A stretch of DNA of 64,000 bases from Lama guanicoe. Taxonomy: Eukaryota. Both the position numbers and the translations under genes were made by a program. Below, piece by piece: positions 1 through 64,000 of the stretch. The stretch covers positions 51,394 through 115,393 of the forward strand of contig MU053876.1 of the NCBI GenBank assembly GCA_013239625.1. Reading direction: 5' to 3'. Within the stretch, counting starts at the first letter, position 1. Each line of letters opens with the position of its first letter. The notes under the pieces are model-generated. The model saw only the letters and a program-made list of their open reading frames with translations. It did no database searches and was not told the DNA's origin.

Positions 1-92
1 TATATATATATATATATAAAATAAAATATATTATATACACACACATATTTGTATATATATAAATGTGTATATATACACACACACGTATATAT
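1..92. repeat. (TA)n/(CA)n low-complexity microsatellite
   Basis: Direct inspection. Confidence 0.9.
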
Positions 93-1174
93 GTACATTT
101 TTTTCCAGTGAGGATACACAGCCCTCTGATGCCCACTGCTAACTGTCAAGTGGAGAGGACCACAACTCGTAACAATGTTGGAAAAAGACAAAATCCAGAG
201 TCCAAAAAAATCTGGGACCTTTGGGGGCAGTTAGCAGTTCCAAGCCTTCATATTTTTTCATACTTTTCGCATGAAATCTGAAAAGGCAGGGCTTGGTTAC
301 CTTTTAAATATTTTCCCACAACTGAATAAAAGGTTCAGACTGAAAAAAATCCAACATGATATGGCTGTATTGCTCTGAATCAAAACTCCTACCTTCTCCA
401 TGTATTAATTACATTTTGTCATCACTGCAGTAGGAGAGAATTACACCAGATCTCACTGACAAAATACTTAAAGGAAAGAAAGAAGAGGCTCATAACCTCC
501 ACCCCCCTCCCAAAAGAAGTAAAATCGCCCCAGAAGACTGAATTAAAACGCTCATCTTAGTTTCCCAAGGTCTGGATCTCCTCAGGCATCTCTTGTGATC
601 TTTCATTCAAAGGAAAAGAATATTTAGCTGCCAGCCGAGACGTTCTCCTTCAAGCATTTAGCCCCAAAGAAAGAGGAAACAGGGCAATATTTCTAAAGAA
701 AACCCAAGCTATCAGACATGAAGAAACAGATTAGAATCGAAATGATTTCTGCGGGAGGCTGACAATGGTGTCGTTCAGAGCCAGCCTGGATGGACAGATG
801 ACACGTGACTAAGTCTGATCTTTCTTAAAGAATTGGAATTCGGATTGAGAGCAGCAGCTCCCAGCCCTGAAAAAACAAAAGTAGTGACAATAAACAACAC
901 TGACCTCTTCTCTCACAGAAGCACTGGTCATGACAAAGGAACTGAAGTGGAGAAGTAACTTCAGATTTCAATCTACTGTACAGAGTGGTTCATACAAACA
1001 TACACAGAAACTGGGCTTCAGTGGTACTCCCCCGAACAAAATACAGTAAACCCTGGGCACAGCCCGTCTCCCAGGTTCAAGAGTGACTTTATACACTTAG
1101 CACCAGCCCAACCGGGTCACCAAGACCCATATCTCCTTCTAACACAAGGTCACTTAACCACCTCAACCAAAAAG

Positions 1175-1396
1175 GGGTTGGAGACTTGCAGATACTAAAA
1201 CCTAAAATAGACAAGTTTTTTTCTGTGCAGCACAGGGAAATATATTCATTATCTTGTAGTAACTTACAATGAAGAAGAACATGAAAGGGAATACATGTAT
1301 GTGTATGTATAACTGAAACATGATAGTGGACACCAGATATTGACACATTGTAACTGACACATGGCAACCGACTATATTTCAATTAAAAAAAAAAAA
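1175..1396 (+). mobile_element. L1 3' UTR fragment (camelid-type) with poly(A) tail
   Basis: Diagnostic motif gcacagggaa...tattca...ccagatattgacacattgtaactgac...ttcaattaaaaaaa, shared with many copies in the window. Confidence 0.85.
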
Positions 1397-4300
1397 GAAA
1401 GTCTAAAATTGCTGAAGGTCTCCAGATTAGACTCCCTGGCCACACCCCAGAACACATTTCTAGCTGCCACTAACAGGAAATGATCTCAGGTGGGGAATCG
1501 AAATCACCCACCCCAGCGAGGTAACCTGTTTCTTCTCTTTTTGATTTCAGAGGCCAGCAGAGGATGCTGCTTCAGTGACAAGCGCGTCCCTTCCTGCAAA
1601 CGCAGTATCAGAGTGTCCCCCAGGACGAGCCGCTGTTCTGGCTGACCTCTGTTGCTGGTTCTCCCTTAGCGATACGCCAAACAAACTTTGGGGGCTCCTG
1701 CAGAAACCTCTGTATCATGAAAATAAATCTCATGCAGAGAAGAGCAAAGAGGGACAGCCTAGGAATTGCAGAGACGAGGACAAGTCCAAGTGCACGGTGG
1801 GGCCTCTGAGATGCGGGGAGTGTCGGGGGACGGCAGGCGACTCTCCAAGGACGTGGGGAGACCCAGTGGATCCTTTCTAAGCTTTTATCCTAAAGATTCT
1901 CCTAACATGGACATTTACCTACCAAAGCATACCAACTACAAACGATGTTCACTGCAGCCCTGTGGATAACACGGAACCATTAGGAACTAACAGGGAACTT
2001 CTTAATTTCCTCCCAGTCTTAACCCAGTCCCCCAGCATCCTACCATCCCTCACCTGCATCCAATACCTCTTCCCTCCAGTTCAAGACACAAGTCCACTAC
2101 CGTTTCCTGTGCAAAGCCATCTAGGAGCCACTCACCTGCAAGATAAAGTCCAAACTGCTTTCTGCTATGCACAAGGCTCTTTAAAATCTAGTTCCAAGCA
2201 TTATCTTTCATCTTTCTCAGACACTGTTTCCTCTCTAATAATTAAGCCTCATTTTCTCCCACCGTGATTTTACAACATCCCACACAGTCCTCTTTTATAG
2301 TGTTTATACCTCCATTCTCAGTTACCCCCAGTCCCCAAACGGTCCTGGCCGAAGCCCTCTGCTGCAGCTGGGAAAGCTAAACAGTCACTTCTCTGGTCTC
2401 TCTCACAGCCAGGAATGGTCGGGTGACAGACAGCCCGGCCCAGGAGACAGCAGGGCAGACCTGCTGGGGACTCTCTGCATCATTTTTGTGTTTTCCTGGT
2501 AGTAAGAGGGAAAAAAAAAAACTACAGCTGACACCTCCCTCTTCCTCTCACCTTACACATGAACATGACATCTGGGACCGCAGGAGGTGTCTTGCCAACG
2601 TGAGGGCAAAGCCAAGAGCACCAGAGAGGTTACAGCCTCCCAAACGACCTAGCAGCCCCCGATCTGCCGACTTACGAGGCGAGAAAAGCCAGCCCTGGTT
2701 TTACAGCGATTTTTCGCCCTGTCTCCTGCTTGCTGCATGGCTAACTGATATTTTTATGAGCAAAGTAACGCAGCAATAACCACTGGCAACCTACCAGCGT
2801 CCTGATGCTACACCGAGTTTCTTTTATTTGTTTGCTTTATTTAATCTTCAGGCATCACTTCTATTTGCAGAACTGAAGACTGGTGTACCGAAAACCTACG
2901 TAATTTCTCAAACATCACACACCGCTACGGAGTTGCTGAGCCGGGATTCCAACTCAGAAGCTGTCTGACTTGAAAGCTGGCTCCTTTCACCATTTTGGAA
3001 GATGGAGTCAGTGCGGCTGGACCACGCAAAGCGCCATCGAGGACAACATGGGTTTGCAAGTCCAGCAAATGAGAAAAAATCCGTATCAGCTGAATCCAGT
3101 TAGCAGCGTCCCAAGGAGTTGGTTGGTTGTGTGGGAAAGAATACAAAGCGTTGCAAAAGTTGGGAATAGATGGATCTTTCTAAACTGCCTGTGCAAGAAT
3201 GATCAGTCCTGCCGCCCTTTGTTACAGGAGACTGGATTCCCCCTTGTAAAGCCAGAGGGTTACTTAGGCCCCAGTGCCCCGAATCTTGCAAACTCATTCT
3301 CCGAGGAGACCCATGTTCACACAAAGGGTGGGACAAATTTGTCTAAAGCATGTATGTGCACGCAAAGGCAGCCCATGAGAGAAAGTGCCTCTGTTCAGAA
3401 GGGACTTGGCCATGTTTGGGGTCAGGAAGGATTTTAACAGGATCAGGAAAACATCTCCACACTGTGATTGAAGGGTCAAGAAATGTGATTTAACTAAGCA
3501 TAGAGATGTAAGACCAAAAATTCAAATATCCCCATTATATTGCTGAAATAACTGATATTTCTAATATCGTGGAGGAAAGGGTCAGGGCTTTCTAAGCACA
3601 TAGATAAATATATTGAAATCTCAGTTCCACCACTGACTCTGTCTTAGTCTCTGAAGCTCAATTAGCTTCATGGTCACATAAGGGTGATGCACCCGCTTTA
3701 TAAGGTTTTCTGAGGATGATTAAATGAGATAACAGGTAAGCAAAACACTGAGGTCCACGCCTGGCCCCATTAAGTGATATTGCTGGTGACGCTAACAATT
3801 ACAAAAGCAAAGACTAACCACCATGGTTCCAAGGTACCCCAACCAAATGGTGCCCATGTCAACACTGGGGACAAAAGCGTGGTTCACATATTGCAAGTCA
3901 GAGGATTACTTGGAGCAGGAACATGAATACAAGCCGAAGAACACTTTGGGTAAACAAGGCTGTTTGCTTCCTTTGGAAGGGCTGGTATCTCGAGGACCTC
4001 CCATATTCTAGAATAATCCTGAAAAGGAGTGGTGGGCGTTTCTGTTTATCAGTCCAAAGTTTATCCTTCCCTGCCCCCCATTTATGAACAGTAATAAACA
4101 GTTTACAAAGCACTCAGCCACGAAATTTGAAACAACGTAATTCTGGTGGAAATTGTGTAATGCTGGTGGAAATTGTTATGACGCGATTGGGTTCATGTTA
4201 TTTTAAATTTTACGCATCGAGTGAAGTAATATTAGCTTGAATCACAAAATGTCGCAGATGCCTAATTTCAGTTCTCATGAAATGGGACTGTTCCCAGGGA

Positions 4301-4989
4301 GCCAAATTCTGAAGTCTGGAAGCCCAGGAAAGTCCACCCTCCGCCCCTTCCCCCACTCCTTCTGGGGAAGATGCTCGTGCCAGGACTCAGCTGCTGCATC
4401 CCTCAGCCATAGCCTGGCAAGTCCTCTCTGCTGGAATGTAAGGGACACTGCCATCCCCACACTCTCCTCCCTGCCTCAGACTGGACACACGTGGTCACCT
4501 GACCTTCAGGGATGGGAGGCCGTCAGAGGGAAGGAGTCTGGTGCCCTGACTCCCGGCATGATCACCAGGGGTCAAACATGCACCTTGGGCTGTGATACAA
4601 ATGAGAACGTTTTACTGTGTTTGAGACATTACACATCTTTAAGCCTTTTTATTTTTTTATCAGTAGTACCTCCTCTCATGACTAATAAAGAGTCCCTAGA
4701 GGAAAGTTACATGAAAAATATGAGTCAGTAAAACCAGACACGAGACGAAAAGAAAATCTAGATACGTTATCACATCCCTTTAGGAGAACTTTTTAGCTGA
4801 ACCACCAGCATCCACTACCCTGTCCAGCTAGTGGATCCGACAGGTGTTATTAATGGCATAGAAAAAGACAAATTCTGAACCCATCAGATGCAGGTGAAGT
4901 TTTACATCTCCGTGTGAAAAGCCTAAGTTAGCATGGCTTCACTGGTTCAAAAAGGACCTTTGAAGAATCTCTAATTGAAGAATCTTTCC

Positions 4990-5640
4990 AAGTAACTGCC
5001 TAGCGGAGCCCACCTCTTGATGTCCACACCCCTGCGTGTCCCCCACCACACTGAACAGGGCTGACCTGTGCAGCCAACAGGGCTCTGTCCAGCTCACAGA
5101 CACAGAACACAGACTTGTGGTTGCCAGGGGGAGGCGAGTGGGAAGGGATAAACTGGGGGTTTGAGATTTGCAGATACTAACTACTATTTACAAAATAGAT
5201 AAACAAGTTTATGCTGTACAGCACAGGGAAATACATTCAATAACTTATAGTAGCTCATAATGAAAAAGAATATGAAAATGAATATATGTATATTCATGGC
5301 TGACTGAAATATGCTGGACACCAGAAATTGACACATTGTAACTGACTAGACCTCAATTAAAAAAAAAAATTGGGCACTGTCCACATGACCAAGAGTGACT
5401 TCCCAGACTAAGTCAGAAGGACACTGGCCCTTCCAGCTTCCTCTCTCTTGGAGGGCTTGTTCTGGACGGGATACCTATGTGCTGTAGCTTCAGGAGGGAC
5501 CCTGATCCAGAACCATTCACGTAAGATGCTGGAATTCCCCGCCTAAGGAAATTGTGTGAAATAATACATGTCTTCTGTTTGTTAAAGCTGCTACATTTGG
5601 GGGTAATTTGCTACACAGCAAAGATAACTAATTCACTAGC
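4990..5640 (+). mobile_element. MaLR (MLT1-like) LTR interrupted by an L1 3' fragment
   Basis: Typical MLT1 3' end (...ttggggtaatttgctacacagcaaagataactaattca). The L1 at 5092-5370 splits it. Confidence 0.65.
5092..5370 (+). mobile_element. L1 3' end with poly(A) and target-site duplication
   Basis: L1 3' UTR motifs. Flanking gggctctgtcca (5080-5091) / gggcactgtcca (5372-5383). Confidence 0.88.
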
Positions 5641-5705
5641 CTCTTCCACAGAGAGATAGAGAGTGCTCGCTCTACTGAGGCTGAAAAGCTTTGAAATCTC
5701 TGATT

Positions 5706-5946
5706 CTTTTTTTTTTTATTTAAGTATAGTCAGTTAGAATGTGCCAATTTCTGGTGTCCAGCATCACATCCCAGTCATGCGTATACATACATATATTCAT
5801 TTTCATATTCTTTTTCATTATAGGTTACAAGCTACTGAATATAGTTCCCTGTACTCTACAGAAGAAACTTACTTTTTATCTATTTTATATATAGCAGTCC
5901 AGAAAGAGGAAGAAAAATACCATATGATATCACTCATATGTGAAAT
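5706..5946 (-). mobile_element. L1 3' end with a short inverted 5' piece
   Basis: Poly(T) plus antisense L1 3' UTR (5706-5893), followed by sense L1 sequence gtccagaaagag...catatgtgaaat (5896-5946). Confidence 0.8.
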
Positions 5947-6144
5947 TTTTCATTCTTAATGCTTCCCGGAAATAGGGGAAGAGGTCGTGCCGGACATCCT
6001 GTAAGTGCTATGAGCTTTCTTCAGCTGAGTCTCATGGTGAAATCGGTTCCACAGACACAACAGGCTCCTTCTAACAAGGCAGCAGAGGCTCTACTCATGA
6101 AGTTGTTTGTGTGACACCTGCTCACATGGAAGCCAATGCAAAGG

Positions 6145-6147
<3 letters not shown>

Positions 6148-6180
<33 letters not shown>

Positions 6181-6197
6181 TCTGTGTGTGCACGTGT
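6148..6197. repeat. (TG)n microsatellite
   Basis: Direct inspection. Confidence 0.9.
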
Positions 6198-6439
6198 GCT
6201 GACTTGTTACAATTGAAGAAAACGTGGCTGATTCAACGGAGCAGAATCTCATTCAGGGAATCGGAGACTATGTCTTGAAATGCTGATTTCTTTTTTGTCC
6301 CCACCTAATTCTTCACCAAATCTGAAGTCTAGCAAATATTAAAGAATGACTGGTATTTTTGTAGTAACCTAACAGACACTTTCAGATCATTTTCATGAAC
6401 ACTGCCTCACTTTTTAATAAAAAACAATTTGTAAACCTA

Positions 6440-6700
6440 AGGTTAACAGGGGGAAAAGGGGGTGGGAAGGGATAAATTGGGAATTTGAGATTTGCAGATA
6501 CTAACTACTATATGTAAAATAGATAAACAACAAGTTTATATTGTATAGCACAGGGGACTATATTCAATATCTTGTAGTAACTTATGGTGAAAAAGAAGAG
6601 GAAAAGGAATAAATGTATGTATACATATGACTGAAACATGACTCTGGACACCAGAAATTGACACACTGTAATGGACTGTACTTCAGTAATAAAAAAAAAA
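6440..6700 (+). mobile_element. L1 3' end with poly(A)
   Basis: gggaagggataaattgggaatttgagatttgcagatactaactac... motif. Confidence 0.88.
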
Positions 6701-6904
6701 GATCAACTTGTGTGTATAGGGTGCCCTTTTTTGCTTGTTGATGGCCTGAGACCAGCACTTAAGTGCCTCCTGCAGTGATTCCCAACCTGGAGTCTTTGAA
6801 GATGGTCCTGGAGTTGATTTTAATCCTGGTCTTTGCAAGGAACAGAACAGGAATGATGCATTTGCCTGAAATAAAGCTGCCTGGGGTGGGCTCGCTGTGG
6901 GTCT

Positions 6905-7100
6905 GCGGGCCAGACTGAGCCTAGCCAGCACCTGCTTTGGGAAACAAAATGTTACTGGGACGCGACCACACCCGTTTATCTCCAGGTTGTGTATAACTCT
7001 GCAACAGCACAGTTGAGTGGCTGAGGCCGAGACTGCACGGCTCACAAAGCCAAAAATAGTTACTACCTGGCCCTTTGCAGAAAACGTTGGCCAACCTCAG
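6905..7100. mobile_element. MER58-like hAT/Charlie DNA transposon relic
   Basis: caaagccaaaaatagttactacctggccctttgcagaaaacgttggccaacc resembles recalled MER58A. A related copy sits in the opposite orientation at 55710-55925. Confidence 0.7.
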
Positions 7101-7356
7101 AAATGAAGTATCATGCTCAAACTTCCCACGTTGGGCTGAGAACATTTTCACTGGAGCGAAGCCCTCCCCTGGCCATCTCACACAGACTGGTAGTTAATTT
7201 CTTGGTGTAATAAAGTTATCATCACAAATTTGATTGAGTACATTGTTTAAGATTTGGGGTGGAGGCAACAGAATTTTCCTTGTTAACCAAGAATTTCCCA
7301 CCTCAGGCTTACCAAAATTAAAAATGGGATCTGGACAGCTCCTACACTTTTAACAG

Positions 7357-7602
7357 TTTTTTTTTTTTTAATTGAAGTACAGTCAGTTACAATGTGTCAT
7401 TTTCTGGTGTCCAGCATCATGTCCCCGTCATGCATGTAGATACATATGTTCCTTTTCATGTTCTTTTACATTATAGGTTGCTGCAAGATACTGAATATGG
7501 TTCCCAGAAGAAATTTGTTGTTTATCTATTTTACATATAGTAGTTAGTATCTGCACATCCCCAACTCCCAATTTATCCCCTCCCACCCCCTTTCCCTTTG
7601 GT
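7357..7602 (-). mobile_element. L1 3' end with 16-bp TSD
   Basis: Poly(T) plus antisense L1 3' UTR. TSD acttttaacagttttt at 7346-7361 and 7603-7618. Confidence 0.88.
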
Positions 7603-7618
7603 ACTTTTAACAGTTTTT

Positions 7619-7780
7619 ACAACATAGTGATTCACAATTTTTAAAGGTTATATTCCACTTATAATTATTATAAAATATTTGCTCGATCCCCTGTGTTGTG
7701 TGATCTATCCTGGTAGCTTATTTATTTCACACATAGTAGTTTGTACCTTTCAATCTCCTACCCCTATCTTGCCCCTCCCC
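7619..7780 (-). mobile_element. Older L1 subfamily 3' UTR fragment
   Basis: acatagtgattcacaatttttaaaggttatattcc...tagtttgtacct...cctacccctatcttgcccctcccc, a typical cetartiodactyl L1 3' UTR in antisense. Confidence 0.75.
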
Positions 7781-7799
7781 ACAAATAAAATTTTATTAG

Positions 7800-7833
<34 letters not shown>
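7800..7833. repeat. (CA)n microsatellite
   Basis: Direct inspection. Confidence 0.95.
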
Positions 7834-7835
<2 letters not shown>

Positions 7836-8469
7836 CACCAGTTTTTAGAGCCATCAGGCAAGTTGAAGCAGCTTTCTTCCAACACAACTTACTTTGTTGG
7901 ACACCAATACTTCACAGGGCTAACTGTTCTTCGCTGGAGAGTGTGTTTTTGAAAAGAGAACATGTAAACTATTTGGGATACAATGTTTTTCTTGATTTGA
8001 AAAGTCGTAACTTGGATTAATAAATATTGTACAAGGCAGGAAAATGCTTGTAGCAAAATCTAATAAGAGTGTTAACAGCCACAGGATTTAAATTCACTGA
8101 TTTGGAAACACAAAGCGTACATACTTGGGCACAGAGAGAATCTTTGCTACAGTCAAAGAAAATTATTTTTAGGGAACAGGAGTCCTATGTCCCCACGTCA
8201 AGGCAGCAGAAAGAGTCTTAATGAGCGTCAGTTTTGCTAAAAAGCAAAGGCGATGCTTCGAATTCTTGGTGTAAAGAACTTTCTCCTCAGACCTGTCTCT
8301 TAGAATTAGATCCGACCAAAGGGTGAATTCACAGACTGGGGGGGGGGGGGTTCTGATGACTCTCTAACAAGGAAAAGGCTTACATGTTATCTGTCTAAAT
8401 CTTCCCTGCAAAGTATTACCCTCACGAAGCATATACAAAGGCAAGACCAGAAAATCTAGAACATTCTCT

Positions 8470-8662
8470 AGGCCAAGGTTTCCAACCCGGGCGGTGCTGA
8501 CATGGGGGCCGGATAGTTGACTGTGGGAGCACTGGGGGACAGGCAGCTGCATCCTTGGCTTCTGCCCCCTGGGGACAACCAAAATCACTCACAGGTATTC
8601 CTGGATGTCCCAGGAGGGCAGAGGGAAGACAAAACTGTCCCCACTTGAGAACCAGTGCTCTA
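8470..8662. mobile_element. MER20-like DNA transposon relic
   Basis: Ends ...aaaactgtccccacttgagaaccagtg, with internal gacaaccaaaa...; resembles recalled MER20. Confidence 0.65.
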
Positions 8663-9649
8663 GAGGAGAGTCAGTTAGACCTTCAGCTTGCCCAAAGCTG
8701 GTTCTTTCATTCAATCTCTACAAATCAACTTATCCACAAAGTTGGAAGCAAAATCTGTTCCCTTCTCCGATGAAGCGGGGACACGTCTTGTCAGTTTCCA
8801 TCACTGCCACGCAGGGAAGGAGAATGATCTCTTCCTCGGAAAATTCCTCTGAGCTCGTTTCTCTGGTTGTCATGTCTCCCCCTGCAGGCCCCAGATGCCC
8901 TCCCAGGTCTGATCAACACGTCCGGGGAGGCACCCACAGACAGACCCATGTTGCAACTCAGCATCCTTGCGCCCCGCCATGAAACGGCAGCAGCGAGGGG
9001 TGCCCCCTTGTAACTGATCAGGGCCCAAAACTCAGCCACCAGCACTTGCCCAAGAGTCCCCTGAGATGGCGTGTCACCTGGGCCACGCTGCACGTTAGCA
9101 GAATTTCTTACGACAGTGCCAGCAGTCGAATGCGCGTCTTTTCCTTGATTCTTTTAAATCCCCAATTCAATTACCTCGCTCATTTTTCTGATGAATCATC
9201 AGCAGAGAGCAAGGCCGTTTTCCAGACAGTGCGGTGAGCCTCAGCTGGAACACAGCTTCTGGAGGATTCTGCTTTACCTACTTGGCACCAGACAGACACT
9301 CAGTCTGGCCCTGAAGAAGGCTAGACCTTCCTGCTTAATCCGGCATGAGATTAACCCTTGAGAGAACTTCTAGGTTCTCAAAGACAGCGCTTACACTGCT
9401 GAGGAGAAAATAAAATGGGAGAAAAATGAAACTATACACCGGAGCCCAAGTGGGGGTGTTAGCTGACCATTGCTGTCTATGTTTGATGGCCTCAGAGATG
9501 CAGATCTCTGCTAGACGCTGCAATTAAATTGGTGCATCCAAATCCAGACTTTGCATGCATTCTCAAACATCACAGCAGCAGTAAAATGCTAGGTCCTCAG
9601 GGTTGCTTTTCCCTCCAGAAGTTCCTTAACTTAAAAGGTGGGGTGAGGG

Positions 9650-9815
9650 GGTTATCTGCAGAGGAACACAAAGGAACCCTTTGGGGGTAATGGAAACCTT
9701 CCACATCCTGTTTGGGGTGGTGGCTACACAGGTGTATACATTTGTCAAAACTCATTGAACTGCACGCTTTAAAAGGGTGAATTTTACTAGCTATAGAGTA
9801 TATGCCAATAAATCT
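9650..9815 (+). mobile_element. Ancient L1M 3' UTR fragment
   Basis: gggtggtggctacacaggtgtatacatttgtcaaaactcattgaactg...caataaa. Confidence 0.7.
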
Positions 9816-9839
9816 TTCTTTAGAAAGAAAACAGATTGT

Positions 9840-10630
9840 TTTCCATGACGGCTACACCAAACCACATTCCCACCAGCAGTGTAGGAGGGTTCCCTTTTCG
9901 CCACAGCCTCTCCAGCAGTTATTGTTGGTGGACTTTTGAATGATGGCCATTGTGGAAAACAGTATGGAGAGTCCTCGAAAGATTAAAAACAGACTTACCA
10001 TGTGGTCCAGCCATTCCACTCCTGGGCATATATCCAGAGGGAAACTTAATTCAAAAAGATACATGCACCCCAATGCTCACAGCAGCAGTATGTACAATAG
10101 CCAAGACATGGAAACACTCTAAATGTCCATCAACAGATGACTGGATAAAGAAGTTGTGATATATTTATACAATGGAATACTACTCAGCCATAAAAAAGAA
10201 TAAAATGCCATTTGCTGCAACATGGATGGCCCTACAGAATGTCATTCTAAGTGAAGTAAGTCAGAAAGAGAAAGAAAAATACCATACATGAAATCTAAAA
10301 CAATGACAAATGAACTTATTTACAAAACAGAAACAGACTCACAGACATAGAAAACAAACTTACGGTTACCGGGGGGAAGAGAATGGGAAGGGATAAATTG
10401 GGAGTTTAAGGTTTACAGATACTAATATATATAAAGCAGATAAACAATAAGTTTACATTGTACAGCACAGAGAACTATATTCAATATCTTGTAGTAACTT
10501 ACGGTGAAAAAGAATATGAAAATGAATATATGTGTATGTTCATGTAGGACTGAAGCACTGTGCTGGGCACCAGAAATTGACAACGTTGTAAACTGACTAT
10601 CCTTCAACAAAAATATATATACACAAATAC
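9840..10630 (+). mobile_element. 5'-inverted L1 (ORF2 C-terminal end + 3' UTR) with 16-bp TSD
   Basis: About 9840-9948 is antisense L1 ORF2 (..[21 protein letters not shown]..). From ~9946 it is sense (WKTVWR..DLPCGPAIPLLGIYP..KCPSTDDWIKK). TSD aaagaaaa(c/t)agattgt at 9824-9839 and 10631-10646. Confidence 0.9.
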
Positions 10631-11395
10631 AAAGAAAATAGATTGTCAACTCTAGGGGCTGTAACCTGGGGACGGGCAGCCAGTTTGGAAAAGGGGTAGA
10701 GATGGGAGCCAGGGAAGGATGGACAAGCTGCCTGTTCTCATGAACAGGACGCAGCCTGGGTCTTCGGTTACGGGGGAGGGGGGGCAAACCACAGAGAAGG
10801 TGTCACTCACTGGCCAGTGTCCCTGCGTGTCCCACAGTCTCCTTTCACCGGGCTACTTCTGGGCCCTGTGAGCCAGGGCAACGCTGTATCTTAGAAATGT
10901 GTGAAGTGGCCCCACCTATAAACAGTGTGCTCCGCCTGCTACTGCCCTGGTTTCTGGCCAAGCTCCAGAAGGCTTTAAAACAACATCTACAAGGGAAGAC
11001 AGCCCCCTTCTCCGAGAAAATGCATCCTTCTTAGCACTGATTTCAACGCTGCCCATTTATTTGTTCTTTTTTGTGCTTCAATGTCCTTTATTCATGAAAT
11101 GATGTAATATCCTCTTCCGGTCACACAATAAATACAAGTGAATTCCATTCCTGTCTCCTCACTTTCTTTTAAATGTACTGATCGGTGAAATTCCCACATC
11201 AGGGAACCTTCCTGGGCCGTGGAAACAGGCGCAAACCTCCACTCTGGACCTACTCTTTAGCAAAGAATGTCCGAACCTCCTGCCACGCCATCACTTGGCC
11301 TCCGCGGTAAATCCACCCCCAGGGAGAGCTCCCGCAGCCAGTGAAGGAGAGAACCAGGATCACGCGTGGTCTTCCTGATTTCACTCTTAAGAGGC

Positions 11396-11555
11396 TTTTT
11401 TTTAATTTTTATTTTTTTAATTTACTTTTTTCCTGGAAGGGGGTGGCGAGGTAATTAGGTTTACTTATTTATCTTTAGAGGAGGGACTGGGGATTGAACC
11501 CAGGACAGCCTGCATGCTAAGCATGGGCTCTAGCCCTTGAGCTACATCCTTCCCC
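11396..11555 (-). mobile_element. tRNA-derived camelid SINE (vic-1-like)
   Basis: Antisense tRNA-like head with A/B boxes and aggtaattaggttt tail. Flanking direct repeat atttcactcttaa at 11378-11390 and 11561-11573. Confidence 0.85.
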
Positions 11556-11871
11556 TTTTAATTTCACTCTTAATCAGAAAGCCAACCCCCGATCACAAAG
11601 GAATCCTACCTACTGAGGGCAAGTGTCTGCCTCTGTGCCAGGAGTCACAGTTCACCTGGCGAACACAACACAGAAAGGAAAGGGCTTCCGTTATTTTTCA
11701 TGCCAGGAACCAACCCCCAAGGGGTCAGGCATCAAAATGAACTAGTTGGCTGGGTTTTATCACTTGCCTTTCCTCCTCTACCTGCCACTTGAGACTTCGC
11801 TGTCCTCTGTGTACTGACAAACCCTATCTTACCTGGAGCAGGAGTGCCCTCCGGGATACAACAAGAGACTA

Positions 11872-11929
11872 GCACACACACACGCACACACGCACACACA
11901 CACACACGCACACACACACACACACACAC
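11872..11929. repeat. (CA)n/(CACG) microsatellite
   Basis: Direct inspection. Confidence 0.9.
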
Positions 11930-12783
11930 CCCACCCACCAGTTAACAGCACTTAAGAGCTTTGCCAAAGGTACCCCTCCCACGGGGCTCACTGCAGCCTC
12001 CACCCTGCCTGCCTTCAGGAGCTGTTCCTACCACCAGAAAAAGGGTGAATCGTTAAATGTGAAGTTAAATGTAACTCTTAATACCCTCTCATGGAGCTTT
12101 TCAGGTGTTAAAAAAAAAAAAAAAACTCTTACCTCCTTGAAGGGTAGAATGAAAAGCATCCACATGTTACACATTCACTCAACAAACATTGGACGCATTT
12201 CCCTAACAGTAATGCACCCATGTTAATTTCCTTACTGTAATTTACAGACCATGATTAAGCAGGATGTTAGCGTTAATGAGAAGCTGGATCAGTGGGATGT
12301 GGAAACTCCCTGTCTTATCTTTGCCATTCTTCTATAAATCCGAAATTATTTCAAAATGAAAAGGCTTTTAAAAACGAGCTGCGTGAGAGACTGCCAACAG
12401 CAGTCTCCAGAAAACTAGCAGTTTAGGACAGCATTGCTGACGGAATGGAAGTCAGGTGAGTCTTGAGTCAAGCCCATCGCTGAAGCATCACCGGGAGCTC
12501 TCTAGTCCACAATCACAAGATTACCTTGCAAACCAGGGCTTTAGTAAGAGCTGAACTAGAGAAGAGAGTTTGGTCATGTGACCAAATACACGCTAATACA
12601 CACCTCTACACAAAACATCACAGCCGATGGTGTGTGTGTGTGTGTCTGTGTGTGTGTATGAGAGAAGCAGAGAGAGGAGGGGGGAAGGAGAACCCACACA
12701 TTCATGTAAGCAACTAGCTAACACAGATAGAGTAAGAAATGGGGGTGTTTCAACACAAAGGAACTTTAAAAGAAACTTTTCCA

Positions 12784-12832
12784 CTAGAAATTGACACATT
12801 GCAACGGACTATACTTCAATCTGAAAAAAAAC
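12784..12832 (+). mobile_element. Severely truncated (~50 bp) L1 3' tail
   Basis: ctagaaattgacacattgcaacggactatacttcaatctgaaaaaaa, flanked by aacttttcca / aactttttcca. Confidence 0.75.
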
Positions 12833-15831
12833 AACTTTTTCCAAACCAAGTTTCAGAACATCCAAGTGTTATTTAGGGTAAGCAGAGCATCTCAGAAAGG
12901 TTTTAAAAGTCACTAAAAGGATGGAATATTACGGGCAACAGAGAACCCTGCAAGATGGTTTTGGGGATGGTCCAGTCCAGGGGTGAAAAGACTGGGAAGG
13001 TGTCTCACTCAAGGGGAGTGACCTCTTCATCTTCATCTCTTCAGACTGGGAGGAAAGAGTTTGTCGGTTTCGAGAACTTCTTTTGAGATGTGACAAAGAA
13101 GTTCTCGAGATCCTAGGTGAGGAAACCTCTCACCAGGACCCCGCGGGGGTCACCACGTTGTCTTTGGATGTCACCACAAGGAGAGGAGACTGCCTCTCAT
13201 AGGGTTGGAGATAAGCCTGCCTTTAAAGCCCAGGGGAGGAAGAGATGGTCTGGGGTCTTCTCCAATTCATGGGATGGGAGCACACACAGCATGGAGCTGC
13301 TGTAACATTTCTCTGAAGAACAGTTAGTTAGAAAGAGGAATCAGGCAATGTTATTCTAGGAACAGACAGTGCCAGTCATGTCATGAAACGCAGGCCTAAA
13401 AAAAATCCCCTAACAGATCCAGAGTCTCTTCCAGAGACTTTCTGAGGATGCATGGCCGTGAACCTGCAATTTTGAAGACAAGCTCATCTGGCACTAAGCT
13501 CCGATTTCTTTTCCAATAAGAGAACTGGGGTAAATTCATGGGAAAATTAAATCATGGCCCCCAACCAGATTCTGGAAAAAAAAAGTCACTACTTTCCTCA
13601 CACTTGTGGGGAGAGGAAAGGGGGAGACAGCCACCCAACATTCCCCCAATTTGGTAAAACCACCTTCCGCTTTATCCGTTTGTTTTTCCAGTTATATTTT
13701 AGTAGAATAATTTGATCAGACACCCAAAGGCCTTCCCACTAATGAAAAAAGAACTTGCTAAGAAAAATCAATGTGTAAGTTGCCTTCAGATCCATCAGAG
13801 ACTAAAAGAGTTATTAAAGTCTGGAACAGAGCAACCGCCCTCTGACTCTTAGAAGGACCAGTAGGAGCGGAGCAGAGACGAGCAAAGGGTTAACACAGCT
13901 GATTTCGGGGCAAAGAGAAGGAGGCAACATCCTTTTTTGAGGCAAACACCTGGAGGGGAAAAAAGTGGTATGTTGTTTCCAGCTCCAGAAATTGCAGACA
14001 CACAGAAAGCAAATCACATCAGGGGAATATTCAGTTCCCTGCACGTGCTAATTAACGAAATGTCATCAACCCACTTCCAGGCCTCTCCTCACCTGCTGTG
14101 TACTTGCAGGGCACTGCCTGCCTGGCTCCTCACAACCGGCAGAACATCAGGCAGTCTGCACAGCACATCCCAAGGAAACAAATAAGCGCAGATTTCTGTT
14201 GATGGCAGGATTTCTCTTGCTCAGGGCAAACGAACCAACCATGTGGGTGTGGGCAGCCCTGGCTGGAGATTTTAATCATGCCCCACACCTATTTTGCGAA
14301 AGAGCCTGAAAGTTCGATTAGGTCCTATGATGCTCAGTTATTTCACAAAACTGCGGTCATTGGAAGTAGTAAATATGCAGTGATGACGGAATTAAATATT
14401 CATGAAACTGAGTGCAGCTGAAAAGCCGAGGACGTCAGGATATTAAAAACGCCTCATGGTTTTACCGTGTAAATCTTGCCCGCATCACCCAGGTCCAGTC
14501 TAGAGTGTGTTCCAATGCCAGTTCCTTGCTGGAATGCCACTGAAATTATAATATTGATTTTGGTAGATAAACGACACTGTCAGCCCCTCGCTCAGAATCA
14601 CCATGCAAAACCATTCTGAGCATTCACAAACACCAACTTGTTACGGTGAGCCTGTCTCCAAGCACAGAAAGGCCACGCTCAACATGATCCCGGCACGCTT
14701 TGGGTATTTGTTTAGTCCACTGGCACCTTGGGAGAGATTCAACAGAGAGCAGGGCACCCTCCCGGGGAGGCACTTCGCGACACACGATTCTTCCCTCACG
14801 GGGAACAGTGGCTGTCTCCCTGCACACGTCCTTCAGTGAACCAGAATGAGAAAGTATTCTGACTGCCTCTTCCTTGGTTCCAATATTCTGATTTGTTGGA
14901 CCAACTTTTCCGCAACATTCAGCAGCCAGTTTCAAAATGGATTGACAAATAACGTGTAATCCACCGGGGAGAGACAGCAGCGAGCAACGCTAGCTTCCGC
15001 GAAGCTGAACTCCGTGTATGGAAGAGAGAAAACCCTGCTCAGAGCCACAGCGGTCATCAGCAGACTCTAATAACATTATCGAGGCATTACTTTCTATGCA
15101 TTTCCTTTCCTTGACAATTTTCTCAACAGAACAAACAGCAGCCCCTGAAAATGGCATTTGAGCCATTTCCTAGTGGAATCCAATTACCCAAGGAGGGAGT
15201 TATCCACAGTGAGTAGCTGCTATCCCCTGTCCACAATGACACAGCAGGGCTGCCAGGATGTCCTGGGCTCACCTGCCGCCAGGCACTGGGTCCCTGCCCT
15301 CCCCAGAGGGAGGATGCCAGGTGGGGAGCAGGACCTCCGGCTCGGAGCCGGGAAAGGCAGCGCTCACCATTCTGCAAAAGAGCCAAACTTTGCTCCCACT
15401 GTTTCCATCTTTCGGTTGATGTCCCCTCCCTCCAAGGAGTCTCAGAAGCCACTTGGCAGCCCCTGAAGACATAGGTTTCCCCTTGACCTAGATCATCTAA
15501 ATAAGCCCTGGCGACACGGTGCGGGCAAGCGGAGGTCTCTCCATCCTGCTCTCCTGAGGTGCTGCGCGCTGCCGTGGCACCACATCGCATGGACCAGAAG
15601 ACTTTTCTCGGCACGCACAACACTGCCTTCGGAAACCGGGGCAGACTTCTGCACCCGCCTTCCCGTTCAGAAAGTCACTATCGCCCACCGCACGCCTTCC
15701 CCGCATCTGCAACCCCCACCACCACACGGACGCGAAGGGGGTGGGGGAGCGGAGGGGTTAAAGTGACAGCCACTCCTAGAGCGCCCTGGTTCCGTTCGAA
15801 AGGTGTCACAGCGCCAACGCGGTGGACCTAC

Positions 15832-16068
15832 CTTGCCCTCTCCCTTCTCGCCGTTGGGGCTCGCCTCGGGATCGTCGCTGTCCTCGGCGCCGGCACTCTC
15901 GCCGGGCAGTTCATCCGGAGCCAGCTGCGGCGGCGGCGGCGGCGGCTGGGGCTGGGGCGGCGGCTGGGGCTGGGGCGGCGGTGGCGGCGCCGGGCGGGCT
16001 CCGCCAGCCCCCTGCGAGCGGGGGATGGGCTCCGGGCGCGGAGAAACTCCCTCAACATCCATCTCCAT
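15832..16068 (-). CDS. RBMS3: Putative distal alternative first coding exon of RBMS3 (79 aa, MEMDVEGVSPRPEPIPRSQGAGGARPAPPPPPQPQPPPQPQPPPPPPQLAPDELPGESAGAEDSDDPEASPNGEKGEGK)
   Basis: ATG in strong Kozak context (AAGATGG), 237 nt open frame, consensus donor AAG|GTAGGT at 15831, inside a CpG island. Same strand as and downstream of ZCWPW2, as in the recalled ZCWPW2->RBMS3 synteny. Phase 0 fits RBMS3 exon 2 (QSYAPAP...). The gene name is inferred; no RRM exons are in the window. Confidence 0.65.
15927..15990. repeat. (GGC)n/CCG tract plus 18-bp tandem unit encoding poly-Pro/Gln
   Basis: gcggcggcggcggcggcggctggggctggggcggcggctggggctggggcggcggtggcggcg read directly. Confidence 0.9.
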
Positions 16069-19024
16069 CTTCCCATTCACTGGAGGGCAAGACAAAAGCG
16101 GAGCGCGGACTTGGCAGCGGCGCCCGGCGGCTGCTCAGCTGCCCGCGGCACGCATGGCTCGCCGAGGAGGGGCCGCCTCCCGCGCGCCCTCCCTCCCGCC
16201 ACCCTTCGCCCGCGCGCCCCGCAGCTCGGCTCACCGCTGGGCTCGGGCACCGGCGGCGCCGGGGCCGGGGAGCGCGAGCCGCGGGTGGCCGCGCGCCCTT
16301 GGAGCGGTGGCCTTCGGGCGCCCCCGGCAGTCCTGCTACGCCGAGCGCATCCCGGCGGCGGCGACGCCTCCCAGCCGCGCGCCCAGCCCCGGGGCCGCTC
16401 GGGGACTCGCTCCCCAGCCCGGCCTCCTGATCTCGGTTGCTTTCGGCGTCTCCCCTCCCCTCCAAGCTCTGAGCAAAGTTACTGGAAGAACAATCACACC
16501 CCCGAGATGCACGGGCGAAACTGACAAGAGTCGGGTAGGTCAGGTGTAAGCGATATCTACCGTCCCCGCCCGCTGACCCGGCGCCGACCCCTCACCCTTG
16601 CCCTCTCCCGACGCGGAGCTGGGAGGAAGGCAGGGCTTGCCTGGAAGGGAAGGCAACCCTGCAAGGAGGGGAGCTGGCGGAGGGCGCCCACCCCAACCCC
16701 AGCGACCCCCACCGCCACGCCGGCCCCGGGCCCCTCCCGCGCTCCCTCCCGCGGCCGCGCGGGTCCCCAGGGTCATCCCTCCCGCGCGCGCGAGAGCATC
16801 CCCGCGCTCCCGCGCCGCCGCGGCCCCGCGCCACCCCGCCGGCGCCCGAGGACCGCGGAGGCGGCGACAAATGCCAGGCAGGAAATTCACCTACCCTCGC
16901 CTAGGGCCCGGTCGCGGGCTGGCACCGGGGAGGGGTGGGGCCCGGCGCCCAGGGCGAGGAGGCGACTTGGACCGCGCGCCCGAGTTTGGCGTAAAGGTCG
17001 GCGGCGGAGGGTCGGAGCGGGAGGCGGAGGCAGAGGCGAGAGGTCGCTGCCCGGCATCCGCTCCAGGTGCCCGCGGTGGGCGCCGGCTCCCGGCCAGCTC
17101 TCCTGCGCTTGGAAGGGCGTCCTCGGGCCGGCAGGGACCCCAGACCGGGCGGTGAGCTGCGTCTGTAAATCTGGATAGATAGCGAGGACAAGGGTAGACT
17201 TGGGAATTCTTAAATCAGGTGATTAGGATGACTTCTAAATTTAGCACTACTCGGTCCCGGGGAGTAGCTCCCAACTTCAGGGAAACAGCTACGGCGACTC
17301 TGCGCGCCCGGGAGGGACCTTCCAGCCTTGGAGAGAAACAGCGGGTTATTAAGAATCTGTTTAATATTAAATAGAGCCCATTGTTCTGGGCTTTGAGTTC
17401 TGTAATGCCCCCAAATGGATCAGCCAGATAAATGAACTATTCATGCATTTCTTAGCATGGGTGGCTTTTTTCCCCTAGCATATAATGCATCACGGATAAC
17501 GCTTGCCTATGAGACTAGAAAGGTAAATTCACCTCGTGACGGCTTTGCATTAACTTAAAGACAACTTTCATATTTCCAAGCCTCACTGCCCCAATAGATG
17601 CAATTACACAAAAACACAACATTAGGTTCCCGTCCTGCAAGGCAGTCTCTTCATCTCTGCCTCTGCCTCTGTGTGTGACAGAAATTAATTGCCACTTTAA
17701 TTGAATCAGTGCAGAGAGCCAATCTGGATAATGCAATGTGAACATGCTTTTGGAAGGCAAAGTTGGGAGGCGAAATAACTCAGTCCTCTTTTTCTTCAAA
17801 ATGTCGAAAAATTAGATTGCAAGCTCATTTGCTAAATTGGGAACTTGTTACAAATAAAAGGAACTTGCTTTTAGTCTGAGATTCACTGTACTTTTTCAAT
17901 GACATTATGGCAGTTTACGTAGTAATGTACCAGCCAAGGAAATACAGAGCTTTGTGCCTTTAAAAGAAGTTACTTACTCCATTTCCTCCCTGGTACATTG
18001 TAATAAATCAATTCTTATAGTATTTTTATAATGGTAAATTAGATCATCTGTGTAAAGTGCTTAGCAGAGTGCCTTAGGGCATAGTAAGCTTTCATTGTCT
18101 GTTTTACTGAAAACAGTAGGATGACAGAAATTCACCATGAGCACTCGTCTGAGGACCTCCATTAAGGAAGAAGAGATTGCCAGTTTAATTAATCTTTTTA
18201 TATCAATTATTCCACAAGATTTTTGGTATCTTCAAAGAATGAAGCCCCTTCTGAAAGCTGGAATCAAGTCAGTGGTGTTCTGTGAAATCAAGTTTTGAAT
18301 TTGACAGATTTTCCTCTTACAGTGTAGAAATAAAAATTACATGTCAGTTCCAACAGGAGCTGGAATCACTGACTGGTAAGTTATTATTCCTCCATGCTTG
18401 TTAGTTCCAAAATGTGTTTGGGAACTTCTTTCGAGGCTTCAGTGAAGAGTAAATCAAAAATAAAGATACAATACTTCAACTAAATTTGTTCTAAATTTAA
18501 GCAAGTGCTGGTAAAGTGTCCCATTGTTAAATGCAAATATTTTTCCTTTCTCTGCCCTTCTGTTTTTGGGGGACACAGAAGATTTTTTTTTTTGCATCTG
18601 TCATAAGTAAATACGGGCTCAGAAAATATATTACATTTCAAAACTGTTGATTGCACCTAATTATGCATGTAAATTGCTACTTCAAGCGCAGAGACAGCTT
18701 GCAACATTTTGAAAATTTTGCCCTAGTACTCATCTGAGGTATTTGTTACTGTTTTTCTTTTGCCTTAAATGACTTCATTTCACCCATTAGCTTTCCATTA
18801 ATGAGGGGTCTGTGAATAATTCTGACCTTCCGATGTCTCTTTTCGATGATTCAAATTCGTAAATCAGCACTTTCGGCAAAATCACCCTTATTATGGTTTA
18901 TATCAGGCCATTTGATTTCTTGAGTCTCTGAAGTGAGAGTTCACAAAAAGGTAGCCTGGAAGAGTTATCTAACCCCTTGGTACTCAAAATGTTAGTCACT
19001 GGACAGGCAGCATCCTGACACCTG

Positions 19025-20200
19025 TATTGTCAGAAGGACGAAGTCCAGCCCCAGACTTACTCTGCATTTTAACAAGATCTCCAACTGATTCCTACCATAT
19101 TCAAGTTTGAGAAGCACTGCTCTAACGCATACCATAATTGGCCTTTCTCTATTATGATTCTTTGGCACTGACCCCATAAAAGACCACTCGGGAAGACTTA
19201 TCAGGGAAATGCAATCATAGAAACTTTTTTTTTTTTTTGGTCAAGACATTATGGTCACTTCCCATTCTCCCTGGGTTCTGAGTGTTGCATGACGAAAAAT
19301 TGCATAAATTAAGAATGTATCTATATTGTATATCTCTCATCATGAATTAGAAGTATGCAATTTCCCAAAATCAAAAGGAATTAACCAACAAGGGGAATAA
19401 CACTTTATCTTGAATAATAAATGTTACGCAAACATGTGGAACTGATTCCTAAAAGAACTTGGTTAATCTTGACCTTCTGCTGGAGATGGAAAAGTCTAGT
19501 TTCCAATCTGCTGGGAATATTGATAGGCTCTGTTACCATGCAACCGGGAACCACCGAGTTAGCATCTGTACAATGACAGTCTATTGAAGCGCCAATAATT
19601 AGGCATAAGAATGGACTAAAATATATGCCGCGGTGTTTTTAGGGACTAGCAGAACTTGATGCTTTGAAGAATTTCTAGATCAATCAATTATTACTTTTAA
19701 AGGCGATCTGGAACCGTAGTTCTCACCTGTAATATACATGAAATCACCTGGGGAATCTCCCTGGAAGGCAGATTCTGACTCTGCAGGATCGGGTTGAAAC
19801 CTGAGAATCTGCATTTCTAACCAACTTCCTGATGAGACCAGTGTTTCTGGTCCTCAGGCCCCATCGACTTGCTTTACCTCCATTGATAGTTCTCAGACTT
19901 TAATCAGTTGGGGAGCTTTTTAAAATTTTCAGTGCCCAGACTACACCCCAGACAAGTTAAGTTAGAACCTCTGGCTCTAGTGTTTAGACCCCAGGGGGTT
20001 ACAGTGTGGAGCCAAGACCGGGAATCAGCGATGTAAATCTGTGCTTCCCCAGCATTGCCTCCAAGACCAGCGACACAGCGTCACTAGGGAGAGGGTTACA
20101 ATGCTGACTCACAAGCCCACCCCAGACCCACGGGGTCAGTACCTGCACTGTAAGCTCTCCCCACGCTGTGTCTGCACATTTCAAGTTCAAGCAGCACGGC
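19025..20200. mobile_element. Cluster of MER5-like DNA transposon relics (~19030-19125, ~19710-19860, ~19885-20200)
   Basis: Recurrent motifs tctgcattttaacaag, caagtttgagaagcactg and tagttctca, typical of MER5A/B. Confidence 0.6.
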
Positions 20201-20399
20201 TGTAGCCTAGCCCCAGGGGGCAAGGAGGTGGCCCGCAACCAGAAGCAACCGACCAACCGACTGTAATTCCTTCACCTCTTGGCTCTTTACAGAGCTACAC
20301 CAGTTCTGAGAAGCTTTCACAACCCTGACCGCTAAATTTCCCATTGATAAGCGGCCTCTTCGAGCATCCCTGGCTGTTTTCATCACTGTAGTTGGCAGC

Positions 20400-20610
20400 A
20401 CTGGCCCACAGGACTTCCTGCAAAGACAGAAATGTGCTGGGTCCCTGCTCTCCAGCAGGAGCCACCAGCCACATGTGGCTGCTGAGTACGTGAATTCACA
20501 GCCAATGTGCCTGAGACACTTTTCATTTTATTTCCTTTTAATTGATTTAAATGTAAATGACCTCCTATGGTTGTTGGGTGCCCCCCACCCTGTACTGGAC
20601 CCAGCACCAC
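20400..20610. mobile_element. MER3/MER33-like DNA transposon relic
   Basis: agccacatgtggctgctgagtac...ttttatttcttttaattgatttaaatgtaaat...tactggac. Confidence 0.6.
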
Positions 20611-21184
20611 CCCCCCAGTAACCATCCTCTGCGGTCCTGTCTCCAGCTCCCAGGTTGCACGCAGCCCTGCCTGCTCAACTTTTGTACGCGATAATCCCCA
20701 GCGAATGCGCCAAGATGACAAACATCTGCCTTGCCACCTCATCTACATAATAAGTCACATTATGCTTATTATTTTGAATGAGAGGAGTTTAACTTGAATT
20801 AAATGCCACCCAAAGTTGTCAAAACCTTTTTCATAGCATTCGTAATGACGTGGCTTTAATTTCACAGCCTTTTCAAACATCAGCAGACATGGGGTGCTTT
20901 GGGAACTGCCTTAAGAGCAAGAGACAAAAGAGGAAATGGATTTAGGGTAGAAGACAGAGCCCCCCACAAGCATCTTATTGGTACCCAGTAGAAAATTCCC
21001 AAAATTAAAGAGTGTATCTATGTTGAAGGCAAGTATCAAATCTCGAAGATTCCTCTCAAAATGGAAGATGAGATACAAACAAAGGGGGAAATCAAGGAGT
21101 TAAGGTGCCAGAAAATGGCAAATGAAACTCAAAAGAGAAGTTACCCTGAACATGAATACCTATTAATCTGTGGGATCCATAGAA

Positions 21185-21715
21185 AGGGAGGGGCGTGGAG
21201 GAGAGAGGTGGGGCGTGGTATAGAGGAGAAGGGCATGACATAGAGGAGAGGGGCTGCTCTGGAGAAGGGGCAGGGAGAAGAGGGGCAGGGTGTGGAGAAG
21301 AGGGGTGGGGTGTGGGTCAGGGAGGAGATGGGTGGGGTGTTGAGGGGGCGGGGCATGGAGGAGATGGGAGGGGCAGGAAGGAGAGAGGCGAGTGTGGAGG
21401 AGGTGGGTGGGGCATGGAGAGGGGCGTGGCATAGAGGAGATGGCGGGTACGGAGAACGGGTGGGGAGGAGAGGGGNNNNNNNNNNNNNNNNNNNNNNNNN
21501 NNNNNNNNNNNNNNNNNNNNNNNNNNNNNNNNNNNNNNNNNNNNNNNNNNNNNNNNNNNNNNNNNNNNNNNNNNNNNNNNNNNNNNNNNNNNNNNNNNNN
21601 NNNNNNNNNNNNNNNNNNNNNNNNNNNGGGGCGTGGAGGGGTGGGCGTGGCATAGAGGGGAGGGGCGGGTATGGATAAGGGGCAGGGGCTGGAGGAGAAG
21701 AGCGAGGGGCGGGGA
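21185..21715. repeat. G-rich degenerate minisatellite (unit ~ggggcgtggcatagaggaga) spanning an assembly gap (N 21476-21627)
   Basis: Repeated ggggc(g/a)tgg...gaggaga units on both sides of the N run. Confidence 0.85.
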
Positions 21716-24447
21716 CAAAAATCCCAGTGACTAGAAACAGGCCGCCCCCGGAGTCTCCCCCAGGGTGAGAGTAACAGCACCACCGCCCACCATCACAACA
21801 GCGCAGCCACCAACCATTAACCGGGCTCCGTGCAAGCTCCCGAATGCCCGGTCCGGCGGGTCTGGACGGGAAGAGAGATTATTCAGGGCACGTTATTTGA
21901 ACCGACACGTCTCACGTTAAAGATAAGCAAATCCCCACGGGAGAGGGAAGAGGAGAGTGCTAAACTACAGTCAGCCCTTCCCTCGACTGAGAAGGTGACT
22001 GGGCACAGCCTACCTTGTACCCGGAGGCTAACACCAGAGAAAGGTTTCCTCGAGGTCTGTGCCGCGCCCGGCTGCGCGGCTGCCGACCGGGTACCATGTG
22101 ACTCGGCTGTGCCCACGGAGAAACGTGTAGCCAAGGGCAACAGCCTCACTCGGAGGACGGTCACTTCTTAGCAACTGAAACCAGTGAACACACAGCTGTC
22201 GTCGTCCTCGGGGAAGAAACTCCAGCGGACTTCAGACCACCGGCTTCCAGGGGTTTGGCCATGAGCTCAGACCCTCATTCAGGCACCTGAAGACCTCCCC
22301 TCACCCCCGCCAGGCACTCCTTTTCTTCGGAAACTGAGGGCAAATGTCGTCACGATCCACATCAATCCAGCTCAGAAGGGAGCAGGAAGAATGACAATGA
22401 AAGAAGAAAATGTACAGTCCCCTCACTGATGGACTCAAGTTCTAAGTTCAGGGAGCTTTATGCATGTCCCCTGCCTAACAGCGCGGCTTGTTACAATGAA
22501 GTCACAGCCCCAGCCCTTGTCCTGGGCAATGCCTGCAAGATCTCCCACACTTCCCTTGTTCACACACACACACATTTCTTGGCTGAAGTTATAGGTGTAG
22601 TTTACCAATGGAAGGAGCCGCAGGGATCCTGAACTTAAATTCTGGGTCACCTGAGAATATTCCAGGAGACTGCAGTTTTGAGAGCAGTGGGCCCCGCAAG
22701 GTGGAAGCAATTCTGTCTAGGGCTTCCTGGCTTGTCCAGAATGACGGTTTGGCTGAGCTGGTCCTAGACTTGACCTGTGCCAAAATACCAGTAACAAAGG
22801 TTAAGTCAGGTGGGAGGAGGTAGCTGGTATCTGAAGACAAATGATCTTGTTTCTGAGCCTGGGATCGGACAAATCCACGCATCAGACACCCTCTCCTGGA
22901 GCCCAGAGACGAAAGGAGAGACTCCAGGAAGGCCCTGTGAACTCCCTACACGTGGAGAGCAACCTCAGAAATGGAGAAGACGTGTTAATCCTCCCAAGTG
23001 AATTCTGTTTCACTCTCAGCCCGAACCCACATCCCGTGACCCAATGCCATTCACTGCCTGGTACCCTGACGATGGGAGGAGTTCTGGGAGCCCACCCTGG
23101 ACAGCTCCACATCCCGCCTCCTGCATCACTCACGGGTCCTGGGGGGTCACCAGGCCACCATCAGCTCTGCCAGTCCCCCTCCCTCAACTGTGGAACTGAC
23201 TTACTGGGTGTGAGACGTGGTTGGTCAGAATTAACATTCCTCTTGCAAGCTCTCCAGAATGACACCCCTGCCCCGGTTCTCATTAGCATCAAGCCCGTAT
23301 TCACTGAGCAAACCAGACATTGGACGAGGTGGAAAGCTGGCAGAGGTGATGCTCTAACAAGTGCCTTTTATCTTACAAGTGCCTAATAAATATTACATTT
23401 TCGTAATTTGGCTTTTTAAACCAGAAATTATCTTTCATTCCCTCGCAGCGTATATTTCAGAAGATCCATCAAATGCCGTGCCTTGTGCATGGTGGGAACT
23501 AAATAAATGTTTGAGAATGAATATTAGAAACCTTTTAGGTGAAGGCTTAGAAATGACTTTGCATCTCATCTTGGAAAATGTAGTCCTCAAAAAAGTCAAA
23601 CAAGAATAGGCTTTTTGGAAACTGGGTTTTCACTGTGGACTTACTGTGATCATGTTTGTATCAACACCATTGAAACACTGCAGGAGGGTAAGTGTCTGAG
23701 TCTCCATTCCCTTTTTTTTTAAATGAATCGAGGAACCTGCAATTCCTTTCAGCTCAAAGACTCTGAGATAACAATAGGAGATATTTTCTGACCAGTTAGT
23801 TGCGTTCAGAAAGCATCCAATGATCAAGTGATGGGGGAACCCTCTCTAGTTTGGAATGATACTCTTTGATTTTTCATCTATTACTCACCAAATCTCTTCC
23901 ACTGTTGCTGAACCATGGCCAGTGGTCTCCCGGTCATCATGTCCTTTGTCTGTAACTTTGCTTTTCATTTTGGGTCCAGGGTATAAGCAATGTGTACAAC
24001 TACAGTAACAATTAGGCAAGACATGCCGGGGAACCAGGAAGTTAAATGTAAATACGAAATCCACAGAGATGGTGTTGCGTGCCCATCTGCGATGCCATGA
24101 CGTGCTCCAGCCCTGACATCTCTCCTGAAGCCAGCTCCACTGTAGGATCATATATTCGAATTTTCCAGAACCTGAATTCACAAAGCTCTCGGTTAAAACC
24201 AAGCCTGACTGACCTTAGTCTTCGTGATTTACATGAGCAGCACCGTTCTTCCTAATCACCGGTGCCCAGCGAGCAGCTCACCTGAGCCTGGACTCCTCCC
24301 ATTCCCAGCGCCCCCACTGTTGGTACTCAGACCTCCTCATCCTGCTCATCAAATCCTTGATTCATTCTTTCAAGAATAGGAATTGAGCATCTACTATGTA
24401 ATTGACCCTACTTTGGTTGTATTGTTAACTAGTGATGGAGATACAAT

Positions 24448-24450
<3 letters not shown>

Positions 24451-24485
<35 letters not shown>
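24451..24485. repeat. (CA)n microsatellite
   Basis: Direct inspection. Confidence 0.95.
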
Positions 24486-24488
<3 letters not shown>

Positions 24489-24596
24489 GTGGGAAATATA
24501 TCTATATTTATATATAGGCATACTGCCTTTGCCATCAAGTAGCTTAGAGGCTTATGCAGAAAGAACAGACAAAACAAAGACAAGTCACAGTTGTTA

Positions 24597-25422
24597 CAAG
24601 CATTCTGTTCCAAGTAAACGCAGGGTGCCGAGGTTCCAAAGAAAAGGAACATTAACCTGGGGTATTGGATTTGGTGAGTGAAGAGAGAGGGTGTGAGCTC
24701 TGATCCAAGTCTGAAGGAACAGTAGTTTTGTTCCATCAGAGCTCACACGTGACAAACAGAAGTCAAAACCAAGCGACACAGAACGCCGTTCAGCTCAGGC
24801 TGACTTTGAACTGATCGCCGAGACAGTCTCTGAAGGATGCTCTGTTCAAATGCCTTTCTCCATACGCTGTGTTTGAATGTGTACAACCTGGGGAAGGGAA
24901 ATTCATTTCATTGTGATTAACCAGGATCACTGAGCCCTGTGATGCTGGGAAGTCAATGTAGGGAGACTTTCCAAATTCTTTACAGGAATTAGGAGGCAGG
25001 GGTGGGGTTCTCCTGCCACCCACACCCAGCTGTGTGCTGGGGCAGCTGTACCCCTGTGGTTCTCACTCCCCCCAGGTACCCCGATTCTGGGATATGGTAC
25101 CACACCCTCCCCGCCTTGGACCTGCAGCCCTGGGGGCAGCCCCGCCTCGCCCTCTCACTGACCTCTCCTGGGCTCAGCATCCCCTGGCCGCCACCCCCTA
25201 AGTGACAACTTCTATCACAATCTTTTCTATTTGAAAGACTGGCGTGGTGTCAGGTTTCCTGGCTGGGCTCTGCCTGATAAAACCAGCTAGCTCCTTTCAA
25301 GCAATGAGTTTTAACCATGGCACAAGGCATTTGCTGCAAACTTGACCATCTTAATCACCCAGGTTAAAGTTCCTTTTCTTTGGAACCTCAGTGCCCTGTG
25401 TTTACTTGGACTAGAATGCTTG
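24597..25422. repeat. 65-bp inverted repeat (arms 24597-24661 and 25358-25422)
   Basis: Arm 2 equals the reverse complement of arm 1 with 7 mismatches in 65 (manual alignment). Confidence 0.9.
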
Positions 25423-25453
25423 ATCTTAATCACTAAGTACATTCACATGGTTC

Positions 25454-26071
25454 TGATGCAGGAAAAACGGGTGTGGGGCATGAGGAGGGCCGGTCCCAGG
25501 CTTCGGTTGAGCCCCTGGGACGTGCCCCACCAAGCGTGGGTCCTTGACTTCGCGCAGGAAAAAACTCAAGAGCGAGCCACAGTTGAGTAAAGGTAGATTT
25601 ATTCAAAAAGATACAACGAAAGGCAAGAGAAAGGCCATGAGCTGTGGGGTTGGGTGCTCAGATTAAAAGTAGGTACACACTCCATAGACAGAGTGCAGCC
25701 ATCTCCGAATGGGCAGAGAGAGGCGGCCTTGAGGCACCGTGTTGCTAGTTTTTATGGGCTCAGTGGCTTCATATGCTACTAAGTGGAAGGACCAGTCTAA
25801 GTAGCCTGGGGAAGGGGCTGAGATTCCCAGGAAGTTGGCCATTTTCCACCCTTTGACCTTCTGTGGCCAGCCTTGGGGCTGCCGTGGCGCCTGTGGGCGT
25901 GTTATTCACCATGTTACTATTGCAATGGGCGTATAATGAAGCTCAAGATCTACTAGAAGTCAAATCTCCTGCCATCCTGAGCCTCAAGGCCTCCTGGGGG
26001 TTGAGTCTTCCACCATTTTGATGTTAATTGCTGCATCATTCCTTGATGGGCCCTGCCCTCTTCCTGTCTCA
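25454..26071 (-). mobile_element. ERV1-like solo LTR (618 bp, TG...CA, 4-bp TSD GTTC)
   Basis: gttc|TGATGCAGG...CCTGTCTCA|gttc. AATAAA on the minus strand near 25600. A 4-bp TSD is typical of class I ERVs. Confidence 0.85.
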
Positions 26072-26670
26072 GTTCTTCAACCTTCACCCCACCCTCCCCT
26101 TAGTCCACCTGGAGAACTCTTCTCATTTGCAAAACTGAAACTCTTCCCCCAGGAAACAGTGACTCCTCATTGCCCCTCCCCCGTTGGCCCCGGGCAACCA
26201 CCCATCTGCTTTCTGTATGAAGCTGACCCCCAGGTGCCTCCTTTCGTGGCTTATGGCCCTTCACATAAGGTCTTCAAGTCTCATCTATGCTGTAGCACGT
26301 GCTGAGTTTCCTCCCTTTTTAAGAATAAACACCATCCTCTCCTAGGTATATACCATATTCTGTTCATCCATTCATCTGCTGATGGACACTTAGCGATTAT
26401 GACTAACACGGCTGGGGATGTAGGCATACAAATATCTCTTTGAGCCCCTGATTTCCGTTCCTTTGGGCATATACCCAGAGCTGGAATGGCTGGATCAGAT
26501 GGTAATTCTATTTTTAGTTTTTTGAAGATTGTTTTCCATAGTGGCTGCACCGTGTCGCAGTCTCCCTCACAGCCCACGGGGGTTCTAATTTCTCCACATG
26601 CTCGTCAACACTGGGTATTTTCTGTCTTTCTGATAGTAGCCAGCCTTGTGGGAGGACGGTGGTTTCTCAC
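26072..26670 (-). mobile_element. L1MB-like 3' region (continues from 25434-25453, split by the LTR)
   Basis: Antisense L1 ORF2 end (QPLWKT..LKIELPSDPAIPALGICPKE..) and 3' UTR taagtacattcaca...gcaaaactgaaactct. Confidence 0.85.
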
Positions 26671-27404
26671 TGTGGGTTTTAGCTCTGAGAGGCAGTTGGC
26701 TCTGAGAGGCAGAGATCATGACTCAGTCTTGTCCTCAGATCCTATGCTGAGCACAAAACCTATTGCTTTTCTACGTTTTATTACAAGTTTAAGTTAGAGA
26801 CTTGCCAATGCCCAACGCTGAGGCCTGGGGTGGGGATGTTAACATAAGACGGGTCTTCTTCAAGTCCCACCTCAGTTACTGTATGACCTTGGACAAGTCT
26901 GTTGGCCTTTCTCTCTGACCTCATCATTTCACTGTGAATCGTAGCCCCTGCCACACACAGCTAGAAAAATTACGTTTTTCCTATGTATTTACTTTTGCTC
27001 CATCTTCTTAGCTTTAAATATTTGATGCTTCATACCTTGCTGGCTTGTTTGTATAATTAAACCTTCACAAGCTTTTGTTGACCGAGTATCTGTAACAAGA
27101 ACTGAAAATGTGCATGTTGCTTCCCCTGGTGGCAGAGCTTCAGAGAGGTGACTAACTTAGGGTCCATGTCCCTGATGTCTGATCATATAATTTCAAATCC
27201 TAACCCCACCACCAGGACATGGGTGACTTTGGAAAGTTACCTCAATTATTAAAGTTCTCTGGGCCTCAGATTCCCCATCTGTAACATGGGTACAGTCCCT
27301 GTTCCTCTCCGTTTGGCTTGTTGCGGGGATAAAATGATCAAAGGACCTCAAGTGCTTCCTTCTCACACTGATAAAGACACATCAGGGATTACTAGACTCC
27401 ATTT

Positions 27405-27521
27405 GTTGGGGGGGGAAGTAATTAGGTTTACTAATTTATTTTTAGAGGATACACCGGGGATTGAACCCAGGACCTCGTGCATGCTAAGCATGCGCTCTAC
27501 CACTGAGCTGAACCCTCCACC
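27405..27521 (-). mobile_element. vic-1-like SINE with 13-bp TSD
   Basis: tRNA-like head. TSD ctagactccattt at 27392-27404 and 27522-27534. Confidence 0.9.
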
Positions 27522-29774
27522 CTAGACTCCATTTTAACTGCAAATTTAAAATCTTAATGGACCAACTCTTGAAAGAGCCCTTGACACTTTCATCCCATAG
27601 AGAGGATTCCAGTTTGGCTGTTACAACACATGGATAAGGGTGAAAAGGACACTTCTGCCCCAATCTGGAGCCCTCGCCTGCTTTTCCCAGACTCCAGGGC
27701 GCACAGGAACATGGTATCAAGTCAGGTCACCTGCCCGCGGGGGTTGGATGAGCCCCGAGGGCCTGGTTTCCCCTCCGCAGGCTCGGATGGTGGAACTCCC
27801 GGGCATTGTGGGTTCTGTGCAGTTCCAGGAGGGCAGAAATCCAGGTTTGACCAACAACCCCAAACCCGGCCGAGCACGGTCTACTTACAGCAGCACTTCT
27901 GTTCAACCACAGTCCCCAACTCTCAGCAGGAAGGACTGGCGAGCCTGATTCACTCACTTCTTCCCTGAGAGAGAGGGCAAAGCATCCCACCCCCTTGTGC
28001 ATTTCTCCATTCATCCCACAAGCCTTTCCCGCGGGCCCGTGCCAGGCGCTGAGTAAAGAGACCAGAAATACAAGACACGGCTCTAACCCTCGGGAGCTCG
28101 GGAGCCTGGGAACCCAAGGGGCCCGCTCAGCCTCAGGGGTGCCAGAGGAGACGTTAACAAGGAAGAAAAAAAGGGAGGGTGTGTGCCGTCCCAGGTGGGA
28201 AGGACACTGGGGACAGGGACGTGGAGGGTGAGAGGCACGTGGCAGGACCTCCAGCATGCACAGGAGAAATGATCGGGTGATGGAGGGTTGGCTGAGTCCA
28301 GATTATGAAGGCACTTCTGCGTCATGGAAGGAGTTCAGATCTTAGACCACCTGTGCTGTGGAGGATGGGGGGGGGTTAAGTTGGAAGTCAGAAGAGTTAG
28401 GAGATGTCTCTGATGACCCTATAACGAAGAGTGAGACCCGAAGGTGAGGAGACCAACCAGGACACCCCAGCCGTAACAGAAGCAAGGAATACAATTTTGA
28501 CACAGTCAGTGGCCACACAAAGGAAGAGAAAGCACTGAATCCTAAATCAGAATCAGCAAGTATGACCAAGAGGACTGGGTGAGTCATTAGGTGTGTTTGC
28601 TGTTTCTAAGTGAGGAGTTCCAAGACCACCAGGCAGACCATAATATCCTCTGACCACGTGTGCGCACAACACGCACGATTGGAAACGATGGTCAAAGTAA
28701 GAGTAAACTCCACGTGCCGCGTAGTGGTCAGATTTCACCCAGGGCTGACCCACTGGACCATCAGCTACGCCCCGGAGTGTCAGGGACCAACAGACTCTGT
28801 GGAATTCCTGTGGAGGAGAAAACAGGAGAAACCCAAAGCTTCGACATGGTGCGCATTTTTGCTTCTATGTTAACAGCGTTCCTCGCTCTGAAGGTTCCCT
28901 CGAGTCGTGTGTCATGAAATTAAGACATGTTCTTCTGTGTGAGACCTCAAACATCCAAAGATTCTATTTTCCATTGTCTCCAAGCAACTCTTCACTTAAC
29001 CGTGTCCAGCCAACGAGAACCCATTGGTTCTATTTTGTGGGATCACCAGGCAAAGATGTTCCCTAACCTCCTTGAGGAATCCAGTCTCGGTCTTAAAGCC
29101 CTTCCCATGATGAAAACCCTGCTGGTGACTACAGTCACTTTCTCCTATGACCAGGTAAGTCTGTCCCCTTGTGTCACTTGGAGTGTGCTGCAGGAAAGCT
29201 GGGTACCAAAGGCAAAGACTTGCCATGGATTGGACTGGATGAACGATGATGAATTCTCCCTCAGGGGTCAAAGCAAGGTGAGTTACAATAATGTGCCGAA
29301 AATTACACTTCCCAGGTTCCAGAGCGAATCACTCACCACTTGTAAAGAAATGGACCTTGGTTTGCAGTGGGAGAAATAATGGCCTGGGGCAGCTCTGAGA
29401 TTGTATATATATTTTGGATAAGGCAACCATTTGGGATTATGTCATTGAAACACACCATGGGAGAACACAACTAGCATATGTTTTATAGTCATTTCCTGTG
29501 CCTAAGAAGGTCTTGGTAAGTTGGATGACTGGCACTTTCCCTGGTCAAGTGTTGGCCACGTGTTGAGAAGATATCAGCAGTCTGGGCCATAGGTATTAGA
29601 CGATTAGAATCCAGTGTTGGAACGCGGGGAAACAAAACAGGAGATAAGAACTGAAACACAGAGTCAGTTCAAGGCTGAAACCCAAAACGAAGTCCAAGCT
29701 ATTTGTTTCAGTAAAGATGTTTGGGGCTGCGAGCAACCAAAAACAACTCAAACTATTTTAACAACATAGGATTA

Positions 29775-30340
29775 TATTCAGTAGCAAAGACATAGAAACA
29801 ACCTAAATGTCCATTGACAGATGAACTGGGTAAAGAGGCTGCAGTGTATTTATACAATGGAATACTACTCAGCCATGAAAAAGAATAAAATAATGCCATC
29901 TCCCACAACATGGATGGACGTGGACTTGGACTTGGAGATCATCATTCTAAGTGAAGTAAGCCAGAAAGGGAAAGATAAATATCATACGATGTCATTCATA
30001 TGTGAAATCTAAAAGAAAAGACACCAATGAACTCATCTACAAAACAGAAATAGATTCACAGACGTAGTAAACAAACTTACGGTTACTGGAGGGAAAGGGG
30101 GGTGGGAAGGGATAAATTGGGAGTTTGAGATTTGCAATACTAACTACCATATATAAAATAGATAAAAAAACAAATTTCTTCTGTACAGCACAGGGAACTA
30201 TATTCAATATCTTGTAATAACCACTAATGAAAAAGAATATGAAAACAAATATATGTATGTGTATATATGTATGACTGAAACATGACTCTGCACACTAGAA
30301 ATTGACACATTGAAACTGACTATACTTCAATTACAAAAAC
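29775..30340 (+). mobile_element. L1 3' end (ORF2 tail + 3' UTR)
   Basis: ORF2 C-terminal-like peptide YTMEYYSAMKKNKIMP...IILSEVSQ and the canonical 3' UTR. Confidence 0.9.
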
Positions 30341-31539
30341 CACATATGAGCTTTATTGGTCCATGGAACTACAATGACTCGGAATTGTGCAGTTCATGGC
30401 ACAGGTTGAACTGGACTCCGCTTCATTTCATTACTGTTCTCTTGGACCTGTCTTCCTCTGTTGTATCATCTTTATCCTCAGGCTAGCTCTCCAATTTTTA
30501 GACTACATTATGTCATGTACCCTCCCAGGAAGCAGTCACCATGGCCAGCAGAAGAGGATGATCTGATTGACGTGAGCCAATCATGTCCTGCCCCGGGTCT
30601 GGGCGTGGTGGCCAGTCCCACCGAACCACCTGCCTGTCCCAGCAGAAAGGGGCGGGGTAGACCCTGGAGAGGCACCAGTGCCCATTGCAATGCCCGCTGA
30701 GTCGGTGGGCACGGAAGCGGGAGGGTGAAGCCAGAGAAGAGGAAAGCAAAAAAACCCTGAATTCAAAACAGTTCTGGCTCCAGCACCTGACTCGATGCCC
30801 GGGGCACCAGCGACCCTCACGCTGGAGCAAAGCCAGCTTCAGAAAGCAGGTTGATTTTGTCCTTCTGGCTGTGACGGGTACCCAGGAATAAATCCTGCAG
30901 GAAGACTGCAGCTGAGACCTCCATTCACGACAGTCACTTCCCGATTTTAATTGTTAAGAAAAGAACAATGATGGTTGTAATGCCAGACAGCTCGTGGCAG
31001 TAAATCACCGCTTTAGAACAAGTAAAAGAGGCCTTTATTCTTTCGAGCATCTGATGGACTATTTAGTAAATGTCTGCTGTTAAGGATAAAGTAGAACTCA
31101 GAAACGCTAAACATTTCATTAAATAAAACAGCTTGTTTCCTTAGCGCTGCGCTGTGTGTGGTGACAGGATGTTCCAGGACGGACCGAGATCCTCTGACAG
31201 GAACAAGTTCACAGGGTGATGTTGAGTAGTGAAGGGGGATGGGTCACAGCCGCCGGGAAAGTGCCTCTTACGGTTTATCAAGATCTGGGTACAAATACCA
31301 CAGGTTTTGTTTTCACTGATGTCAAGAAAGTCCCTCTAGAAACAAATCGATTAGTAAATCTCTTGCGCAGTACTTGGCAAATAGCAGGTGCTCGATAAAT
31401 GTTCATGGAATTATTTCTTGAGCACCTGGTAAGTACAGGACGGGCACTGATGGAGGTTTAGCAGACCCTGCGCTTAGCTCTGGGCGCTCACGGTTCCTGA
31501 GCATGTGGTGGCTTCTGTGACGAGCATCGCAGACTGGGT

Positions 31540-31870
31540 TCGAGGGAGGTGCTTGTTCTGCACGTGGGGCTGGCTTGTACTGTCCCTAAGAGCAGGTCTC
31601 AACCAGTGGCAGGCGGGGACGGGTGGAGACGTGCCCCAGCTTCCTGGCCCCTCAGGTGGGGCAGCTCAGAGACGCGCTTTGTGCTGCATCACGGATGGCT
31701 GCAGTGGGGTGGAGCCCCCGCTGCCTGCATCACTAAGATGCTCATCCATACGCACGGCATTGGCTCCCTTGCCTTTTCTCCTCTTCCCTCTTTCCTGCCA
31801 GTGCTTCCTGGGGTCACGTCCTAAACACACCCGTCTTGCTCGTGACCTGGTCTCACATGGGCTCCTGAAA
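31540..31870 (+). mobile_element. LTR16-like ERVL LTR relic
   Basis: ctcaaccagtgg...ccccagcttcctggcccctcaggtgggg...ccagtgcttcctggggtcac resembles recalled LTR16A. Confidence 0.6.
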
Positions 31871-31897
31871 GGACACCACCTACCACCATAGCCCTTC

Positions 31898-32362
31898 TTT
31901 TTTTTTTTTTAATGTATATATGTTTGTTTTCATATTCTTTTTCACCATAGGTTACTACCAGATATTGAATATAGTTCCCTGTGCTATACAGTATAAACTT
32001 GTTTATTTTTTATATATTAGTACCTGCAAATCTCAAGCTTCCAATTTATCGCTTCCCAACCCCCTCCCCACCTGGTAACCATACGTTTGTTCTCTATGTC
32101 TATGAGTCTGTTTCTGTTTTGTAAATAAGTTCTTTTTTTTTTTTTTGAGAGTCCACATGTGAGTGATATCGTATGGTATTTTTCTCTCTTTCTGGCTTAC
32201 TTCACTTAGAATGATCATCTCTTGGTCCATCCATGTTGCTGCAAATGGCATTATTTTATTCTTTTTTATGGCTGAGTAGTATTCCATTGTAGAAATACAC
32301 CACATCTTCTTTATCCAGTTGTTGCCATGTCTTGGCTGTTGGAAGTGAACAGTGCTGCTGTG
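31898..32362 (-). mobile_element. L1 3' end
   Basis: Poly(T) plus antisense 3' UTR and ORF2 tail (TMEYYSAIKKNKIMPFAATWMD...). Confidence 0.9.
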
Positions 32363-32613
32363 ACCCCAGCCCTCCTAATAGACATTCTCACTCTCGTCCT
32401 GAAAACCAGAGCCATGATATCCAAGGGAAGGCAGCCCCAGGAGAGGGGCTCTTATTGGGATCCGCCCAACCTGCCCATCTCCTTTTCAGCTTTTCTGGCC
32501 AATCTTGCAAGCACAAGGGGGTTGTATGATCACCCGAGCCAATGAGAGAGGAGCACAGAGCTGATGGAAACCTTCTGGGGAGTCTCCCGTTCTGATAAAA
32601 AGTTACAGATGCA

Positions 32614-32748
32614 GGAGGGAAGGGTACAGTTCTGTGGTAGAGCGCGTGCTTAGCGTGCACGAGGTCCTGGGTTCAAGCCCCAGGACCTCCATCAAAATCA
32701 ATCAATAAATAAACTTCATCACCTTTGCCCCCAAAAATCTGCTAAAAA
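32614..32748 (+). mobile_element. vic-1-like SINE with TSD
   Basis: ggtagagcgcgtgcttagc...gaggtcctgggttcaagccccagg. Flanks aagttacagatgca / aagtttcagatgca. Confidence 0.88.
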
Positions 32749-35435
32749 GAAGTTTCAGATGCAACTGCCTGCTTCTACCTTGACAGTAACTGTGGTCCCA
32801 CGTGACGTTTGCTGCAACAAAGACATAAACAGCAAAGAAGGTGCTGCCCCAGCATCCGTGACCCAGCGAGCCAGGGGTAGAGCAACGGCCCAGCTCTGAG
32901 ACGTCTTCTCTCATGAGTCAAGTTCATTCAGTTTTCTGTTACCTGCAGCCAGAAGCAATCCTAACCTACTGATACCACTGCGTTAAGGATTGAAAGAGAC
33001 CAACAAGGAATGACCCGTGACTGTTTCACCAAGGAGTGAAAAGGAAGTTGTAGGATAATTAGAACCACGTTCATTAATTCTGAAATAAGGGGTGTGATGG
33101 GCCAGTTTGTTCAAGCACAGGCTGGACAACTCATGGGCACAGGCCCAAGCACCGGGAACTATTTGAGGCTAGAGGGTCGTTTAGGTGCCTTCCAGCCGTG
33201 AGTTTCCAGCCTCCTCGGGCAGCAGGAAAGGCGCAGATCAGAATAGTATTTCCAGAAAAGCTCAGGGAGAAAGAGGAGAAAGAAACGGGCTTTGAATGAT
33301 GGATGGGGCGTGAAGAGGGTGAAACGAGAGCAGGACAATTCAAGCAGGGGTTGGAAATACATGCCGCAGAAATACTGCCTGCGACCTGAAGTCTCAGAGT
33401 GGAAAGCCCTAAACTGGGACCTCCCCACGTCTTGCAAAAATGAGAGAAGATACAGCCACAGATGATGAAGGCAGCCAGGTATACACGCATCCGCCACCTC
33501 AGAAGAGCAGGTGTCACCGGGAATGCAGGCTCGGGCTGGTCCCGCTGACCCGGTTTACACCCTTCGAGGAAGAACCAAGTCAGCTCAATGGATAATGACA
33601 GAGGCGTTAACTTCAGTGACGCCACTTTCTGAAGATGAGCCGGGGTGTCGTGGGGTGTGACATTAAACACTGCACGTTAGAGAGAAGGAGAGACGGAGGC
33701 GGGACCCCGAGAGGAGCCTCTTGGCCGATCCATAATTAGCTCTTTCTTGACAAAACCCTGTCAGCTGGATGCTTTGTTTTAAAATGAAGAAACCGAGCCT
33801 AAGGGGTAATCACAAGGTAACTAAAAAATCTTTTCAGTAGTAACATAAACAACAGTGGAAGGAAATACATGGTTCCCCACTCATTCCAACCAGGCCCAAT
33901 GACCGTGTGCTCCGGTGATGATAAAAACCACTGGAGTCTCTGTTTTACAAAGCGCGGTCACGATGCTGCCTTGGACAAACCTCACAAAAACCTCAAGAGG
34001 TGGGTAAGTTAAAAATAATTCAATCCCTGTTTTACAGAGGAGGAAACCGAGGCTCAGAGATTAAGCAGTCAAGGTCACCTCGCTGGTAAGGGACCAGAAT
34101 TCAATTCATTCATTAGAAAATACAGCGGCCCGTTCTTTGTTTATTACTCCGCCCTGCCCTGTGGGTTTCAATACATGAAACCAGCTTGATGGCCAGCGCG
34201 GGTCAGTCTTGGCATGTCCGAGATGCAGGCTAGAACAGGAATCTTGGTAGAATCTGTCGATAAAGTCATTCATCCACTTACTTGTTAAACAAGGATTCAT
34301 TAAATGCCAACCACGTGCCAGGCACCATGCTGCGTGCCAGGGGTCCTCAGAGAAGGCACGGTCCTTGACCTCAAGGGGTTTACAATCCTTTCAAAGGCTT
34401 TCACATCTTTAAATTGCTGACCTCATCTTGAGATAGTTGCCTTGTGCAAGGACAGGCCTCCGGCCAGCTCTGCTGTTGGGGGCAGGACCTGCCATGGTTT
34501 GCTGACTCGATCACCCAGAACAAGGTGGTCCATGGAGGGGAACCAGAGAGGGCAGTGAGAGAGGTCAGGGAGGGAGGATGGAACATATTAAAGCCGAGAT
34601 CCCTTACAGAGCTGTGGGAGGAACTGAGGAAGTAATGGTCAGGATAGGGGTGCTGAGAGGCCAGAGGGAAGTCAGGGTGGGGACCAGGGCACAGGGCACA
34701 AGCAATCTGGCCGTCACCTCCTGCCGCTGGGCCAGGTCACCCTGGGGCACCTGGAGTCGGGGTTGGGGACTGGGCAATTGGAGCCCACAGGCACGTCTGA
34801 GCCTCCCTCATCACGGCCACCTCCCTGGTGGCTTTTACCCCAACAGGAAAAACTCAGCTAGAATCCTTTCACCAAACCACTAAAAACGTAACCGAAAGAC
34901 AGATGTACGTACATTTGTATAAGTAGATATTCATTCCGTATGATTCATGAGCCTAAAAACACGTTCCCAATTGTAAACCACCAAAACAATAGGAAAAGGT
35001 TACATAAGTTATGATGCAGCCATCAAATTATATTGTTTTTAAAACTGATGATTTGGGGGAAAGATTGTATTATACTATATGGGAAAGTGTATGTGAGGGG
35101 TGTGTGTGTGTGTGTGTATGTGTACACCAACGATGCAACTTTTATAAAATTCCTCTCACACACACACACAGGAAAATGACCAGAAGGAAATATATCACAA
35201 TCCAAATGGGAGGTTACAGGCAATTTTTATTTTCTTCTTCCTGTGTTGTTTCTCCCTGAGTGGTTATATAGTGAGAATTCTACATTGGTTAGTGTACTTC
35301 ATCCATTCATTCACACAGGCTTTTTTTTTTTTTGGTTTGTTTTCTGATGTGTGTGTGTGTGTTCTGCCTTATTACATAAGATATGTACAGTTGAAATTCC
35401 CACCAAAAAAATCCGTATTTGTCTACTTACGTACT

Positions 35436-35700
35436 TATAATTGAAGCACAGCTGCTGTACAGTGTACACAAGTCGCAGGTGGACAATGCAGCACGGTCCC
35501 AGTTTCCACAGGGGACACCCCGCCTGCAGCATCGCAGACGAGCGGCTGTGGTCCCCGCTGCACAGCTCGGCCCGGTAGCCTGCTCTGGACCTAGCAGTTT
35601 GTCCCTCCCACTCCCCGACCCCAGGCTGTCCCTCCCTGCTCCCCTCTCCCCACTGAGAACCACTAGTTTGTCTTCTATATTGTGAGTCTGCCTCTTGTTG
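35436..35700 (-). mobile_element. L1 3' UTR relic, strongly GC-shifted
   Basis: Anchors aattgaagcacag..., tagcagtttgtccctc..., aaccactagtttgt...gtgagtctgc identify the same L1 3' UTR type as 7619-7780. Confidence 0.75.
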
Positions 35701-38289
35701 GTTCCAAAATCCTCTTTTTAAAAAAGATGTGCCAACGCACTGATTAAAGATGGGGAGGGGCATTTTTAATGCCAATGAGAGATGGAGGAGCTGTTCGGAG
35801 GAGACAGTCGGTCCCTGGCTCCTGCCCTCTGTGATACAGTAAGAGAGACCAGGACAGGCCCCTCGGGGTGAGTGACCAGCTGTGCTTAGAGCCGTAGGTC
35901 CATCCATGCCCCACCCCTCCTCACACGCAGGGATGGGGGACCACCCTGGAGAGCATTAGCCAACCAAGGACCCTCCCCTGCTCTCGGGTCCTGTTTCCAG
36001 GGAGTGAGGGATGGGGAACTACTTCTGGCCAGTCTCTTTCACTCACACTCTCTCCTGATGTCCTAAATTCCACCTCGTTTCACCGAAAAAGAATTCCCGC
36101 TGATTGTCTCGGTCTGATGTCCATTACGCTGGTGGCCGCAATAGAGCAGTGAGCCGCGAGGCTGGCGACATCCCGGGGGGACAGTGGACCCTGAGAGGAG
36201 AGGTGAGGGCTCACGCAGCCGAGCAGAGAAGCTTCTCAGCATCAGTCAGGCCCTGGTCCCCCCTCACCGACGCCCACATGACAGGTCACGCGAGGCAGCT
36301 CAGGGCTCAGATCTGCTTCCCCGCAGGGGTGTGACTCCCAACACCTGGTCGACCTGGAAACGCACTCTCCTAGACATTCGACTTCTCTGCTGCCAGTGAG
36401 CCTCTCATCCAATTGCAGGCCTCTGCACGATGCCAGCTCAGTTTCTCCCACAGTGACTTGGAATAACCCACATTTGGCTCAAATGGCTAAATCACCTCCA
36501 TCCTCCGACCAGCAGGTTCCAACATGGCAACCAGATCAATAGTCAGGCCATCTAGGCTCATCCCCCAGATGCCCCAGATAATCCGACTGGCTGCGGCACG
36601 GCCCAGTCACAGCGCACAACAGACCATCTGGGGACTGCGTCTCCTCCAAGAGTCACCCGGAGGCCCGTCTGCTGCGAGGCTGCCTCGTCCTGCGGATGGC
36701 GGCAGAGGGTGCAGCCGACCCACCCGCCAGCGAGCCACACTCCTGCCTCTGCAATTCAGCCGCTCGCCTCCCTGCCTTGTCAGTGAACACATCATAACAT
36801 TCAGAATGCAGATTAAACTTTATGGGTGCCATCACCTTGGCCATGTATTGCAGCAGATTGTACAACTGCCTGGTGCTGATAACCCAGCCCAGACTACTCT
36901 GGCATTTTTTTTTTTTTAATTTGGCAGCTGCCATGTAGACCAAGCCACCCTAGTGTCACTTTGCACAATGTGTCACTTTGCACAATGTCTTGGGCTCACA
37001 TATTGGCTACGGTCCTCTGGCACACGAGCAACCCGAGTCAGTCTCAGAGAGCGATGCACAGAAAGTAACGTATCTTGGTAGACTCAAGTTCAAGGTTATT
37101 TCTCAAGGACTTGAGATGTCAGTAGAGGTAAGGTTCTGAGGGGGAACAGGGTTGCACCAAAACACAGGAGGACTTAGCAAACAATAGGTCAGTTTAGGAC
37201 CAACTGGCCCACTACACGGTACCATGTAACTACCAGTTAGAGGGGAAGGGAAAAGGGTTTCTGTGAATAACATGACCCACAAAGGCATCTATGGTTTGTC
37301 CTGACTTTGAAGAAAAGCACGCAGCCTTGGGGTTATGGCCAGAGAGGGGTGAGGGAAGCCAGGGTTTAGGTGACAGTGCACTGGGCAGACAGAGTCCCCT
37401 GATCAGGAACAAACAGCCAGGGAGGAGGCCACAAGCTCTCAGGGGACAAAGATCTGTGCTCAGGAGCCAGAAAGCATCCCCAGAGGTGGCTGCCAGCCGG
37501 GCCACGTCCAGATCACACACTGTGGTGGCTCCTTCTTCAGCCTGTGGCTCCTTTGACTGCTAATTAGTAAACGTCACTCTGTTTCAAACACACCGTCGGT
37601 GATCAAGAGAAGTGAAGGAAGATGAGCAGTGCCGTTGGCATCTCTGCTGCCCGTGGACCCCTTCCTGGAGCGTCTTATAAACCACGTTCTCCCCATCAGC
37701 ATGGACGTTTGCCATCAATTTATCACAGCAAAACGTGGTCACTGGACACTCACATCCTCTTATAAAAGGAGGCTTCCTTGGACAAGCGGGGACCTGGTCC
37801 TCCGTCCAGGTCAGCTGTGCACACTGGATGGCCGGCCAGGCAGTATGCGTCGCGGTGAAGGCCACGTCCCCGAGCCACAGAGGGCCTGACCCCGGCTCCG
37901 TGACGAGACTGGGTGAGTGGCAGGGCCCTGCCTGCATCAGTCCCTTGTCTACGGCCTCACTGTGTGACTGTGAGGATTCTGAGCTTTGTCCTGAGCCGAG
38001 ACACCCGGCACAGGGCCAGGCGCAGACTAACCATGCAGCAAGTGTCAGCGATTATTATTCACATAGCGAGTGGAGCGTCAGCTACGCATGGAGTTTCATT
38101 TTTAAACTGAGTACTTAAGGCCCTCAAGTTATTTGCATCAATCACAAACTTCCTTTTGCTTGAAAGATGGCTCCTATGGACTCACTGAGATAAAGCTTTT
38201 CTCCATTTCCCACCCAGAACCTCCTGTGCTTGTGACTCTGAAATAGACAGAACGGGGCACCTCCGTCCATCCTGGTGCGCAGGGCAGGC

Positions 38290-38585
38290 GGGGCCTGGGG
38301 AATGGGACCAGCCTCAGGAGTGGCCGTCGCCAAAGGCCAGGGGCAACCGGTCTACCCCAGCCTCCGCCCCGAGGGTGGGCGAGCACTGAGGTGTGTGCCC
38401 ATACTGGTTCCAGAGCCCCCGCAGCAAAACCGAGCCCCAGCGGCCCACATGGACAACTTGGCCACAACAAACTTTCCGCGCCCTCTCCGAGGGCCTCCCT
38501 ACTGGGGTCTCTGGAATCACCTTCCAAATAAATCACCTGAGCGCAAATCGTTATCTGATTCTGGGAGGGACTCCAACTCAAGACA
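38290..38585 (+). mobile_element. LTR16-like ERVL LTR relic
   Basis: 3' end tctggaatcaccttccaaataaatcacct...tctgggagggactccaactcaagaca. Confidence 0.6.
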
Positions 38586-38639
38586 GTCAGCAACATAAAT
38601 ACACAAGCTGAAGAAAATGGGTTTTAAACATATTTGTCT

Positions 38640-38735
38640 CCAATCACTTTGCTGCACACCTGAAACTAACATTGTACACTGTCTACACTTCAATAAAAAA
38701 TAAGAATTAAACACTTTTTAAACTAAAAAAAAATT
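38640..38735 (+). mobile_element. Short L1 3' tail
   Basis: aatcactttgctgcacacctgaaactaacattgt...cttcaataaaaaa. Confidence 0.75.
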
Positions 38736-40140
38736 CGTCTCCAAATTCAAAAATTATTAAGATCACACCAATCGAATTCAAGATGTTCCAGTGCATCCCA
38801 GTTTGTGTAGAATTTGAATATTTAGATATTTAGATATTCAATGGTTTCAGGAGAACTTTTTACTTCTTTTTAAAATCTTTGGCTCACAAATGCCGTTACA
38901 CAGTGAATATTTCTATTCTTCAGTCTCATTTGAGACTGGAAGAATGGCTTTGACCTTGTTGAGAGCCACTTCACCTCTGTGGGCCCCAAGCTAACTTTGT
39001 CTCCTGCCCCCAAGCTTCCATTTAATGTTAACAGAACATGACTTTCCAGTTCAAATAAAAGTATCTTTGAAAAGGCTTATACGATGGCTCAGAAGATGTG
39101 CTGCTGTTTGAAATGACTCTGAGGGGTATAAATGAACCAGGAACACAGATTAAGTTTCCCTTGAAACACAGAGTTTTCAAAAGAAAGGAATCCTTGGTGG
39201 AAACTATTATAAGGATTTCCTGCTTTGTTCTGTTTGTTGTTTCACTTTGTTAAACATTGGAAGGACTGTTGAAAATGTTCTCTTCGATAAAAATGCCCCT
39301 GAATTCTCTTTAAATTGCCGTTAAGAGACAATCATTTCGATGGGGAATAAATATTTAAAGTTCCTGTTACTTAAAAGGCTCTGTCAATCCAGAAAAAAAT
39401 TGTTTTAATGCCCTAAAATCAAATATCTTTAGGGATTGTGCAATCTAAGATGAACAGACTTCATCATATGTTTACATTTATGCCAAATCAGCATTTCAGC
39501 TCATGAAAACAACCTGTAACAATCTGTAAGAAAGACTGAAATTCCTTTACATTTTGCAAATTTATTTGCTTGCTTTTCCATCAAAGCGAAAAAAATTCTT
39601 TCTGGTAAATTATTATCATACTCAGTGTCTCCATGTTTTCAACACTTCATCCTAACTAAATATGCACTAAAGAAAGATTTTTTAACAAAATATTTTGCCT
39701 CTGCAAGACTAGGCTAATACAAAATTCTGTCGAGATTTAAAAAACTTATTGTTTTCATAACCTGTGCTCTAGAGCAGACACAGAGCTGAGAAAAGTTGAT
39801 TATAAAAGATACAACACATGCCTGGTCCTCAAACATTTTAAATTAACTTGCTTTGGTAAAAATGGACAGTCGTGGGTTCTGGGTAATCTGTTCACTAAGA
39901 GCATTTCCTCGTGGGTATTTCTAATATTTTGCCTCTTATAATTTGAATGGCCTCTTATTTTTATTTAAGAAGAAAAGGTACATATAGTGATTACTTTTGT
40001 TACTACTAATATTCATACATATGTATTTTATAGACGTATGAAAAAGAACGTGTCTTCCTTCCCACAAACAAATCCTAGTCTGTAAATCGTTGTCCTTTTT
40101 TCTTTCTCATCTCAGTATGACCTCTCCAGTCTCTTGCCTC

Positions 40141-40430
40141 TGCACATCCCACACCATGCACATACACACACACCACACCAAATCCACACCACACACACAA
40201 CACACACATTTATACACACATCACACACACATACACATGCATCACACACCCCACACATACATATACACATATACACACATATACATATCTGCAAACACCA
40301 CATACACACACCACATACACACACCACACACATCTATACACACACATACATATCTATACACTCCTACACACACACATCACACACACTTATCCACACACAC
40401 ACACGACACACCACACACAGACACACAGAC
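40141..40430. repeat. Degenerate (CA/TA)-rich low-complexity tract
   Basis: Direct inspection. It explains the His/Thr-rich ORFs here. Confidence 0.9.
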
Positions 40431-41867
40431 TCTCTGGTGTCCTCTCTGATCCTTTCCTTCTCTCTACCCCACGTCCCCCTTACTCTCTGTATGCCTCTCA
40501 ATGAAATTTACTCTCCAGAATTAAAGCGCAAAGCAAACAATGAATTTGCCAAGATTACACTGATAAAAGGAGCCAGCCAGCAAGAGAAGCAGGCAGCTTT
40601 ATAAAGAGAGACCAGCACAGGCGCCCTGGTTTATACGACACTGTAAACGTCCAGGGTGAGTGGAAGCTGTGATTCACGCCTCTCTGCAGGGCGTTAACCT
40701 ACTAAAGTGAGGACACACTTGGTTATCTGATGGGAGACGCAAGAGGAGAAGGTCTGGATGGCTCTGAACTGCAGACACCAGCCCCTGTGGCCCAGGCAGG
40801 ACTCGCCGTCCGCTGATCGTCCATTCACCGTGTTTTTTTCAGTGAGACAGAAAAGAGGGGAGATCCACAGCAGAGGCCGACAGAACATTAAGGAAACAAA
40901 AGAATTCCGTTTGTTCTTCTGCTGTGGAGCTAACACATGTCGATTTGAGAGCCGATGTCTTGATAAATAGATACTGATGGAGCACATTACTTCCTGCAGT
41001 GACAGGAACATTCTAACAAATTCGTGTCACCGCCTATAGAATTCATTGGCGAGCACCGATGGCTTTAATGACGTCCGGAAGCTTCCAGCAGCAGCTGTAA
41101 TCAAAGGTGGACTCCTACCTGTGAATTCCCTGATGCTTCATTCCGGCTACAAATATTTGCCTATTTTGACTCAGCAGCCATGTTTATATGTTTGTATAAC
41201 GACTCATTTACAGAAACAGGTCTGTTTAAAGGGGACCAGTATCCAGGGCCCGGTTCAAATTCAGGGAACAAGGGAGGAGGGGTCCAAGCCCCCCAGAGAG
41301 AGACTGAAATGTGAAGCTGGATTTGGGAGAAAGTCAATGGCAAAATCTACATCAGACGGTGAAATCTACATCAGACAGTGATGTCAGCCTCTGCCGTGCT
41401 GGCCGCGCCCTCCTCTCCACCCTGCTGGCCTCTGACCGTGCAGTTCCCTCCGCCTGGGCTGTTCTTTTCCAGACACACGCAGGGCTCTCTGCTCAAAAGT
41501 CTATCTGAGGAAGTTTCCTGACACCCTAAATCAAATACACAAAATAGCATCCTTCATCTTTATGTCCTTTTTCTTCTTAGCTTCATGTCATCACTGACCT
41601 GGTCTGTAAATTTATTTTTATTACTGTATCTTTTATCCACTAGAATTTACTTCATTCCTTTTTGTTTACTGCTTGCCTGAGATCCTAGAAGAATGTCCAG
41701 TGGGCATTAAATAAATATTTGTTGACTTGACTAGAAGGTAACTGGGAGGCATTAAACGCATTTATTTTGACTAATGTGATCTCAATGCCATCAAGTCACC
41801 GTGACAAGTGAAAAGACATGGCTCTTTTCCTCGAGATGCTTATTTGGTTAGACAAGCCTGTCACACA

Positions 41868-42392
41868 TTATATTAGCTTTCAATTCCTGGGTAACAAATT
41901 ACCCCAAACATTGGCAGCTTAAAACAATGAAGATTTATTAGCACACACGGTTTCTGTGGCTCGGAATCTAGGAGTGGCTTGGCTGGGTGGTTCTGATTCA
42001 GGGTGTCTCATGAGGTGACAGTCAAGACACTGGCTGGGCCTGGTCACCTGAAGGCTGCCCGGCATCGGTGGGTCGCTTCCAAATGAGCTCACCCACACGG
42101 CTGCCAAGTTAGAGCTGGCTGTTGGCGGAGGCTTCGGTGGTTCGCCCCACGGACTCTCCAGAGGGCTGCTTGAGTGTTCTTATGACCTGCCGCTGACTCC
42201 TTCCTGATGGGTGACCCAGGAGGGCGCCAAGGGAGACCCCAGTGTCTCCTATGACCTCACCTTGGGGGGTGTCCTCTGCCACGTCTGTGACGCCTCAATG
42301 GCTATACGGGTGGGCCCCATTCACTGCAGGAAGGACACCATAAAAGTGTGGCTGCCAGGCACTGACACCCATCTTGAAGACGGGCCACCACA
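41868..42392 (-). mobile_element. MaLR (MLT1F/G-like) LTR
   Basis: gtaacaaattaccccaaa...ggcagcttaaaacaa...ggagtggcttggctgggtggttctg...tctcatgagg. Confidence 0.75.
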
Positions 42393-42729
42393 CACATACA
42401 ATCAGCAAGCACATGTGCCCATGTGTGATTAAGGGCCAAACTGCGAAAACAGCCTAGGTTTAACGTTTCGAGAACTTGAACTTCTATAGCTGGAAAGGTT
42501 TAATTAGCGAGACGGCAAATTTAATCCTCATTTGGGCAACGGTTCCAGATATTTTCATAACATATACTCCATCGATTTCTTCAGTAACTATTGTTTGATT
42601 AAATAGTTCTCCATTAGCTAACTATTTGTAAACAATACTTATTAAGCCCTTGCTTGCTGCGCTGGGTCCAAATGTTATGAACGAAGCCCAGAGCCTGGGA
42701 AGGCCGCTGTGTATAAGGTCAAAACTTTG

Positions 42730-42867
42730 TTTTTTTAAACAATTTTTTGGAAGGAGGAGGTAATTAGGTTTATTTATTTATTTTTTTACTGGAGGTACTG
42801 AGGATTGAACCCACGACCTCATGCGTGCTAGGCATGCGCTCTACCACTGAGCTACACCCTCCCTGCC
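42730..42867 (-). mobile_element. vic-1-like SINE with perfect 15-bp TSD
   Basis: TSD aaggtcaaaactttg at 42715-42729 and 42868-42882. Confidence 0.92.
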
Positions 42868-44069
42868 AAGGTCAAAACTTTGGAGCAAGACTGGCCTGGA
42901 CTGAATTTAAGTACTTTGTACAGGGGGGGCAAGAACCATCGTCCAAAGCCCGTTTTTCTCTGGACACTAAAAACAGAAATGACAAATACACAAAATATTC
43001 ACATTATATGAATGGAAAATCAAAGAGTCATTGTGTTCTCATTAGAAGCCATCTCAATTTACTCCAAGAAAGGTGGAGTTCGGAAGTAATCAGCCAAGTA
43101 ATCGAACATCAAAACACTCACAGATCGTGATGACAAGACGTCAAGGAAGGACACCTGACTACTTCCATAAATGGGACCAGTGGAGACCGGTCTAACCCTC
43201 TGAAGTATCTCTACCCTCACCCCCGACCTGAACAGCATGTAACCTCGCAGATTGTTAATGTCGCAGTCCACCGGAACATGCTGCAGAGCGGTGACTCTCC
43301 GCTGCTATTTGCCACACCAAAGGTGGACCAAAAGGACACTCAGCGTCTAAATCAAGTGACCACCGATTCTATTAACACCACCTCGTCTCCCTTCCATTGC
43401 CAGATTAATGATTGCTATCTCAGTTACTTTCAGGCCCAAGCCTGTGGCCTGTGTTGGTGCTAACTTCCATCCCTCTCTAAGGAATGAGGGCAAAACTGCC
43501 ATCTCATAGCCGTCTGGCCAATGTTCTTTAAGACAGAGGTTAACCCAATGCACTGTTCTAAGTAACAGAAAACTCAGGCAGAAGCCAGACCCCGGGGCTC
43601 TCAGGCACGTCTGGTGGAGGCTAACCCAGGACAGACATGAAGAGTCTGACGCTGTGCAGACACTGACTTACTAATTTCTCTGCTAGGAGTGACCACACAC
43701 GGGAGAGCACATTAAGATGGGATAGTGAGCATGCTCATGGCAGGGGGGACTTGTAATTGTGAAAACAGAAACAAATTAAATGCTGAAGAGCGTATCTCAT
43801 TGTGTGGCTATAAATACATAAGTACACAAAAAGCAACAGGAAAAAATCATGTGATGAACATTACCTATGGGCTTTAAAAAATACACATTTATTTGGAAAC
43901 AACGTTCTAAGGCTTTTTCAAGTGTCAGCAATGATTTCTCTGCGGCTGGTAGGACTGTAGGGGATGCGCAGTTTCTGATTGAAATGTTTTCTTTTTCAGC
44001 GAGCACAGGTAGCAGGTGCCCTGCTGCCGACTTTGGCTCCGGGGTCGGCTGCCTGACGGTTTTGGCTAC

Positions 44070-44592
44070 CGGGATGTTGCAAGCATGCGCAGTGGGAGCA
44101 GAGGCTTGGAGAGCACCCTTGCCCTTGTCGCTCTGACCCCGGGGGGCCTTCCGGGGTCAGACCCCTCCCCCTGTCCTCTGCTGCAGCTCCTCTATGAAGC
44201 ATCCAGATAATAGTATCTCATGTATATTTCCAGAGTGTTTCAGATGCTTAAAGCCACCCCCAAAGGGAAGAAATTAACTACTTGATGAAGGAGGGCACAT
44301 TGCCTCGAGACCTTCTGGCGCCTGGGGGTTGACGGTGTTGACTGCTCTGTTACCCCCACACCAACCAATCAGGATTGTGCACGAGCTGATCACTTACCCT
44401 GTGCTTTGCCCTCCCTCATCTGCCTTTAAATATGCTTTGCTGAAACCCTTTGGGGAATTTGGGGTTTTCTTGGGCACGAGCCACCCCTCCTCCTTGCTCG
44501 GCCCTGTAATAAACATTTCTCTGCTCAAACTTTGATGTTTCAGTTTGTTCAGCCTCATGGTGCAGCAGGCACACGAACTTGCCTTGGTGACA
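44070..44592 (+). mobile_element. ERV1-like LTR (5' boundary approximate)
   Basis: CCAAT (~44365), TATA-like tttaaata (~44425), AATAAA (~44508) and a ...ggtgaCA terminus, in LTR order. Confidence 0.7.
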
Positions 44593-45044
44593 CAAGGCTG
44601 TGCGGGTCGGCAGAGGGAAGGCGGCGTGGGAAGCAGAGTTGGGCTGCCTGATTTCCCACCTTAGGCTGCCCTAGCTCACCCGAGAGCCAGCCATCCCGGA
44701 TAAGCCCAGCAAGAGGGACAGAGCCCTGCGGGGCAGATCTGCACCCACCTGCCTGAGACTGGCAGCAAGTAATCACGCCCACCAGCCCCGCAGGGTCCCC
44801 AGACTCAAAAATGTGCTTTGCTGTCCGCCCCGGCACCCCGCGGTTGCCTGCTGGCCTGCATTAATGTAGCCATCCGTAGCCAGGAGAGCACCAGTCTGTT
44901 GTCAGGCGGGAGGGGAACTGGAAGGAAAAGCAACGACCACCGCGGGCTCAAACCACAGATGTCTGAGAACAGAAGCTGGCAGAAGACATTTCTGTACAGG
45001 CTGGACTGGCAGAAAGTTTAAAATCAATCTAAAAATGGAGCTGA

Positions 45045-45329
<285 letters not shown>

Positions 45330-45893
45330 TGACTTGAACAGAAGAAAATGATTTTAAGCTTTCACAGAGGACAAATGAAAAGGATCTGCCTGTAAGCTTT
45401 CTGACAGCCAGAGACCCGCTGCCATTTAAAACTCTGCGGCTGCGATGTATTCCCAGGCAGCCCAGAGTTTAATAAGACTCGGTGGAGACACCTAACCTTC
45501 CAGTCCCAGACTGCCTGCCAGCAGCCCTAAGGCGCTCGCTCTGGAAACTGACAGTCTGAGCTAACGTCGGGGCACGGACACGCTCAGACACGGGGCACAG
45601 GGATGTCTGCCTGCTGGTCCCTGCCTCTCCCCATCCCCCATGCATGCAAAGCACAGGGTGGTCTGGCATTCCCAGACCCCTTGTGTCCATCCTGGGGGTC
45701 ACCCCCACACCTGCCTTCCCCGCCGCCCCCTGCAGTCTGGTCGCTCTGCTGGTCCTTCTTGTTCACACCTCTCGGCTGGCTCAGCCTGTGGCTCTCCTCC
45801 TCCTCTCTTCTCGCTTCCACCTCTGGCTTCACTTCACGGGACTCACTCCCCAGAGAGACCGTAAAAATGATGATTACATAATATACAACAAGC

Positions 45894-45968
45894 CAGGTTG
45901 AACCCAGGACCTCGCTCATGCGAAGAACACGCTCCACCACTGAGCGGTACCCACCCCCTCCCACCCCA
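45894..45968 (-). mobile_element. Truncated vic-1-like SINE (tRNA head only)
   Basis: ttgaacccaggacctcgctcatgcgaagaacacgctccaccactgagc. Confidence 0.75.
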
Positions 45969-46854
45969 CCCGGTGCTCTGCATGTCTTAACCCGTTTGAC
46001 TCCGCTCCACAAATCCAGGGGGTCAGCATCATCACCAGCACCACTGATCCCAGTTTTCAGAAAGAAAAGTGAGGCACAGAGGCTGAAGCACCTCGCCCAG
46101 AGCAGCAGGATCAGTTCACGGGCCTGGAGGTCACGTGTGCACTGTTTTGTTCCTAGCGTCCACCCTATTGAATGGACGAATGAAGGGAAACATCCCCACG
46201 AAGCTGTTCCTGCGGCAGAATCAACCTCACTCTCCTTTGCTTTCAAATCTCCACTCTAGGACTTAACACGTTCTCTCTCCCTCCTAAGGTTGGAGCCCAA
46301 TTTCCAAATAATCTGCGCTTTCACGCCCTGCCGTACATTCACACCCCCACCTCCTCTGCGGGGGAGAAGTCAGGCTTTCACAGATCAGGAATTTCTGGTC
46401 TGGGCCCTGCCGGACAGGCTGAGAGAGGGCCAGGAGGCCACGGGAGAGGTGGGGAGAAGGGCTGTGGGCAGGAGTGGGTAAAATCTGGACCCAGACAGAC
46501 TTCGCAGCTCAAAATCCAAAGTGCTAAGGAAGTCGTGGGGAACCCAAGGTGGACGGAAAAATATGCATACTTTTGTCAAATGAGGCTTCCCCACTCCAAG
46601 TGATCATTATAGAGTCTAAAAATACTTACAAAGGAGAAGTGGTCTGCTCTGATAAGCCCTTAGTGACATGCTGGTGGTGCCAGAAGCTGGGAAGATCCCG
46701 GGCGGAGGCCCTGGGCTAGCACGCCGGGTCCAACCCACGAGGCAGGACTATCTGACAGCAGCTCCACCCCGAGGAAAAAGCACTGCGGGTACAGCTGGGA
46801 AGCTGACACCACAACTGGTCTGTTGGACATTGTTGTTGGGACCAAGAAGCCAAG

Positions 46855-47275
46855 TGTATAAGTCAGTTATGGCCACAGTGATGCTGTGTAATGAAGCGCC
46901 TCAAAGCTCAGTGGCTAAAAGCAACAGTTCTTTAGGCTGTGGAGCTAGAGGTCAGCTGGGGCAGCTCTCTTCATTCTGCAGGTCTCTGGGTCTGAGTCCT
47001 CTCCACTGTCTCTTCCCTGCCCTGAACCAGAGGGCTCGCTGGGGTGCGTTTTCTCATGGTGAGGGCAGAGGCCCAAGAGGAAAAGAAGAAACAAGCCTCT
47101 TAAGGCCTTGATTGAAAACTGGCACTATCACTTTAGCCCAATTTCACAGATGGAATGAAAGGCCAAGCCCAGTATCACATGGTGGGAAGGTGTACTCTGC
47201 CTGTGATGGGCTGTGGTCCGAGCACAGTGCCGGGAGACACAGAGAACCTGGGCCAACAATCCAATCAGCCACTGC
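46855..47275 (-). mobile_element. Old MaLR (MLT1J/K-like) LTR relic
   Basis: tgtataagtcagttatggccacagtgatgctgtgtaa...ctcagtggctaaaagcaac. Confidence 0.55.
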
Positions 47276-50200
47276 CCACCTCCATGGACGCATTATTCAT
47301 ATCCCTTTAACGTGAAAAACACCCCATCTCCATCAAAGGACACCCTGAAGTCTCACTCAGTCCCGGTACCAGGCTCCATATTTAGGACTTCAGGATGTAC
47401 ACATGGTCCAGATGTGACTAGTCCTATGAACTACAAGCACAAGTTACTGGCCCATCTGCACCCCCCCCCACAGCCACACAACACACACTGGTGTGACAGG
47501 GACAGGATCATCACAATGGACACCCCCATTCAAAGAGGAAACTCAGTCCTGAGCAATTCTAGAATTCCTCTAGGCAAATCAGACAAGTTCCCCTGCCCGT
47601 GTGAGTAGAAAGTGTTTCTTGATTCCTGCTTCTTTTCCCAGGGGAAGGGGAGGGACGGTGGGGGCCGGGGCAGGGGACGGGACCCCCCAGTCCACGCTCT
47701 CTACGTGGCTCTGTCCTCTGCGATACCCTTGCCATTGTGTTCCTCATTGCTTCTGACGAGGACACCAACTTAAACCTTTTTTTAGTGGCTGAGTTTCCCC
47801 AGCCCGTTTGCTACCTGAAGAAAACTGAGGCTCAGAGGTTTTTCTCCCTCTGTTTCAGTTTCTTATTCAGGCTAACTGTACTCTGGTAATACCCCTTTCT
47901 CTACTACTTAGTGGGTTTTCTATGTATTTGCCCGGAGTTCATTCCATGAGTCAAAAATCACGATTGTTTTTTTCAAGACATGCTTCTCCCCAGACTTAAT
48001 TACGAGCCCTCTGGGCACGTCAGGTGTCTGTGGGACCCTGCCCCTGCCCAGCTGGAAGATCTACTAAAAGCCATTTTGTAATATTTTGCAGCGTTATAAC
48101 CAAGCCCTCGACTGGGTCTTTGCCCCGAGGTCATGTTTTCCTGCAAATCCCCTGGTCTTGTCTCTCGCTCTCAGATCCACCAGCCAATCCCGGGACTTCA
48201 TCTTGGCTGCATCTAACTTTGAGAATCTTTTCCTGCCTGGATGGGCTAAAGATACCAGTTGTTTTTTTTTTTTTTTTTCTAAGTAGCAACTTCCCGGCTG
48301 CTTGCCAAATGTTCTTTGCTTGGTTTTTGCTTTGAGCATCTCTTTCTTATAGTAATTTAACTATACGTATTTAAAAGCAAACAACTCATCCTTTCAAAGT
48401 CTGTCTTAGGAATTTCTCCCTCCTCTTTCTCTCTGCCCTTTCACTTGGCTGCGCTGCTTACCACCATGCAACGAATCAGTGGGTGGAATCAAAATCCTAA
48501 TATTTAGATTTGTTGACACAGAATTTCCCACTTGGACCATAAGAACAAATTTATCTGTACCGACCAACACTTCTGGAACTCTATTGAGAGACATCAAGAA
48601 TTGGTTCAGCTCTAAAGAAATACTATTTTTAAATTGTATTCTGTCCAGAGCTCCTGTTGGGACCCGAGAGAGAGAAAAATGACAGAGCAAGACTTGGATG
48701 TTTTGAGAATTTTCAAAATTGTACCTCTGTCCCTTGGAAGGGCCACAGGTGCAAATCTGACTGGCCTAGAAGGAACTGGAACAGACTCAACTATCTGTCA
48801 GCCCTAGGACACGGTGCAGTCATGGATTACCAGCTCCGATCTGGTTCCATCTAAGCCCTGCACAGGTGACCTCAGCCATGCGAATGCAGGTTCCTCTAGA
48901 AAGAACTAACCACTCACTTTTTCCACAAAGACTAGACTGATTTACACAGTTCATTATAGTATCTGGGTCTGTCTGTGGATAGATTAATTGTCTGTGGCCC
49001 ACTACACTCCACTGCAGAGCCAGTGAGGCCAAGGCTGTACCACCACAGACTTTTGCAAGGACACAGGTCCATGTCCCTCTTCACCCCACGGGTAGCAAAA
49101 AGAGACGAATCCATTCAAAGTCCACAGTTTGTCCCCAGTAAAGATGCAGCTAAGCCTCTTACCAATGGAAATCCCTGCGCAAGTTCACCTCGCGTAGGGT
49201 GGAAGGCCCAGGTCTTCCCGGAATTTAGGGCAACAGAGCTGGCTTTGGTGCCCAACTCTCCAGGGTCTGCAGATCTAACCTGGGACTCAGTTTCCAATAA
49301 ATGCAGAACTTTATGGAGGCTGCAGACTAGGACCCAGATCCTTCCAAAGAGGATCAGTCAGCCACTCCTCAGACTGGACAAAGTTGGGGCTCTTTTTCCA
49401 AAACCCGAATGTTTGGCAGAAGGCCCAGACATACTGCCTTATACCTCACATATCAAATATGGTTTAGCTCGTGTACTTAGAACTTAACTTTGGCCGGTAG
49501 GTAGATGCAATTTCCTTATGAAGTTTTCCTCTGGGCCCAGCAAGAAGCTCTAGCTATAAATGTAGGGTGTGGCCCCAGAAGTCAGCTAATAACACATAGT
49601 CCTTGGTCCCAGAGCCGCAGAAGCAGCTGCATGGCCTCTGGCTCTGCTGGAAGGAAGATGTAAATCCCCTGGGGTGGGGGGGGGTATGGTCCTAACTTGC
49701 ATAGTTAGCCACCTGTTAGGACTCTTACCTGCGCTCCGTGCAGCTGACCATGTTCCCTTTCACAGCGACCTCCACTTCAGAGATGGAGAGAAGTGTAGGC
49801 GCAGAGAAGTTCAGCAACGCACGCGGGTCCCCCGGCACCGGGGTCTGAAGGCAGGGCGTGCTCCCGCAGTCCCGCCTCTGTGCCGGCTCCAGGTTGGGGG
49901 CCGCCTCTGCACGCGGGATGGTCACCCGTGCGGAGGGCCTGCCCGCCGGGAACCGCTCTCAGCCCTGAAGACAGAGATGTTAGCTGATCGCACCTGCATC
50001 CCACCCAGAAATGCGAAAGCCTGTATCTTCACACGGATGGGGGCTCCCCCGGCCTCTTCTTGGAAGGAGGCTGCAGTTTTGTCTGCAGAAAAGCCCATTA
50101 AATGTCTGTTCTCAGAATCACTTTGCGCGGCTCAAGAACACAAAGACCTCAGTGGACACTGCAGACACTGCAGAGGTGGATTCGGTCTGGCAAGTTCAGC

Positions 50201-51578
50201 CTCTCACCTATGGAATCTGACTTTGATGAGCACCAGCTGTTTGACCAAGAGGAACTAGCTGTGAGTGATTTAAGTGATCCACCAGATCAGAGTCTGTATC
50301 AAACACCTGAATGGTGGATGAAACGCTTTCAGATACGATTGGAGTCATTTTTATAGCTGGCTCAAAGAAGTAACACAGAATGGGATTACTTCTTGAGCTG
50401 TTGGGGAGGCTGTGAATATAGAATCATGCTGCCAAGGAGAAGTGGAACAGTTCTCCTAGAATGCTCTGGAGTAAATTCAGCTGGGAGAAAAAGAGGACGT
50501 CAGCCTTCACTGTTTCCCAGCGCTTAGAATTTACATATGTGTTGAGAGACCGACCCCAGTTGCTCTGGTTCTTGGACTGGTGTTGAAATGCAGACTTGGT
50601 CAAAGCATGACTTGTTTAGACTCTTCCCTGAACTCACACTGTTTGGCCCAAACTTGGCTTATGTTTCTAATCTGCACGTGTGCCCACGTCAGTGAACAGT
50701 GCTGGTAACACCAGGAACCTGGGGGCATCTTGGACTACCCCCCCGTCCCACCCCACACCCGATCTCCAAGTCCTAATAATCCACTCGTGTTGATGGAGCC
50801 TGAACCTACCTGCTTCTCTCCATTGCGGCCCCACCATCATTCAGGCTCTCGGGATCTCACCACTGAATTACCGAAGGCGTCCCCCAGCTGGTGCCTTGAC
50901 CCCGGGGACCCTCCCCGTCACCCACTCTCCACACACTGCTGCCGGTGAGCATCCTCAGATGTGAAGGGGACGTTCCCGTGGCCCCCCAGCCTGTCCCACC
51001 GGTCTCCTTACCCACTGAGGCTCCTTTCCCACCGTCACTCCGGCTCCTTCAACCAACACCGAGTCCTGGAGGCTTTCTTGCTTTCTCATCTCTACTCAAG
51101 CTTTGTTTTTTGTTTTTCTGTGCAGGGAATGCCCTTCCCCCACCCCTTCCCCAAGGAGGGCGACAGGTGCAGACAGAGCTGGAGCTAGAATGCAAGATGG
51201 GTGTGCAAACACACGTGCTGACGTGCACACGCGCTGGGGCTGTTACTGGGAACCCCCAACCTTCAGGGGAGATGAGGGAGTGGTATGGCACCGTGTACTT
51301 TTTTTACTTTACTGTTCAGATTTTTCTATAGTGAAGATTGTGTAACTGTCTTTCTCTATTTTAAATTACATTTTCCCACCTTCACCTCCAGAGATTCTGA
51401 TCCAGTGGGGAAGAGTCCAGGATTCTGATCTTCCAAAGACCCTCCACAGATTCTGCTCATCAGGCAGTTTGGGAACTGTGGCTGAAACAATTGTTTCCAA
51501 CAGAATAAGGCAACTGACATTTTTGTTTTTAAGGAAATCCCCAATGCTATTATATAACCATTTAAAAAATTATTTCCT

Positions 51579-51584
51579 TTTATT
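51579..51584 (-). terminator. ZCWPW2: Candidate polyadenylation signal (AATAAA) for ZCWPW2, implying a ~450-nt AT-rich 3' UTR
   Basis: tttatt on + (AATAAA on -) is the first canonical hexamer I find downstream of the stop, followed by T-rich sequence on the minus strand. Confidence 0.5.
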
Positions 51585-52015
51585 TTTGCAGTAACTTAAT
51601 TCTACTACAAATACACATTCTCTAAGGACATTAGATTTGAATTATCTGTAAGCATTACAATAGCATTAGCAGTCATTTTAACAGTTAGCCACATTTGAAT
51701 AAAGGGTCTAAATAATCATTGTAAAGAATATATTTGTGTAGTAGGTTTCATAAATCATTTTAAATTAAGGCAAACAAGAAAAAAACTACAAATACAATAA
51801 CAGAGTTTCTTAAATTCTAAATTTAAAACACAAATACCATTTGATTGACTCAGAACAATGGATATTCTCAAAATATTAAGTAGAAAGTTATTAGAAATTA
51901 TCAACTTTGGGATAATGGGTACCTATTTCACTAAACATTTTTTAAGTTTTGACTTCGGGAGAATATAAAGATGCGAATGGCTTTCTAATTAACTTTTGAA
52001 AGTATCTATAATGCG

Positions 52016-52177
52016 CTATAATTCGGACATCAACGCATCTATTTCTTTAAACTTGTTAGTTATACTTTCAATGCATTCTCCAGCTTTCAGCTGTAGCCCG
52101 TCAATCACGAGATAGTCCTCTTCACAGAGGTCCTCAGGCGAGCTGGCCGCAGGAGCTTCAGGGCCGCATTTACAAGA
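52016..52177 (-). CDS. ZCWPW2: ZCWPW2 last coding exon (53 aa + TAG; SCKCGPEAPAASSPEDLCEEDYLVIDGLQLKAGECIESITNKFKEIDALMSEL*)
   Basis: Acceptor ...ggttatttttacag|TCT, open frame to TAG at 52018-52016. C-terminus matches recalled human ...EEDYLVIDGIKLKAGECIEDITNKFKEIDALMSEF. Confidence 0.92.
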   Translation of the reverse strand, partial: SCKCGPEAPAASSPEDLCEEDYLVIDGLQLKAGECIESITNKFKEIDALMSEL

Positions 52178-55100
52178 CTGTAAAAATAACCATACAGTTC
52201 ATTAGGACTACATCAAGTCTGCTTGAAGACCAGGCTTAATTATTTCACAAGTAAAACGCGAAGCAGTCTGTAACTCCCGCATCCACAGCAGGCACACGGT
52301 GTCCGCCACGCTGGTCAAACAGGGATCCCAGGTTGTACAGTAAGTGTGTTCATGTGAAAGTCACTTACTGAGTCACGTCTAAGTGAATAGATTCCCCAAC
52401 ATTACACGTTTCTAGTTTGATTTTATGCTTTGGAAAAATGTGGTCATTAGAATTAAAATTCTGGGAGTTTTCTCTATTTGTTTATTTAAAAGTGATTCTT
52501 ATGAGGAGGGGATACAAGTTAAGAGTTGTTTCAGGCACATTTTCTGAGATCACCTTGTAAGCATCTATATTCCTGACAACAAGGGAGAGTGTGTATGCCA
52601 GCTTAGTGGGAAAGGACACGGGTAAAAGAACACAACACACTCATTTATGAGATTTATAACTTCAAGGTTCATTAAAAGTAGAGGTCAATTCCCACACAAC
52701 ATAAGGAAAAAAATGTATGTAGCTTATACAAGTGCGTTCATGTATCAAAAATGTACCTTGTAATACAAATAATTATTCAGTAAATTCTGTCTTATTTGTA
52801 TATGGGTGACCTAATTTGTGAATTACTCAGGTGGATTTTATAATGATCTGAAATTAATTCCTTCCCATTTTTTTCCCAAGTCAGGGCATGTCAATGAGCA
52901 GTAATATTAGCTAAGAACATAATTAAAAAGGTGACTCTACTGAGGAAAATAATCAAAAGTATTTCAGTGACAAACTGAAATGAATGTTGATGATCCATGT
53001 GTGTCTGCCTTTTTCCCCGTTGCTCCTCCCTGTTCACTGGTCTAAGCGCTTGAGTGTAATCAACTTGAAACCTCATACAGGAAATGAATGATGCAAACAC
53101 CATCGAATTCACAACTCTGAAAAGAGCTCAGTCTCTGCCCAGAGAACAAACATGCTCAGAACTTAAAACTTAGCAGGTGGCTCTTCTTGGTGTGCCAGCT
53201 TTACCCAAAGTGGAAGGGCCACTTTCTCCTAAAAACAAAATGCGTCTTCCGTTTGAGGTGGGATTACCTTTGGAAGCCACATTAATATTTCCTACCAACT
53301 TAGAAAAAAAAGGAAAAAAAATAAATCCCTTAGGGGATCATTCTTTATTTTTAAACTGGAAATGGCTCCGGCTTTGACAGCTGGTTTCACTGCTATTCTC
53401 CTCATTTCAAAGCGAATAAGGCCCTGAGTAACCAAACCTGCATGAGAACCACGCTCATTAAACTTGGTGGAGAACAGCCCACGAACCAGTCAGCAGGCGG
53501 CACGCACCTGCCTGCCAGCAAGCTAAAGTGGTTAATTTTGTATAATTCCTCAGTGCCTTTTGAAAACCTAAAATATTACAAAAAGCCCGCTCTTGCCTGG
53601 CGATGTATTAAAACTAGATATTTGACCTTAAGAAATAAAAACCCGAAGTAATTTTCTGTTCTATCAGGTTACCAGTTATAATGGCAAAATAGAAGCCAAT
53701 TCTGTGGGTAAAAACTCCAGGCCATTTCTATAAAAATCAACCTGGCTGTGTTTTTGAAAAGACGAACTGCAAAGACTGGAAAAAAACACTGTATACAGCC
53801 ATATGGTGCTCAAACAAACACACATTTGCTAGAAAAGAATAATCTGTAAGTTAACTATACATATACAATATATACGTCACCAATCTATAGATCTTATTCT
53901 ACAAAAGGTAAGATCTACGGAGAGAGAACAAGCTTTTTAAGAAAGGGAACTCTAATTGAGAAAACGGTGTCCACAGTCCATGGCCAATCAGGGACAAGCT
54001 CGTATCACTGATCAAGAGGATGATTCTGTCTTTCAACTCAGTGAGTGTTTTTAATGTTATTTTTATTTTCTCTTGACATTTTGATCTCAGCTGTAAATTC
54101 TGTATATTTTCTTGACTTCTAACTCAATAAAGGAGGTGTTTAAGAATCACCTTTACTCTTGCTAAAGGTCTGAATGAACTCAGCCAAAGTGGGGAAATGA
54201 TCTTGTCCATCTACAAATCCACCGTTTTCTGCATCTCAGAACAGACTTGGGGGCGGGTGGGTCCTCACAATGAGAACGTGGGCAAAGAGATGCAGCGAGG
54301 AACCCTCAGCCCTTCCTCTCTCCAGTGGCTGCCAGAGCCAACGCTCATCTGTAACAGTAGCCAATTTTGGGGTGCCAATTACTGTGCGAAGCACTTTTCT
54401 GGTTTGCCCCATTTAACCCTCAAACAATCCTCTGAGGCAAGTGATAAGCAACTCTGCCAAAACACACCAGTCCTCGGTGGCAGGACTGGGACGGGGGCAC
54501 AGGCACCGGGTTCCGGGCTCGCTGTGTATCTGAGTGAGTGAGCGAGAGAATGAACGAAGCCCTGAGGACCCACACCTCCTCGCGGCCACTCGTCTTCCCC
54601 ACTATTTAGGGAACAGCTGTACCACCCCTGGGGAGCATCTGCCTTGTGACTTGCTTTTCTCACACCTGCCACACTGCTGCTGTGTGTTAATGACCCGGGC
54701 TTGGCCCCTGATTTTATCTGCAGAGACACGGAGCTGATGTGCTGAGTGGTTTGTCAACCAACTTCAAATTTCTGTTGTCACATGGAAGTACTGGATGCTG
54801 TAAACACACACGGCCTTTCTCAGCTCAACATAGTTGCTCCCCCACCAAAAAGAAGACAATCTAGTTAAGGCTAGTGAAACATATCCACGTGAGAACCTCC
54901 GCCTCCAGGGTGTTATTAAGGAGGTTTGCCCCCGTGGGGGTTGTCCCTGTGCAGGAACCAGACAGGGCAGATTTTCCAGACCGCTCTCGTCCTGACCGTC
55001 AAGACTGGAGCCCCTCAAACCACGAGCCCCTCCCTCTGCTCAAACACATTTTTCTTTTCAAAGACTGAACCATATATTCTGATTTCTCAACAGGCTGCTT

Positions 55101-55253
55101 AGTTTACTATCTACCCCGTGATAATCAAGGGCTCACATTTCAGAACTGAAAAAAAAAAATTCCCATATAATTAAAATGAACATCCAGGAGCAATTTCTGC
55201 CACTTAAGGAATCTGAAGGTGCTGTTCGGCCTGATAATAACCACGAAGCCTAC

Positions 55254-55375
55254 CTTCCCTGCTGCCTCCGTCTCCCCCTGCTCCTCTTCAGCCCCTTCAG
55301 GTGCTGCCGTGGGCTCCAGGGCTTGCTGAAGCATTTGCTCCAGCTCTTTCAGTAAAATTTCGGTCTCAGAGACAA
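55254..55375 (-). CDS. ZCWPW2: ZCWPW2 penultimate coding exon (122 nt; VSETEILLKELEQMLQQALEPTAAPEGAEEEQGETEAAGK)
   Basis: Acceptor ...ctgatgtttctttag| and donor AAG|GTAGGC. Phase 1 in, phase 0 out. Partly seen in ORF 55140..55334. Resembles recalled human VCETEVLLKELEQMLQQALQPTA. Confidence 0.92.
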
Positions 55376-55709
55376 CTAAAGAAACATCAGTAATTAGACA
55401 GTCAAAATGCTACATCTTAATTCATGCCATCCAGTTCATAATCTCAACCACCCCCAAGGAGGACATTCTCTAAATGTTAGGAGATAGAAAATAAATATTT
55501 CATATAATTTTCATGTCTGGAATTGGCTTGATGCAAAATTATTATGGGTTTCCGGGTCAATCTTTTTACAAGTACCCCCTGAAAAATGTAGGTGACATTC
55601 TTGCTATGTGTGGACCACAAAGTAGCCCTGAAGTATCAAAAGCTCACCAGAAGTTGATATTTTTTTAATAAGGAGCCAAGGGCACCAAATGAAATTGTTA
55701 TTTATAGAC

Positions 55710-55925
55710 CAGAGGTCAGCAACTTTTTTCTGTGAAGGGCCAGAGAGTAGATATTTCAAGCTTTCTGGGCTGGACAGTCTCCATCACACCTCAATTCTCC
55801 TGCTACAGTGCAAACCATATGTATCTGTATAAACCAAATGAGAGTGGCTGTGTTCCAATAAAACTTTATTTACAAGAACCGGCAGCCACTGGTGGACTCA
55901 GGGCCACGATTTGCCAGTCCCTGCA
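55710..55925. mobile_element. MER58-like DNA transposon relic
   Basis: cagaggtcagcaactttt...gaagggccagagagtag...ggctgtgttccaataaaactttatttac...ccctg. Confidence 0.75.
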
Positions 55926-58900
55926 ATAAACTATTCAAACTGCTATTTAAAAGGGGAGGCCTTGTAATTACGTGGCTAGGCTACACACAGGCTACGCTAT
56001 TCCTAATCAAAATATCAGTGCATCTTAAGGATCTGATCTGATTTTAAAAAAAATAAACCCACACACATAAAAGTTGTGGGGTTTTTTTTGCTATAGTGAC
56101 ATAAACATGTGAGTAGGCAAAAAATCTGGTACTTCATTGAATGTGCTGAGATAAAACAGTATTCCCTACCAAAGAAATTAACGCCTATAAACGTCCAGTG
56201 TAACTCTACAGAGGCGATTACTGATTAACAATTTGCAACTGATTCCCGATTTAAATAATGCGAACATTTTCATTTCAGACAGTCTTGCGGAAGCGAAGAC
56301 CAGGGGAAGGAGGCCAGCGTGGCCTGCCCCGACACCACAGACAGATGGAGCACCTGACAAGTCTTCCAAGACAGCAAGAGGCAAGGCCACGCACACACAC
56401 CCCATCACCTTCCACTCCAGTTGTTCCCATCTGACACACAAATCCTTTTATCCGCTGTTCACTGGCAGGTCACCAAAAATCCCACTAGGCAGAGCAGCTG
56501 AAAGTTCAGGGGACCCAAGCTGGACGCACCCTTCAGTGGTAAAATATTATCAATGGATATGGAAGCAAGATGTTCTCAGCAATAACATTAATTTCAATTT
56601 AATTGTGCATGTGATATACACATCCATTTGTCTGTGTGTGTGCGTGTGTTTACACTCACAGGTATCCTGTAAACCAAGCACGTTTTAAGGTAAAAAACAG
56701 AGATTATTAATGTGAAAAGTTCCAGTTCAGAAGAATCCATATTTTATCACCATCTCCTTTTATGCGATCCACACATATTTACTGAGTGCCTTCTAAGGCC
56801 GGGGACTTGGCAGGAGTCACAGAGCAGCGAGTTTCCTGGCATCATCCCTACCCAGCCCACCTCAGGCTTTCTCTATGGAAAACTTCCAGAAAGGTTTGAA
56901 AGCAGCTTTCTGATAAGCCACCCCGCACCTTGGGATCAGCTTCTATATTTGAGAACAAAACAAACCGACAAAAACCGTAGCTCACATGTTAGCTGTCTCC
57001 ACGTGGATCTGTGTTCTGTGGGAATCGCTAAGCCTAAGAACACAGCCTACGCACTGTTACACTGGAGAACATGGTCCTCAAAATTTGAGGGGTGTCAGAA
57101 TCACCTGGAGAGTCTATGAGGAAACTCCAAAGCAACCCCATCTACTGAACAAGGCTTTTCGACAGGAACGCATGTTTTTATTGCAGCAGTTTTGCTAATG
57201 AGGTTAACCTCTCTTCAGGACGGACTTCTTGCTTAGGGACCTGTCACCTCATGACACCTACGTGTGGTTCTCTTCACCCCGATTCCCCAGTCCCACTCAT
57301 CCCTGCTTCTCATTCTGAGTCTATGGAAATTGACGCTGACACTTAATGCACTGTTGAGAAGATGAATTTTGAGCTGTGCTGTAAAGGAAAAATGGCACAC
57401 AAATATCTTTATGTTTCTAAGGCTCGACTAAAATACAACCAATTTATGATAACGCAGGTCACTGCTGAATGCTTTTGTGGGCTCTCTGTTTTCAAGTGAT
57501 CTGGAAAAATATCTCCGCTGCCTTTTGATCTGAGGGTACACAAAGTAATGGATGACTTCATAAATCAACAGGGGTTCATGACACCAACTTGACTGATGTC
57601 AAATTCTGCTTCCACAGCAACAGGAGGCTTGCTATTCTCAACAGGTATTTCTATTCTGCGAACTGATGGAGTCCAAAAATAATTCTCGGAAATAGAGGTT
57701 ACTGTAATCTACAAACTGGGTTAGCGAAATTGGTCAATGAGGTCCTCCGAGGATGGAGACAGGATGAATGCCTGTGCTTACTGCCTGGCCAGTCTTCATC
57801 TATCAACCCTGATTATCCTGTGCTTTTCCTGACTTGCTTCAATTTGTTGTTGAGAGTCAAGTGGTGCATGATAGCTGTTCTATCACAGAAAAATTAAAAA
57901 AAAAAAAGGAGGAAAAAAAAGGATCCCATACTGAAGTCTGCATTTGGCTTTTAAAAATGAATTTTTGTAAAATAAATCAGTGTTGTTTTTCCGTTCCTGA
58001 CAAGAAATAACTTATTGTTTGTCTCAATAAATTGGTCACTATTTTAAAAGCCTTCAGATTTATATTTATGAAGTTTGGGTTAATCTCTGTTTCTCTATTC
58101 AGTGTTTAAACAAGCTGTTTCCTCCCTCATACAAAGGGGCTGGGTTACTTCTCGCCTGGCACTGAAAACATCATCTTAAATACATTTTCAGGGCCATTTC
58201 AATATTGAAATTTTGAAGCCATTCTTACAGAGAAGTGGGGTGAAGAGGAGGCAAAAGCATTGGTTTGGTTTGGTTTTCAATAAACGACAAACCCTTCCTC
58301 CTCTGAGAGTTCAAGATTCAGATGCAGACATGAGTGAAATCCAGGCTGACGTGGAGTGAAAAGGTCACCGTCCTGAGACACTAGCAGAAACAGGAGGCAC
58401 CGTGCTGTTTGGAAAGGGGCGTGCCGGCCACCCCCGCCCCCTTTCAGCCTGCAGGTTGAAGGTAACTCCCAACCAAGAGCAGGTGGGGGCAAGGTTTGTC
58501 TTGAAGAGTGAGACAGTACCTTTCTCCCCATCACCGCCCAGCCCCAGGCCTCCAGGCCTCCTGCCCTGGCCAGGCTCAGCCCATGGTCCAGACCTTTCCT
58601 GTGCTAACCATTCTCTGCTGCGCCCACCGGCCTCAGGTGGCTGATGATCACACCCTGGGCTAACTTATTAATGAATAGTAATAGATTATTAGTTAATCCA
58701 GGGTAATCCGTCAATCTTTCTTTATTAAAACTTTGACAGACTGTCTACTTCCCCAAAAGAAATGAGGTGATGACCAACAGAAAACAGTGATACAACGAAA
58801 CAGATGACAAAAACTCGAAGACTAAAAACAAAAGGAATCAAAATCGATTCATTAAGGGGGATACAAAGGGCGATAATGACGTTTAAAAGATGCTTAGACC

Positions 58901-61035
58901 AACTACCACTGCTGTACAGGATAACCATACATTTAGCTTTAAGCTTCTGGTACTCCAAGCAAGGAAGCAACTGTGAGCTTTGAGGAATTTTAAGAAGCTA
59001 TGGGACCTTAGAAAAATCATATAACCTAAGTGCTTCAGTTTCTCCACTGATAGAACGGGCGGTGTCAGAATTCCTATCTTACCTGTCTCAGAGAGATCTT
59101 GTGAGGGTTAAACCAATCAGTAGACATGAGATGTTTAGAAGAGTGAGGACACACAGTAACTGTTACAGGTGTTGATAATCATCACTATTATTGTATTATT
59201 ATTTCATCATCATAGATGAATTTTTTTTGTCCCTGAACACTGGAAAAAAAAATTAGTTACAGGGACGACACAAATATAATACAAGATATTACTGGCAGTA
59301 ATTTTCCAAACAACCCAGACATGCTCCACAAATAATTCTTAGATTAAATCTTTATAGAGCCATGAACATAGCGTTTACATTATTTAATGACTTCTCCACT
59401 TTTTCTATTATTTTCCAGAGACAGTGCTCTCTTTGTTGGATAAGAGGGCTTCCTCTGCCTTTCTTTACAGCAGATGAAGAAACTGATCCTTGGAGAGGTG
59501 AAGTAGCTGCGCTTAATTAACTCCCCCCGGATCTCTAACCAAAGGGGAGAGAAGTGATCGTGGAGCATAAAACCCGTACAGGCGCATCAGGGCTGGGGCA
59601 GCAGACTGATGGGGCCTTCAGGACCTGGGGGTGCGAGGAAAGAGGGTCCAAAAAGTGGGGCAGAGTCTCAAGAATAAAACGGTATAGGAAATAGGACTGG
59701 CCCTAATTAGGCTAAGAAGAAACGAGACATATCAGAGGCTTGGACCAAGAGATCCACAGGAATATGGGTAGGAGGTAAAAAGTCTGAAGAGGGCTAAATT
59801 ACTGGGAAAGAACCCCTCTTTCAGGAAGTCAGTCAGGAAGCGGCTCTTATAAAGAACAGAGAAGACTGGATGTTTCTGCTCCATAGTTCGCATGGGACTG
59901 GAGGAGTAAAATCCAGATCAGGCTAACTGCTCTCACAATGAGCCCTTGAGGCTTTCAGAGCCACACAGAGCGTGAGACTACTGAAAGGGCTTCCCGTTAC
60001 GCGGGGAACCGCTGAGATGCAGTCACACTGTGACACGGGAGTGTCACTGCCGGCCCTGGACTCCCGGCGGCAGTGGGTTTCCTCTGTGGGGTCCTGTGCC
60101 AGCTGAAGGGGAGAAGGGCCCAGCTGTGGGGTCAGGGTCTCCCAGTGGGAGCTCGGTTTAGGGATAGAATGATGTTTGCTTTTCCATAGGAATATCTGGA
60201 CTGATCACTTGAGGCAAAGGGAAAAAACAGCCAAGGGGGAAACAAAAAGGAACCTTATTAGCTGGAAGGCAGCAGCAGAATTAAGTTGAAGAAGAGACAG
60301 GAGCAATGGAATTCTGTTGTGCTTTAGGAGAGGAACAGAAGAAATTTCTTTTTTAAAATAACTGCTCTGCCCTTCGTTGGCCTGATCCTTTCTTGTGCTG
60401 AGACTTTACGAATGGCTTGCTTAGCCAGTTGAAATTAGTGTGTAGGATGTGGTGGTGGGGCTCCATGGGGAGGGAGTTTGGCTCTGATCACTTCTCTGGG
60501 TTTAATCAACTTTGAAACGTCTTCACAGGGCTGCCAAAGCTCCACCTTGCAAGCAAGCAGGTGCCGGCTTTTCAGGACGAAGGGAAATGCAGAAAGTGGA
60601 AAGCACTTCTGAAAGCAAAGGCTTCCTCCCCGCTTTCTCCCCACTGTGGTCTGACGCCTACGGTGGGCAATTAATTCAGCTGGAAGCCCCGGCAGGTGCT
60701 TTTCTTTCTTCTGTCCCTGGGGCAGCCCCCGGACCCTGGTACCCTGGACAGAGAAGTCTGGATTGACGTGCATTGATGCTGGTGTCTCCCCAACAAATGC
60801 TGGTACTTTATTTAAAAAAAAAATTAAATACATGACAAAGCCAGAGAAAATCTCATTCATTCGAGGGAACAGAAACTGAAAGTCATTGAAAAGCCCTCGT
60901 ATGTAAATCCGTCCTAAAAATGTCTCACTAATGTTTCTCCTACAAGTAAGTTTTTTTTCCTTCAAAGGACGACAACTACATTTGGTGAAATTAAATAGAG
61001 GTAAAAGAACTAAGAGTGGGCCAGCTTTCACATAC

Positions 61036-61103
61036 CCAGGTTTTCCTTTGATAACGCAGCATCTGAACAAACATTTTCGAAAGAGGATTCTAAAACAGCT
61101 TGC
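61036..61103 (-). CDS. ZCWPW2: ZCWPW2 internal coding exon (68 nt; (R)QAVLESSFENVCSDAALSKENL(V))
   Basis: Acceptor ...aaattctttttctag| and donor TGG|GTATGT. Phase 2 in, phase 1 out, matching both neighbours. Resembles recalled human KAILKCSFENVYSDDALSKENRV. Confidence 0.9.
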
Positions 61104-62069
61104 CTAGAAAAAGAATTTGACAGATTTAGTTCCAAAAGATCAATTGTGTATATTTAAATGACTAGTCATGCATATTCATTGCTAACTGTAAATGATAAAC
61201 ATCTATTTCTTAGCTTGAGGTACTTTGGCTTGGTGGTTTTACACAGTATGTGAGGCAGTGAAAAAACCAAAGGGGAATAAATGGATTCAATAATAATATT
61301 GAGCTCTCACCAGGGGAAAAGCCCTAACAATCTGCTCAGCACCTTACATGGCCTTTTTCATGTAATTCTCCCTCCAGAAACCTACTAAGTGACTGTTACT
61401 CTTATTGTATAAAGAAACCGAAGCTCTGAGAAATTGAGAAATCTGACAATGTAGGAAAATGGTTGAACATGACAGAACTAAATTCTGTCCGACCGCAAAA
61501 CCCGTATTTTTTTCCACTACACTCTGTTGATGACTTAGTCAGAGAACGTTTGTTCAAATGCGTTTTCTCTAAACATAAGAGCTTGAGAAAGCCACTTAAC
61601 TTCTCTAAGCCGCGAATTCTTCTTCTTTTAAATGGAGTTAATTACGAGACACCCCCTACCTATTTGATGGGGTTACTGTGGTGTAACACAGCACTGATTA
61701 ACATTCATTAAAAAAAAAAAACTGTATGGCTGGTTCAATGATAAACATGAAAACTTGTCATCAGTGGATTGTTATAAAGGCTTGTTTCTGGTTCGCATTA
61801 TCGAGTTTTAAACGAAAACCCTGCTTGTCATCTGGTTGCTCACATGATATTAATCTCTGGAAGTTCTAGTTCAACATATTTGTACAAACATGAAACCTTC
61901 TCCATACTTCCAAGACTACTACTTATCATTTTATTCTTTTAGAAAATTTAAAACACATTTCCCTAGAGAAACAGAGTTAAGAACCAGGGGGAAATATCAT
62001 ATAAAAATTAAACCCGGCATATATATTTCAATTTTATACAGAGTGTTTAATTTAAAAAAAAAATCAGAC

Positions 62070-62128
62070 CTTTTCCTTTTTCTAAATTTGGGCTTTTTCT
62101 TTTCAGTCTTATTTTTGGAAACTTGCAT
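62070..62128 (-). CDS. ZCWPW2: ZCWPW2 internal coding exon (59 nt; MQVSKNKTEKKKPKFRKRK+AG), basic NLS-like region
   Basis: Minus-strand acceptor ...ttcttgttgttattttacag| and donor AAG|GTCTGA. Peptide resembles the recalled human ZCWPW2 segment KQTSKNNIEKKKPKFRKRKR. Phase 2 end joins the next exon in frame. Upstream CW/PWWP exons lie outside the window. Confidence 0.88.
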
Positions 62129-62599
62129 CTGTAAAATAACAACAAGAAAAAGATGAGTTAGTTCATGTGGCATATGATGAGCTCAGTATAATAATGGATT
62201 CTATATGGTCCAAGTAATTTAGCTCAGAAGAGACACGCTGGCCCACAGCCCCAAACAACACCTGTAACTCTAAGTCACTACTTCATAATCACTGCAATTG
62301 CGCTGATTTGCTCGGCTCCAGGAATGGTCGCCTGATCCAAAATGAGTGCCTTCCCCCTGTATCCATTCTTCCTTCCTCACCTTCAAAACCACATGAAAAT
62401 ACTAAGTAAAACAACTTTAAAATTTTAATACATATATGATCTTTAAAGAAAGAAAAAGAAATATTCAGATGCCAGAAACATGTGGAATGCCAAGCTGTAT
62501 CAGTGGGAAATGACATGGTGAAGACCTCCAGGGAATGTGAACCAGGAAAGGGCCAAAAGGGCTTGAGATTGGAGTTTTAATGTCTAAACAAAGACAAGA

Positions 62600-63275
62600 T
62601 GAAGTATGTCGAGGAGCCGGAACCCTCATACATTCCTGGCTGGACTGGGAAATGGTGGAGCCACTTTGGAATACAGTTTGACAGTTCCTCAAAATGTTAA
62701 ACGTAGAGTTACCCTCTGGTCCAGCAATTCTACTCCTAGGTATACGCCCAAGAGAAATGAAAACACATGTCCACATAAGAAATGATGTCTTGTCAAAATG
62801 ATAAAACTATAAATACACATAACAGCATTCTTCATAACTGCCAAAAAGTAGAAACAACCCAGATGTTCATCAATGGACAGATATTGTAGTATACCCATAC
62901 AATGGAATATTATTCAGCCTTCAAAAATAACGAACTGTTGACACATACTACAACATGGATGAATCTTGAAACCATTACGCTAAGTGAAAAGTTAAAAAAA
63001 AAGTCAGACACAGAAGGCCACATGTTGTATGAGTCCATTTATCTGAAATGTCCAGAAAAGGCAAATCCACAGAGACAGAAGTGGATTAGTGATTACCAGG
63101 GTCCATGGGGAGGTAGAAATGGGTAGTGATTCCTAACGAATGTTAGGTTTCCTTTTGGGATCATGAAAAAATGTCCTGAAATTAGATAGTGGTATTGGTT
63201 GCATAACTATGAATCTACTAAAAACCACTTAACTGTACATATTATAAAGAGTAAATAAATTGTATCTCAGTGAAG
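62600..63275 (+). mobile_element. L1MB/MC-like 3' region
   Basis: ccagcaattctactcctaggtatacgcccaagagaaatgaaaaca...; MEYYSAFKNNELLTHTTTWMNLE. Confidence 0.85.
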
Positions 63276-63299
63276 GTCAGAAATTTTTAAAAAATGCAA

Positions 63300-63600
63300 T
63301 GACATGGAAAAATTGAAAGTAATGAAATAGACACAATATATCAATGATTATTAACAAAAGGAACCTGACGTAGTGATTTTAATGTTAGAAAAGAACAGAT
63401 GTTAAGGCAAAAAAAGCATAATCAGAGATAAAAAGAGTTATTATTTAATGCTAAGAGAAACAATCTACCCCAAAAGTATAACAGTCCTGAACCTGTATAC
63501 ACCTAAAATCTTAGCCTTAAAATATACACAGAGAAACAGACAACTACAAGTAGAAATTGATGAATTTACAGTTAAAATGGGCTATTTTCATTTACTTCTA
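63300..63600 (+). mobile_element. Degraded L1 ORF2 endonuclease fragment
   Basis: ..ITVLNLYTPK..ALKY..LQVEID..VKMGYFH resembles the L1 EN motifs (ITILNIYAPN...GDFN). Confidence 0.65.
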
Positions 63601-63868
63601 AGAAATTATATCTTAATAATAACTCAAGGAAAATTTATATGAAACATTCAGGGAATTCATGTTATTATGATGCTAGAGACTAAGTGGTCTTTTTGTGATC
63701 TTCAACCTCAAAGTAATATTCAAATATTTTTTTCCAGGACTGTTTCATATACATACAAGGTAGAAAAGCATATAGAAATATTATTGTCTAAATCATTGAT
63801 CTACATCTCCAAAGACAATGTAAAGCTATCATTTCTATCTTGTTTGTTCGGNNNNNNNNNNNNNNNNN

Positions 63869-64000
63869 TTTTTTTTGGAGGGGGAGATAATTAGGTTTAT
63901 TATTTATTTATTTAATTTTAATGGAAGTACTGGGGATTGAACCCAGGACCTGGTGCACGCGAAGCATGTGCTCTACCACTGAGCTATATACCCTTCCCTC
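63869..64000 (-). mobile_element. vic-1-like SINE (next to N gap 63852-63868)
   Basis: ataattaggtttat...tactggggattgaacccaggacc...ctctaccactgagctata. Confidence 0.88.

Follow-up and report, generated by a model that had tools for sequence, protein, structure and literature searches.

A close described system is canonical RBMS3, a member of the MSSP family (mouse NP_001165594.1). It shares exon 2 onward, with both RRMs and the C-terminal region, with the long form described here; unlike the long form, it starts at a proximal 25-codon exon outside any CpG island. A long RBMS3 isoform is already contained in the RefSeq and UniRef predicted sets. It is functionally uncharacterised and, judging from its distribution among sequences, ancient. 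Predicted long isoforms from chimp (XP_054537543.1) and deer (XP_070311385.1) have the same upstream coding exons, here called A, B1 and B2, in the same junction order as is predicted for the guanaco locus, and the same exons and order are found in chicken XP_015137271.1, gar XP_015212461.1 and chimp PNI73757.1 ('isoform 4, partial'). The guanaco exon A has a longer Pro-rich tract, with 79 residues vs 71 in chimp.

An alternative promoter that gives a new N-terminus is ordinary as a kind, and predictors already list the RBMS3 case. In the accessible parts of the RBMS3 literature (zebrafish craniofacial work and a tumour-suppressor review), either the short canonical form is meant or starts are not distinguished. 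The zebrafish translation-blocking Rbms3 morpholino and its rescue used the canonical start, and the long form is not addressed in the accessible text of this craniofacial study (PMC3483135). No alternative RBMS3 starts are mentioned in the available portions of PMC3777521, PMC9778424, PMC13059153, PMC11963466 and 10.1101/2024.02.05.577752. A search by title and start of abstract, largely outside subscription papers, found no study of a long-start RBMS3 isoform. LINC00693 was described as a lincRNA that is up in autism cortex and poorly conserved in mouse, in a paper whose main text, as far as available, does not mention RBMS3 (10.1101/077057). According to excerpts of other papers, variant 3:28705690 carries the label LINC00693 (PMC12462436), a 3p24.1 deletion lists LINC00693 before RBMS3 (PMC5800070), and RBMS3 is a low-probability nominee at a Parkinson locus (PMC10907089). 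In Drosophila, the Shep isoforms A, B/D, C and E have distinct N-termini, and C and E have their own promoter (PMC3510032, available text).

We analysed a window of 64,000 nucleotides, the whole stretch of guanaco DNA presented here. Read on the minus strand, 16068 to 15832 is a run of 79 stop-free codons. The ATG at 16068 has a strong context (A at -3, G at +4), and the codons end at a phase-0 donor, AAG/GTAGGT, after 15832, with the 5' splice site GTAGGT at 15826..15831 (minus strand). This is the best-scoring GT site within 15400-17400 by a simple weight matrix of splice-site frequencies. The predicted partner of this donor is exon B1 on another contig, followed by B2 and then RBMS3 exon 2. 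The strong-Kozak ATG, the 79 open codons, the phase-0 donor and the surrounding CpG island had all been claimed in the earlier note, and all were confirmed in the sequence. Exon A as a whole (248 nt; 15832..16079, minus strand) comprises an 11-nt leader and the 79 codons, and has orthologues from chimp to shark. Its non-repetitive part is single-copy in the genome; the other 42 matches centre on its repeat tract.

A polypyrimidine tract and AG acceptor precede exon A (16080..16110, minus strand), the acceptor at 16080/16079 lying 11 nt upstream of the ATG. In mammal, wallaby, emu and turtle models V-N-x-K stands before the Met, which matches this acceptor, and 16080 is the first position of the emu and turtle alignments. 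The acceptor is probably common to amniotes. Because it is conserved so close to the ATG, exon A appears often to be an internal exon, and not a first exon only, as had been proposed; first-exon use in some transcripts is compatible with this. An out-of-frame ATG at 16074..16076 (minus strand) has the weaker T at -3, and in the spliced mRNA its frame stops inside exon B2 after 119 codons. At its place bird and turtle models have Trp and mammals have Gly, and the ATG is probably not shared with birds and turtles.

The island extends over 15501..17500. Its 500-bp bins have a GC content of 0.56-0.75 and a CpG observed/expected ratio of 0.80-1.0, compared with 0.465 and 0.43 for the whole window. 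The region of the canonical first exon is island-free, with no 500-bp bin above a ratio of about 0.60. The island is likely the distal RBMS3 promoter. Within it we identified an upstream exon segment, U1 (163 nt; 16895..17057, minus strand), which opens with an ATG at 17057, ends at a phase-1 donor after 16895 and is in frame with exon A here. The ATG has a weak context (C at -3 and +4). U1 is 57-63% identical to the N-termini of chimp and bat models, and the frame within it is altered in reindeer and pygmy sperm whale models. On account of these shifts between species, U1 was rejected as a constrained coding extension; it is probably mostly 5' leader. A second upstream phase-1 donor, AGG/GTGAGG (16590..16596, minus strand; last exon base 16596), is matched by bat and snow leopard models with ...GEG[KR]-VNGK.

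A second small CpG-rich patch (21628-22250; GC 0.59, observed/expected 0.78) lies about 5 kb upstream of the island, directly after an assembly gap (21476-21627). Four other stretches of the window (15253-15435, 13810-13944, 20135-20344 and 45499-45597) have 42-58% identity to pieces of ab initio models of other mammals, and are probably conserved non-coding DNA taken as false exons by predictors.

The ORF length of exon A is by itself no more than chance, since 25% of the 79-codon windows on the minus strand of the island are stop-free. It is the conservation that places the ORF beyond chance, because 32 homologues exist, and distant vertebrates share both the start motif and the Lys that ends the exon at the donor. 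Orthologues of exon A were identified in mammals, birds, turtles, gar, sturgeons and shark. The first 16 residues form a conserved N-terminal motif (16021..16068, minus strand), which compared with chimp is identical at 16/16 positions in the window, 14/16 in pigeon, 13/16 in turtle, 10/16 in gar and 12/16 in paddlefish; over the whole of exon A the pigeon, turtle, gar and paddlefish comparison gives 25/58 to 37/60. The frequency of stop-free windows would suit a reading in which conservation of the island reflects a promoter or regulatory role, with an incidental ORF, as would the neighbouring U1, which is conserved in sequence yet changes frame between species. We consider this reading extremely improbable, given that from mammals to shark the start motif, the terminal Lys and a frame without stops persist although the length varies from 55 to 85 residues, and that in the two downstream exons identity over the B2 core remains at 72-96%. 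Exon A, as its sequence conservation argues, is protein-coding and conserved across jawed vertebrates. The +1 frame of exon A is also open, and would become the RBMS3 frame via a second AG in B2, as in one turtle model. Dual coding was rejected for this frame, which is open in 68% of synonymous resamplings and thus unremarkable.

A search with the 79-residue peptide returned 32 homologues (E 1.7e-24 to 2.8e-15; 7985 candidates scored). Of the 32, twelve contain RRM_1 and bear the name of an RBMS3 isoform (chimp, macaque, marmoset, bats, deer, pig, deer mouse), which supports the proposal that this distal CpG island holds a coding exon belonging to a long isoform of RBMS3. Nearly all of the supporting records are predictions (XP or Ensembl-type models), and none is curated from experiment. 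Exon A and RRM1 occur together in 123 of the 283 proteins that were collected. These 123 models are redundant isoforms of many species rather than independent observations; 113 have both B1 and B2, nine have B2 only, one has B1 only, and none joins exon A directly to exon 2. The direct junction foreseen in the earlier note is thus not seen in any of the 123, and the junction peptide proposed from it would not exist.

In this genome, exon B1 (69 nt; G000:C4572:723903-723835, minus strand) and exon B2 (174 nt; G000:C4572:504947-504774, minus strand) have AG/GT ends, are in phase 0 on both sides and lie upstream of canonical exons 1 and 2. Exons A, B1, B2 and 2 together read as 217 codons with 0 stops. 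Because the two phase-0 exons of 69 and 174 nt intervene, the predicted N-terminus before exon 2 has 160 residues (canonical, 25), and not the 79 that had been supposed. Nor is a Tyr-rich segment simply lost, as had been thought, since the 81 residues of B1 and B2 include 22 Ser, 6 Tyr, 3 Trp and 2 Phe. The isoform is older, and twice as long at its N-terminus, than was first supposed. Its full length would be about 570 residues, as reckoned from a 435-residue camelid canonical model. We assign a probability of about 0.8 to the reading in which exon A is joined to B1, B2 and RBMS3 exon 2, giving this isoform of about 570 residues, in which a probably disordered N-terminus of 160 residues replaces one of 25. 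That a long RBMS3 isoform exists is very likely.

Exon A also appears in several models that lack RRMs. The models from shark, Pangshura turtle, alligator, stork, elephant and bighorn end after A-B1-B2, and others end right after exon A. One assembled-contig protein, P0104, has Tyr after exon A, and not the Val that read-through of the donor would demand, which indicates that exon A is spliced to another exon; its tail recurs in marmoset, pangolin and bat models. It follows that exon A could reside mainly in short transcripts ending before exon 2, which would give an RRM-less protein of 80-190 residues or a lncRNA-like RNA, with read-through into RBMS3 a minor event. We regard this as unlikely. 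The phase-0 end of B2 fits exon 2 in 122 of the 123 models, the tails of the short models vary by species, as expected if annotation splits the gene across very long introns, and a search of this genome for the pangolin tail gave nothing at E below 0.67. Short products probably coexist with the long isoform. A short exon after exon A is common to primate, pangolin and bat records (P0104, P0101, P0019, P0015), and suggests a short non-RRM transcript from the same promoter. We searched this genome for this tail exon and did not find it.

Exon A was identified in none of the 15 camelid models listed from a cluster of 42. Four alpaca models place B1 and B2 behind a repeat-derived first exon, and one camelid model starts inside B2. 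The first exon of the alpaca models (G000:C4572:724312-724602, minus strand), some 400 bases upstream of B1, consists of an interspersed repeat present in high copy number, with at least 150 matches in the genome. It is possible that it represents a transposon-derived start or a modelling artefact. A Met internal to B2 is the start of several models, and a second AG is present 5 nt inside this exon.

The A-B1-B2-RRM layout is annotated in birds (chicken), turtles, gar, paddlefish and sterlet, and the white shark model has A-B1-B2 without RRMs. The core of B2 is identical to that of chimp at 44/47 positions in wallaby, 43/47 in chicken, 45/47 in turtle, 40/47 in sterlet, 39/47 in gar and 34/47 in shark. 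A toothfish model has diverged A and B2. By these comparisons the constrained part of the new N-terminus is the Ser/aromatic exon B2. In a search of this genome with B1 and B2, only the two exons on the RBMS3 contig were found among the 27 candidates scored, and no RBMS1 or RBMS2 counterpart was found at E<=0.001.

The Pro/Gln repeat tract of exon A (15925..15987, minus strand) is labile. In a survey of 33 hand-picked species with one record each, the longest Pro run varies from 1 to 11 and the longest Gln run likewise from 1 to 11. Shark and turtles have poly-Gln at this position, and birds have neither poly-Pro nor poly-Gln. Poly-proline had been proposed as a ligand for SH3, WW or EVH1 domains, and would in that reading be the functional point of exon A. 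The species studied here suits it: the 79 residues include 25 Pro, six of them in one run, and there is one class I SH3-type pattern. By common consensus patterns, however, the class I pattern is found in 1/33 species (the one in this window), no species has a class II, EVH1-type or PPxY pattern, and a Pro run of at least 5 occurs in 7/33. No ligand motif of the tract is common to the 33 species, and we consider the ligand role distinctly improbable.

An acidic disordered segment was also part of that claim. The net charge of exon A is negative in 33/33 species, and AlphaFold gave a pLDDT under 50 and no secondary structure for residues 1-190 of the deer isoform (28-row alignment). The 160-residue N-terminus is probably disordered, a low pLDDT from a 28-row alignment being a weak sign of this. 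Pfam has no family for the 79-residue peptide, and shark and turtle N-termini gave sub-threshold low-complexity matches only. The ESM Atlas returned no usable match for residues 1-158 of the deer isoform.

The zf-CW exon of ZCWPW2 (C1861:176563-176706, minus strand) matches the solved ZCWPW2 domain (E 3e-32) and lies about 109 kb upstream of exon A on the same contig and strand, supporting the earlier statement that ZCWPW2 precedes it. Exon A is on contig C1861, and the RBMS3 exons are on C4572 and C6405, minus strand. A comparison of the ends of C1861 and C4572 found no joining overlap, only short repeat-like matches; the adjacency of exon A and the RBMS3 body in this assembly is putative. 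The canonical first exon, of 25 codons with a phase-0 donor as previously stated, was seen in this genome with its donor at about C4572:420645 (minus strand). The acceptor of RBMS3 exon 2 (near C4572:283486, minus strand) is a tandem CAGCAG, which is why models occur with and without one Gln at the exon 2 junction.

Transcription likely starts in the CpG island. If C1861 and C4572 are neighbours, a distance of at least 525 kb would separate this start from the canonical ATG downstream, and the first intron would be at least 222 kb. Short upstream exons could splice into the acceptor at 16079; the sites are present, and their use is suggested by orthologous models. Ribosomes initiate by scanning, and would likely pass the weak ATGs at 17057 and 16076 to initiate mostly at 16068. 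According to the junctions of orthologous models, exon A would join B1 (sometimes skipped), B2 and exon 2, skipping canonical exon 1. All of these joins would be in phase 0 and without a stop, the frame being seen in this genome. The two RRMs would be unchanged, probably along with the recognition of RNA. Most likely the new tail serves as an acidic, variable spacer (exon A) bearing a conserved Ser/aromatic interaction segment (B1-B2). It is possible, at somewhat less than even odds, that the tail alters partners, localisation or entry into condensates. The target indicated for mutation is exon B2 rather than the poly-proline. A long form kept since the split of sharks and mammals would alter the reading of knockdowns and of promoter-methylation claims, as well as of copy-number changes and nearby risk variants.

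Shep resembles RBMS3 in that a shared RRM body carries either a long or a short N-terminus, as far as the available description goes; its orthology to RBMS rests on database names and matches. In orthologues from amphioxus, acorn worm, brachiopod, ribbon worm and sea anemone, the order of basic-MSP, Trp, Pro-Arg and Tyr elements is alike by eye, in the corresponding position directly ahead of the exon-2 segment. The similarity of invertebrate N-termini to A/B1/B2 is not significant, and the architecture may be parallel. Eight of 55 N-termini, one a named teleost and one a probable fish, reached p<=0.05, vs 1/55 C-terminal controls (amphioxus p 0.02, acorn worm p 0.045 in the N-terminal test). 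A profile-profile match had a probability of 0.5% and E 0.11, and was reached by 4/200 column shuffles, with ten invertebrate profile rows that were chosen after viewing and so favour a match. We suggest, tentatively and at low odds, that the 'alternative' start is in fact the older one, that B2 preserves an RBMS/Shep N-terminal motif, kept among vertebrate paralogues only in RBMS3 from the distal promoter, and that LINC00693 is the 5' end of this form. If this were true, a lncRNA up-regulated in autism cortex would be the 5' end of a coding isoform, and a Parkinson risk variant that bears its label would lie in an RBMS3 intron. Human LINC00693 may start at the island syntenic to that of exon A. 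In the available descriptions it is listed before RBMS3 and, unlike the coding exon A, it is described as a lincRNA.
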